Source: Adineta vaga (taxonomy: Eukaryota; Animalia; Rotifera). Taken from it: DNA of 64,000 bases. The translations under genes and the position numbers were made by a program. The notes under the pieces are model-generated. The model was not told the origin of the DNA. It was given only the letters and a program-made list of their open reading frames with translations, and made no database searches. Of this stretch, positions 1 through 64,000 are shown piece after piece; positions within the stretch are counted from its first letter, which is position 1, and each line of letters begins with the position of its first letter. Where the stretch lies: assembly GCA_021613535.1 (NCBI GenBank), contig CP075496.1:10850001-10914000 (forward strand), in the 5' to 3' direction.

Positions 1-7
1 TTTTTAG

Positions 8-1491
8 TGTTTTATCCATGTTATTTTGGAAAACCATATCATCATATACTGATGGTGAAATAAGGTGTCGAATGGTTCCTTATCTTATGTTAACATCAAC
101 CTATATTTCTGTTTATACGTAAGTTCAAAACTCTTCGAGTTCGAAAATATTTGAAATGAAAATACGAATATAATGATATTTTAGTCACTATATGAACAAA
201 GATAAAAAAAAGCTTCCCAATTAGTTTTAATGTATGCTTGAAAACTATCAACCAAATTCGTTCAACTAGAAATAAAATAATTCATAATAGAACTTCTTTT
301 GAGCTTCAGAAAATCCCGTATTACTTTAGTTTCACAATTTGTATTTCAATAGCTCGGCTTAAAAATTCAAGAGATTGAATCTTATCTTTTTGTTACGTTT
401 AATTATTCATAAAAACTAAAATCCAATTACATTTTAGTCTTGTTGTCATGGCAATTGATCGTTATCAAGCTATTGTACATCCCTTATCAATCTATACTTG
501 GACACAATTGGCAGGTCTATATCATATGATGATTGTTTGGTGCATAAGTCTTTTACTTGCATCACCACAATTATTTATTTTTCATATGGAATACAATTCA
601 CAAGATGAAAGAAAAGTCTGTCGAGCAAAATTTTTAGAACCAGGAAATACATGGGAACTAATTTATATCGTATGGACTATTCTTGTTCAATTTGGTTTAC
701 CTGTTTGTATTTTAATTTATTGTTATGGTTCAGTTCATGCTATTGTTAATCGAAGTTATTCAATGTATCGATTAACTGATAATTGTCGAACAATGAGTAT
801 CACAAATTTACCAACATTAACAATACCAAAAAATCATAGTAATCTATCTTCATCAACATTGACAATCGATCGAAATACAAAAATAACACGAAAAAATCAT
901 ATTCGTATTCAATATCCGTCCGTCGATTGTTCAAGTGTATCAAACAATGTTACATTTTATAATAAACCTCCGTCACTAATGTATCCTGTAGTCTTTCGTT
1001 TAAGACGTCCATCAACTGAAACACCAACACATCAAAGTTCAATGAGTTTAGATGGACAAAAACTGCAACAACGTTATGGCGCTAGTCATTTTCTATCGCG
1101 TGCACGTCTGAAAACAATTAAATTAACGTTTATTGTGGTTGTAGCCTATATACTTTGTTCTACACCATTCTATATTGGATTATTTATGAAGGTTTCTAAT
1201 CCAAAATTTCTCTCACAAAAAACCATGAATTGGTTAATGACTATTTTTACTCTTCTGTTCAATTTAAATAGTTGTTCAAATCCGATTATATGTTTAACAT
1301 TAAGTAGTGCTTTATTTCGGTAAGTTAATCGATAAAAGTTCTTCTCATTTAATTCAATGAATGATTTTAGACATAAACGTAATCATAAACAACCATTAGT
1401 GGTACCATCAAGAAAAAGTCATAGCAATCAAGAAAAACAAACTCATTATTCAAAAACAAAAATATTGAAAAAACGCTTCTTTTTATTTTAA
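8..1491 (+). CDS. Class A neuropeptide GPCR, vasopressin/oxytocin/CCAP/GnRH superfamily (5'-truncated by window)
   Basis: Exons ~8-118, 438-1319, 1371-1491. TM3 CRMVPYL...STYISVYTLVVMAIDRY; TM6 SRARLKTIKLTFIVVVAYILCSTPFY; TM7 LNSCSNPII; long Ser/Thr-rich ICL3. Confidence 0.85.
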
Positions 1492-2611
1492 ACTCTTCTC
1501 TGTGATATATTTTGTTCGTCTGTTTGTTTCTATTTATATTTTAAAAAAGAAAAACTTGTATATTTTCTCGAAAATGTTTTACTTATTTGTTAATGAGATC
1601 TGAAAATACTATTTTCCCTACCGAGTGGGTCATTATTTTTTTTTCAGGGTTAATTATGAAGCATCAGATGATCTTTAAGAACGTTTTCTGTATAAAATTG
1701 CTTTTAATAATAAACGTATAAATGTCGAAATTTGAGAAGTATGACGTAGATTATAAGGATTATGATTATGTCGAAACATTTTGAGATATATAATCAGATA
1801 ATTCATTTGACTTTTGAATGAGATTTTCCATTTCATAAAATGTACTAGCTACTTTTACATGAATGATTTTGTATCTATCTATGTCATTTATGCATGAATA
1901 ATGTGGAAAGTGAATATACTACAAATAGATGATGTTAAAGTTTATATTTGTACTGCGTTTAGTCTTCATTTTGAAAACTTTTATTTCGTGTCCTGCGTAG
2001 GATGTTGATATATATTAAGACTAATTAATTGAATAAATTTGTTTTTCCTTTTTTTGACATGAAAATTGGTATTAAATATATATCGATTCGTTGAACGGAA
2101 ATTATATCTAATTTTTATTAACGTTACTACAATAATTGTTTGCGATTGTGGGCGAAATTATTAGTTAACTTTAACATACTTGTCAAGTAATTCTTATGAT
2201 TTACTAATTTAAAGATGAAAAAATTCTTCAAACATTAAATTTAGATAATTTATTGAAGTGATTCATGTGTAATTCATTTACTTAATAATGAATAATGTAT
2301 ATGTTTGAGTATATCACTTATTCATAGAAGTTCAAGCTTTTCAATAATAATCTGTGACTGATTACTTGAACTTGATAATCAGTGTTGACTCATGGACCTT
2401 CACAGTTGTTTAGTCGATAATTATGATTCTGGTGACGTCATGTTTTACTCCAAGAACAAAGTGAACACCCTTTTTTATTCTATACGATTGTATCATGTCC
2501 TTATTTTACTAGAAAAAAAGAAATCATTGTGCATAAACATCAAAAGGTACTATTATTAGAATCGGTAACAAAAAAATAATGCGCAAAACATATCATCGCT
2601 ATAAATCGAAA

Positions 2612-2679
2612 GACGTCATTGTGACGCTAAACAAAAGAATTAAGCTTTTTCGTCAATGACAAACGGATTCGTATATAAA
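2612..2679 (+). promoter_or_regulatory. Core promoter of GY micro-gene copy 1 (CRE-like sites plus TATA)
   Basis: GACGTCA 2612-2618, CGTCAATGA 2651-2659, TATATAAA 2672-2679, 83 nt before ATG 2755; a further full TGACGTCA at 2433-2440. Confidence 0.6.
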
Positions 2680-2754
2680 CGATGTGCAAACGATAACTGA
2701 TTATAATACATATTAACATTTACATATTTATAATTTCATATACAAACGATCATA

Positions 2755-3131
2755 ATGAGCAGTAAGTATTTTTCAAATCGTGTTTCATTTAGTAATCATA
2801 TTTTGTTTATTGAATAGATTTTATTAATAATCGTATTGAACGTACTCTTGGAATGGATTTGAATGGCGATGGTTATATTGGTGGACAAGGTAAAACTTAG
2901 ATAAATACATCGAAATTCCTATTTTTTAACTACTTGATGTTCTTAGGTTTCATGAGTCGTATTGAACGAGCAACTCATATTGATTTCAATGGTGATAACA
3001 TCATTGGTCGTCGACCTGATGTCTATTATGGCTATGGTGGCTATAGCGGTTATGGTGGCTATAGCGGTTATGGTGGTTATCCTAGCTATGGCTATAGTGG
3101 ATATAATTCTGGACCATACAGATATTATTAA
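2755..3131 (+). CDS. Small protein with two DxNGD loops and Gly/Tyr-rich tail, copy 1
   Basis: Exons 2755-2761, 2818-2889, 2947-3131 give MSNFINNRIERTLGMDLNGDGYIGGQGFMSRIERATHIDFNGDNIIGRRPDVYYGYGGYSGYGGYSGY...RYY. Same exon structure as the paralog at 3977; AATAAA near 3205. Confidence 0.85.
3030..3080 (+). repeat. 18-bp coding tandem repeat (GGYSGY)
   Basis: tatggtggctatagcggt repeated about 2.5 times. Confidence 0.8.
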
Positions 3132-3839
3132 TCGTTATAATAAACATTTAACTTTTTTTTCTTTGGTGTAACTCATTTGTATAAAAAAAACTCAAAGTTT
3201 GATAAATAAAAGTTTCCGAGTTAATCTAATCTGTTCTAAAAATGTTTTCAGTAATTTCATCTGAAAGACTGGTTTATGAAAAGCCACTGATCAATCGCAC
3301 GAATATCGACGGCTACTATCGGTAGTAATACATGTTATCGTCATAAATTTTGATTGAATAAATGCAGTAAAACTACATGCAATTATCAAAACGTCGATGT
3401 TTCTTTCTATTTCAGAAAAAAAAATTTCCGATAAATATCACAATGGATACATTTGTCCTCAAAGTTGCTTTGATAGTAATATTTGACAAGATTTTGATGT
3501 CATCAACGACGTTTGTTTTCTCATGTTTATTCAGTTTCTATAATTTGTTATGCATTCATGCTTGAAGTTGAAATTTTTGTGACTAAAACGAACAATATAG
3601 AAAACATTGAAATATAGGCGATTGCTTATTACTTATTGCATCAAAACATACATTATAATATAATGAAATTACTATCATTAAATTGAATATTATTCAACAA
3701 GCTACGAAAGAATGACTACGTAAATCGTAATGACTATGTTGAAAAACATGATCTAATTAGATGAATAACAAATATGCATGAAATATGACTTTGTTATTAG
3801 TTATGACGACGAGAATGAAAAAATCAATCAAGCATACAT

Positions 3840-3901
3840 TGACGTCAGAGATTCGATATCTGTACGTCAATGATGGAAGCACACCTGGACTACTATATAA
3901 A
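3840..3901 (+). promoter_or_regulatory. Core promoter of GY micro-gene copy 2 (CRE plus TATA)
   Basis: TGACGTCA 3840-3847, CGTCAATGA 3865-3873, TATATAAA 3894-3901, 83 nt before ATG 3977. Confidence 0.6.
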
Positions 3902-3976
3902 TGAGGTAGAAAAGTAAGACATATATAACAAAATATTACAATTGTATTCTCTGAACTGTACAAATAAAAAACAAAT

Positions 3977-4337
3977 ATGAGCGGTTAGTATTTTTTTTCT
4001 TCATTTTTTATTTGATCTAATCGTATTTTATTCCTGATGAATAGGTTTTATTAATAATCGTTTTGAAAGTCGTCTTGGAATGGATTTGAATGGTGATGGT
4101 TATATTGGTGGACAAGGTAAAACTTAAACACATGCATGTAAACCCCGAACTTCTAACTATTTGATTATCTTAGGTTTCATGAATCGTATTGAAAGAGCAA
4201 CTCATATTGATTTCAATCGTGATAACATCATTGGTCGTCAACCTGATGTCTATTACGGTTATGGACCATCTTATGGATATACTGGTTATACTGGCTATGG
4301 CACCCAAGGTTATCCAACTGGTACATATCGATACTAG
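3977..4337 (+). CDS. Small protein with DxNGD loops and Gly/Tyr-rich tail, copy 2 (missed by ORF track)
   Basis: Exons 3977-3983, 4045-4116, 4174-4337 give MSGFINNRFESRLGMDLNGDGYIGGQGFMNRIERATHIDFNRDNIIGRQPDVYYGYGPSYGYTGYTGYGTQGYPTGTYRY. Confidence 0.85.
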
Positions 4338-4670
4338 TTATCATAAACACGACCATTTCCTCTTTTCATTTTGACCTTAGTGATCGATATGCATATTGAT
4401 AAATAAAAAAATTGAAACTAATTGATTAAATATCAAAAGAATTACAATTTTTTTAATGAATTGAAAATATCCATATGAATATGTTCTATAAATTTTATTT
4501 CAAACATATACATTTAAAAGTTGGCAAAAGAAAAACAGAATTCATTTGTCTATCACTTGCAATTCACATATAAATATAAATAACCAAACAGAATCATTAA
4601 CATTTCTATAAATTAACAATAAACAGAAAAGAAAATAGGTATATTCATCCACCTAAAAAGAAAAGACAAT

Positions 4671-5590
4671 TTATCCTGGAAAATGTTCGAACAGAGTAGG
4701 TGGTGATTTTAAATAAATATATACGTATATAATAGGAACGAATAATGCAATAAGTATGATAGCACCAATAATATGCCAAAATTTACAACCACAATCAGCC
4801 CCATCACAAGTAAAATCACTTTTGGTTTTCGTTGTTGATCGTATGATCATTGTGTTAGTTGATTGATTAGAAATTATTGTAGTTGAAGGAGTTTCAATTA
4901 ATTGTTCAACTTTGGCACGCATTGATGCTAGATCATGATCCATTGCATTTAAAAAAGCATGATGATTCTGTTGAGATAAATGTGTTATATGTGGTGAAGA
5001 TGTATTCGTTGTTGACTGTTCATGTAAATCAACAATTGTTGGAGATGATAAGGATGATTCGTGAAGTAAACCAAAACGACGTACGGGCACTCGACAATAT
5101 TTCAAAGCATAGAAATCTTGATCATTCTGTAAATTATTCAAACGTTTTAGTTGTGAAACCTGAAAAAAAAGATAAAACTTTTGATTCATTTTTCAAATTT
5201 AAAACTAAAACAAAAACTTACAGGTACACGATAACGAATAGCAAATGCTTGAAGAGTTTCATTAGCTCGAATAGGTTTTTCAATGATGACAATTGAACCA
5301 CCACCATGTGCCACTGGCGTAGATTCTTGCTCTTGTTTACTATGACGTGAACGTACAATATGTTGCGTTTGAAGTTTCATGTTATCAACATTATCATCAT
5401 CAGAATCAAATGATCCTAATTCAATACTATGATTATCGTTTTCAGAAGGAGATAAAAGTGGTTCTGATAATAGATTATTATTTTGAGTAAATTTATCATT
5501 TCTAGAATGATTTTGTCGAACTCTCTTATTCTTTTTTGATGAAGAATTCGTTTTTAAAGAAGAGAATAGAGATTCTTTTAATATATCCAT
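4671..5590 (-). CDS. LYSMD3: LysM domain protein with C-terminal TM helix (LysMD3/4-like)
   Basis: Exons 5590-5222 and 5159-4671. LysM: IEKPIRANETLQAFAIRYRVPVSQLKRLNNLQNDQDFYALKYCRVP; CDGADCG followed by hydrophobic FWHIIGAIILIALFVPIIYVYIY. Confidence 0.85.
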
Positions 5591-6554
5591 TGTATAAAAG
5601 AAAACTAATAGAGATTGATAATACGAACTATTTAAAGAGAATATTGAATGATATACATAGTTCGAATTTGTAGAATTAATCAATAGAATAATATCACTTG
5701 AACAACATTGTGATATTAAATAAAAATATGCAATGCAACACGTCACGTCATTTTATTTTTTTTTTCAAGTCATAAATAATATGAAACGAATGAAGATTGG
5801 TCTAATGTGTGACTATATGTACATACACAGTAAGAAAGTAAAATAAGTGAAAGAGGGCGTTAGATGACTCTTTACATTGAAGAGAACTGATCATTGTCGA
5901 TAAAAATTGGAAGTAAAATGTAATAGATTCAACATAAAAAAACTTCTTGCCATATATTTATAATGAATTATCAGCCTGATTAGATTGAATATACAGCTAG
6001 TTCTCAGATTGTTCGATCCAAATGTAATCTTCTCATTTTGTCTTGATGAGATATAGAGACTGCTCTAGTCATCTGATAATACATCATGCCAGTTGTTGGG
6101 GTTCTTTTGATTACTAATATTGCAAACTGTCGTACATTCATTCAAATCATAGCACGACAGTCTCTTGCTTACCATACGATCAATTAACTTATTTAGAACT
6201 ATTTGTATTTCTGAGAAACGATGTAAGATGAATTGCAATTTTAAAAATTGTGCATGGGAAAAGCTTCCCGTTAAAGTAAATCCTATATTGACACTAAGAA
6301 AACAATTCAAGTATGATGTGAAAAAGTTTTCTCTATACTCTTAAATTCATATAAGTTGTTTTCGTATTCCATTGATTTGCGACATCTATTTCTATTGATC
6401 TAAGAGGCAAACAAAAGCAAGCTTTTCTCCTCCTTCTACATATATTTCATTCGGTAATTAATGGAACAACGAATCTATTTTCTTGTTTATTTCTCGAAAA
6501 TTGGAATAACATCATAATGGTCAGAAATTCTTGCCCGTGTCGGTATCTGTTACA

Positions 6555-8445
6555 ATGTCTCATCGACAAAAAATCTATGTTGGCTTGGTCGTCTCAGCCG
6601 GAGTTTGCACCGGTATAGGTTTGTTTCTTTATCTACGTCATCGTCGACAAATCGCATGTAAATCAATTGTATTTCATCTTTTCAACAATCTATTCACTCT
6701 TTTTCCTGTAGTATCAAAAGCTCCAGATGCTTCAAATCGATCTCTAACACCAGCATCGATTTTATCTTCATTGAAATCACCTCGTGGTCGCACTTACAAT
6801 GAAATTACCTCAGTCGAAACCGATAAGACTGAAACAGATACAGTACGATTTCAAAGTGGTGGTAAGACAATTTCAAATCTTTATTTTACTTAAAACGAAT
6901 CATCGATAATATTTGAAGGTGCTAATATAGAAGTCAATATTCCTGGCGGTGGTGTACCATTAACACCTGATCAAGCAATTATTTTAACACAGTTTCTTGA
7001 TGAAAGTGACATTGATATTGAGCGATTAAATCGTATTCTAACAAATATTGCAAATGCCGCAACATTTTCAGAAAGTGAGTTATTTTTCATATATTCGGAA
7101 TTTTTTGTTTCAAAAACTTCACGTTACAAAAACGGTCCACGAGACTTTTCATGCTATTTTAGCAATGATCTTTCTATGTGTTTAGGAGTTTCATTGGCGA
7201 CTTAATCCCAATCTAGATTTGATCTTTGATTTGTATTCGTAGATCAAGTCAATCTAACCAATGCTGGTTGTATCGAACGTCTTCGAGAACTACTTTCAAC
7301 AACAGAGAATGAAACTAGTATATGTAAGATTCTCTTAGCTTTAAATAATCTTGCTCTCAATGATTACACTATTACTCATTTTTCGGTAAGATAAACTACT
7401 AGTCAATTCCGTTTGCACGGTATTTTCTTCTAGGGTATAATTTCAAGTATCATCAGTCTCTGTCGTGCAGCTCAGTCCAAATCACTTGTACGCCTTTATG
7501 GATTGAATTTATTAGTCAATATGTCTGTACTTGAATATCTTCATGATGAATATACGAAAAATATTCTCGACCTTGGGACATTAATCGAATCAACTTTTGA
7601 TAATAAGGAAGAAAGTTTATCTGCTGGAAAGATTCTTGTTAATTTATCAACGAATAAATCTAATCTTGAAACTTTATTAAAGCTGAATGTAAGTAAATAA
7701 AAAGTTTCATTTTTGAAAGTATAAAAAAAAAGGTGATGTCCTTCTAGGGTATTGACTTGCGAACAATTGTGAATATGTGTACACCAAAGAAGAAATCAAA
7801 TGATCATGATGAACTAACAAAATTAGAGGATATTCTCCTTCGTTATTTAACTTTCTATTGTAATTTAGCGGAAATAATTGTTAATGAACTTAAATTAGGA
7901 AGTGCAAATACGAATATCTTTTTACATGATCCAATTCCATATGGAGAAAATGCAGTTTATTTCGAATTATTTGATAATGTTAGTCTTTGATAGTTAATAT
8001 AAAATACGAAATTTATCTAATTTGATTATTTTAGGTCAAGCAAATGTCTACGAAATCTATTCTTCGTCCTCAATATTCTTCACCGACTATCAATAATCAA
8101 ATAAAACGTTTTCGTCAATCATTGGATACTATTCGACAAATTCAATTTGAATCATCTGTTTCATCTGTTCAAGATGAATTCAATGAAAGCGATCATTCAC
8201 ATACACCCACAATTTCTGATGCATCGACACCAAAAAAAATGACATTACCACTTGAAAATGAAGATTTAGCAGAGAAATCTTTCAATCATTTTGAAAAAGA
8301 AATCAATGATGAATTCGCAGATGATGATACAATTCTTGCTGGTGAAACGACTCCATCAGATCAATCATTAGCTAGTTTTCGTTCGGCTTATTCATCCAAT
8401 GAAAATAATACATTCACCAGTCCGGAAAAATTCAATTCAACATAA
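6555..8445 (+). CDS. Armadillo-repeat protein with N-terminal TM anchor (ARMC10/ARMCX-like)
   Basis: Multi-exon. N-terminal IYVGLVVSAGVCTGIGLFLYL; ARM segments ILTNIANAATFSENQVNLTNAGCIERL, KILLALNNLALN, GLNLLVNMSV, AGKILVNLSTN. Confidence 0.65.
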
Positions 8446-8604
8446 AATCTCATTCAATCTTGTCTTTCTTCGTCCTATCTACATTCATAGATTGTCCTAT
8501 TAAACATGAAATCTTTCATTTTTGATAATAGTTTTGGAAAATTATTTTTGTTTGCCTTGTAGATAATATTTGTTTCGTAACACTCAATCTATTCGATCAA
8601 TAAC

Positions 8605-9303
8605 ATGGGTGTCGATCTTGATCATCGTTTCGATCGTAAAGCCGTACGACGAGCACCACGTTCACACAATTTATATTTGCTCTTACTTGTTAAACTGTAC
8701 CGTTTTTTGGCACGTCGTACAAGCTCAAAATTCAATAAAATTATCTTGAAACGTTTATTCATGTCGAATACAAATCGACCACCACTTTCATTGTCACGTC
8801 TTGTTCGTCATATGAAAAAGAAAGGTTTGATTGGTTTTTTTTCCGAAAGAATTCAAAGTCTTTCTATTTTAAATTCATTTGATATGTGTAGGTCGTGAAA
8901 GTAAAACAGCTGTTGTCGTTGGTTCAATCACTGATGATACACGACTTTATGAAGTTCCTAAACTTACTGTTTGTGCATTACATTTGACCGAACGTGTTCG
9001 TGCAAGAATTCTTGCTGCTGGTGGTGAAATCTTAACATTCGATCAATTAGCACTTCGTTCACCAAAGGGTAAAGGTACCGTTTTATTACAAGGTCCACGA
9101 AAAGCCCGTAAAGCTTATCGATTCTTCGGTATGTTTCTTTTTCAAATATTTCCTAGTCTATTTTTCTAAAACAATTCTTTTTCTATCATTTAGGACGACC
9201 ACCTGGTGCTCGTCATAGTACAACCAAACCAAAAGTTCGATCAAAAGGTCGTAAATTCGAAAAAGCTCGTGGTCGACGTGCTAGTCGTGCATACAAGAAT
9301 TAA
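8605..9303 (+). CDS. RPL18: 60S ribosomal protein L18 (eL18)
   Basis: Three exons; [39 protein letters not shown]...[25 protein letters not shown]. Confidence 0.97.
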
Positions 9304-9692
9304 ACAATTGACAATTGGTATTATTATTAAATTTACCATTTATTTTATCCATCAATACTTTTGTTTTTTTCTTGTATAAAACAACATAAGAGCAAGATAA
9401 GAAAGAATAATAAAAGAAAAACAAAACGTGGTTTACACATATCGAGATTTTGTTCATTTCATACGTTCAGATGAATGCGTTTAAAGCTACTTTCATGAAT
9501 GAAAACAATATATTGACTGAAAATCGATCTTTTTAAGATGAAAGAAAGAATAGATATGTTTGTTTCTTAGTAATTATAATTAAACATGCTTATCTTGCTT
9601 TATTAGTAAAATACATACACACGAATATATATATAAAAGCAGAAAAAATATAGTACATTGAAACAGGTAAAAACGGTTCAAGGTCACTGAAT

Positions 9693-12325
9693 TTATTCGT
9701 CATTATCATCTTGTTCAAATAATCCTTCTGATCGTCGTAAACGATAGAAAGATGTTAACATTCGAAACATGAATGTTGCAGGTACAGTTATTGTACTTGA
9801 TGTTTCTTCCATCATTGCATGATTACGTTTTATTGTACGACAAATAAGATCACTATCATCAATGGGTGTTTGTGCCAATGGTGAAAAGATTTTTATATTA
9901 CTAAACAAATATACATAGAGAATAAGTACGCAGAAAAATAAGATATAAACATACTAATCAATTCCACTTGATGCTAATATAGGATAATCTAATGGATGTG
10001 GTTGAACACAATTAACAACATGTTCATCAGCTTGTATAATTCGTACGATATTACCAGTAAATTTATTCCAAATGAATATATGTCTAGAAATATATATTTA
10101 TCTTCTTTTTTTACATATGATTGTATACTTTCTACAAAAACTTTTACCCGCAATCAGAACCTGACATTACATATGAATCAGACCAAAAATTTGCTTCTTT
10201 AATCATTGTACGTGCATTCCGATGGCCATCATATGAATTGATTATACCAAGACTAGGAACATTTTTTAGAAGATTTTCTTCATGACATCGTTCTGCTTCA
10301 CGACGTTTCATTATACGATCCCATTTAGCAGTCATTAATGGATGACGATTCCGTCGAGATGAAGCAGAATTCTCTGTTGTTGCTGGCGTAGATTGAGAAT
10401 CTTCATTATCTTCCTAATAACATTCAAGTTAAAATATGAAGTAAATGAAATAATACTTTCAATGGAATTACATCTTCGTCATCTTCATTAACACTATCTT
10501 CGTTGTCATCTTCATCATCATTGTTTTCGTCGCCTTCTTCTGTGGTATTTCTTCTTCGATCACCTCCAAACAAAACGTCGAAAAATCCAGTTCGCTATAA
10601 TTAAAAAACAAAAGAATGATTTCAAGGAAGACTTGCAGCTGAAGAAACAAACATCTTGACTATTTCTGATTCCGTATCGGACTTGTTGCTGCTGCTGCTG
10701 TTGTTGTTGTTGTTGGCTCAATGGGTGGTGGTGATGGAGGTAATTCTACAATAGGACTAGTGATAATTGGCGTAGATTGAGTTTGTTCTGTTGTTTCAGT
10801 AGTTGCTGAGGGTGAGCCACCATTATTAGTTGTAGCTGTTGTTGATTCACCTTCTTCATTGTTTGTTTCGGTGCCAGCAACGAGCTGTGTTAATATATCA
10901 CTCATACGTTGCATAAAAAAGTTTTGTAAATTACGATTTCGTGTTGTTCCTGTTGTTGATGATTGTTGTTGTCGTTCATTTAAATTCGAATCAGTATTTG
11001 TTGATGCCGATTGTTGAGTATCATTAGTATTATTACTATCGACAGTAGTAGTTTCTGTTGTCGATGCTGATGATAGTTCTGTTTCTTGTTCATTAATTGG
11101 ACGAGAATCAGGACCTGTAATCAAAACATAGACATGAAATAAAGATTTGTATGTAACTAGATTAATCTACCTGTATCACTCCAATCTCCTCGAAGACGTA
11201 ATCGTTTAAATTGAGAGGGCTTCTTTTGTGACGTCGTGGGAGATTCATTTGATGTTGTTTTACTTTCATTAAGATTTACGCGTAATTTTTTTTCATTTCG
11301 ATGTTCAGTCAAACGTTCTTGAGATTGTTCTTGAGATAGTGTTTGTTTTGGATCCAGTAAATAGAGTGATTCCGATGAATATGATGCTAAAATTTCTGTA
11401 CCATGTTGATTAAACACAACAGATGTTATACGTGGTGGTCGTTTTACTTTACGATCAGTCAGAACAAAACGAGATATAAGTCCATTTATAGAACCTTCAC
11501 ATCGACGAAAGGTTGCCGTATCAGATTGAGAAAGAGTAGTCAGTTTTCGATGATCATAAAGACGAACAGACTAGATATACAAAAGACAGATATTTAAACT
11601 AAGTTAAATTTTATATTTCAATAGACAAAAAATAACTGACTGAATCAGAACAACCGCAAACAATTTCATATGGATTCATTGAATTAACATCAATTGATGT
11701 AATACCCCATTTACTTTTGATCAATATATCATCGTTGCAATGTGCTTTTAAACAATTACTTTTTGTTCTTAGATCATATAATCGTACTGTGCAATCATCT
11801 AAATTGTAATAATAAAAGAAAACATGAGTAAAGTAATTTCTTTTCATAAACAAGAAAATATTTACCAGAACATGAAAAAAATAAACTTGGTGTACGTGGG
11901 ATAACTCTTACTTCATAAGTTGTTGCTGCTCCATGACATGTAAAACATCCATCGTTACTATGCGAAATTTGTGGTCGATCAAAATCCGTATGAAATATAA
12001 CACCATCTCCAGAACAAGAAACAACACGACGATCATTTGTTTCCGGTAGAAATCGAGCAGAAAAGATATTTTCTCTATGACCACTATGAATACTTGTCAA
12101 AACTTTCGTTGTATATGGATCGGTAACAATAAGATGTTGATCATCAGAACCTGATAATATTGCTGAACCGCGATCATTCCAGCATATCGTATTTACACAA
12201 CCACGATGTACATTCAATGTTCGATCTAATTTCAATCGTCGTGTTATAGAAGCTGAATTTTTCAATTTAACTAATAAACGTCGATGAGAAAGAAGACCAT
12301 ATTGCCTTTCCGATAAATAGGGCAT
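9693..12325 (-). CDS. DCAF6: DDB1- and CUL4-associated factor 6-like WD40 protein
   Basis: Multi-exon. [14 protein letters not shown]...[52 protein letters not shown]...[20 protein letters not shown]; long S/T/acidic insert. Confidence 0.92.
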
Positions 12326-12428
12326 CTGAAAAATAAACAGAGCATTTGAAATAGAGTTATTTTCTTGTTTTTATTTTTATTCAATGAACGGAAAACAAAT
12401 TCGCCTAACAAAATAGGAAAAGAAATAT

Positions 12429-14642
12429 TTAACCAAAAATACGCCAACGTGTTTTCGGTGATAGTTGTCGTTGTATTGTTTCAGATATTTGTGCATATGA
12501 ACGCATTTGATTTAAACCTTTACCAATACCAACTAAAGCAAGTGGTGTACTAAATATTTTTCGAGCTACTTGATGAATATCTTCAGCTTGAATACGACGT
12601 ATTCGATTGAAATAATAATCAGCTTGTTGACGTTTATCAACGAAGAGTACTTGTCGAGCTACATCTTCAAAAACAACTGGACGTTGTTCTAAATTCATAA
12701 ATAACATCGATTGTAATTGTGTTTTAGCTCGTTCAAGTTCAACAGATTCCGGTAGATAAGATACAAGATAACCTATTTCACGTATGGCAACATCGGTCAT
12801 ATTACGGAGATAGGATGGATAACCACCAAAATGAAAATATAAGCATCCTGAATCAGTGTAAGCTTGATTATAAGATATCGCTGTTTTGATTTCTTCATTT
12901 CTATTGATAGAAAAAAAATTAGTAAGAAGCAATATTCTCTTTTATTATCATTGTTTTAAACTTACCTGTTGAGAACATTCATGTAGAAACGAGAATAAAG
13001 TCCTTTACCTGGACCACCAGCACTAAATGAACCACCGCCACCTAACAATTGACTTAATACACAAGCAGCAACAAATTCCTGTTCGTCTTTATGAGATGGA
13101 GCTATTGTAATTAGAGAATTTAGTATTTCTTTATCTAATATATAAGTATATATATGTTTAAGTTTACCTTCAAAACCTAATCCGATATGAGCAATTTCTG
13201 GTAAAGGATCAGCACCAAATGATAAATGACTTAGATCACGTTCTTCCTATATATTAAAACAGAACAAAGTTCCTATTATTCTATTGATCTAATTCATATT
13301 TTAAACATCGTTCACATTAGAAAAAACTATCATCTATTAAGCTGTACTAATCTTATTACCATAAGAGTTCCACCAATCCACACAGCTTTGTTATCTGCTG
13401 AAGTTTGCTCATCAACGTTCTTCTTGTCATTTTTTGGTACAGAAAAATATTTTTTCCCTAAATCAACAAGTTGTTGATGATCAATTCCAACACCAGCAAG
13501 TACCATTCGTTCTGGTTGATAGAATTCTTTCATATATGATCGTAATATTGATGCATCTATTCGTGTAATATTTTCTTCTGGTGTATATTTTGGTAGACCT
13601 AATGATTTCTTTCCATAGCCAGCCTTAAAAAAATATCGAATAGAATAAAAAATACATCATTCAGAAGTGCAAAGAACTTATTTACAGCATGAATCATATC
13701 AGTTAAAAGAGGTGTTGGATCATATCGTCGATTTTTCAAATCATCGATTTCATTGAAAACTGCTGCTTGTGCACCTTCGATCTACGAGAAAAGAATTCGA
13801 AATAGTTCATAAGGAAGACATCAAATTCCTACTTCTTCTGGAAGTAATTTTGGACGAAATATGGTTTCTGAAAGTAATTCAATAACACGTTCAAGTCCAC
13901 TTGTTCGACAAGACAATGCATAGATAATAACATCTCTATACAGATGAATAATTGAATTTTTGAAGAAAAAAACGCACTTTCTTTCATTTACCGTGCTGTT
14001 TGACAATCGCATATTGCATTTACTTGATGTAATGAATCGATCACTTGTTCACGATTTTCGTACTTTTTTGTTGACTAAAAAATCTTTCAAAATTACTTTT
14101 CTTTCTTCTTCAAACTATTCTTACCATAAATGCTAATTTTTCGAGAAAGTGTGAAACACCACTGATATACTTTCCTTCATATCGAGGTCCCGCAGAGATA
14201 ATAACTAGAATTAAATTAATAAAAATTAAAAAAGAACAATCAAACTATATTCATACCTCCAACAGTACAAAAGTCACCAAATAGTTTCTCCGAAGCAATC
14301 TTTCAATATAATCAAATCAATGATCAATATAAGAAATATAAAACATGAAATATACTAACTCGAAGACCATTATCAAGTTTAGTCACATTTGTTTCATATC
14401 GATTTGCATCTGGTATAGCATATTTTACAGATGGTAACCCCAATGGTGATTTTGATAAAGCAGGAAAATTATAAACTGATGATACAGTTGAATCCCGTCC
14501 AAGACTCGGAGAACTTTCTACATGACGCAATCTAAACGTTTGATAATTATTATATGAAAATAATGTTTGAAGAAAATTGCATCTACCTGCGAAATATACT
14601 AGGTGACGTTTGTCGACAAAATAAACGAACTGCCTGGAGCAT
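12429..14642 (-). CDS. PMPCA: Mitochondrial-processing peptidase alpha subunit
   Basis: Presequence-like [18 protein letters not shown]; TKLDNGLR; [11 protein letters not shown]; glycine-rich loop [25 protein letters not shown]; [18 protein letters not shown]. Confidence 0.95.
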
Positions 14643-14893
14643 TTTGATCGATTACAAAACAGAGAAAGATAGTTTGCAGAAATAATGATAGTTTTTACGT
14701 ACTAAACTAGGTATCAACTGTGTTATTGGTGAAACTAATAAACGAATACTCGATCATTCATGTGTAGGACGAACTCAACGACTTTTAGCGACGTCTGCCG
14801 GAATGACATTTCTTTGTACACTTATTCTAAGGTATTTATTAGCGATTTTTTTTCCTTTATCACATTTTATTTTCTAAGAAACAAAAACATTCA

Positions 14894-15433
14894 TTAGACA
14901 ATATCAACTGTACTATTTTGATTCATCGTCGATCGAACTGTTGTTAAAAGATCGACAATATCCATTAAACGATCACCCAATTGAATAGCCAAATCACGTG
15001 TTAATGATCCATTGAAATTAATAACAATTTTTGACATAACAATATTATTTGAGTTGATCGAATGTTCACTGAATAAAAGTTCACAGAGAAGACTACCATT
15101 TTTCCTATCAATGAATGTATTATTAATTGAGACAAAATCTTCAGATGCATTTGAATGAAGAACAACAGAAATAGAATCATTATTACGGCTAAAGTTCGAT
15201 TGAAATACGTGCGGTTTATCATTAATTAAGGGAAGATGAGTTGTGTCCTCTTCATATGGAGTTGTTGTTGTTTCCGTACTAGATACAGTGACGGAATGTT
15301 GTATGGTTCTTGGTTCAATTGGATATGCTGATGTCATGTAGGTTTTTGCAGAAGAAGTCGTATTTATTGAAAAAATTGATTTACAATTAGAAACAAGCAT
15401 GTAAGAAAAGAAAAGAAGAATATGAATTGTCAT
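14894..15433 (-). CDS. Hypothetical secreted S/T-rich protein, intronless
   Basis: 179-aa ORF with signal-peptide-like N-terminus (MTIHILLFFSYMLVSNCKS) and several N-x-S/T sequons. Confidence 0.5.
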   Translation of the reverse strand: MTIHILLFFSYMLVSNCKSIFSINTTSSAKTYMTSAYPIEPRTIQHSVTVSSTETTTTPYEEDTTHLPLINDKPHVFQSNFSRNNDSISVVLHSNASEDFVSINNTFIDRKNGSLLCELLFSEHSINSNNIVMSKIVINFNGSLTRDLAIQLGDRLMDIVDLLTTVRSTMNQNSTVDIV

Positions 15434-15906
15434 ATTGAATCAATAGAATGAGGCATTATTCTTCTTTTCGAATCTATATATATATACATATCTTATTTTC
15501 AAACAATGACCGACGATTATGAACAGACTATTCAAAAGAATGAATGATTTATGATTGCACTTTTTTTCGTATTGGATAATACTATGTTTTACTGCTATTG
15601 AACTGCAATATTTGTTTTGTCTGTTTTACATCATAATAGAGAGAAAAAATCTTCTCAAATATCGTAAAAAATTCAATCAATATGTTGACATTAATAGTGT
15701 TACCTTTCGTCATTTCATCTTCTTTACTTGATTAATAAAGAGTAGGTGGAATATCAAAAAAAAGAAACCTTCTATACTCTTTGTAAAACATGAAAAGAAT
15801 GAAGTAGCAAAGGTAAATAATTCGAATGATATTACATATAAAAATGGGATAGTTATAAGCAACAGCATCTATTTGTAAAAAAAGAAGTGTGAAAAGAGTA
15901 AGAAAT

Positions 15907-16819
15907 ATGTTACCTCCTGTACCAGTTGTTCAACCAACAATTCCTGTTAAAATAGAACCACCATCATCATTGCCATTATTACCAGAACAACCTGTCACAT
16001 CGATATTATGGAAAACAAAATTTCCAACAATTTTCTCGAGTATAATTTGTTTTCTTCAATATGGAATTACATTTATTATTATTGGATGTGAAATTGGTAG
16101 TGTACTTATTGACATGGTTACAGCTACAATTTATGTTGGCTTTTGGGCGAGTATATTTTTTATTAGTGCATGTATTTCACAAGGCGTATCATGTATGTTA
16201 CACTCTTATTGATTGAAAAATGATCCTTTTGAGATATTATTTTCTAGCTTGTTGTTGTCGCGGTCGTCCTTGTGCAACATTTGCACTTATAAATCAATGT
16301 ATAGCATTAGTCTTTGCAACTTGTGTTATTGGATTTGACGCATACTTTATTAGTTATCCAACAACATGTTTTTTTCCTTCAGATGTTTGTAGTAGTTCAT
16401 CAAATACGCGCGGTGTATTTTTTTCAACAACGAATTTCTATAATGTTAAAATCCCATTAATCAAAGGGCAATTAGCTGCTGGTGCAGTGATGTTTGTTTT
16501 ATGTTTAATTTGTATCGCGATCTATATTTTTACTGCAATGCAAGTATATCGAGTCAGTAAACCCTCGACTACTTATCCACCAACACAATATACATCAACA
16601 GCAACAGCACAGAATATTCCACCAGTACTACCAACAGGACCTGATGGTTTAATCATTGCTCCACCGCTTCAAAATGTTCGTCCACGTAAACCTGGTTCTC
16701 CTCTATATCATCGTCCTATGATTCATCTTGATACTAATGATGTTCATACAAATGATCTAATATGTCCAACTTGTAATTCAGTGATGGCTTTAACTTTACA
16801 TAATAAATCATCAGTATAA
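15907..16819 (+). CDS. Four-TM membrane protein (MS4A/CD20-like layout), paralog A
   Basis: Two exons, intron ~16193-16247. KFPTI...GCEIGSVLID...IYVGFW | CCCRGRPCAT...; Pro-rich tail ending LICPTCNSVMAL. Confidence 0.75.
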
Positions 16820-17315
16820 TCAATGACTTACTATGTATATAAAGAAAATACAAAGACTATTTTTACTTTTGAATATACGGATCTATATATTTCATTTGAT
16901 GAACAGATTATTTCTTTTGAATAAATATTTTGTTAATCATTAAACACTTTTAGAAAGAGATCATATATCAGTTGAAATTTTATTATATACATAAACGTGA
17001 GAAAAGTAGTGATTCTCGATGAAGATTGAATTACATTTGATCTCTTCATTGTATATGAATATACTATTTCACTGATCAGATTTATCTGACGACAAATATA
17101 AGAGTGTCAATTTGAATGGTTCAATACATCAATTTTCTTTGGAATCTTATTGTTGAAAGTGCACGTTATTTTTTATGAGATGTTTGTTTGAAACAAGAGA
17201 AATTGGAAATAAAAGTAAAGAAAAAAGAAAACCTAGTAATCGATTGATTGATCAAACAAAAAAATACAATGAATACCATTGACTTAGAAAGAATGCAAAT
17301 TAAAATATCATAATC

Positions 17316-19035
17316 ATGAATAACAATGTTGACGAAATTGAATTAGAAAAACGATGGCATGACAAATTCCCATCAATTCTCTCTGGTCTATCTGCTTTCT
17401 ATCTATGTCTTTGTACAGTTGCTATCATCGGTTGTGAATTAGGTAGTGTTCTTATTGATCAATTTAATAGTACAATTTATGTTGGATTTTGGTCAAGTTT
17501 ATTCTTCATAGTCGCATGGATATTACAAGGACTTGCCGGTATTTTGATAATTTCATTATGATATAGTTATTTTTTGTTTCATTGACATTATAGTATCTCG
17601 CTGTCGCACTCGTCAATGTGCAACATATACACTTATATTTCAATGTATTTCATTAGTTTTTGCTGCATGTATCATTGGTTTCGATGCTTATTTTCTAGTT
17701 TATCCTACGACATGTTTTTTTCCAATATCATCATGTAATAGTAATGGAACGAGTCGTGGAATATTTTATTCGAAAAGGAATTTTAATGATATTAAAATTG
17801 TATTAATTAAAACACAGTTAGCAATTGCAGCAGTGATGTTGGCTTTTTTTATCGCATATATCATAATGTATACTGTAACGCGTATGCGATTAAAGACTAA
17901 TAAACAATCGATATCCAAAGATTTGAACAAATCGAAAACAATTTTAATTAATGATACCAATGATGCAGTTTCAGAAAGAACAACATATGTTTTAACGACT
18001 ACTGAAAACATAATGAAGTCTTTATCGCCATCAACTACAGATATAGATGTTACTACTAAATCTGATGATATACAGTCTACTGTTCCAACGAAAATCACAG
18101 ATCTCGTTGTTACGGATGTTGACGAAAAAATTATGGAATTTCAACCAACTTCAACTGAAAATCATTCTACTAAAAATGTACTATTGACAGAAACAACGTA
18201 TGTTGTAAGCACGAATGAACAAATCGAAAAATCTGTACCATCGTCAACTACATGTACTAATATATCAACAAAAAAGACACATACTGTCACTACAAATAGA
18301 AACGTAGGGAAACCGTTATCATCATCATCATCAAATATTCGTTCGAATGTTGTCATAAATAATCGTAATACTACAAATCGAATTCCAACAGTACAGAAGA
18401 CACATGGTTTAACAACTGAAAAAAGTATTACAAAATCTTTATCGCGTTCAACTACGCGTTCAAATATTCCAGCTAAAGATCGTATCACTAGAAATAAAGT
18501 TTCGTCGACAGCAGCAGAGACACATACTTGGGATGTTAATAAAAATACGACAAAATCTTTACCGTCGTCAATTATAGATGTAAATATTTCAACTAAAATT
18601 GATGATAAAAAACCTATCATCTCACCAAAATTCACTCAATTCAATGTTGTAAATGTTGATAAGACCGTAACGGAATCTTTCTCATCGTCGACCTTCGATA
18701 TGAATATCTCATCTTGGAATAATAATACTAAAAGTGTACGTTCAACAAAACCGACACCAATACATATTTGGGATACCGATGAAAACGGCATCAAAAATGT
18801 ATCACCTTCAGAAACGGACATGAATGTTTTGGCCTGGATGAATCATACTACCAATTCAGTTATATCAAAAACTATGGATACAGACACTTCGATAACTCAT
18901 GAAAAGATTTTATCAAATATAAATATGCCTACTTTGACTTTAACGAACACTACAACACAAACTTCTTTCAGTGAATCTCCCTATCGTTCTCGATGGTCAA
19001 TTAATTCCGATAATTCCCTTCCAGTTGAATTATAA
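17316..19035 (+). CDS. Four-TM membrane protein, paralog B, with long T/S-rich repetitive tail
   Basis: Exon 17316-17539 (KFPSI...GCELGSVLID...IYVGFW) splices at ~17593 into SRCRTRQCAT...GFDAYFLVYPTTCFFP, in frame with ORF 17833-19035. Confidence 0.75.
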
Positions 19036-19300
19036 AAAGATCGATAAACATATTTTTACCTAATACAGAAGGTAATTATCTCTTTTTCTGTATATATATT
19101 CAATAAATCGAACTTTATTTTTACAATTTATTACTATATAATTATTCGATTCGTTGCTTCAAAATACCTGGAGGTATATACTTTTCTTCTTTTTTTATAT
19201 GAATATTTTCAATCATTTATTCTTTTGAATTGAATGTGTTTTTTTTCTCGATCTATTCAATCAAACGAATAAATACATCAATCATCGAATATATACGTGT

Positions 19301-19321
19301 ATGCAATGCAATGCAATGCAA
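19301..19321. repeat. (ATGCA)n microsatellite
   Basis: atgcaatgcaatgcaatgcaa. Confidence 0.7.
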
Positions 19322-20239
19322 GCGACAATACGAATTTTATATTGATTAACCATTACTGACATCTACTCCTGTTATCTATATATTTCGAAACAAGAACCAA
19401 TAATAAAAACTCGTATGATTCATTCATTATTGTATTATTATTATATTATTTAACCCTACACCGACGACTAAGTAAGAAGAAGATAAACACACTGTGAATC
19501 AAACGAGAAAAAAAAAGATAGAAGAAAGAATGAGAGTAAGAACGAAATTTTATATATATTCATTCTTCCGATTTATTTGTGCAGGTCAGCTTAACTAAAC
19601 AACTAGACGACAGCTTACTGTTTTCTTTTTTCTTCTTTATTCTATTTCTTTCTCTAGAAAATGTCAAAGTATTGTCATCAATCTATTGTTCAAAGCAAAG
19701 GCAAAAAAAATTTCTCAATTTGTTTGTTTCATCTAAATTTGAAATTTGATCTTATCAATTCTTTTCTAATTGTCTTTCTTCTTCTTCTTCTTCTTCGTTT
19801 TTTTTGACCCTGACATTCGTCATCTTTTTTCTTCTATGAGAATAAAAGAACATCATAAGAAATACTGTGCGTATTGAGAATAGAAAGGATGATACGGATG
19901 TGTACGTCGCCTATTACCATTACGTACCATCATTCTTGCTACCTACGCTCGCGAGCATGTATACACACATCGCAAGCCATAAAGTAAGCAAAAGAAACGA
20001 GACAAAGACAGATGTTCTGTTCTATTCTATACTATTCTTTGTTTAATATGTATACACTCTCATAGAAAGAAAAAACAGAACACTAGCTACTGAACAAGAG
20101 TAGTCAATGTGACTAGAAGAGTACAAGATAAATATGCATGACCTGATTTTATTTTATTTATTTAGAATATGTTGTTAGTAGGCAGTTTGAAAATTTTCTT
20201 TCTTATGTGATGGCATTCAATAATAATAATACCATTGAT

Positions 20240-23196
20240 ATGCTAAATTCAATCGACGAAATGTCGATACTTAAAGAAGATGACAGTCCACAACAACAAA
20301 TTAACGAACAGTCTATAACAGCCCAAGAACTTGAAAAAAATCGAGAATGTAAGATATACATACAAACTAGTTTGTTTTCTTGAAATGTAAGTTTGCTTTA
20401 TTTTCATTTTCAAAATAGCACTTAAACGAAAATTACAAACACGTCGATCATTAAAACAACTTGTCGATGTTGGAATTATGCCCCCTCCGAAAGCACCCTT
20501 ACCCTATTTTGAACAACGTAAACAATTACAAATGCGAAAAGTAAGAGAGAAAAAAACAAACATATCTGAATATAATTAACAAAGAAAAACTCGTTCATAT
20601 TTATTTGTAGACACAAGATATATTAAAAAATAAAATTATTTCTCGTCCTGATCGTCAATTGTTAATTGAACACAACATTCTGTCAGATACAACAGCTGCA
20701 CCGGCTATACAAAAAACCCAACGTCAATTAAAACGTGCTCGTTTAGCTGATAATTTGAATGACAAATTAGCAGCACGTCCTGGCATTTTAGAATTAGTAG
20801 CAAATAATATTTTAGAAATAGATCCTAATCTTAAAGAAGCTATTCAAGGTGGACGAATTAAATTTCCTAGTACAAAATCACCATCATCACCAATCATAAC
20901 GACTACAACTACGAATACATCAGTTTACTGTTCAACAGATTTGCAACAACAACGACCACTTCGTCCGAAAACATCATCGTTTTCCAATACAACTAGTGGA
21001 CAAATATCTTCAACAGTTACAAAACGTTCGTTAACATCAACATCAAAAGTAAAATCAAGTTTAACATTTCATGAATATAAAGGACCATCGAGAAAAGCGG
21101 AAGTGACAAAAGTACCTTTACAACCAACACCATCTCTTATTGTTCAACCAGTTCAAGCAACACTTGTACCATTTGTACCTCTAGAGCATAATAATACATT
21201 GAACGAAAATCACTATCGCATACAATTACGACAACAGCAACTATTCCTCGAACTTCTTCATGATACCAAATCGGGAGAAAACGATGAAGAAAATATTCAA
21301 TATGAAATACATCATGAAGATAATTTAATTGGAAATCTTCTTCAACAACCAATTGATGATAGTGTGAATATTCTATCGGCAATAAATGTTGATATTCAAG
21401 CATTTGAAAAAATGAAAGTTACTGATTTACGAAATGAATGTCGAAAATTGAATTTAAGTGCAACGGGTACAAAAATGAAATTAATTGAAAAATTAAGAAA
21501 TGCGAAAGTCAAAATGTCAGGTAAGAAAATGAAATCATTCAAAAATGACTTTTTTTTAAATTTGCTATTCAATGATCTATTTAGATACAGCAATTGTTCC
21601 ATCGCAAACAATGAATACTGAACCATCTTCATCGCTTCGACTTCTAAGTAAGAAAATCAACGAATCTGTTATTTAAACTAATGACATTGACTTTTGCTTT
21701 TTTTTGATAATGAAATGAATAAGTGATAACAGTTGTAAGCAACAATAACAACCGAGATTTCCTCAATGAAATCGAGTGTAATGTAGAACATGTGCGAATG
21801 ATTTCCTTCAAGCGATTATATTAATTGTTACAATCGATTGACATGATTACTACTCATTTTCTATATCGATTATATAACGACGATAAATGATCAAGTCAAC
21901 AAACAGACTATGTGTTTTTATCGAACATTCGTCAAAGAGATATGTGAAACAACGTTGTTTCTTATTGACTAGAAATTATTCGAAGAAATATTCGTCTATT
22001 TCTTTGAAATGCGGTATTTGATAACCTTTTTAGACAGAAAATCAAGACATACTTTGACAATTTATTTGAAGAATGTGAAAGATATTCTTTATTCAATCGT
22101 TAGATCTTTCTCTTAACGAAGTTTTCCCATGAAATAAAAATGAACCAGATTTTATTCATTTAGTTTCCACTTCATCATTGAGTGATCAAGAACTCTATCA
22201 ACAACAGCAACAAAAGATTGTCGAATTAGAAGATCAATTACAAAAAATGAAACAACTCGATTCATATTCACTTCAATCATCCCATCTTCTTCAACATATA
22301 GATCATACAACAGCAACGAATGTATAGAAAAATCTTTTGATCTCATTGAAAACTACATATATATATATATATATATTCATAATTGTAGATTACACCTAAG
22401 TGCAATCCAATTTTATGTGTACAAATACAAAAACGTAAGAGAACGAATTCTTTTCAAATCAGTTAGTCATATATTCAATTCTCTATTTTGTAGGTATACT
22501 CATGGAACAACAAGAAAAACTGAAACAAAAGATTTATGATGAACAGAATCATCATCAACAACAACAACAGCAGCATTCCATTGTTCCATTAACACCTGAA
22601 TCTGTTGCTCGATTCCTTGCAAATCAAACTCAATCCCAAACATCAACTACTCATCCATGGCCGATACATCATTCAATATCTGCTCCAACATTTCCAACAC
22701 ATATGGATAGTAATTTTTATGAAACATGTCCATCGGTAAGTTTGAAAATATGATTATTAAACAAAACAAATACATTTCGTTTCTTCTCTTTAGATGAATA
22801 CAGACGGAAAACTTGATGATGATGCTATACTTAGCTTACTGGATGATTATGCAGGTAAATATTCGGATATGATTTCAAAGACAACGACATTTTTCTCCTC
22901 GTTTTTCGATGATTTTAGATCCTAGTTCAACATTACCATTATCTACAGATAGTTCTCTATCAAATCCAACCAATTCCTGTGTATCTTCATCTCCTTCTAC
23001 ACATATGGATTGGATGCCAATGACATCGCCGACCATAGTACATGATTTTTATGATGATAATAATTCTGATTTTACACAATTTCTTAATCAATTCGGTAAT
23101 GATCATCATCTTCTTTTCGATTCAACGTTGACAGCATGTCAACAACAGAATACAATTTCCTTTGATTTACTTTCGCCATCAAGTCCAATGATTTGA
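20240..23196 (+). CDS. MRTF: Myocardin-related transcription factor (RPEL repeats plus SAP domain)
   Basis: Three RPEL repeats (LKRKLQTRRSLKQLVDVGIMP; LKNKIISRPDRQLLIEHNIL; LNDKLAARPGILELVANNIL), FHEYKGP, LRQQQLFLEL, SAP domain MKVTDLRNECRKLNLSATGTKMKLIEKL, leucine zipper, acidic C-terminus. Confidence 0.92.
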
Positions 23197-23794
23197 TTCG
23201 TGCTTTGCTTGTCTTATTTCTATATGTTTTGTTTGTCCTTCTTTTGTTATTTGTGTGAGTGTGTTTTTTATACATATATTTTTTGTTCGTCGTCACCCGT
23301 TATTTCTATCGACATTCAGACACAGAAAAAAAAACTTGAAATAAATAAATATATACATATCTAATATTATTTGACTTTGCTTTTCTTTTTTTTATAACGG
23401 GTGACGCATAATTAATCTTTTGCGATATTTAATAAAAATCAAAAGTCTAACAAAATTATTTTATCAATGAAATGTTTGTCATAATCAGATACAAAATCTT
23501 TTGTATTGAATTGTTCTTTAGGCATTCGTTTCCATTCATATTTTATTTATTAGAATTAAAATTGATGAATCATTTTTTTTTGAATAAGACTATCATCTCT
23601 ATACGAAGTACATGCATTTGTTTTTTATTTGTCGTGTTATCTTATCAGAAGATTTTCGTTATCTACACAAGTAATTCTTCTTTCACAGACGACTTGTGAG
23701 TTTGCGTAATCGTATTCTAAAACGATTAGATCAACAAAGTGTGTACTTCTATTAATGAACAATTCGTATTGATTTATAAATTATCGATATTTAG

Positions 23795-26052
23795 ATGAAG
23801 GACTCACATGTCGATGAAATATCTCCATTAATGTTCCATAGTTCTCGTGTCCCACTGAAAACAGATAATCGAACTAAGTTTCAGAAGAGATTCTCTGTTT
23901 TATTCATTCTATTAGCTGTTGGTTTGGAACGATTAGTATTTTATTCTTTATCTGGCAATTTAATACTCTTTCTAACATCAGATCATATTCGTTGGTCATC
24001 ACTTCACAGTATTACAGCATCATTTATCTTCTTTGGTAAAATACTTTTCAATTTCTATATTATATTCTATATCTTTTCAATAAAGGAACAAGTTATGCAT
24101 CAACATTATTTTTCTCGTGGATAAGTGATGCAAAACTTGGTCGTGCAAGAACAATTGTTGTTGGTAAAAGAAATATCTTATTTCATCATAGACCATTACT
24201 GACATGATTGTTCTATAGGTTTTGTATTATATATTGTTGGTTATGTATTTTTCCCGTTATTTTCACATGGAGAAGTATATAAAAGTTTATGCGGAGGATC
24301 ACCTATTCATATTGATGAATCTGCACCATATTTCCATGAAAAATGTAGTATTCAAATAACATTAGTACTTTTTATTACGTAAGTTATTCTTTTGATGAGT
24401 TCTCATTCATTCAATAGACATTATTTGTTTGTATTTGTAGAGCTATTGGTGTAGGAGCAGTTGAAGCTAATATGGCTGTATTAGGTGCTGAACAAATTCG
24501 AGATCAAAAAGCAACGACAAAATATTTTGCAAGATATTATCTTGCTGTGAATATTGGCTCATTTCTTGCCTACGTATTTATCGCATATGTACAACAGAAT
24601 AGATCGTATCATTTAGGTTATTTTATTCCAACTGGATTACTTGCCTTTACATTGATCATATTTCTTGCGGGTTATAAATGTTACATACCTATCAAACCGC
24701 ACGATTCTGTTATGAGTTATTTTTTTCCCGTTTTAATTAATGCATTTCGTAGCTGGCGAACACGTCCACAACTTACACGTAATAAAGTTTGGAAACATCG
24801 ATTTTCACATAAGGCCGTACGAGCTAGTGATCAAATGGATGATAGTGAAAATTTGACATTTAATAATAATGAACGATCAAAATCATTTTTAGATTATGCT
24901 AAAGTAGAATATAATGGTCGATTTCAAGGTCGTATTGTTGATGATATAAAATCACTTCGTCGTATCATTGTGATGTTCATACTTCTAATACCTTATTGGC
25001 TATTATACATTCAGGTAAAGTCTTTATTTTTGAAAGAATTTTCGAAAATTACTTAAATATAGTTGTATTCACACTGATTCATTGATATTTGTTTTAGAGT
25101 GATACAACCTTTATTGTACAAGGTCTACACATGAGAATACCAAAATTTCAATCGGATGCACGACGAATGCCTATCGCTTGGTTATCTCTTAGTGATCAAG
25201 TAGTAATTATTTGTACGTATAGAAATCGTACAGTATATCGATATAGTTTGTTTTGGTGTTTAGCGTAGAATCCGATTAATAGTTATAGAATGTATTGAAA
25301 ATAACGTTTTATTTATTTATTTATTCTAGTTACTATATTCATTTTCAATACATGTATATATAATAAACTCCATGTCAAAAATCGATTACTTTCAATAAAA
25401 GTACGTTTTGTTATTGGAATGATTGCTGCTACGATTTCGATGTGTATAACGGGTACAGTTGAAATCTTTCGTCAACAAAAATGCAATTCACCTTTTTCAC
25501 AAACGATCGGTACATTTCAATTGTAATTATTTGATTTTTACTTATAATATATTATTTCTCATAGGCAATACTGTTTACAATGCATCTGATATGTCCGTAT
25601 TTTATCAATTACCACAATATGTTAGTATGGGTCTATCGGAAGTTTTTGGTTCGATTGCTAGTTTAGAATTTGCTTATTTAACTGCACCACAATCTGCTCA
25701 ATCACTCGTAATGAGCCTTCGATTTTGTTCTGTTGGTCTTTCATCTTTTTTGGCCTCGGGATATATTAATATATATGAAAGATTCAATGCTAATTTTTCT
25801 GTGACAAACTCTGAGGTAAGTAACTAGAACATATGTCTTTTTCTTGTTATAATTTTTGAAAATTCTTAGTGTAAAGATGCAGAAAAACCTGAATTACTCT
25901 ATATTTATTATTTTGTTCTGGCTGGTATTCAATTTCTCTTTATATTTATTTTTCTTGCATGTGATCGAAAATTTCGTATAGTTAAAGCTTCCGAATATCG
26001 ATACAACACACGTCTATTTATTGGACCAGATGCTGGTACATCCACTACATGA
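23795..26052 (+). CDS. SLC15A4: POT/PTR family peptide/histidine transporter (SLC15A4-like)
   Basis: Multi-exon. LAVGLERLVFYSL, WISDAKLGRARTI, LGAEQI, YYLAVNIGS, YQLPQYVSMGLSEVFGSIASLEFAYLTAPQSAQSLVM. Confidence 0.9.
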
Positions 26053-26394
26053 ATTTTGTCTTTCAGATCAATTTAATTTGTTGTTTTGTGTACATTTATA
26101 TTTTGAAATAAAATGAAGGCGTTGAAAAAATCATCATATTTTGTTTCATTTCGAAACGTTTCTAAAGCATCCATTCTCAACTAAACTGTTTAAAATCATA
26201 TTGATGATAGTTTTAAATACATTTGGACATAAGTTTGTTTTTCTTACCACATTGGAAATTAGTATCTTAAATCAATATTATCAAAGAATAAGAGAGAAAG
26301 TAAAGAAAAGTGTTTTCATTTGAATAGACCATTTTTCTCGCTCTCTCACATGCAGTTGAAGTTGTTACCTTTTTAGAGAAAAAAGAAACGATCA

Positions 26395-27153
26395 ATGACA
26401 ACACTGACAACTAAATTTCAAGATATAACAAAACAGTTACAACAATTAACAATCTGGAGACCAAATGAACGTAATCCACTTCTTGAACTTGATCGATGGC
26501 GTACTGATGCTCATCAAATAATTGAACAATTGTATAATAGAAAACGACACGAAATTGAACTACTTTCAGAAAAACATGAACGAGAGTTTCTACGACAATT
26601 AGCACGACAACGTTTACAATTGAATAATGTTCAGAAAAAGTTAACAACAAAATCAGCATGTAATGCACATCTTCGTGCATTTAATGATAATACAATATTT
26701 AATGAATTACAAACAATTGAACGTGATATTAATACGCATTTAGGTCGAGCGGAAATAGTTATCGAAACAAATCCTCTGAATTGTGATGGTTTAGTCACAC
26801 TTGGTCTTAAAACATATCTTTCATCGGCACCGCTCATGTATTCCAAAGAGGTTTCATACAAAGACTCACCGAAAAAACCCATGCGTCGGCCAGCAAGTGA
26901 AGTTCAACATGCCTATGATAAATGGCTTTTCAGTAAAAATGAGGAAGAAACTGCTCAAAGAGAGTTATGTAGTGCTCGACAAAAAGAATCCAATGTTCAA
27001 GAGAAACAGTCAACTCGACGTGAGCAAAATACTGCAGCTTTTAAAAGATGGGAAGATGCAAAACGAGAACAAGGTGCATTTAAGAAGAAAAAAGTAACTA
27101 TACATAATAATGATGATAATAATAATACTGAGCAAGAAGATCATGGAACATAG
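26395..27153 (+). CDS. Hypothetical coiled-coil protein, intronless
   Basis: 252-aa ORF; helical N-half (LDRWRTDAHQIIEQLYNRKRHEI); C-terminal AYDKWLFSK and AFKRWEDAK helices. Confidence 0.7.
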   Translation: MTTLTTKFQDITKQLQQLTIWRPNERNPLLELDRWRTDAHQIIEQLYNRKRHEIELLSEKHEREFLRQLARQRLQLNNVQKKLTTKSACNAHLRAFNDNTIFNELQTIERDINTHLGRAEIVIETNPLNCDGLVTLGLKTYLSSAPLMYSKEVSYKDSPKKPMRRPASEVQHAYDKWLFSKNEEETAQRELCSARQKESNVQEKQSTRREQNTAAFKRWEDAKREQGAFKKKKVTIHNNDDNNNTEQEDHGT

Positions 27154-27739
27154 AAACTTTCTTTTAGTTAAATACTTCGTGATATTTTTTAAATGAATAT
27201 TTTTTAATGTTTCAAAAAGGAAATAGTCACATCATTCGTGGAAAAAGATATGAATACATTTATAATGATAAGAAAAGAAAAACTTAGTAAATATTTATGA
27301 TGTTTTTATTACTGATTATCTTTATCAAATGATATATTCACAAAATAAATCCGTCAATTTGTCGACTTATTTCTTTTATTATATATAAAAAAAAGAGATC
27401 AACTCGAAGAATTAGATTGATCTTTATTACGAATGGACTTTCGGTTTCTTCTAGACTCTATCTTCTTTGTATGTTGTTCCTGCACTTTGGATAGTTAGAC
27501 TTTTCAAATTAAAAAAAAGTTCTTATCTCATCAAATAAATGAATTGAAATCGTCAAAAAAATCTACCAATGAAAATAGATATCAATTAATTCTATTCTAC
27601 TGTTTATATTTAATCAAAGTTGTGAAGATTTGACATTGTTCAGTAAAATATTGAAACTACATTGACATTCTGTGTATTTAAGTATAAATGTGGAATAATA
27701 ACATATTTAAACATATGTTGTGAACAATAATTCAACTAA

Positions 27740-28116
27740 TTATAGTTTTATCGATGATGTTTCAATAGATTGATCTGCAAGTGTAGCTTGAATATACTGG
27801 TATTTATAGAAATAGACAGCAATCAGTAAAAACATGAGAAGAAAGATAATTCCGACGAAAATTCGAAAACATAATGAATCATATTGAATAAATGATAAGA
27901 ATCGAATTCTAAATGATTGATCAGTATTTGATAATAAATAGTCGTCTTTCTTCTCCAAATTAGGATAATTCATCATGGAAAGATCTATTCAAATGTATAG
28001 AAACATTAATTGATCATATATTAAAATAAACTTCTTTATTGCTTACCTATTAATGTATCTTCATCAGTATACCTTGAGTAGAAATATGCAGAACAGCAAC
28101 TAAGATCATCATCCAT
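27740..28116 (-). CDS. Small single-pass membrane protein
   Basis: Exons 28116-28047 and 27984-27740 join in frame via a phase-1 GT-AG intron: MDDDLSCCSAYFYSRYTDEDTLIDLSMMNYP...FRIFVGIIFLLMFLLIAVYFY. Confidence 0.6.
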
Positions 28117-30724
28117 CGTTTCACTTGGTTTCTGTTATTCGATATTTGTTAGATAGTAGTGGTAGCAATCGATAACAATCGACTAATTAATCAGATATGA
28201 CGTATTTGAGTAGGTTGAATCTAAATGTTGCCCTGAAACAATTGAGTCGGTTGGAAAAATAATCGACGAAAAAAATATTCAGATTAAAATAATTTTTTCG
28301 AAAATGATTCTTTATATTTATGCGACGAACAGCGAAAAACAATGTGACGACTATTGTGTACGCACTTTACGAACAGCTAAATTGAGAACAAGAACATGCT
28401 CTGTAATATTCTACTTTACGCAAAATGATGCACTGTCATACCTGAAGTACGCGCACTTCGAATGACACATGAAGCGTAAAATATTTCTAAATAACATTCT
28501 CTATCAATATATACACTCATTAATTTGATAAACAAATGCGGATTTCTACTCTATAGAAGTTCTTTTACAAAAAAAAGTATATATAAATATAATTGAACGT
28601 TTTAATAAAAACATCTTACTGACGTATGGATTCGAGTGCTCAAGTTACTTATAATTCTATAGTCTTATTCTTCACAATCTTAAGAAATAAAATACTGCAA
28701 ACGTCTTATTCTCTTATATCAAGAATGATTATACAATAGAAAAAAAGCTCAAACAATAGAAAGAAAAATAAACAACTAATGTTATTTTAAGGTGTAATAT
28801 GAGTTTGATTTATTGTCATGAAAATTGGATTTATAAACTATTCATAATTATAATAAGATAATGTATCGCAAAGTACTACATTTCTCTTATGGAATCAAAC
28901 AAAAACATATACTAGGAAATTATCTCTCTTTCCAGATTTGAGTTTGCATCGATCAATGACATGACCATATACGATAATTTTTGATTTTTACCGCTAGTAT
29001 TTTTAGAATATTAATAAATTATTGACATATGAAATGCTCTGTTCTATTCTCATTAATTTATAAATGTCTATTTTGTTGCATTGAATGCGAAGAAACATTA
29101 CGAAAGGTATTGGGGAATATAGTTTAGTCATTATTACATGAAATTACATAACGTCAGAATAAAAAGAATAAATTTGTAGTCATTCTATTGACACTGTTTG
29201 CAATATTATCTCAGACATTTTTCTTCTGCCAAATATTTAACAGACTATGAACAGATGTTAGTGTAAATATAAATATAAATCTATATCTTCTCGTGAATGC
29301 TTTCTGATAAGATGGATCGTAAGAAGAAAAAAGAATTGATGCTATTTCATTCATTTTAACCATAACGTTACAATAGACTATAGCATCTATTAATGCTGTT
29401 CTCTCCAATTTACTTCTAAATGAACAGCAATGACTTCTCCAAATCTAGCAATAGAAGTGTTGGCTTAAAAGCCACATAGCTTTCTTCGCATAGTGTGCCA
29501 TCAGCTACAGTCATATTTCTTAAACTTGCAAGACTATTAAAAACATTACGACACAGAAGATAAACTTTTCTGTATTTACTTAACAATAGTCGTTTTGTTG
29601 ATATGAATTAATAAGAGTTATAAAGAACGATGAAGAACAGTTCATACGGTTCGCATCGTATGTCGTCATTAAATTTCAGTACTATTACTAGCAAGAATCG
29701 ACAATAGATATGTTTATTAAAACCTATTGCGCTCTCTAATTATCTTAAGAGTAATCATACTGCTGAAATACTATACTCAACACCTGTATAGTTGGAGATG
29801 GTTAATAGTGGTATTTCGCCACGATTTACAATCTTGTTACTAAAATAGAACCATCTCCAAAAATGAAGCAAAACACTATTGTCTACAATTTGTCGATGAC
29901 TTTTATATAATATCGAATTGATTAGAATGAAAATTAGATTTTGTCTCTCGTCAGTAGCAGTGATATTATAATATAATATCGCTTAATAAAATCTATTGAC
30001 ATATTTTCATTTATAAACTTGTACTTTTATTGTTGAGATTATTTGAATATAATGTTATATATATATATCTCAATAGTTATGAGAATATGTTTTTGAAATA
30101 CTCACACGTTTGGAAACGTAACAGATTCTAAAGTAGAAAAATACATAATTTTAGCCTTTTCTACTTCAAAATCGAATCTATAGATGTTCTTATGCAAGTA
30201 AACTATCATTACTCAACTCTAAAGATTCTGTTCTCTTGAACTAAACATTCGAACGAGCACGGCATCTATCTTTACATATTGTGCATGTGTGTGTCTCCAC
30301 ACCTCACAAAGTATAACTCAATGAAAAAGAAAATGACAAGTCGCTCTACGATTCGCTTTACTATTTATCAAATAAAAATTGAAAACGACTTTGCTAAAAA
30401 AAACGAACCACAAGGTCTATTACTACAATGTGTACGAATACGATTAATTCTCATTATTGAACCTTTGTTCAGAGAATTCTAAATTTACATATAGATCATG
30501 CCCATTACAGTTTAAGTAAGATAAGACACACATATATATATATAAATGTTTCAAACATTTTTTTGTCTAGAGATAGATAATACAATCAATGTTTATGATA
30601 GACAGCTTTATTTTAAACAAAAATTAAGGTAAGCCATCGATCTAGATATTAAAACATTATGTTTTTATTCAGAAATAGAAGTAAATAGAAAAGGGCTAGA
30701 ATTTCATACGAAAATAGTTTTCTA

Positions 30725-33700
30725 TCAAATATGAACGAAGTGTTCTGATGAATTATAAGGATCAGAAACGTCTTTCAGATTGGAAGAAGTTGTTGATGGA
30801 TATCGACGGTTGTAGTTCATTGAAGGATGGAACTGATCAGATTGCGAATGAAATGATCTAGATGGTTCTGGATATTCGTTCGATCGATATCCTTTCTTGT
30901 CGACTACCATAGAATCAAGTGCTGCATAGGGAACTTCTGCAACAACAAGACGTCCTGATGATAAATATTCAGCCTTTTCTATGGTAATTATTGAATCGGC
31001 AGATAAATTCAAACAACGAAGAGCTTTTTGAATATCACGTAATTCAGATGCTGAAACCATTGTCGAAGAAATACTTATTGATCGATCATTAGTTGATGGA
31101 AATGTTGGAGGACTTCTATAGTTCATCGATTGTAATGATACGGTATCATTTCGTACTGGCGAAGATGTTCTGTAAGTTTCATGAACTGGTGGTACAATAT
31201 TCGATGTGAATGATGATGTTGGTAACTTTCGTTCAGTTGATGGAGAAGCAGAGAAATTGACCGTGCGTTTATAGGAAATAGGTGAAGATATTGTTGGAGA
31301 ATGATAATGAGCGCTTCCTTGACCATCTATAACGTATGGTAGAACATTATCATCTTCGTCAATTGCACTATTAGTTTTTATTCGATCAGAGTTGTAAGAC
31401 GATGAAAGTGTTGGTAAGTAATCTGTGGTTTGCGATTTGGTTTCAGCTACTATTGATGATGTTGGATGTGGCGAAGTTGGTGGTGTATCAGAAGGATAGA
31501 TGCGTTTATAAAATGATGGAATTGGTGGAACTGCATGATCAGGAGGTGAATCGTTGTCAATTATCCATACATCTTCTCGAATGACATCTGGTTTACTTTT
31601 ACGTGCTACATTTTCATTTGTACTAATAGAAATTTGCGATGGTACATTTTGTTGTTGAGATGCATTTGATCTTGTGGAATTATGATCTGACCAGTACGGA
31701 TTCTTCCACGGTTCATTTTCTTGTTTAGGTAAAATTACGTTCTGTGATTTATTATCTTTCCAATAAGGATTCTCCCATGGTTTATCATCTTGTTTAGAAG
31801 ATGTTGTAGTTTTCGATGTACTATTATTCCAGTAAGGATTTTGCCATGGATTGTCCTGTTGTTTTGAAAGTGTAGACATTGTACTTTCTGCATTCTTTTG
31901 TACTGAATTATTCTTTAACTCATCTGTTGGTTGATCAGCAGTTGGTATTGAAGACTTATTATCTTTCCAATATGGATTATCCCATGGTTTATCTTGTTGT
32001 TTAGGTTGCACTTGAGACTGAGTGTTGTTATCTTTCCAATAAGGATTAGTCCAAGGTGTATCTTGTTGTTTCGATAGTGTTCCTCTTGTAGTTGCGTTGT
32101 CATTGACATCTACATTTTTCTGTGATTTTGTTGATTGATTATCATCAATAATAACTTTATATCTATCATCTTTCCAATAAGGAAGTTTTGGTGCGTCATC
32201 TTGTTTCGGAGTAAATGTCGGTATAAAAGGTTTGTTCTCTTCTTGTAAAGTTCGAACATTAGAATCTGTGCTCTGTGGAATCTGATCTTTCCAGTATGGA
32301 TTCTGCCATGATTTTTCTTCGTTTTTGGTAGTTGTTTGCGTTTCAGGAATGACATCATTGAGTTTTAAATTCTTCTCTAACTTGTCTTGCTGCTGAATAG
32401 AAGCTAATGGTTGAGACGTTTGTTGTTTCCAATATGGATTCGCCCAAGCTATCTCTTCTTTTCTAGTAGATGATGGTATGTCGGATTTCTGTTCTATTGA
32501 ACTGAGATTTCCTTTTAATTTATCCTGATCTGCAATAATCGATGGTGTCTGAGGAATATGATCCTTCCAATACGGATTTTCCCATGGTTTCTCTATCTCT
32601 TTGGTAGATTTGACACTTGTATTGGTCTGATCTTTCCAGTATGGATTCATCCATGGTTCATCGTATTTTTTAGTAGATGTTGATTGATTAGATGTGCTGT
32701 CTTTTGAAATAATTTTCTCTTCTGGTTTTTCTTGTTGTTCAAGAGAGACTGAAGTTTGAGTTGTAACATGCTTTTGGTAAGAACTTTCCGTTGGTTTATC
32801 TTCTTGTTTCTTCGAAGTTGAAATCTCGGATGATTGGTTCTTCCAATATGGATTCTCCCATGGTTTCTCTGCTTCTTTTAACGCTGCTGAATTACTAGTT
32901 GTATCATCTTTCCAATATGGATTTTTCCATATCTCTTTTTGTTCCTTAGATGGCGTCGATATTCGGGCGAAGCTGTTTTTGTATCATTTTGATTTGTTGA
33001 TTGATTACTTGGTTGCTTAGATGACTCTGTTTTGGTCTTTTGATCTTTCCAATAAGGATTTGCCCATGATTCATCTGGCTGCTTATTGAATGTTGGTATA
33101 TCGCTTGTATCCTTTTTCAAAGTCGAATCTGTTTTTAATTTCTCTTCGGTTTTGATAGATGTTGCAGTTAGTGGTGTTTGATCTCTCCAGTAAGGATTTG
33201 ACCATAATTTTTCTTCTGTTTTGGTATTTGAAGATACTGAAGATTTATTATCTTTCGCATTCGATATATCCTTTACTTTATGTTCTTCATTTGTTAGTGC
33301 CGAAATCAAAGGCGTTTGTTTCGTCCAGTAAGGATTCTCCCACGGAGTCTCTTCTTCCTTCGTAGATATCGATAATTCAGACTTCTCATGTTCTAACTTT
33401 GGATCACTTTTTGATTTATCTGGTTCGCTAACAGCTGTTGCAATTGAAGATGATTTATTTTTCCAATACGGGTTTTCCCATGGATTCTCTTCTTTCTTTG
33501 CGATTGCAGACTCCTTTTCTAATTCATCAGATTTCAATGCCGACGGTTTTTGTTCTTTCCAGTACGGATTTTCCCATGATTTTTCCTCTTTCTTTGACTC
33601 TGTTGATATCTCGGATTTAATATTATTCGACTTCATTTTGTCCGTAGATGCATCCATTTGTTTATCAGATTTTACATTTAGAGGTGAACTGTCTTTCAAA

Positions 33701-36007
33701 TAAGGATTTATCCATGGTTCAACTACCTTGTTTGTAGTTGAAGACTCCTTTTCTTTTTCATCTGATTTTACGGTCGACAGTTTTTGTTCTTTCCAATACG
33801 GGTTATCCCATGGTTTCTCTTCTTTCTTAGGTTTTTCATCTTTTAAATTTATATCACCTGTTAATATATTTGGTTGACTAACAGATCGTAAAACCATGGA
33901 CGGTTTATCTTTCCAATAAGGATTTTCCCATGTAGCCTCTTCTTTTGTCGTGGATTTCATTATTTCAGGTTTTTTGTCTTTTAAAGGCAGATCATCTATC
34001 GATTTATCAGGTTGACTAACAGATGATTCTGGAATCGTGAATAATTTATCTTTCCAGTAGGGATTTTCCCATGGTTTAACGTCCTTTGAATTTGATTTAT
34101 CTTTTGATTGATCATGATGTGTCGTTATCGTAAAAACCGGTGCTGATTTGTCTTTCCAGTAAGGATTTTCCCATGGTTCACTTTCCTTCTTCGCGCTTGC
34201 CAACTCCTTGTTTTGTTCATCTGATTTCGAGGCTATCGATTTTTGTTCTTTCCAGTAAGGATTCTGCCATGGCTCTTCTTCCTTTTGACTTATTGCCGAT
34301 GTTTCAAGTTTATCTTCTTGTGAAATCGATTTATCTTCTAAATCATCATTCGGTTTAATTAACGATAAACTTAGTCGTTTTTTTTCTTTCCAGTACGGAT
34401 TCTCCCACGGTGCTTCGTCGTCTTTCGGGTGGGTAGACGTGGATATTTCAGATCTATTCTTTTCTAAATTGAGATTGTTCTTGGATTCATCTGATTGCTT
34501 AGCGGATATTGATTCTGAAGACATTCGATCTTTCCAGTATGGATTCTCCCATAGCTTCTTTTCTTCTGTAAGAGATATTGACTTTTTAAACTTATGATCA
34601 TCCCAATAAGGATTCTTCCAAGGTTGTTCTTCATTTTTCGTGGATTCTAATGTATCTTCTTTGATGTCTTTCGGTTTCAGATCATCTGTTGATTCATTCT
34701 GTTGTTTATGAAGTTCTTCACGTATAAGCTTCTGAGTTTTCCAATATGGATTTTCCCAAGGTACATCTTCTACTTTAGTATTTAACGGATTTGATAATGT
34801 ATCATCTTTTTGATGAACGTTCTTCTGTGATTCATCCTTCATTTCAAACACTGTTGTAAATACTGGTGACTTTTCAAACGTTTCAGCGTTTAGAGAAGAT
34901 TCTTTTTCTAGCGGTCGAGTAGAATCGATCAAAAGATTAGATTCTGTATGAGCTAAAAGAGAAGAGAGATGTTCACTTCTTATTAAAGGCTCCTTCTGTT
35001 TATCATAAGAAGGATTAAAAGAAGCAGTACTTATTCTCTTCTCTACAGTGATTTCGTTATTCTCTGGATTTGATCTTGACCAATACGGGTTGACCCATGA
35101 TTTGCTAGTATCCACATTGACTTTGTCTGCCGAAAGAAGTGGTTGATTGAGCGAAGATACTATCTTAATATCATCATCACTCTCTTCGTCAGATGAATTT
35201 GTTCGTCTCGAACGACGAATATTTGAAGAATGTCTATGTAATTTTGGTGTCGCATCGTCATTTTGTGACTGATCATTTTTCGGTGCAAGGAAATCATCGT
35301 GACCATCACTCCGATCTGATATACATTTTGTACCGGTATGAAATGAATCGATAGATGTAATTGAAATATCACTTGAGCCGCTCTTTTCACGTCTGGTAGT
35401 TATAATTTTGTTTTGATCATCACTTGTAACAGATTCAACCATGACTGACGATATATGTATGTCAGATGGCAAACTACAAAAACAAATTTTATTTGATTAT
35501 AGTTCAAATCAATTCTAAATAATTGGGATATTACTACCGTTGAGGATCTTCATTCTCGATCTTTTTTATTTGTGTTATTGTTGTTCCTGGCTGCCAATTA
35601 ACACCCCAATACGGGTTAATCCATTCGTTTCTTTCTGTTTGTTGTTTTCGTTCAATTTCAACAGTAAGATCACTTTTAGTTGTTTTCTTGTTTCTCGCCT
35701 CTGTACTGACATCACTGTTTAAATATATGTCATTAATTGCTCTAATTAAAGTGTCATCATTATCATCTTCGGAGTCGTCGTCGTCGCTGTTATCATCATC
35801 ATCATTTTGAGGTACAATCTTTTTCCTCACATTATCTTTTTTCGCTGCACTTGTTGGATCCTGTTGTTGTTGTTCTATATCACTTTTCACATCATACCAA
35901 CTATCAGTTGCTGTTGTTCTTGATGTAGCATCTGACGTTACCGATGATGTGGTATCATCATCAGAACTTTCATCTTCTGTTGAACTCTGATTTTGTCGAC
36001 TAAACAT
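30725..36007 (-). CDS. Large (~1740 aa) low-complexity protein with ~28 WxNPYWK[DE] repeats; 1-nt frameshift near 32962
   Basis: ORFs 36007-35534, 35472-32878 and 32650-30725 share the motif. Phase-2 intron ~35537-35474 joins the first two; restoring one base near 32962 joins the last two through an open 32960-32650 segment containing two more motifs. Confidence 0.85.
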
Positions 36008-37096
36008 TCGATATATGACAATCGTCTAGTAATATCTTATCTAACAAAATGAATAAAAAAAACAAGTCTTAATACGTAAAGCTACCGATGAGAAATGAAG
36101 GTTACATATAATAATACCAATAAATAAATGTCTATGTAAAAGTATCTGTGTTTATCAATGACGAAAAAGAGTATTTCGTTTTTTTTTCAATATATGCCCA
36201 TGAGAAAGAAAAAACAAAAGCAATTCAAGCATAACTACCCAGTGAGAAATGATATCAGAAAAATGTTATTTATAGGATCAGTGAATCATAATTGTATATA
36301 GTCATGTTTCTTTTCTTTCTTTTTTTTTCTTTACTATTTCACCCAATGTATCGATTTATTTTGTCATCATTGAGGTATCAAAGAATGTATCGATAGAGAA
36401 AACAATGTTATTCTAATTTGTATAATCAAGGATAATTGTCTTTGAAAGACGAGTGAGATTATGTTGATGTATGTGTATGTTGTTTCTCTCCTTTTTTTTA
36501 CGGCAATCATGTTTGTATATCTTTTCGTTCTCTCTTCCTTTTTATACAAGTTCATAAAATAGTGAAGCGCTTGCAAATGGATTAAAAGACTTGTTCGTTC
36601 AACTAACCAACTCTCAAGCGAGGATAGCTGTTATGAAATAACTTTATTTCGTAGTGAGTTGTCATATGAGAAGTTGAGGAGTATGTATGATGTAACAGAC
36701 ATGAAAGAGAAAGAAAGAAAGAAGAAGAAAAAAAGACTTTTTTTCAAACATATCACGTAATCGTAAGTCTCAGTCAATTGACAATATTTCTTTTTTTTAC
36801 GTCCTTTTTGTGATGTGTCTCTGTCTGTATATGTAAATTATAACTATCGTCAACGTTTACTTATGTTCCTAATGAAAAAAATTGTTCGAGTAAGTTCAAA
36901 TCTATCAATTAATGACAATAATACTGATCATTGTTGTACATGTCAATAGTAGAATGTTTTTCCTCCTCTTTTAACCTCATTGATTGTGTACAATACGCGA
37001 GTGAGTGAGTAGAAAAAGTTGTGACTGAAGTAAAGAGGACAGGTCAACTTCATTTATTATTCTTTCATTCTACATCTGAGATATACGACAACATAG

Positions 37097-38207
37097 ATGC
37101 CTTTTAACCGTCTACGACGTTGGGTAAGCATGTTAATATTCATAGTATTGTTGAAATTGAATAAAAAAAAGAGATTTTATTAAAAACAAACAAATAAGAA
37201 GATTATTTAATGTATCTATTTTCTTTTTTACAATTGTTTTTTTAGAGAGCACTTCTGCTCTGTCGATTTTCGGTAAGATTGAGCATATGACAAAATGAAA
37301 GCATGTCTTGATCGCATGAGCATCTTGAAATGATACAAAAAATTCATTTTAATACAAAATCTCTCATCTTAACATTTCATTTAGAATCATGGAGATGAAC
37401 ATGTCTATTCAACATATGATGAAACATTTGCTAGTGAATCAATTTCTTCAAAAGATACACATAGTCATTCAAGTAATCAAAACTATAAAACAATCGTAGT
37501 GTAAACATCTTCTTTCTTTTCATTGTTAGGTTCATCAGATGGTGGTATCTCATCCGGACATGAAAGTTGGATGAGTAGTCAAACAAATGTGTATGATCAA
37601 ATTTGTTATGATACTATTCAAACAAATACAGAGAATAATTTGACAATGAAAGATGCGGATCGATCAGCACCTTATACACCTAGTTATTTATCTGATGATA
37701 CAACAGCTGAACATTATTATTATCGTTTACCAACACCATCATCAATGAATGAAATTATACCAGCAAAATCTGATCATCTTCAACAGCAACAACAACCAAC
37801 TTCGAAAAAAGCATTACATAAAGAATTAGCTTATCGACAGAAAATGTAATATTGAAAGATTCATTGTGAAAATATCGAAGATTAAATTGTTTTTCTAGGG
37901 GACAATTATTACCGAAAAAACCTGAGTTATTGAATGTTTTTAAACATCGACGTGAAGAAGAAAAGAAACGTGAAGAAGAACGTATGCGTGAACAAACAAA
38001 ATTAGAACAAATTCTCGCTCGTCAACGACAAAAACTTGATGAAGTATATTTAATTGCATAATAGAAAACTCATCTTTTTCCATTTTATTTTATTTCATTT
38101 AGACAAATAATATTTGTTCAATATCTAGTAATGCAAGTGCATATTCAAATGAATTTGAATTTGTTTATCATCGAATTCGTCAACAACAGAAGAATAAAAG
38201 AGAATAA
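37097..38207 (+). CDS. FAM107/DUF1151-like actin-associated protein
   Basis: Multi-exon. LHKELAYRQKMGQLLPKKPELLNVFKHRREEE...LEQILARQRQKLDE...NEFEFVYHRIR matches the FAM107 pattern (LH.EL, KPEL, LE..L.+R.QKL, EF..V). Confidence 0.75.
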
Positions 38208-38361
38208 CATTGATTTGTTTTTATGTTCATTAAATGATAAAGATAATCATAGTTTTTTTTTCGTTTTGTTTTCTCTTTCTTTCTCTCTTCTTTCAGATAA
38301 AAGAAAGACTAATAAAGAAAAAGATACTGCTCAAGTTTTTTTTGAAATTCACATTTCTTTC

Positions 38362-40063
38362 ATGCCGCTCAACATATCAAATCAAATTAACTTTTTTGTA
38401 TATTTTCTTCTACTTATTACATTTTATTCACCATGTTCAAGTATGATAATGCCAAATCAATTGATGGATAGTGATCCATGTGATACATGTAGAAAGATAG
38501 GTGAAAAATTCGTCGAGGTATGGTTTTGAATTTTGAATAATAGGAAATTTTATTCCATGAATTTTGTAGGGCTATAAAAAAACGGCTGGAAGTAATTTTG
38601 GAGGGTATGAAATATTCTATTTGCTTGTAATCCTTTTAATCAATCTTCTTTTATAGAGGTAATACAGATTGGGAAGAAAAGAAATTGAAAGGATATGCAA
38701 AAAGGTAATGATGATCAGTTTTAGCCTTTTTATGAAAAGATGAAATTCGAATGAGATTTTACATATGACCGAGAAATAACTTGTGTTAATATAAAAGAAA
38801 TCAATTATAAGCTTAATCAAGTTCACTTTGATTGTAGACAATAAGAATTCATCGAAAATGTTTGTTCACATTAAGCTCTTCAAACAAATGATCTTCTTAA
38901 GCTCTTAATTATTTCAAGGACTTTTTGAAGATTTTACTGTTTAGTTAATACTTTTTGTGTATACTTTACTATTCTTAATCTACTAAATGAAACATTTCTT
39001 TCAATTTTGATTAAACTTTTATCTCGTATATTTTTGTTTGATAAAATAAGGTTTAAACATCAACAGGTCTCTTTCATCGCGAAAAATCCTTGATTTATTC
39101 GATAGAAATAATCATCTCCTACAAAGAATAATTCCTACAATTTCGATTGTTTGCATGTTTTTTTTCTTCATCTAACTGACTAATCTATGATAAAATCAAT
39201 ATTCTAGTGAAACTCGTTTGATTGAAGTACTGGAAAATGCATGTTCAAAATCTGAATCTCAAGTAATTTCAATTTTTGTGTTTTAGTTTTTCAAAATCAT
39301 TTATTATATGTATATCTATATTTAGTGTAGTACTTTCCTTGAAAAATATGAAGAACCTATTGAAGAATGGTATCAGACGAGTTCATTAAAAACAATCGAG
39401 ATTTTTCCTCAATGGTTATGTATTGATACAGCAAAAGTATGTTGTCCTGAAGGAACATTCGGTAAGAATTGTCGACGATGTCATTATGGTAATAATGGAC
39501 TTCTCTGTTCGGGCAATGGAATGTGTGATGTAAGATAGAATAATTTTCTTATCAAAACATTTTAGTTCTATATAATCATAGGGTGATGGTAAAAGATCAG
39601 GTAATGGTCGTTGTATATGTGATACAAAATATAGTGGAACCAATTGTTCGAATTGTCGAAAGGGTTATACTAAATCAATTGATCTAAATAATCAAGTCAT
39701 ATGTACAGGTAAAATATAAATTAAAAAAATCAACTTTTCCTATTGTCTTCTATAGATATTGATGAATGTCAAGGCAACTTCTTTTTTTCACCATGTGGAC
39801 TTTATAAATGTAATAATACAGACGGTCAGTTTGAATGTTATGGTACGTTAGTTCTTTTTAATAATGGATTAGTTTATTTTTCTATGAAAAAACAATTTCA
39901 TTTAGGTGAACCATTCTATCGTCAATTACCAAAAATGAGCGTATTAGCTGTTCTTTTCCTCACAACAGGTGTTTTAATGTATAAAGATATGCAAGTTCTT
40001 GCATTGCTAACTAGTACATTAGCAACTGCACTAGTGATTCTCTTTGCTAGACATATTATGTGA
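38362..40063 (+). CDS. CRELD: Cysteine-rich with EGF-like domains protein (CRELD1-like, C-terminal TM)
   Basis: Signal peptide; CDTC; KTAGSNFGGGNTDWEEKKLKGYAKSETRLIEVLENAC; WLCIDTAKVCCPEGTFGKNC; CSGNGMCDGDGKRSGNGRCIC; DIDEC; two hydrophobic C-terminal helices. Confidence 0.92.
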
Positions 40064-41193
40064 TCAAATCCGGTATTTATAAAGAAAAGATGACTTTCAG
40101 TTAAGAAAAAAAATCAATCATATAAAATGCGTTTGTTTTATTTTATTTTGTTCTTTTGCATTCAATACTGAACTGATTGTATCTCAAAACAAATTTTTTA
40201 TTTATAATAGGATCGATTTCAAAATAGTTGAACAAAAATCGTGAAGTTCATTTATTTATTTATTGCTCAGAAAATCTTAATAAAAAAGTTCGTTGCGAAT
40301 ATATCCAGTCAACTATACTTCAAAATACGTAGTTGAATTACAAATAATATCTGATTACTGTCTTATATTATCGTGAATAATGAGAAATATTCATTTGTTA
40401 TCGAATGTTAAGTTATGAAACAATATGATTATTTGTGACCTTTTCAGTTCTGATGAAATAATCATGTTTATATGTATACAAGACAAAGACTCTAGATTGT
40501 CTAATTGACATGATCTATTACATTCGAATAAACATCGAATAAATCTTAGAAATGAAATCTTTACTATTATTTGTAATTAAGAAATAAGAAGATCAAGATA
40601 TTATTATGTCCTTCTAAATATATCTGATCTTTCTAGATTAATATTATTGATGTCTCTAGACAAAGAAGTTTACCTTCATGCCAACTGAGATAGAAAATAT
40701 ACTATAAATCATTTGCTAGACAAATATTTCTGGATTTTTCAAAGACACAAGGATATTTGTCTACATTTATCTAACGGTCGAAGACAAATATGTCGATTGT
40801 CATATTCAAGGATTCGAATGGAGAAAATATTGATGCTTATTTAGAATTTTAATTAATCTATTATTCTTTGACGTGAATGATTAATTTGATATTATCGAAA
40901 CATTTGTCTGTCTCTTATAGATCATATTCATGATTATTCAACTATAACTCGATAAGACTTGATTTGTATCGTTGTTGATAAAAAAAAGGAAATGAATATG
41001 AAATAAATTTATATATGTAATGGTAAGATTACTGACATGGGCAACAAATCAGACGACAACAATAACGACAACACACCAAGCACACACAGATACACGACAT
41101 TATACAAAAAAAATTGTATTTCGTTTGTTCGTTTTTTCTTTTTGTCTTTAGGTTTCTTACTATGGAATGATCTCTAACATGTTTCTATAAAGG

Positions 41194-44100
41194 TTAACAT
41201 TTTTGTTTTAATTCAAAGTTTCTAAAACGTGCCATACGTTGTTCCATTCGTGGTCTCCATTCAATAGCAACTGATGTACGATCTAGACTTAAAGATGTTT
41301 GCATTTGATCATAGAAGCCCATTAACAAATATTGTCGATCAAGTTTTAAACGTGGACATGAACATTGAACATCTTTTCGTGATACCCATATCCATTGTTC
41401 ACTATCTTGTATACGATTAAGACGATCTTTATAAACACGAATAATTGTTAATAGATATGACACCCATTGACCAGCATCATGTCGATTAGTAACACGTGCA
41501 TGAATTGCTAAAAAAAGATAGAATGAATCATCATTAGAAAACGGATACAGGCAGAACATTGGTTTTACATACTGTAATCTCGTTTACAATATTTTTTCAC
41601 ATGTAAACGACGACTATAATAACGACAGGCACCACAGTATTGTCCCATGTCTATTGATGGATTATATTCTGTAAAACTTGGACGAATTGTTGTTGATGTT
41701 GTAGTAGTAGTAGTAGTAGTAGTGATTGCAGTCGTTGACGACGAAGGTGGATGATTATAATTGTTATCATCAGTATCTTGTTCATGATATTCATCTGTTT
41801 CCGGATATCGACGATAGATATCATACAATGGATATGGATGATGATCGATTGTTTCTACAAATAAATAATTTCGATTTTATAATAGAGAGAAGTTTTATTC
41901 TATGTAGTTATACGTACTGACGCATGGAGCAAGCGGTGATTTGGTTTGTTGGTAACCTTTCATACATCGATCACATCTTAAACCAATTACACCATCTTTA
42001 CATGGACATTGTCCTGTTGTTTGATTGCACACTTTACTACGTGATCCTACTGGATGGCAATTGCAATCTGAGATAGAGAAAAAGAGAAAAATGTTATGAT
42101 TCGATCATCTGCTCTTCAAGACAGAACTAATTACAAAATAGTTCATTGCAAAGTCTGTATTCATAGATGATGCAGACAATCAATTATTATCAATTTGTCT
42201 TGTTTTAACATAGACATAATAATACATAGAATAATAGAAGGATAGTTTATCTATTTTACTGATGACTACAAATTTAATTAAGGAAAATGACTATCGATTT
42301 CCCAACAATTATCTTTTCTTTTCCCCATATCACAATTAGTAGAGGTCACTGAGGAAAAAAACGACGTTTTCATTCAACCTTGACAGTCTGATCGGTGTTT
42401 CCTTTTTCTATCATTCTGAAAAGGCCAGTATTGGTTTCCTTTCTATTTCCGCTCATCGACATACATACGAACACCATATACAATCTGTACACATCTCATA
42501 CTTCTCAGTAGAAATCTAAACAATAGACAAAAATTTCTGAAGAATCTATCATTCTATACTTAATACATATAAGTAACATACATATTGACATAGACTATAA
42601 ACATAACTACTAATAAATATATGTATGTTTACAAGGTTGTTCATATAAAAAAGTACGAAACAAAGACATTCGATCACGTATTCTGAGGAAACATCGATTG
42701 TTATTAATTCTTACCTTTACAAATTTCTGGATGTGTGATAGGTAAATTTGGATCACGGTAAAATGTTTCTTTGCAATAACTACAATGACGACCAACGGTA
42801 TTATGTTTACATTGAATACAAATTCCACCCGATTTACGACCCGATAGAAGATATAGTTCTTTATTGAAACGACATTGTCTCGAATGATTATTACAATTAC
42901 ATTCTATAAATATACAAAATAATCAACATCAATTAGTAAAAGATAGATACATTCTGTAAAGTTCATCAATATACAATTAATTCTTTTTAAGATGTTTATT
43001 ATCTTTTCAAACTATCTCACTTATATAGTACCTTGACTGATAATTCTCTGTGCTATCCTTAGTGTCAGATCATGTAGGAAGTTTTTTTTGACAACGTCTA
43101 TGACAGGATCGATCAACTGTACTACAATGACAGTTAACAGAAACGTTGTCGAAATCGTTTCTACCTATCCTCGATAATTCCACATGAAAATGACATTCTA
43201 TTGAATAATTATCACAATTACATAACAGAGATAACCTTTGATATATATGAGCAAATGTATTCATAGATGATTTTCTTTTCTTTCAAATGATATCTTGATG
43301 TTTCTATTCCGTATGAAAAGGTGAACAAAGATAAGATCTTACCAATACATTCATTGGCATCTCGAGATGTTGCACGAGCCCAAGGTCGATCATAGTAAAA
43401 ATCTTTACAACGTTCACATTCATCACCAGCTGTATTATGTTTGCAATCACATACTAAGCGATCATCACTAAAATAGGAAGAGAAAAAATAATCATTTTCA
43501 AATCATTCTTTTATTAAAGATGATCGATGTTGTCATCGATACATATGATCAATGCCTTGGAGCATTTGCATTTTTAAATATATTTATATACGTCAAAGAA
43601 TGGAATTAAAACATATATGAAAACAAGTTTCAAGTGGTATATGTGAACGAGAAATATGATCAGTGTGAACATGCCGGTGATTTTTCAAGTGTATTGCAAT
43701 ATGATGACTGATCATTAGAAAGAACGAAAAGAAAGTATCATCATTCAACTTTTTTTTTGTATTTCAATATTAGTTTGTCAACTTCCGTTGTATTGTTTTT
43801 CCCTAGTGTACAATAGAATCATTAACAAAAGAAACAATTGATCTTGATTGATCATTTATGAACAAAGAAAAGTGAGGAAACAATGTGTAAATGACTATCA
43901 TCTTGATTAATCATCCAACTTGCAAACACACCTTTTTCTATTCTATTTCTCATTGAATATTCAATTGACACTTGTCTAATGTTACATCATCATTCAAAGA
44001 ACATTAAGATTCTTCATATCTATCTCTACGTATATATATATATATCTTCAATTGACAGCTGCCATTGCAAGGTCAGTATGGCAATATCAGTATATCGTAC

Positions 44101-45508
44101 GGGTTGGATATGGTTATTTGCTCTAGTAACTTAAACAAATAAGACCAAAGCCTATCTTTAGTCTTTACATATATGGATAAAGGTGACATTTGTCTATGTA
44201 TACTTATATTGATGAACATATCTCATTTGATTGAGTAAACGTTGCACAAAAGAGATGAACAACTTGATACAATCATATCATTCTTTATCACCTTTTGTTT
44301 CACACATTCGATACATATATATATATATATTGGAGCGATTTACTATATAGAACTTCTCTATCTATCATTATTAAACATCAGATCATAAAAATGCAATACT
44401 CCGATTTCCTAGACATGTTTAATTGAATAGATGTACTTCGATGTCTCTGATTCTTCTCACACATATTTATCACAGTGAATTTCTATAATCATAATCAATC
44501 GGTTTACTAGTACTGAACGAGAAAGAAAAGAGGAAATTTGATCTATTCTAATCAGAGAATTTTCGTTACCTTCTTTTCTTATCAAGAGAGAAAAAAATCA
44601 ATTCTACAAGGTGATTTCTTCTTCATACCTATTTGTGATACATTTTGATGCATGTCCATTGCATTTACATCGTCCTCCAACAGCTAGATCAGCAGCTGAG
44701 AAGAAATTTCTATTGACACTTGTTGAAAAGAAAACAATTTTAATATCAGTTGCCGTAACCCAATCTTGTAAAACTGGACTTGAATCGAATTCATAAGCTG
44801 ATGGACGACCTTCAAGTGTGCTAAATGCAGTACGTGATTCACTAATGGATGATGATAATTGTGATTTCGTATCGATACATAACGCTTCTTGTTCATTTGC
44901 ACGTGTAATTATTCCGAAGGAGCTTTTATTAAATATTTCTTCACAATTATTTGAGTAATATTGTAATGGTATCCATGACAGTCCCTGTTAAAGGAAAAAA
45001 ACCAAAACTAAGTTATTGAAAGAAAAGATATACATTCAATTGATCTTACCATATCCATACTTTTAAAAATAGCCATTGAATCTGGTTTACTACTTGAACA
45101 AAATTGTACACTAATATAAGTAATTTCAAATTTTTTATTTAATGATAATATTAATGAAACATTTTCTCCCGTTTGAATACGATCCGATTGCCAACATGTT
45201 AAATTATTTGGATTATTAATATCGGTTAAATGATCTGTTGGATAACTTGTTCTTGTTTGTGAGATATCACATAGATGACATTGATTCGTGTTTGAACAAA
45301 ATTCTTTTGCAGGATTGCCACATGTTGATGATGCATAGATTGATTTATGAAAAGCTGCATTGACAAAATCGGGTATACATCGCTGATAACGCTGATGACG
45401 ATCTATACATGGATCATCATGATTTGAATAAAACATTCGATACCAACGACTTGCTGTACATAATGACAAAAAACAGATGAATAGAGAGAGAGAATTGATT
45501 AAGAACAT
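41194..45508 (-). CDS. NTN1: Netrin (LamNT, three laminin-EGF repeats, NTR)
   Basis: [64 protein letters not shown]. Further exons 43467-43343, 42903-42715, 42067-41918; NTR with KKYCKRDY and [16 protein letters not shown]. Confidence 0.95.
41701..41723. repeat. (ACT)n coding microsatellite, poly-Thr in netrin linker
   Basis: gtagtagtagtagtagtagtagt on + strand. Confidence 0.8.
43032..43222 (-). pseudogene. Decayed duplicate of the netrin laminin-EGF2 exon inside an intron
   Basis: [16 protein letters not shown]...[12 protein letters not shown]...CQK[fs][17 protein letters not shown] g|gt is colinear with the real exon [16 protein letters not shown]...[12 protein letters not shown]...[20 protein letters not shown] g|gt. 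Confidence 0.7.
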
Positions 45509-47848
45509 CGTCGTTTTCGAGAGACTCTTTTTTTTCACATTCTAAAATGAAAACGGAAATGAATACATGTATGTTACGTTGTTCTTTTCTGACATCAATT
45601 TAGAATGTTATATGAAATATGAACAAATGTGCGCCTGCTTCGATGTATGTGAGTAGATGGATGAGTATCATTATTTATACAATAGAAGAAATTGAAAAAA
45701 AAAAGACGAGAAAGAAAGTAAAATAAAAAAAATGACTTCTGATATATTGACATTCAACTTACTTCATATTTTAGTGAGAAAAAAGGCTCTTGCTATTATT
45801 CTATGAACGAGAACTCTAGTGATTTAATTTACTTTGATTTTTGACAGAAGAAGCAATACACATATAACAACAAAAAAAGGAATGATTTCTCTTCTCTGCT
45901 ATAATCCCTTCTTGACTTCTCTCTCCTCTCCTCTCCTCTCATATTGAGATGTGTTCATTTGCACAGAGAGATCCTTCTCAATATATATATATATATATGT
46001 ATGTATGGCATGTTCTCTTTCCGGAGAAAGAGAAAAAGAGAAGATGGAACGATGACGATAGAACTGTGAAAGAAGACATATATATGACGATTATTATGGA
46101 ATAAGAATAGAAGAACGGTGGCAAAATTTTTTAATTAGTCGTACATACAATAAGCTTTTTATTGATGTCTGACGAAGAAAACGAAGTAATTCTCATTGAA
46201 AATATATGAGCAAAAACAAATAAGTCTCTTTCTTGATCTCAAATAACTCTATCGAACTGATCATATTCCCAATTCAACAATTCTTTTGTCAAGAAAGAAG
46301 ATATTAAAAGAATAACTACGAAATAATGCAAGAATTTATTGAACTCCTAGAACGACAAGAAAGAAACTTATGTTTATTTTCTCAAAAATAATTCTTCTAA
46401 TAGATTACATAAGAAATCAATGTTTCAAATGTTTGTTAACTCATTGAAATCATTCTCAAACATATATGAGATTTTCTAATAAAAGTTCGCTTAAGTCTGT
46501 TCTATTTTCGATTATACTCTTCAAAGTTGAAAAGTATGAGAGAAAAATGGTTCTACATACTTAGTAAAGTGAATAAGTGTCATTTTAGTACGCTCTTATT
46601 TCATTCTTGCCATTGAAGAATACTTATACATGTATTTCTTCTCAGATATTTCATTGTCATTATCATTAACACTCGCATTTTCTTTTCTTTGTTGAACTAT
46701 TACGTATTCTTATCATGTTTTTCTGCTATTTAGGTCTTATGGTCTATCCGTATGATCACGATTAGTTAAATGTGGATACTATCGTCGCACATTATATTGT
46801 CTATCATGACAGTGATCGTAAATATGAGAAAGATGAAAAAGAATAATATCGATGATGATGATGGGTGATAGATTTGAGAAAGACAAAGAAGAAAGAATAT
46901 GAGATCATATATGTCATTGCATTAAATAAATTCAATAGAAAAAGATCTTAGGTCTTCAAGACGTTACATAAATTCGTGAGAATATTTTGAAAGAAGAGTT
47001 TTGAAATGGCTTTTTCTAGTTTGATATATAAGTATTAATAATAAATGAATTATCTACACAATTGAGACTTACAAAAAATGAAGCCAATCGGTCGTTAAAG
47101 ATTTGAATTCTGATCTTTTTTTGTTCGTTGTTGATGATGATGATGATGATCTTTCTATTCGATTAACCTCTGGTGAAAAAATCAATTCAAATGCGACATT
47201 GACAATTTTGAGACTTTCTTTTTCTTCTTTTCAAGGTAGTCTTCTTTGTTATTATTAGATCGGTGTTCAATAGAGGACATGCTTGAGGACAAACTTACAC
47301 TTTAGCTTAGAAATAATCTACCAAAATTCTAAAGTACTTTTAATTTCAAATCAAAGCGAAAAAGAAATTCATAGATTCATTTCGAAAAATCCATCTGGTT
47401 AATCAAAAGAAAGTATTTTATCAATGATCAACAACAAGTAATGACTGTTATGATTATTATAGTATATAAGGTTTTGCTAATAATGATGATCAGTCATTCT
47501 TTTTTTTGTCTGTATTTAAGTTATGTCATGTTGTTTTGTAACTGATGATTTCGTTATTCGAAAGTTAGAAGTTATACCTTTCACGAAAGATGTCGTTTAA
47601 TTTCACCAATGCTTATTATTTTACTTTGAATAATGCAAAATTGTCTCACTTCAGAAAAGAACATATCTTTGAAATTGGATCAATCAATGTTGTTTCGTCT
47701 TTATTTCATAGGAAAAAACGAGTTGAAAAGAAAAAGACATAACATCACACGGAGTGACAGAGAGCTAGAGAAATGAAAAATGTTGCTCGGGAATTTTACT
47801 GCATGATCTACTATAGGGAAGAAGATTTTAAGTAAAAAAGAACTAAAT

Positions 47849-48253
47849 CTATTTAAGTCCATGTGTTTTCTTATATTCTTCAACACGTTTTTCATCAACG
47901 GGGTAACGCATTTCTTCGATCCAGTGACCAAATTTATGATCCAATTGATGATGAACAATTGTGTATGGTGTATAAGATAAGTCTACACCACGTAATGGTA
48001 AATAAACTGATGCTCCGAAAGCGACAAGCATAATACGTGAAAACCATCGGAATACTTGTGAATTTGAATACCAAAAACGCCATGGTGTACGATAAACCAT
48101 ACTAGAAAATGATGAAGATATTTTGTTTTTCAGTATTATAAGAATCAATTTTATTTACCCAAGGTAATGATAGGGTAAAATATTTTGTCGTCCTTGTGAT
48201 CCATAGATGATCTTCATTGTTTGAATAGCTGCAAGAGCTTTTTTAGTGCTCAT
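47849..48253 (-). CDS. Small single-TM protein resembling the insect roh (CG30415)-type mitochondrial protein
   Basis: Exons 48253-48159 and 48101-47849: MSTKKALAAIQTMKIIYGSQGRQNILPYHYLGMVYRTPWRFWYSNSQVFRWFSRIMLVAFGASVYL... The gene model is clean; the family call is from memory of a GR...PY...P.+F...N...RW pattern and is tentative. Confidence 0.55.
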
Positions 48254-48428
48254 TTTGGATAAATCTGAAAAACGAAATCCGGAGTTTGTAATCGAAAAAA
48301 AACTAGTTTCAATAAGAAGTTTTTGGGTAAACTAAACATTAAGGTTTTTTTAATCAAGGAACATAGGACAATATCAAGAAAAGAAAAAGAACTGGACAGG
48401 AAAGGAAAGATATTTGAATCTATTGTCT

Positions 48429-49009
48429 TTATTCATGAATGCCAGGAAAAACATTACGTTCCATTTCATCGTCCCATTTACTGATCCATTCAGCTGGACA
48501 TAAATCTTTATAAAGATGTTTGAAATATCCACAAACTTTATCGTCATTTTTTATTTCCATACAACGATGATAATCAACATAATTGATCCAGCATCGTCTA
48601 AATAGATCGAAAAGAAAACCGAATTCCGTACAATGAAAAAAAACAATAATGAGAAAATTTACTTTGTTTGATTGACATTTGGAAAACGAGGATCAAGTGG
48701 TGCCGAACTCATACGTTCTTTCCAATATTCTTTCAAACATTGAGAAATGCCAGAAGGAAAAATTGAAGCCCATTTATCATAAACGGACATATTTTTTTTA
48801 GCCTCAAAATATAAGATTTGAATAGTTCTAACAACAAAATTCTATTGAATTACCATTTCAAAGCGTTCGTCATAGCTTAAACCTTGTTCTCGTGCTTCTT
48901 TATCGAGTTTGATATGAATATCTTTACAAATATGAGGATCATAATGTTCCAATTTCGGATTATTTGTTAAATCAGATAAAGCTGTGAGAATAGCTGATGC
49001 TGAACTCAT
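48429..49009 (-). CDS. COX6B: Cytochrome c oxidase subunit 6B with N-terminal extension (missed by ORF track)
   Basis: Three exons; SAPLDPRFPNVNQTKRCWINYVDYHRCMEIKNDDKVCGYFKHLYKDLCPAEWISKWDDEMERNVFPG. Confidence 0.93.
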
Positions 49010-49317
49010 GATGACAAGAATATAAATCTAAGATAGACGCAAAAAAAAATTAATTAAATAACAAGAAAAATTAAATAAGCAACATCTGTCTGATCATAGT
49101 TTATTTTCCTTCCATCCAAACCGACAAGTACCATTCGAAAATCATCAAAACCTCGGACATGTTTTTATGTCTTACAATTTTCACAGATGTCGCTTGTCTG
49201 TAACAAAAAAAGGTGGCGTTAATATGCAGACAACAACATATCATTTATATTATTTAAACATCATATTCAACATTTTCAAATCTCATACAATATAACATAG
49301 AAATTCTAACTTATATT

Positions 49318-49968
49318 TTATAGATGTTTTCCTAAAAGAGTACAACGATCATGTTCGCCCATGTCATTTAATCGTCCATTTCCATATGAAGAATATAAAA
49401 TTTCATTGATAACTTTATATTGTCGACGTTCAAATGCTTTTCGTGAATATAAACTACTACAAACAACGAATGCACCTTTAAGACCCAATTGTCGAGCTTT
49501 ATCTTCTGATACTTCAATTAATCGACCGCTTAAATTTTGACGACGTTGTTGTTCATCAACATTGACGATATCAAAATAAAACAAGCGATCAGTTTTATAT
49601 AATTCGAATAGATCATAACCATCGAAAACTTGATTAATTATTGAAAAAAGAAAATTTAATTTTTCAGATTTAACAATAAGGTCTTCTTCTTTACGCATAC
49701 GATCCGATATACCATTCAATACAACACCAATGATAGACGGATATAGATTTGTTGCATCGATGGCAACAAACGAACATTGATCACGAAGAGATTTATCGAC
49801 GACATGATCAATCCATGCTAATGGCTCATGTGGAATATCAAATCGAAGTTGAGCATTCAAAGGTTCTTGTATAAAAAAGGAACTCATCAATAAATTAATA
49901 ACTTCTTGTCGATGCTCAGATAGAAGAGGAATTATTGTAATATTCGATGAAGTTGATAATGAAGCCAT
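49318..49968 (-). CDS. GNAT acetyltransferase, insect-type arylalkylamine N-acetyltransferase-like
   Basis: Intronless; SFFIQEPLN, SFVAID, IIGVVLN, IVNVDEQQRRQNLSGRLI, CSSLYSRKAFER. Likely start is ATG 49968. Confidence 0.8.
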   Translation of the reverse strand: MASLSTSSNITIIPLLSEHRQEVINLLMSSFFIQEPLNAQLRFDIPHEPLAWIDHVVDKSLRDQCSFVAIDATNLYPSIIGVVLNGISDRMRKEEDLIVKSEKLNFLFSIINQVFDGYDLFELYKTDRLFYFDIVNVDEQQRRQNLSGRLIEVSEDKARQLGLKGAFVVCSSLYSRKAFERRQYKVINEILYSSYGNGRLNDMGEHDRCTLLGKHL

Positions 49969-50292
49969 ATAAAATAAGAAGAAAACAATACCGTTGTTAA
50001 TTTTAAATATAATCATATGCAAATCAATGAATAATAAAATCGAGATCTTGCTTTTATTTCTACTTGAATTCTTTTGATCGTATATGAAATGTTTCTTCGG
50101 CAATTGTTGGAACAGTCTCAGATGAGTTAGAAATATGCCGAGACAAAAAAAATCCGAGAAAACAAATTATTTTTATTCTATTCTTCTTGCCCTTTGTCTA
50201 TGTTGCTTTTTCTGTTTATATTCATTGTCATAAGATAATTTATCAGTAATTGAAAAAGAAATTACTTTTGTCATACAAGATTTGTTCTGACA

Positions 50293-50466
50293 TTATCGGA
50301 ATAATAAATAATCATATTGTGATTTGAAATATTTTCGAAGAATTCGTCCACAAAATAACAGACATGGACAGATGATCATAATCAAGATGAAGAATACAAG
50401 AATTGTTATAGAATATTTATCAATTTCAATAGAATAGTTTTGATTAGAAAGTGGTTTACTTGTCAT
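50293..50466 (-). CDS. Possible single-TM micropeptide
   Basis: MTSKPLSNQNYSIEIDKYSITILVFFILIMIICPCLLFCGRILRKYFKSQYDYLLFR: hydrophobic helix followed by Cys and basic residues. Confidence 0.35.
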   Translation of the reverse strand: MTSKPLSNQNYSIEIDKYSITILVFFILIMIICPCLLFCGRILRKYFKSQYDYLLFR

Positions 50467-51385
50467 TGGAAATTCAAAATGAAAAGAGCGCACATATAGA
50501 TTAGATTCAATAATTCTCTTTTTCGACATTATTTTTCTAGTGATATTTGATAGGCATATTAAAAAAAAAGACAATGAGTTTTACTTATCAAATATTAATC
50601 ATTTCTAGAACATTATTATAACTCGTACTTGAAAATATTCTCACACAAGTCAGTATTATTGTAAGATAACCATGAGTCATATCAATTTTTCTCGTGAGAA
50701 TGATTGTATGTATTTGATTTTGATAAGGGAAGTCATTTATAAAATCATATTTCAACATTTGCTTTACCTGTGAATTGTCTACATATACAAAACATTTTTA
50801 TTCTTGCCATTATTGTATATTTACATTGTAAGAAAACACCAAGTTTTAACGAATGATTGAAGTAATGAAAATCTAGCTTTTTACAAATGATCCAATAAGT
50901 TAACACGAAATAAATCATCAAGTTAGTTTTTAATATCAGAACATTCAAAGATTGAATTTGTCGTGATATGTCTACAGTAGTCATACAGGTAAAACTCATG
51001 TACAAACTCGTATTCATTAGTTTTTTTTTCGAGGAAACTATTAAAATAAATCTGATATGACCTCTTTTTAATAGAAAATATCGCTAATCTCAATGTAATC
51101 TATGTTGAACGTGCACACTCGACGAGTATAGAAGATCTTGTTTTTGAGAGAATGAAAAAGAGAGAGAGACGGGCGACGTTTTTAGAGTGTATGTAAAAAG
51201 AAAGGATCAAAATTTCAGCCAATGCAATGCCAACAAACATTTGTTGATGGTAACCTAAAGCAAGAAAAAGAAGAAGAAAAGAAGACGCGGAAAGGAGAAA
51301 AAAGGCCACATCAAGTAAAGCAAACGAGTATATGACTAAAATGCTCTTTTGTCTGTATGCTTGTTATTTTCTTATCTAGATAAAA

Positions 51386-53605
51386 ATGGTGATGTTAACT
51401 GTTTTTTTTCTGATCTTATTTTCCACATCAGTCATCGGTGATAGTGATGATTCTATTAATTTATTAGTTCGTTTATCTACGGATTCAACTGTTCGACGAT
51501 ATTGTGCCGATCTTGCAAAATTACCCAATGGTCGCACTATCAATGTAACTGGTTTCGGTTGGCATAATCCTTACATTGCATCAGCAGCAGTAAATGCCTG
51601 CAATGTAACTGATATTGACAATTCTTTACCAGCTACTCTATCATCAGATACTATTCTGATCTTATATGAACATCAATGTAAGATGACGGAACATGCTTGG
51701 CATATCGAAACTAAATATAAACATAATATATCATTAATGATTATAACCAATCGTACAAATACTCATTATGAATTATCTTATAATTCAACAGCAATGCCTG
51801 TTTCAATACCTGTTCTTATAATGGAACAAAATAATTTTAATAAAGTGAATAAGACATATAAAGATCTCAATAATATTCAATTATCAATAAATTATCCGCC
51901 AGAAATACCAAATAAATTTCGTCCTGCTATATTACTAATGTTTTTACTTGTTTTCCTCATTTTAATCGCTGGAAACTATTGGGCAGCTGATGAATTTAAA
52001 CGTAAAGTTGCAAATCGTGTTCTCAGTTCTCGAAGTGAATCAGATAGTACGAATACGCCACAAAGTTATTCTGAATATCAAGAATTCGTAGCAAACAGAC
52101 ATGATGAAATAATTGCACAAAACAGTGCATCTTCAGCAGATAAAATACCACGAAATAATGAACCCGCAATTATTTATATGCCTTATTGTATAATTGCAAT
52201 GATTTTATGTTTTGCTGTTGGTTGGCTTTTACTTATTTATTATTTTCCTAAAGTGATGATCTATGTTCTTCAAGGTAATTTATTTAAAGTTTCTATTAAA
52301 AAGATTTGTTTATCGAATGTTATTCTATTGATATGATAAAGATGAAAGAAAACAAGATAAAGATATCTCACCTTAAATAGCATGATAATACTTGAGAACA
52401 TAGATAATTTCCTTGAAAAACTCTTCGTGTGTGTAATTCCATTTGTTAGATCATTCAAAATATTGTAATTTTTCAATGAATGTTATTGAACAAATTTTCG
52501 TTCTCTCTTTTTAGCAATGTTTTGCATTGGTGCATTTTCTTCGTTAACTTCATGTCTCGATCGTTTAAGTTATCTTGCACCAATTCTTCGTCGTTATCGT
52601 ATACCATCCCATACCTGTCATAAACCATGTACCTGTCAATTAGGTCCATTAAATATCTTTACTTTATTTGCAATGATTATTACATTAACTATTATCATTA
52701 TTTGGTATATTTATCGTCAAGCTGCATGGGCATGGATTTTGCAAGATATTCTTGGTGCAGCTATTTGTATAACAGTTACATCTGTCTATCGACTTGGTAA
52801 TATGCGTGTGATTACATTGATATTAATTGGCTTCTTTCTTTACGATATATTCTTTGTATTTATTACACCATACATTCCATTTTTTCAACCTTCAAATCCA
52901 TCAACAATATCAACAACAACAACGACAACAACCATGAGACCAAGCAGTTTGTTATCAGATACACAAATAATAAGAGGAAGTCGAAAAATATCACGAAATC
53001 CATCTGTAATGGAACAAGTTGCTTTAGGTATTGGTACAGATGGAGAAGTTGTTCCACTTCTATTTGCATTACCAATGTTTATACCTGAATCTGAACTTGA
53101 TCCATGTTTAGTCGTTAGAAAATCGATGCTCGGCTTTGGTGATGTAATTTTACCAGTAAGATTATCTTTAAATTATATATATATATATAAATACTTTTCT
53201 TTTCTCTCTTAGGGTATTTTATTAACATTTTGTAAAATATTTGATATTGCTAGTGAAAATCGCTGGTCAATTTACTATATTCAATCAATTATTTCATATT
53301 TTATCGGCTTATCTTTAACTCATGTTGCACTTTATTTAATGAACACAGCTCAACCAGCACTACTTTATCTAGTACCTTGCATTCTTTTATCAACGATTTT
53401 AACTGGTTTATGTCGTGGTGAATTGAAAGAACTCTATACTGGACGACGAATTCAAGCATTACTTAATGATAAACTAAAGAATATTGAAACATCTCCCTTA
53501 GCTGCTTCAGAAAATTCAATTGCTGAACAAACGAATCAATCAACTGATGTTGTTGTCGGAATTAGTGATGCAGTGGGTGCAGTTACTGGAGTAGAAAATC
53601 GATGA
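51386..53605 (+). CDS. SPPL2: Signal peptide peptidase-like 2 (GxGD intramembrane aspartyl protease)
   Basis: Signal peptide, luminal PA-like region, WAWILQDILG, FLYDIFFVFITP, MLGFGDVILPG, AQPALLYLVP; three exons. Confidence 0.92.
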
Positions 53606-56600
53606 TTTGCATTTTTGTAAAAAGTTAAAAGGATCAAATAAATGAATGAATGAATGCACTTTTTAATCATGATCACAATATCATAAACATGAAATCTTGT
53701 TTTTAAATTATTGAAGTAATTTGAAGCTTTATTCTTACAATAAGATAAGAAAAGAAGTCGATGCAAATATTAAAGAGATTAGTTTAATATCCTAACAAAA
53801 TAATCTATTCAAAATCGTTATAATAATACATCTGGTGAAGAAAGCAAAAGAATCTTTCTTATTAAGAGAAATATCAGTCGCAATTATTCGATATTTTCTA
53901 TGTACTCAATATAAAAGAGTTCGACACAACGTCGTTTTGTACTATCCTATCGTAACATTAGAACAATGTAGAGAAAAGGAGGAAATCTATCTTCATTATT
54001 ATGATTAATATAGTAAGTTCATACAGATAGAAGTCAATAAGATGGATAGTTGATGTCGAATATTAACAATTTGTCAAAAATATATTTTTAAAAATCATGT
54101 CGGTGATTTTTTTTTATTCTATCCAAATAAGAAGATAAAGTATTTTTAGTACTCTTTAGTGCTTATTAACAGGCCTGTCGACCTTTTTCAAGTGTCTTTT
54201 TGCTCTGTTCTATACTATTTCGTTATTCTTTTTTTTTTGCAAGACAGAATTAGAATTAAATCAACAGCCGTTAGAAATGGAACGAAACACACGCAAACGA
54301 ATGATGATAAAACACGAAAAAAACAGGCATGGATATGATTTTTTCTCTTTGCCATTATTATCGAAAAGGATAAGAAGAAACAGCTTCCAGTCATACTTTC
54401 TTTTCTCATTTTTTTGCCTTTGCATGATAGCTAATTTCGATAGGCAACAATAGGAGATACCGGGAATATCTTATCCTATACATATGTGATCTAGTAGTCA
54501 ATTTTCTTTATGCACACATGAACGTATTGTTTTGTTTGCACTCGTGTTTGTTGTTGCTGAAAGAAGAGTAGCACTCTGTCTCTTCTTCGCTTTCTCTCTT
54601 TCTCTATACATACATATATACATGTATGCGAACACGAACAATTGTTGTAAGGCTTTGACAATGATGACAAAATTCATCTGGGTGAACTACTTCGTATGAC
54701 TACCTGTCTAAGCAAACATTTGACCATCAGCGAACGAAGAGCAAGAGCAAAAGAGAGAACGAAGGAGAGCGAAAAGAAAAAATATGAATGGTAAATAAAG
54801 AAGAGAAACATAATTTGACAACGAAAACGAACACTCACATAGCACTCATGGCATGCTTCGTTTTTTTCTTCTTCTTCTTTTTCTTCTCTTTTTCTCGTCG
54901 TCTTCGTATTCTTTTCTTTTCATCTGATGGTTATGGTAAGTAGTTTATATTCATGATGCGTGTATGTATGTTTGCTCTTCGTGTCGACAGCGAAAAAAAA
55001 ATGCGAAAAGAATCAGTGAGAGACGAGAGACTAGTGTTTTTTTGCTTTTCCTTTTTCTTTAAAAAAAGTGTTTCGATAGGATTGATAGCACATAAAAAAA
55101 ATCGTCGACAATGTCGCGTTGATAGCTGAGGATAAAAATCTTTTCGTTTCATTTTTAGTACATTGACAAATCGAATGAGACGTTGTTCATTATGATTCGT
55201 TTCAAAAAGATCATTTTATATTCATGTTGGTCAGATATAGACAGTCAGTCATCCCTTTTCTCTCTCACCGTAACCCCTGAGGCGACTTTTTTTTCATACA
55301 ATAGAAAGAGCTGTACATCGGCGAAAAGGTGAAATGTCGCAGGGAGAGAGAGAGAGAAAGAAAGAAAGAAAGAAAAGGAGCAATATGAATTAATGCAATT
55401 ATATGCACACGTACATCGAAAAAGAGAAAGAGACATATGGACGATAAAATACTCAGCAGAGGATAAATTTTCTTCGCGACTTTAATTAGTTCATGACTTA
55501 GTGCGCTTTTTCTCAACAGTTAATTAACTGTTTTGAAATTGATTGATCAACATTAATGTTTACGGTCGAATGCAGTTAGATGTTGAATAGGTATGTATTT
55601 TCATTTGTGAAAACAAGTGTATAACAATAGCATGTTTATATTTACTGGTACACACTGAGCGCGAATGTTCGCAGTCAATTTGTAAAATTCAATTATTGAC
55701 TAGAGCACTTCGTGCTTTGGGAAATCCGGTTTTGACGTCTATTTACCATTTCATCTTGGATTAATAGTTTTATTAGAAAAAAATATTTAGTAATATAAAC
55801 TCTTTGTTTTTATGAAAATAACTTCATTAGTTACTATTGGATCTTTATGGAATACAATGCAGTAGATTGAAAGCTAACATATAATTATCAAAATTGCTTT
55901 CTCGATCATAGAACAAAGTTTGATATGAAAGTTCATATATGTATTCATAATCGAAGGGTAATTTCACAAGCTTTTATTAGAGTGCAAATACCTCCTTTTT
56001 TTGTCAACATATCAGAAAATGACAAGTGAAAACATGTACGATAATTTTAAAACAAAAGCATTTACGTCTGATCGAATTCAAATTGTGTTCGTACAGACAC
56101 AATCAATATGTTATCTCAAGTTAGTCTGTGAGGATCAAATTTTAAATCTACAATGTCGTTTTGAAACTTAATTGATCATATTAGGAATATTCATCGTAGA
56201 AGCTCTATATAAACCTAGTAGAGACGCTGCAAATTATGGTTGATACTTCTGTTTCAATTCGCTGTCATCCCTTACTCCATCTCCCTATGCTCTTGGTAGT
56301 CATAAAGATAGAACATTCGTAAATAACAAATTACACAGAATAAAATACGTCTTAGTTTTCTCAACTGATAAACATCCATTCAAATAACCTGCAAATCAGC
56401 AATTAGTAATCTATATGGATTTGTATACAGATATAAAATAAAGATTAAATTGAACTCAATGTATGCAATACAGGTCGCAAGTACAATAATTCTGTCAATA
56501 TGATGTTGCACTGTTATCTTTTAATTGATGACCAAGGTATTGTTATTGCTTATTGATGAACTAGGGTATTAAAGAGCATGTAACTATTCACTTAAATCAA

Positions 56601-57103
56601 TAAATGACTAGACAATAGGTGTGACTTCTTTCACTTTACTTTCAGTCACTTCATACAATTTACAGGTAAGATTTACGACAAAAACAATGATTAGCATAGT
56701 ATTGTGGATAAGGATAAGAATCTAAGAAAAACTTGAAAGAAGACTTTTGAAATGCCCCAAAAGGATAGAAATAAAAAGACTTATGCATGATCATGTAGCT
56801 CAAAACTATTCTATTCTTGTTACAAACAGATCATCTAGAAAACATTCGTGCATATCCATATTCAATATGATTTTTGAATCACCCGAACACGATACTTCTC
56901 TTTTGCAACAAAAACGCTTAATACACCCTTCTTTTATCAGCTCTTCCTTTCTTTCTCACTCAATCACTCATTCATTTATTCATTCACTCACTGATTAAAT
57001 TGACAATGAAATCGGATCACAGATGTGCACTCTCACACTGATCAGGATCGTGTATCTTCAGAGACAACAGACAATAAAAAAGAGAAAGAACCAGCCGATA
57101 TAA

Positions 57104-57128
57104 CATATATATATATATATATATATAT
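57104..57128. repeat. (TA)n microsatellite
   Basis: Alternating AT run; similar runs near 22358, 30057, 44031 and 45982. Confidence 0.8.
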
Positions 57129-57203
57129 AATCAATTATAATATTTATAAACATAAATCCTCTCATTCTTCTACGATCACACTTCTTTTCAATATTAGTAT
57201 AGT

Positions 57204-58096
57204 ATGTATCAACCATATCCAACATCAACACATCCGCATCAAACAAAACAACAACGATTTCATGATAAGTTTCCATTGTCAATTGTTGCCACGTTAGCTA
57301 TCATTCAAATGTTAACTACATTTGCAATCTTCTCTCTGGAGATTGCTCACAATCTGCTTCATATCAAACTAACTAACTTGTTTGTTGGCTTTTGGACAAC
57401 AATACCATTCACTATTTTGTGGATATCGATGTTTTCTGTTGGTGAGTGATTCTTCACCTTGATATTGAGTGATATCGTCTTCTGTTTCTAGTTTGTTGTT
57501 GTCGTCGACAAAGTTGTGCAACTCATGCACTTGTTCAGAATATTCTCGGCTTTATTTTTGCTTGTATGCTGATCGGAATCAATCTTGCTTTTATTCGACA
57601 ACCTGATAAATGTTTTTTCGCAGAAGGAATCTGTCGAACATTACATTGGACAAGTTACATCTCAGATCCGATCGAATGTTTAGTTGATGGTCGTACGAAT
57701 AGTTGTGGCAACACTCGCATATCACTGATCATTGCTCAACTAGCGTGTGGTGTCATTATGGCTATGGTATGTGCTATTTATTTGATCATTTATTGTGCTA
57801 TATTTCTTCGAGAAGCAAAAGTAAGACAATCTGAAGTAACAACAGTGGACGATGCTGTCATGACACCTGTCTATCCATCGAGTGGAAAACAACTACCACT
57901 GGCGATCAGTCATCATCTTCATCATCAATCGTGTACAGTATCTTCACATCCATATTCAGGATCAATGCCAGTAATGATGAATGTTTATCCATCACAAGCA
58001 GCACAAGCGCTACCTCTTGATAGTAACTATATAAACTATAATCCATCGAATGCATATGCAACAATTTATCCACAGATTGGTAATGAACGATTCTAA
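57204..58096 (+). CDS. Four-TM membrane protein, paralog C of the 15907/17316 family
   Basis: HDKFPLSI...SLEIAH...LFVGFW, intron ~57442-57491, then VCCCRRQSCATH...PDKCFF...LIIAQLACGVIMAMVCAIYLIIY; P/Y/S-rich tail. Confidence 0.75.
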
Positions 58097-58200
58097 TGAA
58101 GAACGAACAACAAAAACTGTACTGTTTTATTTGTGTATGATTTGAAAAGACAGGAAAGATGATGGGAAAAATGTTGTGTTTTTGTGTATGAATTCATCGA

Positions 58201-58857
58201 TTAAGTTGGTCGAAGATCGTTTGTATTCGATCTTCATCAATTAGGCCAGTAAATCGAGTGATTTCTTTTCCATTTTTGATTGCCACAACTGAAAAAAGTA
58301 TACACTAATTTATAAACTTATTTTCATGGGGAAAAATACAAATTTTAAATTTCTTTATATCCACTCGAAACTTCAAGAAAATGAAAGTGATGCATTTTGA
58401 TTTTTTTTGCTAGTAGTTTTACCTGTTGGTACAGCTTTAACATTGTATTTACTACTTAATTCGCTGAATTTATCTACATCAATCTTTGCTAATGCAATAT
58501 ATTGATCACCAGAAGACATTTTCACATTGTCATTGTAATCCGTAATTAATTTTTCTAATCGAGGTCCTATATAATACGACATAAAATGACAATCTGTGTG
58601 AAAACTACCTTGTTACCTAAAACTCTGCAGGGTCCACACCTTGTAGAAAGAGTATTTTTATAATTATTTTCATAGTAAAAGTCTTACCAACTAGCATGAA
58701 AATTCACCATCAATGGTTCTTTTTTATCAAGAACTTGTTTCTGGAAATCATCTTCATCTTGTACATGAAAAATATTATTTGAGAATCGTACTATCGATCT
58801 ATGAACTTGGGAAGAAACATTCTTCATGCATAAGCGTCGAGAACTAAGCAGTAACAT
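58201..58857 (-). CDS. TXN2: Mitochondrial thioredoxin
   Basis: Presequence [61 protein letters not shown]; four exons. Confidence 0.93.
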
Positions 58858-59159
58858 TCTCTTCAAATATAATGCATATATATATATCTATAAAATAATT
58901 TCATTCATACTGGTTTGTATTTATTTTTTCAATACAAAATAGAAAATAACAACAAATCTCTGCTTAGAATGCAGAGAAGAGTTCATAACAAATAGGTACA
59001 AAAAGTTCAAAAACAAACAAGAAATTCATACAAAAAATGCTTTGTTTTCAAAAAATAGTGAGAGAAACACACATACACATTTTCAATTTTATATACATAT
59101 CACAACTGTTTTTCATAAGTTGGAAGTATAATAAAGAAAAAGAAACAAAAAAATATATC

Positions 59160-62016
59160 TTATGTTGGACTAATGAGACGATTGGAAAATGGAAGACGTT
59201 TACTTGTTGTAGAAGACTGTTGAAAATCTGACGATGCTGACAATGAAGGAGTATTCAATCTGAAGGAAAAGAATGTATAGAAATGGAATAAAAGACTGGT
59301 AATTCTTACTTGATTGAATTGTCCGACGATGCGATTAACTAAGAGAAGAAAGTTAAAGATTATTTTAAAGTTTTATTACAATAAAAACTACATTACTTCA
59401 TTATCAATTGTAAACCAAAGAGACAAATCAGAGGCATATATTTGCGTAAATTTTGCCTTTTCTAATGCAAGAAATACGTTTGACACTGGAAAATGATACT
59501 GTTCCAGAATAGTTCGAACAAAATCGATTGAATATAGGATGATATTATTTAATGATCGGATATTAATTTGTGTAAATATATTCAAATGAGATTCACGTTT
59601 TATACGTACGGGATGATATTTAATAGCTAAAGCCTAAAGAAACAGAGAAAAGATATGTTTCTTTCGTATGAAATTTTATGTTCTTACATAATGTTTAATA
59701 GTATCAATATCAATATTTGAATGAATTAGTTTAAGTAAGGAACAAATATTGAAATCTGGTAGAAGAATATGTTGTTCATAATGTATAAAGAAGAGCGGTA
59801 TCTTTTGTTGTTGATTATTATTCATTTCTCTGTGAATATGAATGAGTTTAACAACAGGTTCATTTGTAATTGCTGTGCTATTGAGAACATTTGTACGAGA
59901 TAACAGGAGAGAACGTTTCAAAGTTCTAAAAAGCGAATAATTTTAATATTAATTGTAAAGTACAGAATGTAAATATGTAATATAGTACTTACTCTCCTAA
60001 GCGATTGTATAAAGCAATTACAGGATGTTTACATGAACTATTGTTAATGTTACTTGATTTGTGAGGCTAAATACGAATTTATATGATTAACAATTTCTCA
60101 GTGATTTAATGTGCGGATCGATGAAGATTCAGTGATTTTATTTTAAAAAAAAATAGCACATCTATTTGATAGAATCTAATCTTTAACTATCAGTTTCTTA
60201 CCCGAGTACTAATTTGTCTCGAATTATTGATATTTGTTGATTGTAAAATTGCTTTAGCTTTTTTTATATGTATCATATAATCATTCACGCAAACATATTG
60301 TCCTGAACTAGTTACAAATAGATTTGTTTGAAAACATCCATCGTTTCCAACTGATAAGAGTTCGATTTCTGGTAAAACTTGATCAATCACAGCTAAAAAT
60401 TGATCAGTTGCATCATCGAGCCATGTGACATTATCTTTAATATCTTCATCATTTATCGGTGAAATATGAGCTAAACGACATGTTAATGAAAAAACTAAAT
60501 GACGATGAAAATTATCAATTAAATATCTAAGACGATGTATGGGTACATATTCATCCCATGTGCCTAAATCAACATAAAATAAATTGACAGTATTATCAAT
60601 TGGATCGAAATCAAGAATTTGTGAACGATTCCAAATTTTATCATCATCAGATGATTTTGGATCAGCACATATAACACAAAGATTAATATGAATTTGTTCT
60701 GGTGTAACTAAATAGTCTTTGCTTTCAATTTCATTATAAAAATTATTCATTTCACGTTGAAATTTATCAAATTCAATAGCATCTTGTTTTAATTGGATAG
60801 TAAAACAATGAGGATTTAATGCTGCGATGATCATACATGCATGTGTTTGTTGAAGAAGATGATTAGGAATATAGAATTCATAAGAATAACGATTTGAAAC
60901 AATAGCTTGGTGTTTATATTCCAATGCTTTAGATAATTTGTCATCGGTAGTATTTTGACAGAATAAAATCTGTTCTGTTGCACATGTACTTGATTTTAAA
61001 CAAGATTTTGTTTGAGCAACAATTGTTTGTTGTGTCTTTGGTCGAACTAGAGAAGAAAATATAGTTGTCAAAATGCTCTATTAATATATTAGTTTTTCTA
61101 TTACCATTATTATCTTTTGATAAAGAAATATTTGTGTTGAAAGAAACACGTGGTGAATTCATAGATAAACGATGAGAAAATGATTGTCCTATAAATACAG
61201 CAATCATTTATGGATCTTTCAAGAAAAAATCTCTACGATTTTTAAACAAAATATTTACCATTATGAAAACGTAATCGATCTGTTTGTTTAATTATATCCT
61301 TTTCATCTTTATCGTCACAATCAATTAACATTTTACAAACTAATGTATAGCCATTACATAATTGTAGTACATATTCATTAACATAAATAATCGAGACTAT
61401 TTCTGATCGTTGAACAAATGTTAGTGCATCTTGAGGTTTTTCAAATATAACATGAATCTTTCCACTAAACGAATTTGTTGTTCGTGTAGATAGAAGCATT
61501 TTGATTTTACGAACAGGATAGAAACGATTGAAAAACTCTATTAAATCATTATATTGGGCATCACGTGGTAAACCATTGACAACAACAGTTTGATGTAAAT
61601 AAGGATTCTGTTCAATAGTTGGTTCAATTAAAGGTTGTCGTCGACGACGAAGACATACTGGTTCACATAGATCTAGTTCAATGATATTTGATCGTTTGGA
61701 ACGTAATGCATTAAGAATTGTATCATATTTATATGTTGATAATTTATTGAAATGATTTAATCGTTCAACTGGTATCCAACCATTATTATCACGTTCATAT
61801 TTAGCTAAGTTATAATCATTTTTAAGATTATCTTCCGTCAGATATGCTTCAACTATATCAAACAAACAACAATTAAAATGATGTAAAAACAAAGATTGCT
61901 CTTTTCGTATTTACGAAGGGTCTATTTTCTATAGATTATGTGTGTGTCATTCCGAATGAAATAAGATACTTACTCTGTTGAATGATTTTTGAATGTAACA
62001 CATCTATTTCGGCCAT
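59160..62016 (-). CDS. La-motif + RRM + extended Tudor fusion protein (~747 aa)
   Basis: Nine exons with matching phases: 62016-61974, 61852-61259, 61188-61105, 61046-60202, 60066-59993, 59925-59688, 59633-59397, 59338-59310, 59259-59160, total 2244 nt. La motif IIQQIEAYLTEDNLKND...GWIPVERLNHFNKL; RRM TVVVNGLP...FSGKIHVIF; Tudor NPHCFTIQ...WNRSQI...VNLFYVDLG...LRYL...TCRLAHISP. Confidence 0.8.
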
Positions 62017-62224
62017 AATTCAACATATCCTCAATAGAAAACCTCGAACTTCCTATTCGTTTAATTATAATACGATAACGATTTTATTTCTCGTATAAAA
62101 TAGATCTAAAATAAAAATTTGCAAGCAACAAAAAGAATTCAAGTTAAACACAATGAAGAGAAGGAAAACACGCTTGTTCGAAGTTCATTTTTTTCTTTGG
62201 TTTTTTTTTCGGAAAAATATCAAC

Positions 62225-64000
62225 TTAAAGTTCTTTTTTATCTTCATGTTCTTCTTTTTCAAGTCGTTGATGTTGTTCTGAAGATGCTTTAGGTTGTGTA
62301 CCCATACCAAGATCTTTATTAACAACTTGTTTTCGTTTTCCTTTTGGTCGTATTTGTAAAGTCATTATACCAATTAAATATAAGATTAATGTTACAATAT
62401 GACCAACAAAATATACACTCTTCCAATATTTCCATGTATAATGGAAATATTTAAGAATAAAACCAATGGACATATAGTCAAACATTCTTGTACGGAAAAA
62501 CCATGAACAAAAATCATAGACTCGGAGTAGTGGACTATTCTCTGGAATACGTCGACGTACACCAGCTTCCATGACATTTTCAGCAACAATACATGGTGTT
62601 GTAGTTACCATTCCCATATAATAACCCAAATGAATACCATGCCAATAAGCAGAAACAGACATCGTTGCTGGATGACTAAATAATAAGTAATATACATACA
62701 AGAATTTAGAAATTATTGATTAATATATGAAGTATACTCAAAGCAGCAGAGTTTCTTTTTGTCTAAATATCATTCTTTGTTATGTTTGATTAGTGAGTAT
62801 AATTCAAACTGAAGTAGCTATCTTCTTCGTGAATCTTTCTTAGTTTAGTCGTTTTATATAGGCATTCAGTGTTAAATAGGAGATGATCTATCATCCTTTG
62901 TTCTATATAGAAAAAACGTTTATCATACGCTATTTGACGCCATTTAATTCGTTTATAAACACATGTTGCCATCCAATATTGAACACTCATATTCCAGTAT
63001 CGTAGTACTTCTTTGACCGTTAATGCTGTTTCACATTTCCATTCATCTATGTTATGAATTGTTTCAAAATCATAACCAATTGTATTCGGTGCCTGTTCAT
63101 AACTAAAAAAAACATTTTTATAAATAAATAACAAAAATAAAATAGATAATTGAATTTAAACATACGCATGTTTTAATGCAACAAGATCTGTTGGACCTTG
63201 TCCTAAATAAAAGAAGATAGTTTTCTGTCACATATATTTATATATTTCAAACCTGGTCGTGGTTTACTAGCTAATGGATAGGCTCCAAAACCTCCTGCCA
63301 TACACATACATTCAGCTAATAACCAAGCGGAATAGAATCGAAAACGAAATAATGTAAATATTAATGGCATATAGAGTAATCGATACCAAAGTGGATTGTC
63401 ATAAAATTTATCATCTAATGCATCCTAAAGAAAAATAGATTCATTCAAAAAAGAAGAATCTTTTATTCATATTAGCGAGGCGTTACATTAAATGAAACCA
63501 TTGTTGAAAGAAGTAAATAAGTTAATATGTAAATTGAGCCAAAAATTACACGTTTTCTCATAAATGCTAGGCCATTAATATGCACTCCATGTTTCATTTC
63601 CAACCAATCATGATATGTTCGATAGCGATAATATGGACCTAAAGAATTGAATATTTGTATGATGAATATGAGTAAATTTAATTTTCGAAAAAGAATTACC
63701 AGTCAAAAGACCAATATAACAAAAAGCATACTGAAAAACTCTCCATGTCGTTGGTTTAACTGATAGATACATATCTTGCAGATGTAACTTCTCACTTTCT
63801 TCTGTATTTGGTTGTTGACGAATCGTTTTCAAACGTGTATATGAATCATGCCATTCAAAAGCTACTCCAACAAGCTACAAAAATATAATATTGTTACTAA
63901 TTCGAATGAATCTTTTCATTTTTTGTTTCCATACTTTCAATGTTAACATCAATTGAATCGCATTACTATGTGATACAGGTAATCGTATTGAAAACAAATT
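62225..64000 (-). CDS. MBOAT7: Lysophospholipid acyltransferase MBOAT7/LPIAT1 (5'-truncated by window)
   Basis: TLKLVGVAFEWHD, YAFCYIGLLTGPYYRY, FRFRFYSAWLLAEC, FETIHNID, WNMSVQYWM, catalytic SAYWHGIHLGYY. Confidence 0.93.

Follow-up and report, generated by a model that had tools for sequence, protein, structure and literature searches.

What would a cell do with a protein that repeats one short tryptophan motif about 28 times along a chain predicted not to fold? The gene that raises this question belongs to the rotifer Adineta vaga and occupies 30725..36007 (minus strand) of the window, the whole 64,000-nucleotide stretch of contig CP075496.1 analyzed here, to which all positions refer. This host is one of the bdelloids, which serve as a model for asexuality and for tolerance of desiccation and radiation. 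An earlier note, made from the letters alone, had read the locus as an unrecognized multivalent scaffold or condensate protein with a possible role in desiccation. The results below retain some of this reading and change the rest.

Gene structure and expression

The gene consists of three exons and two introns on the minus strand, with the start ATG at 36007 and a TGA stop at 30725-30727. Frames, splice phases, and spliced RNA contigs join the three open reading frames into one gene, as first proposed; splicing lowers the initial estimate of about 1740 residues to ~1,710 codons. Exon 1 (35538..36007) encodes an acidic, Ser/Thr-rich N-terminus and holds the first motif, exon 2 (35031..35473) carries the second motif and the block DDFLAPKN, and exon 3 (30725..34952) encodes the main array and the C-terminal tail. 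Intron 1 (35474..35537) is 64 nt long with GT..AG ends. Intron 2 (34953..35030) is 78 nt long, runs GTACTG...TTTTAG, and is in frame and stop-free, so that an open reading frame scan reads through it.

The gene is transcribed and spliced. Contigs of the RNA runs X1 and X5 contain the joints of both intron 1 (35473 to 35538) and intron 2 (34952 to 35031). The DNA run X9 has neither; its contig at 34674-35664 lacks the intron 1 joint. RNA contigs span ~30600-36017, and parts of the gene are also covered by contigs of a further run, tentatively classed as RNA, from a third study. Transcript support was a point on which the earlier note had staked its reading, and the spliced contigs of the two RNA runs supply it.

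The apparent frameshift between the second and third open reading frames results from one base absent from the reference at 32960..32961. The site is covered by three runs (X1, X5, and X9), and all their contigs there, RNA and DNA, have a G inserted behind 32960; the frame is continuous once this base is added. A 53-nt GT..AG intron (~32975-33027) was considered as a repair and rejected, since RNA contigs, including X1 record 3 (32418-33166), pass uninterrupted with one extra base at 32960. The reference haplotype may carry a real frameshift.

The WxNPYW array

The translation contains exactly 28 matches to W.NPY[WL], comprised of 27 W.NPYW and one WINPYL, where composition predicts ~0.0003; the original count of about 28 was accurate. 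The motif accounts for 55 of the protein's 59 Trp residues, and all 28 NPY tripeptides occur in motif context. On the minus strand, the first copy, EWINPYWGVNW, lies at 35594-35626 in exon 1 and the second, SWVNPYWS, at 35077-35100 in exon 2. The main array (31691..34758, minus strand) holds 26 motifs in units of 23, 32-34, or 46 residues, with the extended consensus K-[KQ]-[EQ]-[ED]-K-P-W-x-N-P-Y-W-K-D-x-K. Two degenerate copies, KLPYWKD (32168-32188) and PTESSYQK (32771-32794), were both found as previously described. Information content is ~4.3 bits at W, N, P, Y, and W versus 1-2 bits in the spacers, and the residue after the first Trp is Glu in 43% of copies and Val in 26% of orthologue copies.

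The spacers had been described as divergent stretches of mostly 20-50 residues. Divergence is borne out by 35% identity to Adineta ricciae, but their lengths are not free: 16 of 25 are exactly 23 or 46 residues and one is 69, a predominance that is a trace of tandem unit duplication. Units of 32, 34, 40, 47, and 48 residues are scattered among the 23- and 46-residue units and differ between congeners. Tandem Repeats Finder detected no DNA-level periodicity in the A. vaga array, and the synonymous variation reported for the motif codons is evident at Asn (AAT/AAC), Pro (CCA/CCT/CCG/CCC), and Tyr (TAT/TAC). Among the 39 allelic or strain differences listed, 25 are non-synonymous and only one lies in a motif. 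One such variant reads WADPYW, giving DPY at 33060.

Homologues and genome-wide occurrence

Searches used exon pieces or database orthologues as queries, and in the sequences searched, homologues were found only among bdelloids (Adineta, Rotaria, and metagenome contigs), and these proteins all lack a name. To judge from these sequences, the protein family is bdelloid-specific. Orthologues contain 28, 27, 27, 21, and 13 motif copies, so that homologues hold 13-28 motifs while their spacers diverge. A. ricciae matches A. vaga at 129 of the 135 motif residues, whereas identity is 35% in array spacers and 47-56% elsewhere. Motif conservation, another ground on which the earlier reading could have fallen, extends to every bdelloid orthologue, and the pattern fits selection on the motif rather than on the spacers.

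Spacing of 23 and 46 residues dominates in A. vaga and its orthologues. The Silwood1 orthologue consists of ~20 near-identical 23-residue units, and at the DNA level the arrays of other lineages are tandem repeats of period 207 nt or 96 nt. In the central array, A. ricciae and A. vaga have spacers of different lengths, and a strict functional spacing ruler, of the sort required by some avidity models, was therefore rejected. In Rotaria socialis, which has a long-form orthologue, a Trp-to-Phe swap at motif position 1 runs throughout the array.

A search for DNA encoding W.NPYW across the 100.8-Mb genome returned 29 sites, 27 in the gene and two in an ohnologue, while the reversed-pattern control returned none. 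The ohnologue, I4U23_001007, is a short protein of 551 residues on contig C1 with two motif copies; it was absent from the exon-3 protein search of the genome and was recovered by the DNA pattern. At other NPYW-coding sites in A. vaga, none of the 60 read in frame has the family flanks (seven more were left out). Within the genome, only this one gene family has the motif. If it were a ligand for trafficking or transport domains of a general kind, it would be expected to recur in other proteins. A private motif fits a dedicated partner, but self-association or a structural role would account for it just as well.

Predicted disorder and conserved terminal blocks

The protein is predicted to be almost wholly disordered. 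With an 11-row alignment, AF2 assigns the array a mean pLDDT of 42 and no secondary structure. For the C-terminal tail it gives a pLDDT of 47 and three short islands, each at a conserved block. Low AF2 confidence is not proof of disorder. Disorder prediction had been proposed as a check, and no fold was predicted in array or tail beyond these islands. Relative to the charge-hydropathy boundary, every piece plots as disordered, the fraction of charged residues is 0.25-0.37, and the spacers are 76-78% polar or charged. The chain is rich in Lys, Glu, Gln, Ser, and Thr and contains 0.7% Gly and 0.1% Cys. No signal peptide or transmembrane segment was detected (highest 19-residue Kyte-Doolittle mean 1.03), which together with the acidic N-terminus upholds the initial description; the protein is probably intracellular.

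Conserved short blocks occur at both ends, all on the minus strand. Exon 1 contains DSWYDVKSDIEQ (35870-35905) and LIRAINDIY (35723-35752), and the exon 2 block DDFLAPKN lies at 35275-35298. In the tail, alignments identify VWIIDNDSPPDHAVPPIPSFYKRIYPSDTPP (31478..31570), whose P, F, Y, R, and P hardly vary among family members and which coincides with an AF2 island of pLDDT ~80. It is followed by VLPYVIDGQGSAHYH (31301..31345), a predicted beta-hairpin, and by the helical block SELRDIQKALRCLNLSADSIITIEKAE (30968..31048; family consensus ELxDIQxALRLLExNPNAIPTIE), whose helix AF2 places at tail residues 220-235 with a pLDDT of ~78. The C-terminal segment once thought possibly folded is predicted to be one isolated helix rather than a domain. 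The conserved C-terminal end, FVHI-COOH (30728..30742), has a hydrophobic-x-hydrophobic ending, and the short ohnologue terminates in VVLI.

The N-terminal sequence SWYDV was compared with the Atg8/LC3-interacting motif (LIR), [WFY]-x-x-[LIV] preceded by acidic or Ser/Thr residues. Seven aligned N-termini all keep W, D, and V, but the counterpart is SWHEA in A. ricciae and SWSAT in the short ohnologue. This candidate is weakened, as neither of these two proteins has the motif.

Comparison with known families and motif classes

The gene is without a match to any characterized repeat family, as the earlier note had anticipated. Neither the pieces of the gene nor its A. ricciae orthologue nor the ohnologue matched any Pfam model, LEA and named desiccation proteins included; a PDB profile search likewise gave no hit, and the ESM Atlas gave nothing usable. 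Full-text literature searches on NPYW, NPYWK, and bdelloid disordered Trp proteins yielded nothing relevant. The further claim that the motif matches no known ligand class exactly was partly right: the clathrin W-box, kinesin light chain, and NPF expressions are unmatched, but those of PEX5 (WxxxF/Y) and delta-COP (Wx(1-6)[WF]) are satisfied.

Eps15, with ~15 DPF motifs, and epsin, with DPW and NPF motifs, are bound by the AP-2 appendage and by EH domains. Like them, the A. vaga protein has a long disordered region with many 3-6-residue [ND]-P-aromatic motifs, for which avidity is here proposed. Unlike them, it contains no ENTH, EH, UIM, or other Pfam domain, and its motif is longer, with two Trp residues. 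The EH-domain ligand NPF is absent from all four coding pieces, all 28 copies reading NPY, and the AP-2 alpha-appendage motif DP[FW] is absent from the protein.

The PEX5 expression W-x-x-x-[FY] has 28 matches, and every one is the W-x-N-P-Y motif. The copies lie within a disordered region, as do the N-terminal repeats of PEX5 that are ligands of the PEX14 N-terminal domain. PEX5 motifs bind as short helices; the central Pro at motif position 4 argues against this binding mode. The array also differs from PEX5 in having no AF2-predicted helix and 28 copies versus about 7-8. Pfam and PDB profile searches found no PEX5-type C-terminal TPR/PTS1-binding domain, and the C-terminal tail is predicted to be disordered.

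Delta-COP mu-homology-domain ligands are described as WxxF or Wx(1-6)[WF] in the passage of PMC6737914 that cites Suckling et al. The loose expression W-x(1-6)-[WF] has 27 matches in the protein, as W-x4-W. Ligands known for delta-COP carry single or few copies beside other domains, whereas the A. vaga protein carries a 28-copy array. The clathrin W-box P-W-x-x-W has no match because the gap between the Trp residues is four residues rather than two, and the kinesin light chain W-acidic motif [LM]-x-W-[DE] likewise has none. GW/WG dipeptides of the GW182/Ago-hook type are limited to one WG, in exon 1. Resemblance to the delta-COP, GW182, and clathrin W-box motifs rests on Trp, which is the principal residue within disordered sequence of acidic or charged character.

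FxFG nucleoporins such as Nsp1 share with this protein regular aromatic motifs after K-P in a disordered chain rich in K, E, D, S, and T, as well as ~20-residue units with lineage-specific turnover. FG dipeptides are absent from the A. vaga protein, and it differs from FG nucleoporins in lacking a coiled-coil anchor domain and in being restricted to bdelloids versus present in all eukaryotes.

Proposed function and alternatives

On balance, the gene probably encodes an expressed, bdelloid-specific, intracellular, intrinsically disordered scaffold that works through a multivalent linear motif. About 28 copies of one short element would be displayed along a strongly charged, non-folding chain, each a W-x-N-P-Y-W core within the conserved charged frame K.[EQ][ED]KP-WxNPYW-KD.K. 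The Asn-Pro pair may form a tight turn that presents the three aromatic side chains together, and the copies would act by avidity, through many weak identical contacts at once. Binding would most likely be to a dedicated folded partner, with motif-motif self-association less likely. The conserved short motifs at the N- and C-termini may anchor the chain to further components. Copy number and spacing would be renewed in each lineage as units of 23, 32, or 46 residues duplicate in tandem, while selection fixes the motif.

Self-association is the strongest alternative, although an unlikely one. Here the WxNPYW elements would be homotypic stickers that cohere through their aromatic residues into a condensate or gel, possibly on water loss, with no folded partner. 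Aromatic clusters spread evenly through a charged disordered chain suit this idea, as do the tolerance of Trp-to-Phe at position 1 throughout the R. socialis array, the anhydrobiotic bdelloid host, and a family-private motif that gives no view of a wider ligand network. The invariant Asn-Pro and the conserved charged frame are unusual for generic stickers, however, and the frame seems more typical of a recognized ligand. Moreover, R. socialis does not survive desiccation, yet the long form persists in this species, and a desiccation role is not supported. What stands of the earlier proposal is the multivalent scaffold, which predicted disorder and selection on the motif both fit; its condensate and desiccation parts found no support.

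A structural or elastic role is less probable still. The protein could belong to the intracytoplasmic lamina of the syncytial integument or form a spring-like linker, with repeats that serve mechanically or in cross-linking. Great length, repetition, abundant K, E, Q, S, and T, and the absence of a signal peptide would suit an intracellular matrix protein. Structural matrix proteins are often lineage-specific, as this one is, and its copy number differs between species. Against this, the Cys content makes disulfide hardening unlikely, and the conserved short motifs at the termini resemble docking sites rather than matrix sequence.

It is very improbable that the array folds as a solenoid or a stack of beta-hairpins built from 23-residue units. 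The dominant 23/46-residue spacing and the uniform Silwood1 units would suit such a fold, but AF2 with an alignment gives low confidence and no secondary structure, the spacers are largely polar or charged, units of other lengths are interspersed and differ between congeners, and neither PDB nor Pfam yields a match. Equally hard to credit is a decaying gene with neutral repeats, which the reference frameshift at 32960/32961 and a high non-synonymous to synonymous ratio (25:14) might suggest, given that the frame-keeping base occurs in all contigs built from reads across the site, RNA and DNA alike and from three studies, the flanks are stop-free over 663 and 744 codons, the motif is kept across two genera and metagenome bdelloids, and the transcript is spliced.

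A more specific and tentative proposal concerns the motif itself. WxNPYW could represent a previously undescribed class of linear motif, a proline turn bearing a Trp/Tyr/Trp cluster, that evolved in bdelloids with a dedicated receptor or as the sticker of an FG-like gel.

Significance

Lineage-specific disordered proteins underlie several unusual animal traits. This family offers a clean, testable case: a near-invariant private motif in 13-28 copies on a predicted unfolded chain, expressed and conserved across genera. The short two-copy ohnologue is a ready-made natural comparison at low valency. Identifying the binding target of the motif would give the linear-motif catalogue a new entry and could also show how valency is tuned through repeat turnover. 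If the proposal of a new motif class is true, the 28-copy protein would organize a cellular structure or compartment specific to bdelloids.

Gene structure and expression

The repeat gene lies on the minus strand (window 36007-30725), where an ORF scan finds three long open reading frames. Translation of the region yields exactly 28 matches to W.NPY[WL] (the first ORF contributes 1, and two frames contribute 16 and 11), against about 0.0003 expected from the protein's own amino-acid composition. The motif holds 55 of the protein's 59 Trp residues, and every NPY tripeptide falls within motif context. Its Asn, Pro, and Tyr codons vary synonymously, Tandem Repeats Finder detects no repeat period in the DNA of the A. 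vaga array, and two degenerate copies are present. The earlier note's observation of about 28 copies plus further degenerate forms, with synonymous codons and no DNA slippage, therefore holds.

Alignment to window 30600-36200 used Logan contigs from four public runs. Contigs of runs X1 and X5, from two different studies, both carry joints at 35473-35538 (64 nt skipped) and 34952-35031 (78 nt skipped), and both skipped stretches have the GT..AG ends of canonical introns on the minus strand. A contig of run X9 is unbroken across 34674-35664, without splice joints, which identifies X9 as DNA and X1 and X5 as RNA. The array gene is thus transcribed and spliced, and the joints define exon 1 (36007-35538), exon 2 (35473-35031), and exon 3 (34952-30725), all on the minus strand. 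The three ORFs do form one gene, as had been proposed, with a product of about 1,710 residues instead of ~1740. The 78-nt intron (34953-35030, minus strand, GT..AG) is in frame and stop-free, so plain ORF scans and prokaryote-style gene callers continue across it and gain 26 spurious residues.

Between 32960 and 32961, the X1, X5, and X9 contigs contain one base more than the reference. Every covering read-derived contig has it, in two RNA runs and a DNA run drawn from three studies, and phase arithmetic makes the ORF2/ORF3 frame continuous once it is added. The site lies outside any homopolymer in the haploid reference; either the assembly is wrong here or the haplotype is truly frameshifted. 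At the ORF2/ORF3 break, a candidate intron of 53 nt with GT..AG ends is rejected because RNA contigs cross it unspliced.

Paralogue and genomic distribution of the motif

In the A. vaga assembly (100.8 Mb, six contigs), the W.NPYW DNA pattern occurs at 29 sites, compared with 0 for a reversed-pattern control. The array gene accounts for 27, and the other two are C1:3395817 and C1:3396273, on an 18,146,847-bp contig. This second locus is a two-exon, 551-aa gene (G000:C1:3395491-3397227; L024:1491-3227), whose product has the database entry 'hypothetical protein I4U23_001007 [Adineta vaga]'. It contains two strict WINPYW motifs and one decayed copy (FWQQSHW) and has N- and C-terminal blocks in common with the array protein. 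Both genes stand tail-to-tail with PTR2/POT transporter genes; beside the array gene these are plus-strand pieces at window 23795-25827 (Pfam PF00854, E = 3e-29), together with a 252-aa gene, also on the plus strand, at 26395-27153 that has no Pfam match. The two loci are read as ohnologues, one array-rich and one array-poor. Flanking the short ohnologue are a CLN5-like gene and, in tandem, two PTR2/POT genes. The PTR2/POT neighbourhood also appears on two metagenome contigs bearing homologues, and one of these, L008, keeps the order repeat gene, ~250-aa gene, PTR2.

Outside the family, NPYW-coding 12-mers number 67 genome-wide, versus 30 for the reversed-pattern control. Among the 60 of the 67 that were translated in frame, 21 are locally open and none has the family's flanking residues. 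In A. vaga, the motif is private to the array gene family. The surroundings of three open sites (L035, L045, L056) all read YRV[KR]PS.LKEK[VI]NPYWAQRFISTRNF, which apparently places these sites in a small conserved gene family unrelated to the array gene.

Relatives and motif conservation

All protein searches used exon pieces or database orthologues as queries. With the last 748 residues as query, exhaustive phmmer against 1.84 billion representative proteins returns 25 proteins; in a 5.8-billion collection, a profile search returns 17 and a Rotaria orthologue 7. All named matches are bdelloid (Rotaria sp. Silwood1 and Silwood2, R. socialis, R. sordida, R. magnacalcarata, Adineta steineri, A. 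ricciae, and A. vaga) and are annotated as 'unnamed' or 'uncharacterized', while homologues without a species name are metagenome contigs. The motif counts of the long-form orthologues are 28, 27, 27, 21, and 13, so the motif is kept at 13-28 copies.

Across 137 orthologue copies, the first W is present in 93% (otherwise F), N, P, and Y are near-invariant, and the final W reaches 98%. The surrounding frame is moderately conserved, with K-[KQ]-[EQ]-[ED]-K-P ahead and K-D-x-K behind, and spacers hold about 1-1.5 bits of information. Between A. vaga and A. ricciae (P0064, 1,598 aa), 129 of 135 motif residues are identical versus 35% of array spacers and 47-56% of the remaining protein, a contrast somewhat inflated because the aligner favours motifs. 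The coding sequence has 39 listed allele or strain differences, 25 of them non-synonymous. A single difference lies in a motif (N-to-D at 33060), where about four are expected; this scarcity is suggestive of selection, though not significant.

The R. socialis orthologue (P0008, 1468 aa) has homogenised 46-residue units with F.NPYW rather than W.NPYW and includes the decayed copies FENPSW, FDNPKW, FESPYW, and FDKPYW. R. socialis is not known to tolerate drying, and these changes might reflect relaxed constraint in this species. The desiccation role raised in the earlier note is not supported, as nothing in the analysis ties the gene to desiccation and the long form is also found in R. socialis.

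Of the 25 motif spacings in A. vaga, 16 measure exactly 23 or 46 residues and another measures 69; the remainder are 32-34, 40, 47, 48, and 85. Orthologue spacings are mostly 23-24 and 45-46, with a 32-residue unit in one lineage and a 55-residue unit in another. In two metagenome orthologues from other bdelloid lineages, the arrays are DNA tandem repeats (L008:4691-6148 and L009:3087-3992; periods 207 nt and 96 nt, 75-81% matches). Arrays thus grow and are renewed through tandem unit duplication, independently from lineage to lineage, and that of A. vaga is old and diverged. The A. ricciae central array has spacer lengths unlike those of A. vaga, so the 23/46 lattice is read as history and set aside as a strict functional ruler.

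Predicted structure and terminal motifs

AlphaFold2 predicts no secondary structure for the first 663 residues of the array (11-row alignment, mean pLDDT 42). The 327-residue tail (20-row alignment) has a pLDDT of 47 and three short islands coinciding with conserved blocks: PPIPSFYKRIYP (pLDDT about 80), a predicted hairpin at LPYVIDGQGSAHYH (about 70), and one predicted helix at ELRDIQKALRCLNL (about 78). The possibly folded C-terminal segment noted earlier shrinks to a single isolated helix in the prediction. Relative to the charge-hydropathy boundary, every piece falls on the disordered side (fraction of charged residues 0.25-0.37). No 19-residue window in the protein pieces has a mean hydropathy above 1.03, so the protein has neither a membrane span nor a signal peptide, in agreement with the initial reading.

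The N-terminus has a conserved stretch, acidic and rich in Ser/Thr, whose last residues are SWYDVKSD.EQ. SWYDV resembles an LC3-interacting motif, a likeness given little weight because the block reads SWHEA in A. ricciae and SWSAT in the short ohnologue. The last three residues of the protein form a conserved hydrophobic-x-hydrophobic pattern (VHI or VLI).

Comparison with known motifs and interpretation

The protein pieces match no Pfam family, the PDB profile search gives no match, the ESM Atlas no neighbour, and a full-text literature search does not find NPYWK, in keeping with the initial view that no characterised family matches. Regular expressions for NPF, DP[FW], FG, PWxxW, [LM]xW[DE], and NPxY do not match the motif. 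The claim that it matches no known ligand exactly survives for NPF, PWxxW, and [LM]xW[DE] and fails for PEX5, whose WxxxF/Y it fits. PEX5 binding requires a short helix, a mode disfavoured by the motif's central Pro and by the AlphaFold2 model of the array, which shows no helix; the array protein also has no TPR domain. The motif also fits Wx(1-6)[WF], the delta-COP ligand expression as described in PMC6737914. The closest likenesses in working are the motif arrays of endocytic accessory proteins and FxFG nucleoporin domains with charged spacers, although the array protein belongs to neither group.

The array protein is somewhat more probably than otherwise a putative multivalent linear-motif scaffold, in which identical aromatic turn motifs along a non-folding charged chain would act by avidity and the conserved terminal motifs would serve as tethers. 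Within this reading, we lean towards a putative dedicated folded partner over self-association, because an invariant Asn-Pro in a conserved charged frame resembles a ligand that is recognised; a motif private to one family is also compatible with self-association. Among the rival readings, a purely homotypic sticker-and-spacer condensate is unlikely, and an intracellular structural or elastic protein is still more doubtful. A folded repeat and a decaying gene are both very improbable.

The gene is real, expressed, and conserved, and its family, restricted to bdelloids and so far undescribed, carries a new motif. Disordered multivalent motif arrays are an already known kind of protein; what is new is the family and its WxNPYW motif, a striking finding well suited to experiment.

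Follow-up and report, generated by a model that had tools for sequence, protein, structure and literature searches.

Within a 64,000-nucleotide stretch of Adineta vaga DNA (the window), positions 62016-59160 raise the question of whether a La motif (LaM) and its RRM are joined to an extended Tudor (eTudor) domain in one protein and, if so, what such a protein could bind. The interval holds a single gene on the minus strand, to which all coordinates below refer, with 9 exons and 747 codons (CDS 2244 nt). Our exon model is identical to a GenBank hypothetical protein of A. vaga, I4U23_020644 (P0177, 747 aa, C4). We ran domain searches exon by exon; the joined protein is this database record, which matches all nine exons, with their translations contiguous within it. 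All eight introns run from GT to AG and measure 50-135 nt, and introns 1, 2 and 3 are in phase 1.

A La module and an extended Tudor domain in one gene

The La motif starts in exon 1 (62016-61974; P0177 residues 1-14), which carries the first 14 codons from the ATG plus 1 nt, reads ...KIIQQ and ends at a phase-1 donor, GTAAGT. Exon 2 (61852-61259; residues 15-213) encodes the remaining La motif, the interdomain linker and an RRM of the RRM1 type. Between introns of 70 and 58 nt lies an 84-nt linker exon (exon 3, 61188-61105; GQSFSHRLSMNSPRVSFNTNISLSKDNN) that runs from phase 1 to phase 1, and exon 4 (61046-60202) encodes a pre-Tudor segment and the eTudor domain. The layout agrees with the initial annotation of this DNA, which had described a La motif and RRM joined in frame to an eTudor domain through two phase-1 introns and an 84-nt exon.

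It is very improbable that the fusion is an annotation artefact, in which gene predictors merged a Tudor gene with a separate La–RRM gene that ends in intron 2. Such an error would be in keeping with the in-frame ATG that the window copy has in exon 3, and with frequent mistakes at the opposite end of this family's database models, which continue into the thioredoxin gene (P0181 and P0185). In addition, unspliced intron 2 reads ...HNGKYFV and then stops, 7 codons in, so its retention could give a La–RRM-only product of 219 aa. However, genomic DNA from relatives carries the RRM, linker and Tudor domain in a single unbroken frame. In a related metagenome contig (L026), the counterpart of exons 2-4 is one uninterrupted 497-codon frame, collinear with P0177 residues 15-515 and free of insertions at the intron sites; the homologue of the exon 3 peptide lies inside a single uninterrupted exon, and a thioredoxin gene follows downstream, as it does downstream of the A. 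vaga gene. In P0017, also genomic DNA, one frame runs from the RRM through the Tudor domain. The A. vaga ohnologue on C1 has the same exon plan, with phase-1 introns, the small exon and a conserved exon 3 peptide, yet we found no in-frame ATG for a separate protein in its exon 3 or the Tudor part of its exon 4, the first lying near the 3′ end of exon 4. Intron phases match and are conserved, and the linker peptide is conserved at 55-79% identity.

The continuous ORF of P0186 crosses introns 1 and 2 in frame, and we therefore did not count it as separate evidence for the fusion. A pseudogene was also rejected, since all eight species have intact, conserved frames. The P0177 annotation, the exon plan of the ohnologue and the unbroken frames in L026 and P0017 speak for one gene rather than two. 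At the level of genome comparison, these data show that the La-module and Tudor parts belong to one transcription unit, with splice junctions taken from comparison and the deposited annotation.

Ligand pockets of the La module and the Tudor domain

The La motif core lies in exon 2 at 61850-61698 (residues 16-66, by alignment to human La, 2VOD), and the RRM at 61586-61410 (residues 104-162; RNP2 VVVNGL, RNP1 SGKIHVIF). The Pfam La profile matched over its full length (1-59) with 33.4 bits (E 4e-8), below the gathering score of 37.1, and RRM_1 scored 21.2 bits over residues 104-162 (cut-off 20.7). In a phmmer search, residues 6-162 gave one continuous alignment to 2VOD that covers LaM, linker and RRM1 (E 4.7e-15), and human La is the best solved relative, compared with LARP7 (2.5e-5), LARP6 (1e-4) and LARP1 (3e-4). 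A La motif and an adjoining downstream RRM, the two marks of the LARP superfamily, are both recognisable by sequence. We considered whether the N-terminal winged helix could be a LOTUS/OST-HTH domain of the TDRD5/7 type and rejected this identity because the La match spans both LaM and RRM1. The only other La-module matches in the A. vaga genome are two genuine La ohnologues; the La/Tudor module scores 49.5 bits against A. vaga La and 59 bits against human La, and is no closer to the former. As judged by these alignments, the La module is shown to come from a genuine La protein, of which it represents the N-terminal half. Pfam found no RRM_3 or xRRM in P0177 and its orthologues, in which the Tudor domain follows the La module instead.

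La contacts RNA through six conserved residues, Q20, Y23, Y24, D33, F35 and F55 (PMC6439165), and in human La D33 and Y24 grip the terminal ribose and phosphate (PMC2430598, PMC6439165). Both canonical La genes of A. vaga have all six intact. Aligned to 2VOD, P0177 keeps four of them (Q14, Y18, D27 and F49) and has A17 for Y23 and N29 for F35, exactly as the initial annotation had read them by eye; K51 stands opposite R57. Across the family, conservation is limited to Y24 and D33: position 20 is Q, D or E, position 23 is A, T or S, position 35 takes seven residues and position 55 is F, C, L, S or Y. The same two are the sole survivors of the six in group b of the family. The residues that bridge the two domains in La are also replaced (N139 by K130, D125 by N116), and the RNP aromatics of the RRM are weakened, V and H taking the place of the Y and F of La.

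With these pocket residues lost, the La match below its gathering score and the signal gone from a more distant relative (L024, which keeps the domain arrangement and in which Pfam detected neither La nor RRM), the La module may bind no RNA at all. One possible explanation, which we regard as rather unlikely, is that it is a relic whose LaM and RRM serve as protein–protein or dimerisation surfaces of a multi-site Tudor scaffold; the variation at four of the six pocket positions, the replaced bridges, the reduced aromatics and L024 all agree with this, and the RRM of TOFU-6, which pairs with PID-3, offers a precedent for protein binding. By contrast, a relic would not be expected to be conserved like the eTudor domain, as LaM and RRM are within group a (Adineta and Rotaria), where identity is 80-84% for LaM, 64-82% for the RRM, 78-85% for the eTudor domain and 57-75% for the C-terminal domain. 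Also against a relic, D33, Y24, N29, L30 and W46 are nearly invariant in the La/Tudor family, the LaM–RRM linker has the length of that of La, and LARP4A binds RNA despite the absence of two of the six (PMC6439165).

In exon 4, a conserved CATEQILFCQN motif (60978-60952) in the pre-Tudor segment precedes the TUDOR core (60849-60466), which was located by Pfam, the TDRKH alignment, Foldseek and the family alignment. The Pfam score is 36.9 bits (cut-off 23). With a Tudor model of low confidence (pLDDT 55.5), used for fold class only and not for pocket geometry, Foldseek returned 33 matches at E<=1e-3, all of them eTudor domains aligned over about 200-230 columns, including those of TDRD1, TDRD2, Qin, Papi, Tudor, SND1, Krimper and Spindle-E. 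Pfam and Foldseek together point to a Tudor core within an SN-like fold, as in extended Tudor domains. Among solved structures, the exon's closest relative by sequence is the TDRKH eTudor domain (E 2.6e-4), in which WYR lies opposite WNR, and YFVDFGD opposite FYVDLGT. In the TDRKH and family alignments, the cage positions read A/WNR/FYVDLGT, with one of four aromatic positions kept and Asn changed to Thr, which bears out the altered WNR/YVDLGT cage proposed at the outset. We take these positions to correspond to F740, Y746, Y763, Y766 and N768 of SND1.

By alignment, both the La and the Tudor ligand pockets depart from the canonical form. The suggestion that the protein recognises something other than UUU-3′OH and methylarginine stands to that extent; because D33 and Y24 are kept family-wide, its RNA part needs narrowing, and the ligand may still be an RNA 3′ end.

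C-terminal domain, distribution and origin

Exon 5 (60066-59993) encodes a near-invariant helix motif, HPVIALYNRLGE (residues 536-547; helix 15-36 of the C-terminal model). Exons 6 (59925-59688) and 7 (59633-59397), separated by a 54-nt intron, encode the first and second parts of an alpha/beta domain, and exons 8 (59338-59310) and 9 (59259-59160) a disordered tail with a conserved C-terminal peptide, RLPFSNRLISPT (59198-59163), and a TAA stop. Residues 523-747 (about 225 aa) have no Pfam match, and the C-terminal regions of 16 family members gave none at E<=10. A profile search of the domain against PDB sequences yielded only a chance match to ribosomal eL14, an ESM Atlas feature search with the region found nothing, and a word search with residues 536-715 returned orthologues only.

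The predicted model of this region has a core pLDDT of 85-93. Foldseek matched it to 1l8r (E 5.6e-3, probability 1.0, TM 0.61 by target), and the top nine matches were all DHD. The best VIA-align Z scores were 7.9, 7.6, 6.3, 6.2 and 6.0, and matches from 7.9 to 5.1 cover DHD, Bqt4, Mbp1 and Swi6, all under 8, below which a score can reflect a common structural arrangement and arise without homology. The Dachshund DHD superposes on the model over 92 of 99 residues (Z 7.9, in that same range; rmsd 3.1), as do the SnoN DHD, Bqt4, Mbp1 and Swi6-N. The C-terminal domain is thus predicted to fold like the Dachshund/Ski DHD and APSES/KilA-N domains and to be winged-helix-like, with Z scores in the grey zone. 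It differs from DHD, APSES, KilA-N and Bro-N domains in lacking a sequence-level match to them, and its extra helical extension and HPVxALY helix have no counterpart in DHD-class domains. Its IPLFFIHYEQHILLPDFNICSLL stretch presumably resembles the strand-turn 'CLPQ' region of Ski. The description of the C terminus as unassigned therefore holds for Pfam families but not for the predicted fold.

This fold class includes DNA-binding domains (Mbp1 APSES, Dachshund, Bqt4, KilA-N and Bro-N), as might be expected if the protein acted outside the piRNA pathway and germline, for example as a nuclear RNA or chromatin factor with a DNA-binding C-terminal domain or as a general mRNP component. A Tudor domain without its cage also gives no tie to methylated PIWI tails. 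We consider such a role improbable, however, given that all structural neighbours of the Tudor domain are germline or piRNA eTudor domains or SND1, that, SND1 apart, nearly all eTudor genes have a link to piRNAs (PMC12147562), and that the Piwi/small-RNA pathway is expanded in bdelloids.

A search for the architecture led to one bdelloid family. Among the best 140 La-module matches in 1.84 billion proteins, a Tudor domain occurred in 4, all La/Tudor family members; outside this family and unassigned ORF fragments, these matches were La + RRM_1 proteins, and 66 of the 140 carried RRM_3. Neither TDRD10 nor Vreteno was among the best 150. The named homologues are all bdelloid (Adineta, Rotaria), and GenBank and UniProt hold the family as unnamed or hypothetical proteins from eight bdelloid species, some auto-labelled in UniProt as 'HTH La-type RNA-binding domain-containing protein'. 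These results show that the La-module/Tudor gene is a real, conserved gene specific to bdelloid rotifers. Our literature search found no described La + RRM + eTudor family; among 8.4 million papers, a single one mentions 'La motif', 'Tudor domain' and 'LARP' side by side, and this is an unrelated review. The claim that no such family had been described is upheld for the literature, but the proteins were already deposited and the RRM + eTudor combination is known. The family is uncharacterised rather than unseen, and the La motif is the sole new element beside the RRM and eTudor domain.

The C-terminal domain is common to the La/Tudor family and to bdelloid Tudor paralogues lacking the La module, one of which (P0190, 455 aa) starts at TEQILFCQN. 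Judging by this comparison, a gene of this kind, encoding an eTudor and a C-terminal domain, was probably joined to LaM and RRM1 at what is now the exon 3/4 boundary. A tree of the family suggests that the join would predate both the Adineta/Rotaria split and the duplication behind the C4 and C1 copies. Synonymous sites between the two ohnologues would be saturated.

A candidate Tudor adaptor and its known counterparts

Considered jointly, these observations are explained with moderate probability by a 747-aa bdelloid protein of fusion origin, with a La module, a cage-less eTudor domain and a winged-helix-like domain, that would act as an adaptor tying an RNA to a Tudor-organised protein complex. 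Its La module keeps the putative grips on the ribose 2′/3′-OH and phosphate (D33 and Y24) and would lack the base-stacking platforms (Y23 and F35) and the RNA-induced LaM–RRM1 bridges (N139 and D125), so that UUU-3′OH could not be read in the canonical way. At most, it may sense a 3′ end without uridine specificity. By analogy with TOFU-6, Krimper eTud1 and two Vreteno eTudor domains, the cage-less eTudor domain may dock a partner without arginine methylation, and the C-terminal domain and RLPFSNRLIxP tail could provide further docking sites. The likeliest setting would be the expanded Piwi/small-RNA machinery of bdelloids, in which both Piwi and eTudor gene sets have grown (PMC12147562). From the sequence we infer a Tudor adaptor that tethers RNA and works without methylarginine, along the lines of TOFU-6 or Vreteno; the role in small-RNA pathways or germ granules proposed in the initial annotation is what domain identity by itself would suggest.

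In the usual view, the LARP superfamily comprises five ancient families whose partner domains are fixed. A bolder and unlikely extension of the adaptor model is that the bdelloid proteins form a sixth, lineage-specific family, in which a duplicate of the La 3′-end chaperone became the RNA-holding arm of a Tudor scaffold, with the D33/Y24 grips kept and uridine reading dropped. It would seize free 3′ ends, either of small-RNA precursors or of target fragments, and pass them to Piwi/Ago partners docked on the methylation-independent eTudor domain, with the La-less paralogue as partner or competitor.

If the La module is wired to the eTudor domain, this would be a new use of the 3′-end-binding unit in the LARP superfamily and a third route to an RNA handle on Tudor scaffolds, after KH domains (TDRKH) and RRMs (Vreteno, TDRD10 and TOFU-6). 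The family would also serve as a natural experiment on a La module that has lost its two base-stacking residues and kept the 3′-OH grip. Bdelloids, in which it occurs, are an asexual lineage known for enlarged Piwi and Tudor gene sets (PMC12147562), and the family exposes a bdelloid-only domain, predicted to be DHD/APSES-like, that is common to at least two Tudor gene families.

Genuine La (SSB/Lhp1; 2VOD, 1ZH5) has the same order of LaM and RRM1, the same linker length and, in common with the La/Tudor protein, D33, Y24, N29, L30 and W46. Unlike the La/Tudor protein, it has an RRM2/xRRM and the La C terminus, and the La/Tudor protein differs from it by A for Y23, N for F35, K for N139 and N for D125, with Q20 and F55 not conserved in the family. 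TDRKH/TDRD2/Papi likewise joins an RNA-binding domain to an eTudor domain and is among the top Foldseek matches, but its RNA-binding domains are of the KH type and PIWI tails bind in its intact cage, whereas the La/Tudor cage has A, N, Y, L and, for Asn/Asp, T. In Vreteno of Drosophila and Bombyx, the RRM binds RNA and cage-less eTudor domains are thought to bind unmethylated PIWI (PMC10711660); vertebrate TDRD10 has an RRM and a single eTudor domain, with function unknown (PMC12147562). Both resemble the La/Tudor protein in combining an RRM with eTudor domains, but neither has a La motif before the RRM. Vreteno has a MYND domain and several eTudor domains, whereas the RRM of the La/Tudor protein is a La-type RRM1, and orthology with Vreteno or TDRD10 is unlikely. 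In C. elegans, TOFU-6 belongs to the PETISCO complex and serves as an adaptor in the processing of piRNA precursors; it has an N-terminal RRM, a single eTudor domain, whose cage is degenerated and whose SN-like surface binds a peptide, and a short C-terminal binding motif (PMC10567574). It lacks a La motif and a DHD-like domain, uses its RRM for protein binding and is not an orthologue, but it shares with the La/Tudor protein an RRM placed before a cage-degenerate eTudor domain, and its eTudor domain (9g6z) is among the Foldseek matches.

A nine-exon gene for one La-Tudor protein

The La-Tudor gene occupies nine exons on the minus strand (62016-61974, 61852-61259, 61188-61105, 61046-60202, 60066-59993, 59925-59688, 59633-59397, 59338-59310 and 59259-59160) of an AT-rich window (28-35% G+C), with a coding sequence of 2244 nt. 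Its short GT..AG introns 1-8 measure 121, 70, 58, 135, 67, 54, 58 and 50 nt. The first three are in phase 1, and exon 3 has exactly the 84 nt given in the initial annotation. All nine exon translations lie end to end in P0177, a 747-aa protein deposited as 'hypothetical protein I4U23_020644 [Adineta vaga]' on chromosome C4 (15,224,634 bp) of the A. vaga genome G000, so the deposited model and the one first proposed are the same.

Genes flank it closely on the same strand. Upstream, about 210 nt separate the La-Tudor start codon from the last exon of an MBOAT-family acyltransferase gene (62225-63370, minus), two exon ORFs of which match PF03062. Approximately 300 nt downstream lies a thioredoxin gene (58194-58866, minus; Pfam Thioredoxin, 25.6 bits), a pairing kept in the ohnologue on chromosome C1 (locus L012) and in the JGI metagenome contig L026. 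The P0181, P0185, P0158 and P0160 models wrongly extend the La-Tudor gene into the thioredoxin gene.

In P0177, the Pfam La match covers all 59 profile columns (E 4e-8), its 33.4 bits falling short of the 37.1 gathering score; RRM_1 (21.2 bits; cut-off 20.7) and TUDOR (36.9 bits; cut-off 23) exceed theirs. The best solved-structure match of the N-terminal 215 residues was the human La N-terminal domain (2VOD, E 4.7e-15), in an alignment unbroken across La motif (LaM), linker and RRM1; LARP7 (2.5e-5), LARP6 (1e-4) and LARP1 (3e-4) matched far more weakly. For the Tudor exon, the best such match was the extended Tudor domain (eTudor) of TDRKH/TDRD2 (E 2.6e-4). The AlphaFold model of this exon was poor (pLDDT 55.5); a Foldseek search with it gave 33 matches at E<=1e-3, all 33 to extended Tudor domains, including those of TDRD1, TDRD2, Qin, Papi, Tudor, Tudor-SN, Krimper and Spindle-E, with about 200-230 aligned columns each. 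TOFU-6 narrowly missed this threshold (E 5.7e-3). Together, the Pfam, solved-structure and Foldseek matches bear out the assignment of a La motif, an RRM and an extended Tudor domain.

Four comparative lines indicate that these parts belong to one protein. In the C1 ohnologue the parts follow one another as in the window gene and meet at the same phase-1 junctions, with a homologous small exon (KSFSTRLANHSS...) and the same thioredoxin gene downstream. Its exon 3 has no in-frame ATG, nor does the Tudor part of its exon 4; the first ATG falls near the 3' end of the latter exon, within 'CVNDYMVHIK', so the Tudor part could not start alone. Contig L026 (3586 nt) contains an open frame of 497 codons (P0182; 61% identical) that runs collinearly along residues 15-515 of P0177, without insertions where introns 2 and 3 would lie. 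The contig is genomic DNA, as shown by its start within intron 1, where the phase-1 acceptor is conserved, and by a thioredoxin ORF downstream. In L026, one exon therefore encodes the RRM, the linker peptide ('KSFSNRLTNHSSRVSFNTNISLTDDN') and the Tudor domain. A 414-aa frame, P0017, runs from LaM through RRM to Tudor without a stop on >20 environmental contigs, and independent gene predictions from A. ricciae, A. steineri, Rotaria magnacalcarata, R. socialis, R. sordida and two further Rotaria species all unite the parts. The in-frame fusion first read from the window is thus confirmed. Retention of intron 2 may yield an isoform with only La and RRM, since the unspliced intron has a stop codon 7 codons past the donor.

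Two other models depart from this plan. The ENA metagenome ORF P0186 (561 aa) is a single frame with 19- and 17-residue insertions at the intron sites: in this relative neither intron 1 nor intron 2 chances to break the frame, and a prokaryote-style gene caller read through both. P0020, the 559-aa GenBank model of the C1 ohnologue (L012 2084-4829, G000:C1), passes directly from 'GLPHDVR' to 'LCTKS' and, further on, from 'IARN' to 'DEHQ'. It thus leaves out the small exon together with the greater part of the RRM and a portion of the eTudor. All three are intact in the DNA; the model is probably wrong.

The La pocket and the Tudor cage

We took the roles of human La residues from Kotik-Kogan et al. 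2008 (PMC2430598) and their P0177 equivalents from the 2VOD alignment. D33, which contacts the 2'/3'-OH of the last nucleotide, is D27 (D in 13/14 of the family), and Y24, which contacts its phosphate, is Y18, invariant in the family. F35, which stacks on the last base, is N29 (N/V/K/I/Y/T/H in the family), and nearby F55, an apolar contact to that base, is F49 (F/C/L/S/Y). The reader of the penultimate uridine, Q20, is Q14, with Q in group a (window-type members) and in the A. steineri group b (C1-type) sequence and D/E in other group b members; Y23, which stacks on this uridine, is A17 (A/T/S). In RRM1, N139, which sets the position of Y23, is K130, and D125, which bridges to R57, is N116, its partner now being K51. 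The remodelling noted at first by eye (Q20, Y24, D33 and F55 kept; Y23 and F35 replaced by A and N) is reproduced by this alignment. The six contact residues are otherwise strongly conserved among LARPs, with LARP4A as an exception (PMC6439165).

The ribose and phosphate grip is thus retained, and both stacking platforms, the uridine reader (in group b) and the RNA-induced interdomain clamp are lost. The main rival to an RNA-holding La module is that the module has stopped binding RNA. A. vaga also has two canonical La genes with LaM, RRM1 and a C-terminal part (L013, G000:C1:1558001-1567000; L014, G000:C4:13314001-13323000). Neither has a change at any of the six RNA-contact residues, and the ohnologous blocks around the two genes have a kinase and a LIM/CRIP-like neighbour in common.

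In the Tudor domain, 'WNR ... FYVDLGT' of P0177 aligns with 'WYR ... YFVDFGD' of TDRKH, in agreement with the altered cage reported initially, and 24 family and paralogue sequences follow the pattern W-[NSFY]-R ... F-[YHF]-V-D-[LF]-[GN]-[TS]-W. Mapped onto the SND1 cage positions, which we take to be F740, Y746, Y763, Y766 and N768, the domain appears to have an aromatic residue at only one of the four positions and to lack the Asn. The adjoining stretches 'GTWEEYVP' and 'RSQILD' are invariant, pointing to a putative different, conserved binding surface.

C-terminal domain, distribution and origin

P0177 residues 523-747 comprise a nearly invariant helix motif, HPV[IV]ALYNRLGE, a domain of about 135 residues (C-domain) and an invariant C-terminal peptide, RLPFSNRLIxP. 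For a model built from a 16-row alignment (core pLDDT 85-93), the nine best Foldseek PDB matches were all Dachshund/Ski-type domains (DHD; Dachshund, Ski, SnoN), the best being 1l8r (E 5.6e-3, probability 1.0, TM 0.61 by target). VIA-align, comparing 48,161 chains, ranked the Dachshund DHD first (Z 7.9, 92/99 residues aligned), followed by the Baculovirus Orf22 N-domain (Z 7.6), SnoN DHD (Z 6.3), Bqt4 (Z 6.2), Mbp1 APSES (Z 6.0) and Swi6-N (Z 5.1), values within the tool's grey zone. ESM Atlas clusters were Phage_pRha, ORF6N, Bro-N and Ski_Sno_DHD. The modelled matches appear to form one coherent fold class; sequence methods gave no DHD/APSES-type match in agreement, and we regard the likeness as provisional and fold-level.

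A second bdelloid-only family has a cage-less eTudor and no La module, and shares the TEQILFCQN motif, the HPxxALY helix and the DHD-like C-domain with the La-Tudor family. Its A. vaga members are P0190 (455 aa, C5; L016, G000:C5:15125001-15134000) and a C2 copy (L015, G000:C2:2035001-2044000), with a single TAG and a single TAA in its Tudor match, which may reflect introns or decay. P0190 starts exactly at TEQILFCQN, so the shared core begins about 20 residues into exon 4. This boundary fits a scenario in which an eTudor-plus-C-domain gene would have gained LaM, RRM1 and the linker exon by way of phase-1 introns; conversely, the La-less paralogue may have lost its La module.

An exon 2 HMMER scan of 1.84 billion representative proteins gave just 161 matches at E<=1e-3. 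Among the best 140, a Tudor domain occurred in four, all La-Tudor family members; the remainder were either fragmentary ORFs from the same family or proteins with La + RRM_1, with RRM_3 in 66/140 and xRRM in 22/140. All named homologues are bdelloid. A divergent relative, L025, has a LaM-RRM ORF and, 120 nt on, a Tudor ORF. Much more divergent is the homologue on L024 (Logan SRR27500695 contig, 3175 nt, less AT-rich at ~40% G+C), in which Pfam no longer detects La and RRM though the order is kept (LaM-like, RRM-like, Tudor, HPxVELF helix, C-domain). In a Tudor-region tree, built without P0005 (a truncated model), P0185 and P0189, group b was a supported clade (82/99) and the base of group a was not resolved. 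Adineta and Rotaria sequences fell in both groups; thus, the fusion is older than their split and than the duplication.

In the literature searched, 'La motif', 'Tudor domain' and 'LARP' come together in one paper, an unrelated review, consistent with the initial view that no such family is known to have been described. A 2025 Tudor gene survey, which reports expanded Piwi and eTudor genes in bdelloids and many lineage-specific unnamed groups, does not mention La (PMC12147562). La-Tudor proteins are already in databases under uninformative names. LARP and TDRD are both well-known kinds of protein, and this uncharacterised hybrid of the two is restricted to bdelloids; specialists on LARPs and piRNAs would find it an attractive target.

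A possible adaptor role

The La-Tudor architecture is conserved (group a identity is 80-84% in LaM, 64-82% in RRM, 78-85% in eTudor and 57-75% in the C-domain), and its pockets are changed. The initial annotation is confirmed in these observations and partly supported in its interpretation, the small-RNA or germ-granule role that it proposed being putative. We propose that the protein may be an adaptor between an RNA and a Tudor-organised complex: its La module would grip RNA, possibly at a 3' end and irrespective of uridine, and the eTudor, lacking the cage, would dock a partner independently of arginine methylation. The protein may also act outside the small-RNA pathway, since the C-domain fold has DNA-binding relatives. 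For such methylation-independent docking on an eTudor there are three precedents. Krimper eTud1 binds unmethylated Ago3. The TOFU-6 eTudor binds a peptide on its SN-like surface (PMC10567574), and the cage-less eTudors of Vreteno are thought to bind unmethylated PIWI, the RRM of its long isoform binding RNA (PMC10711660). With its RRM, cage-less eTudor and C-terminal motif, TOFU-6 is the nearest functional analogue, followed by the Vreteno long isoform with its RNA-binding RRM.
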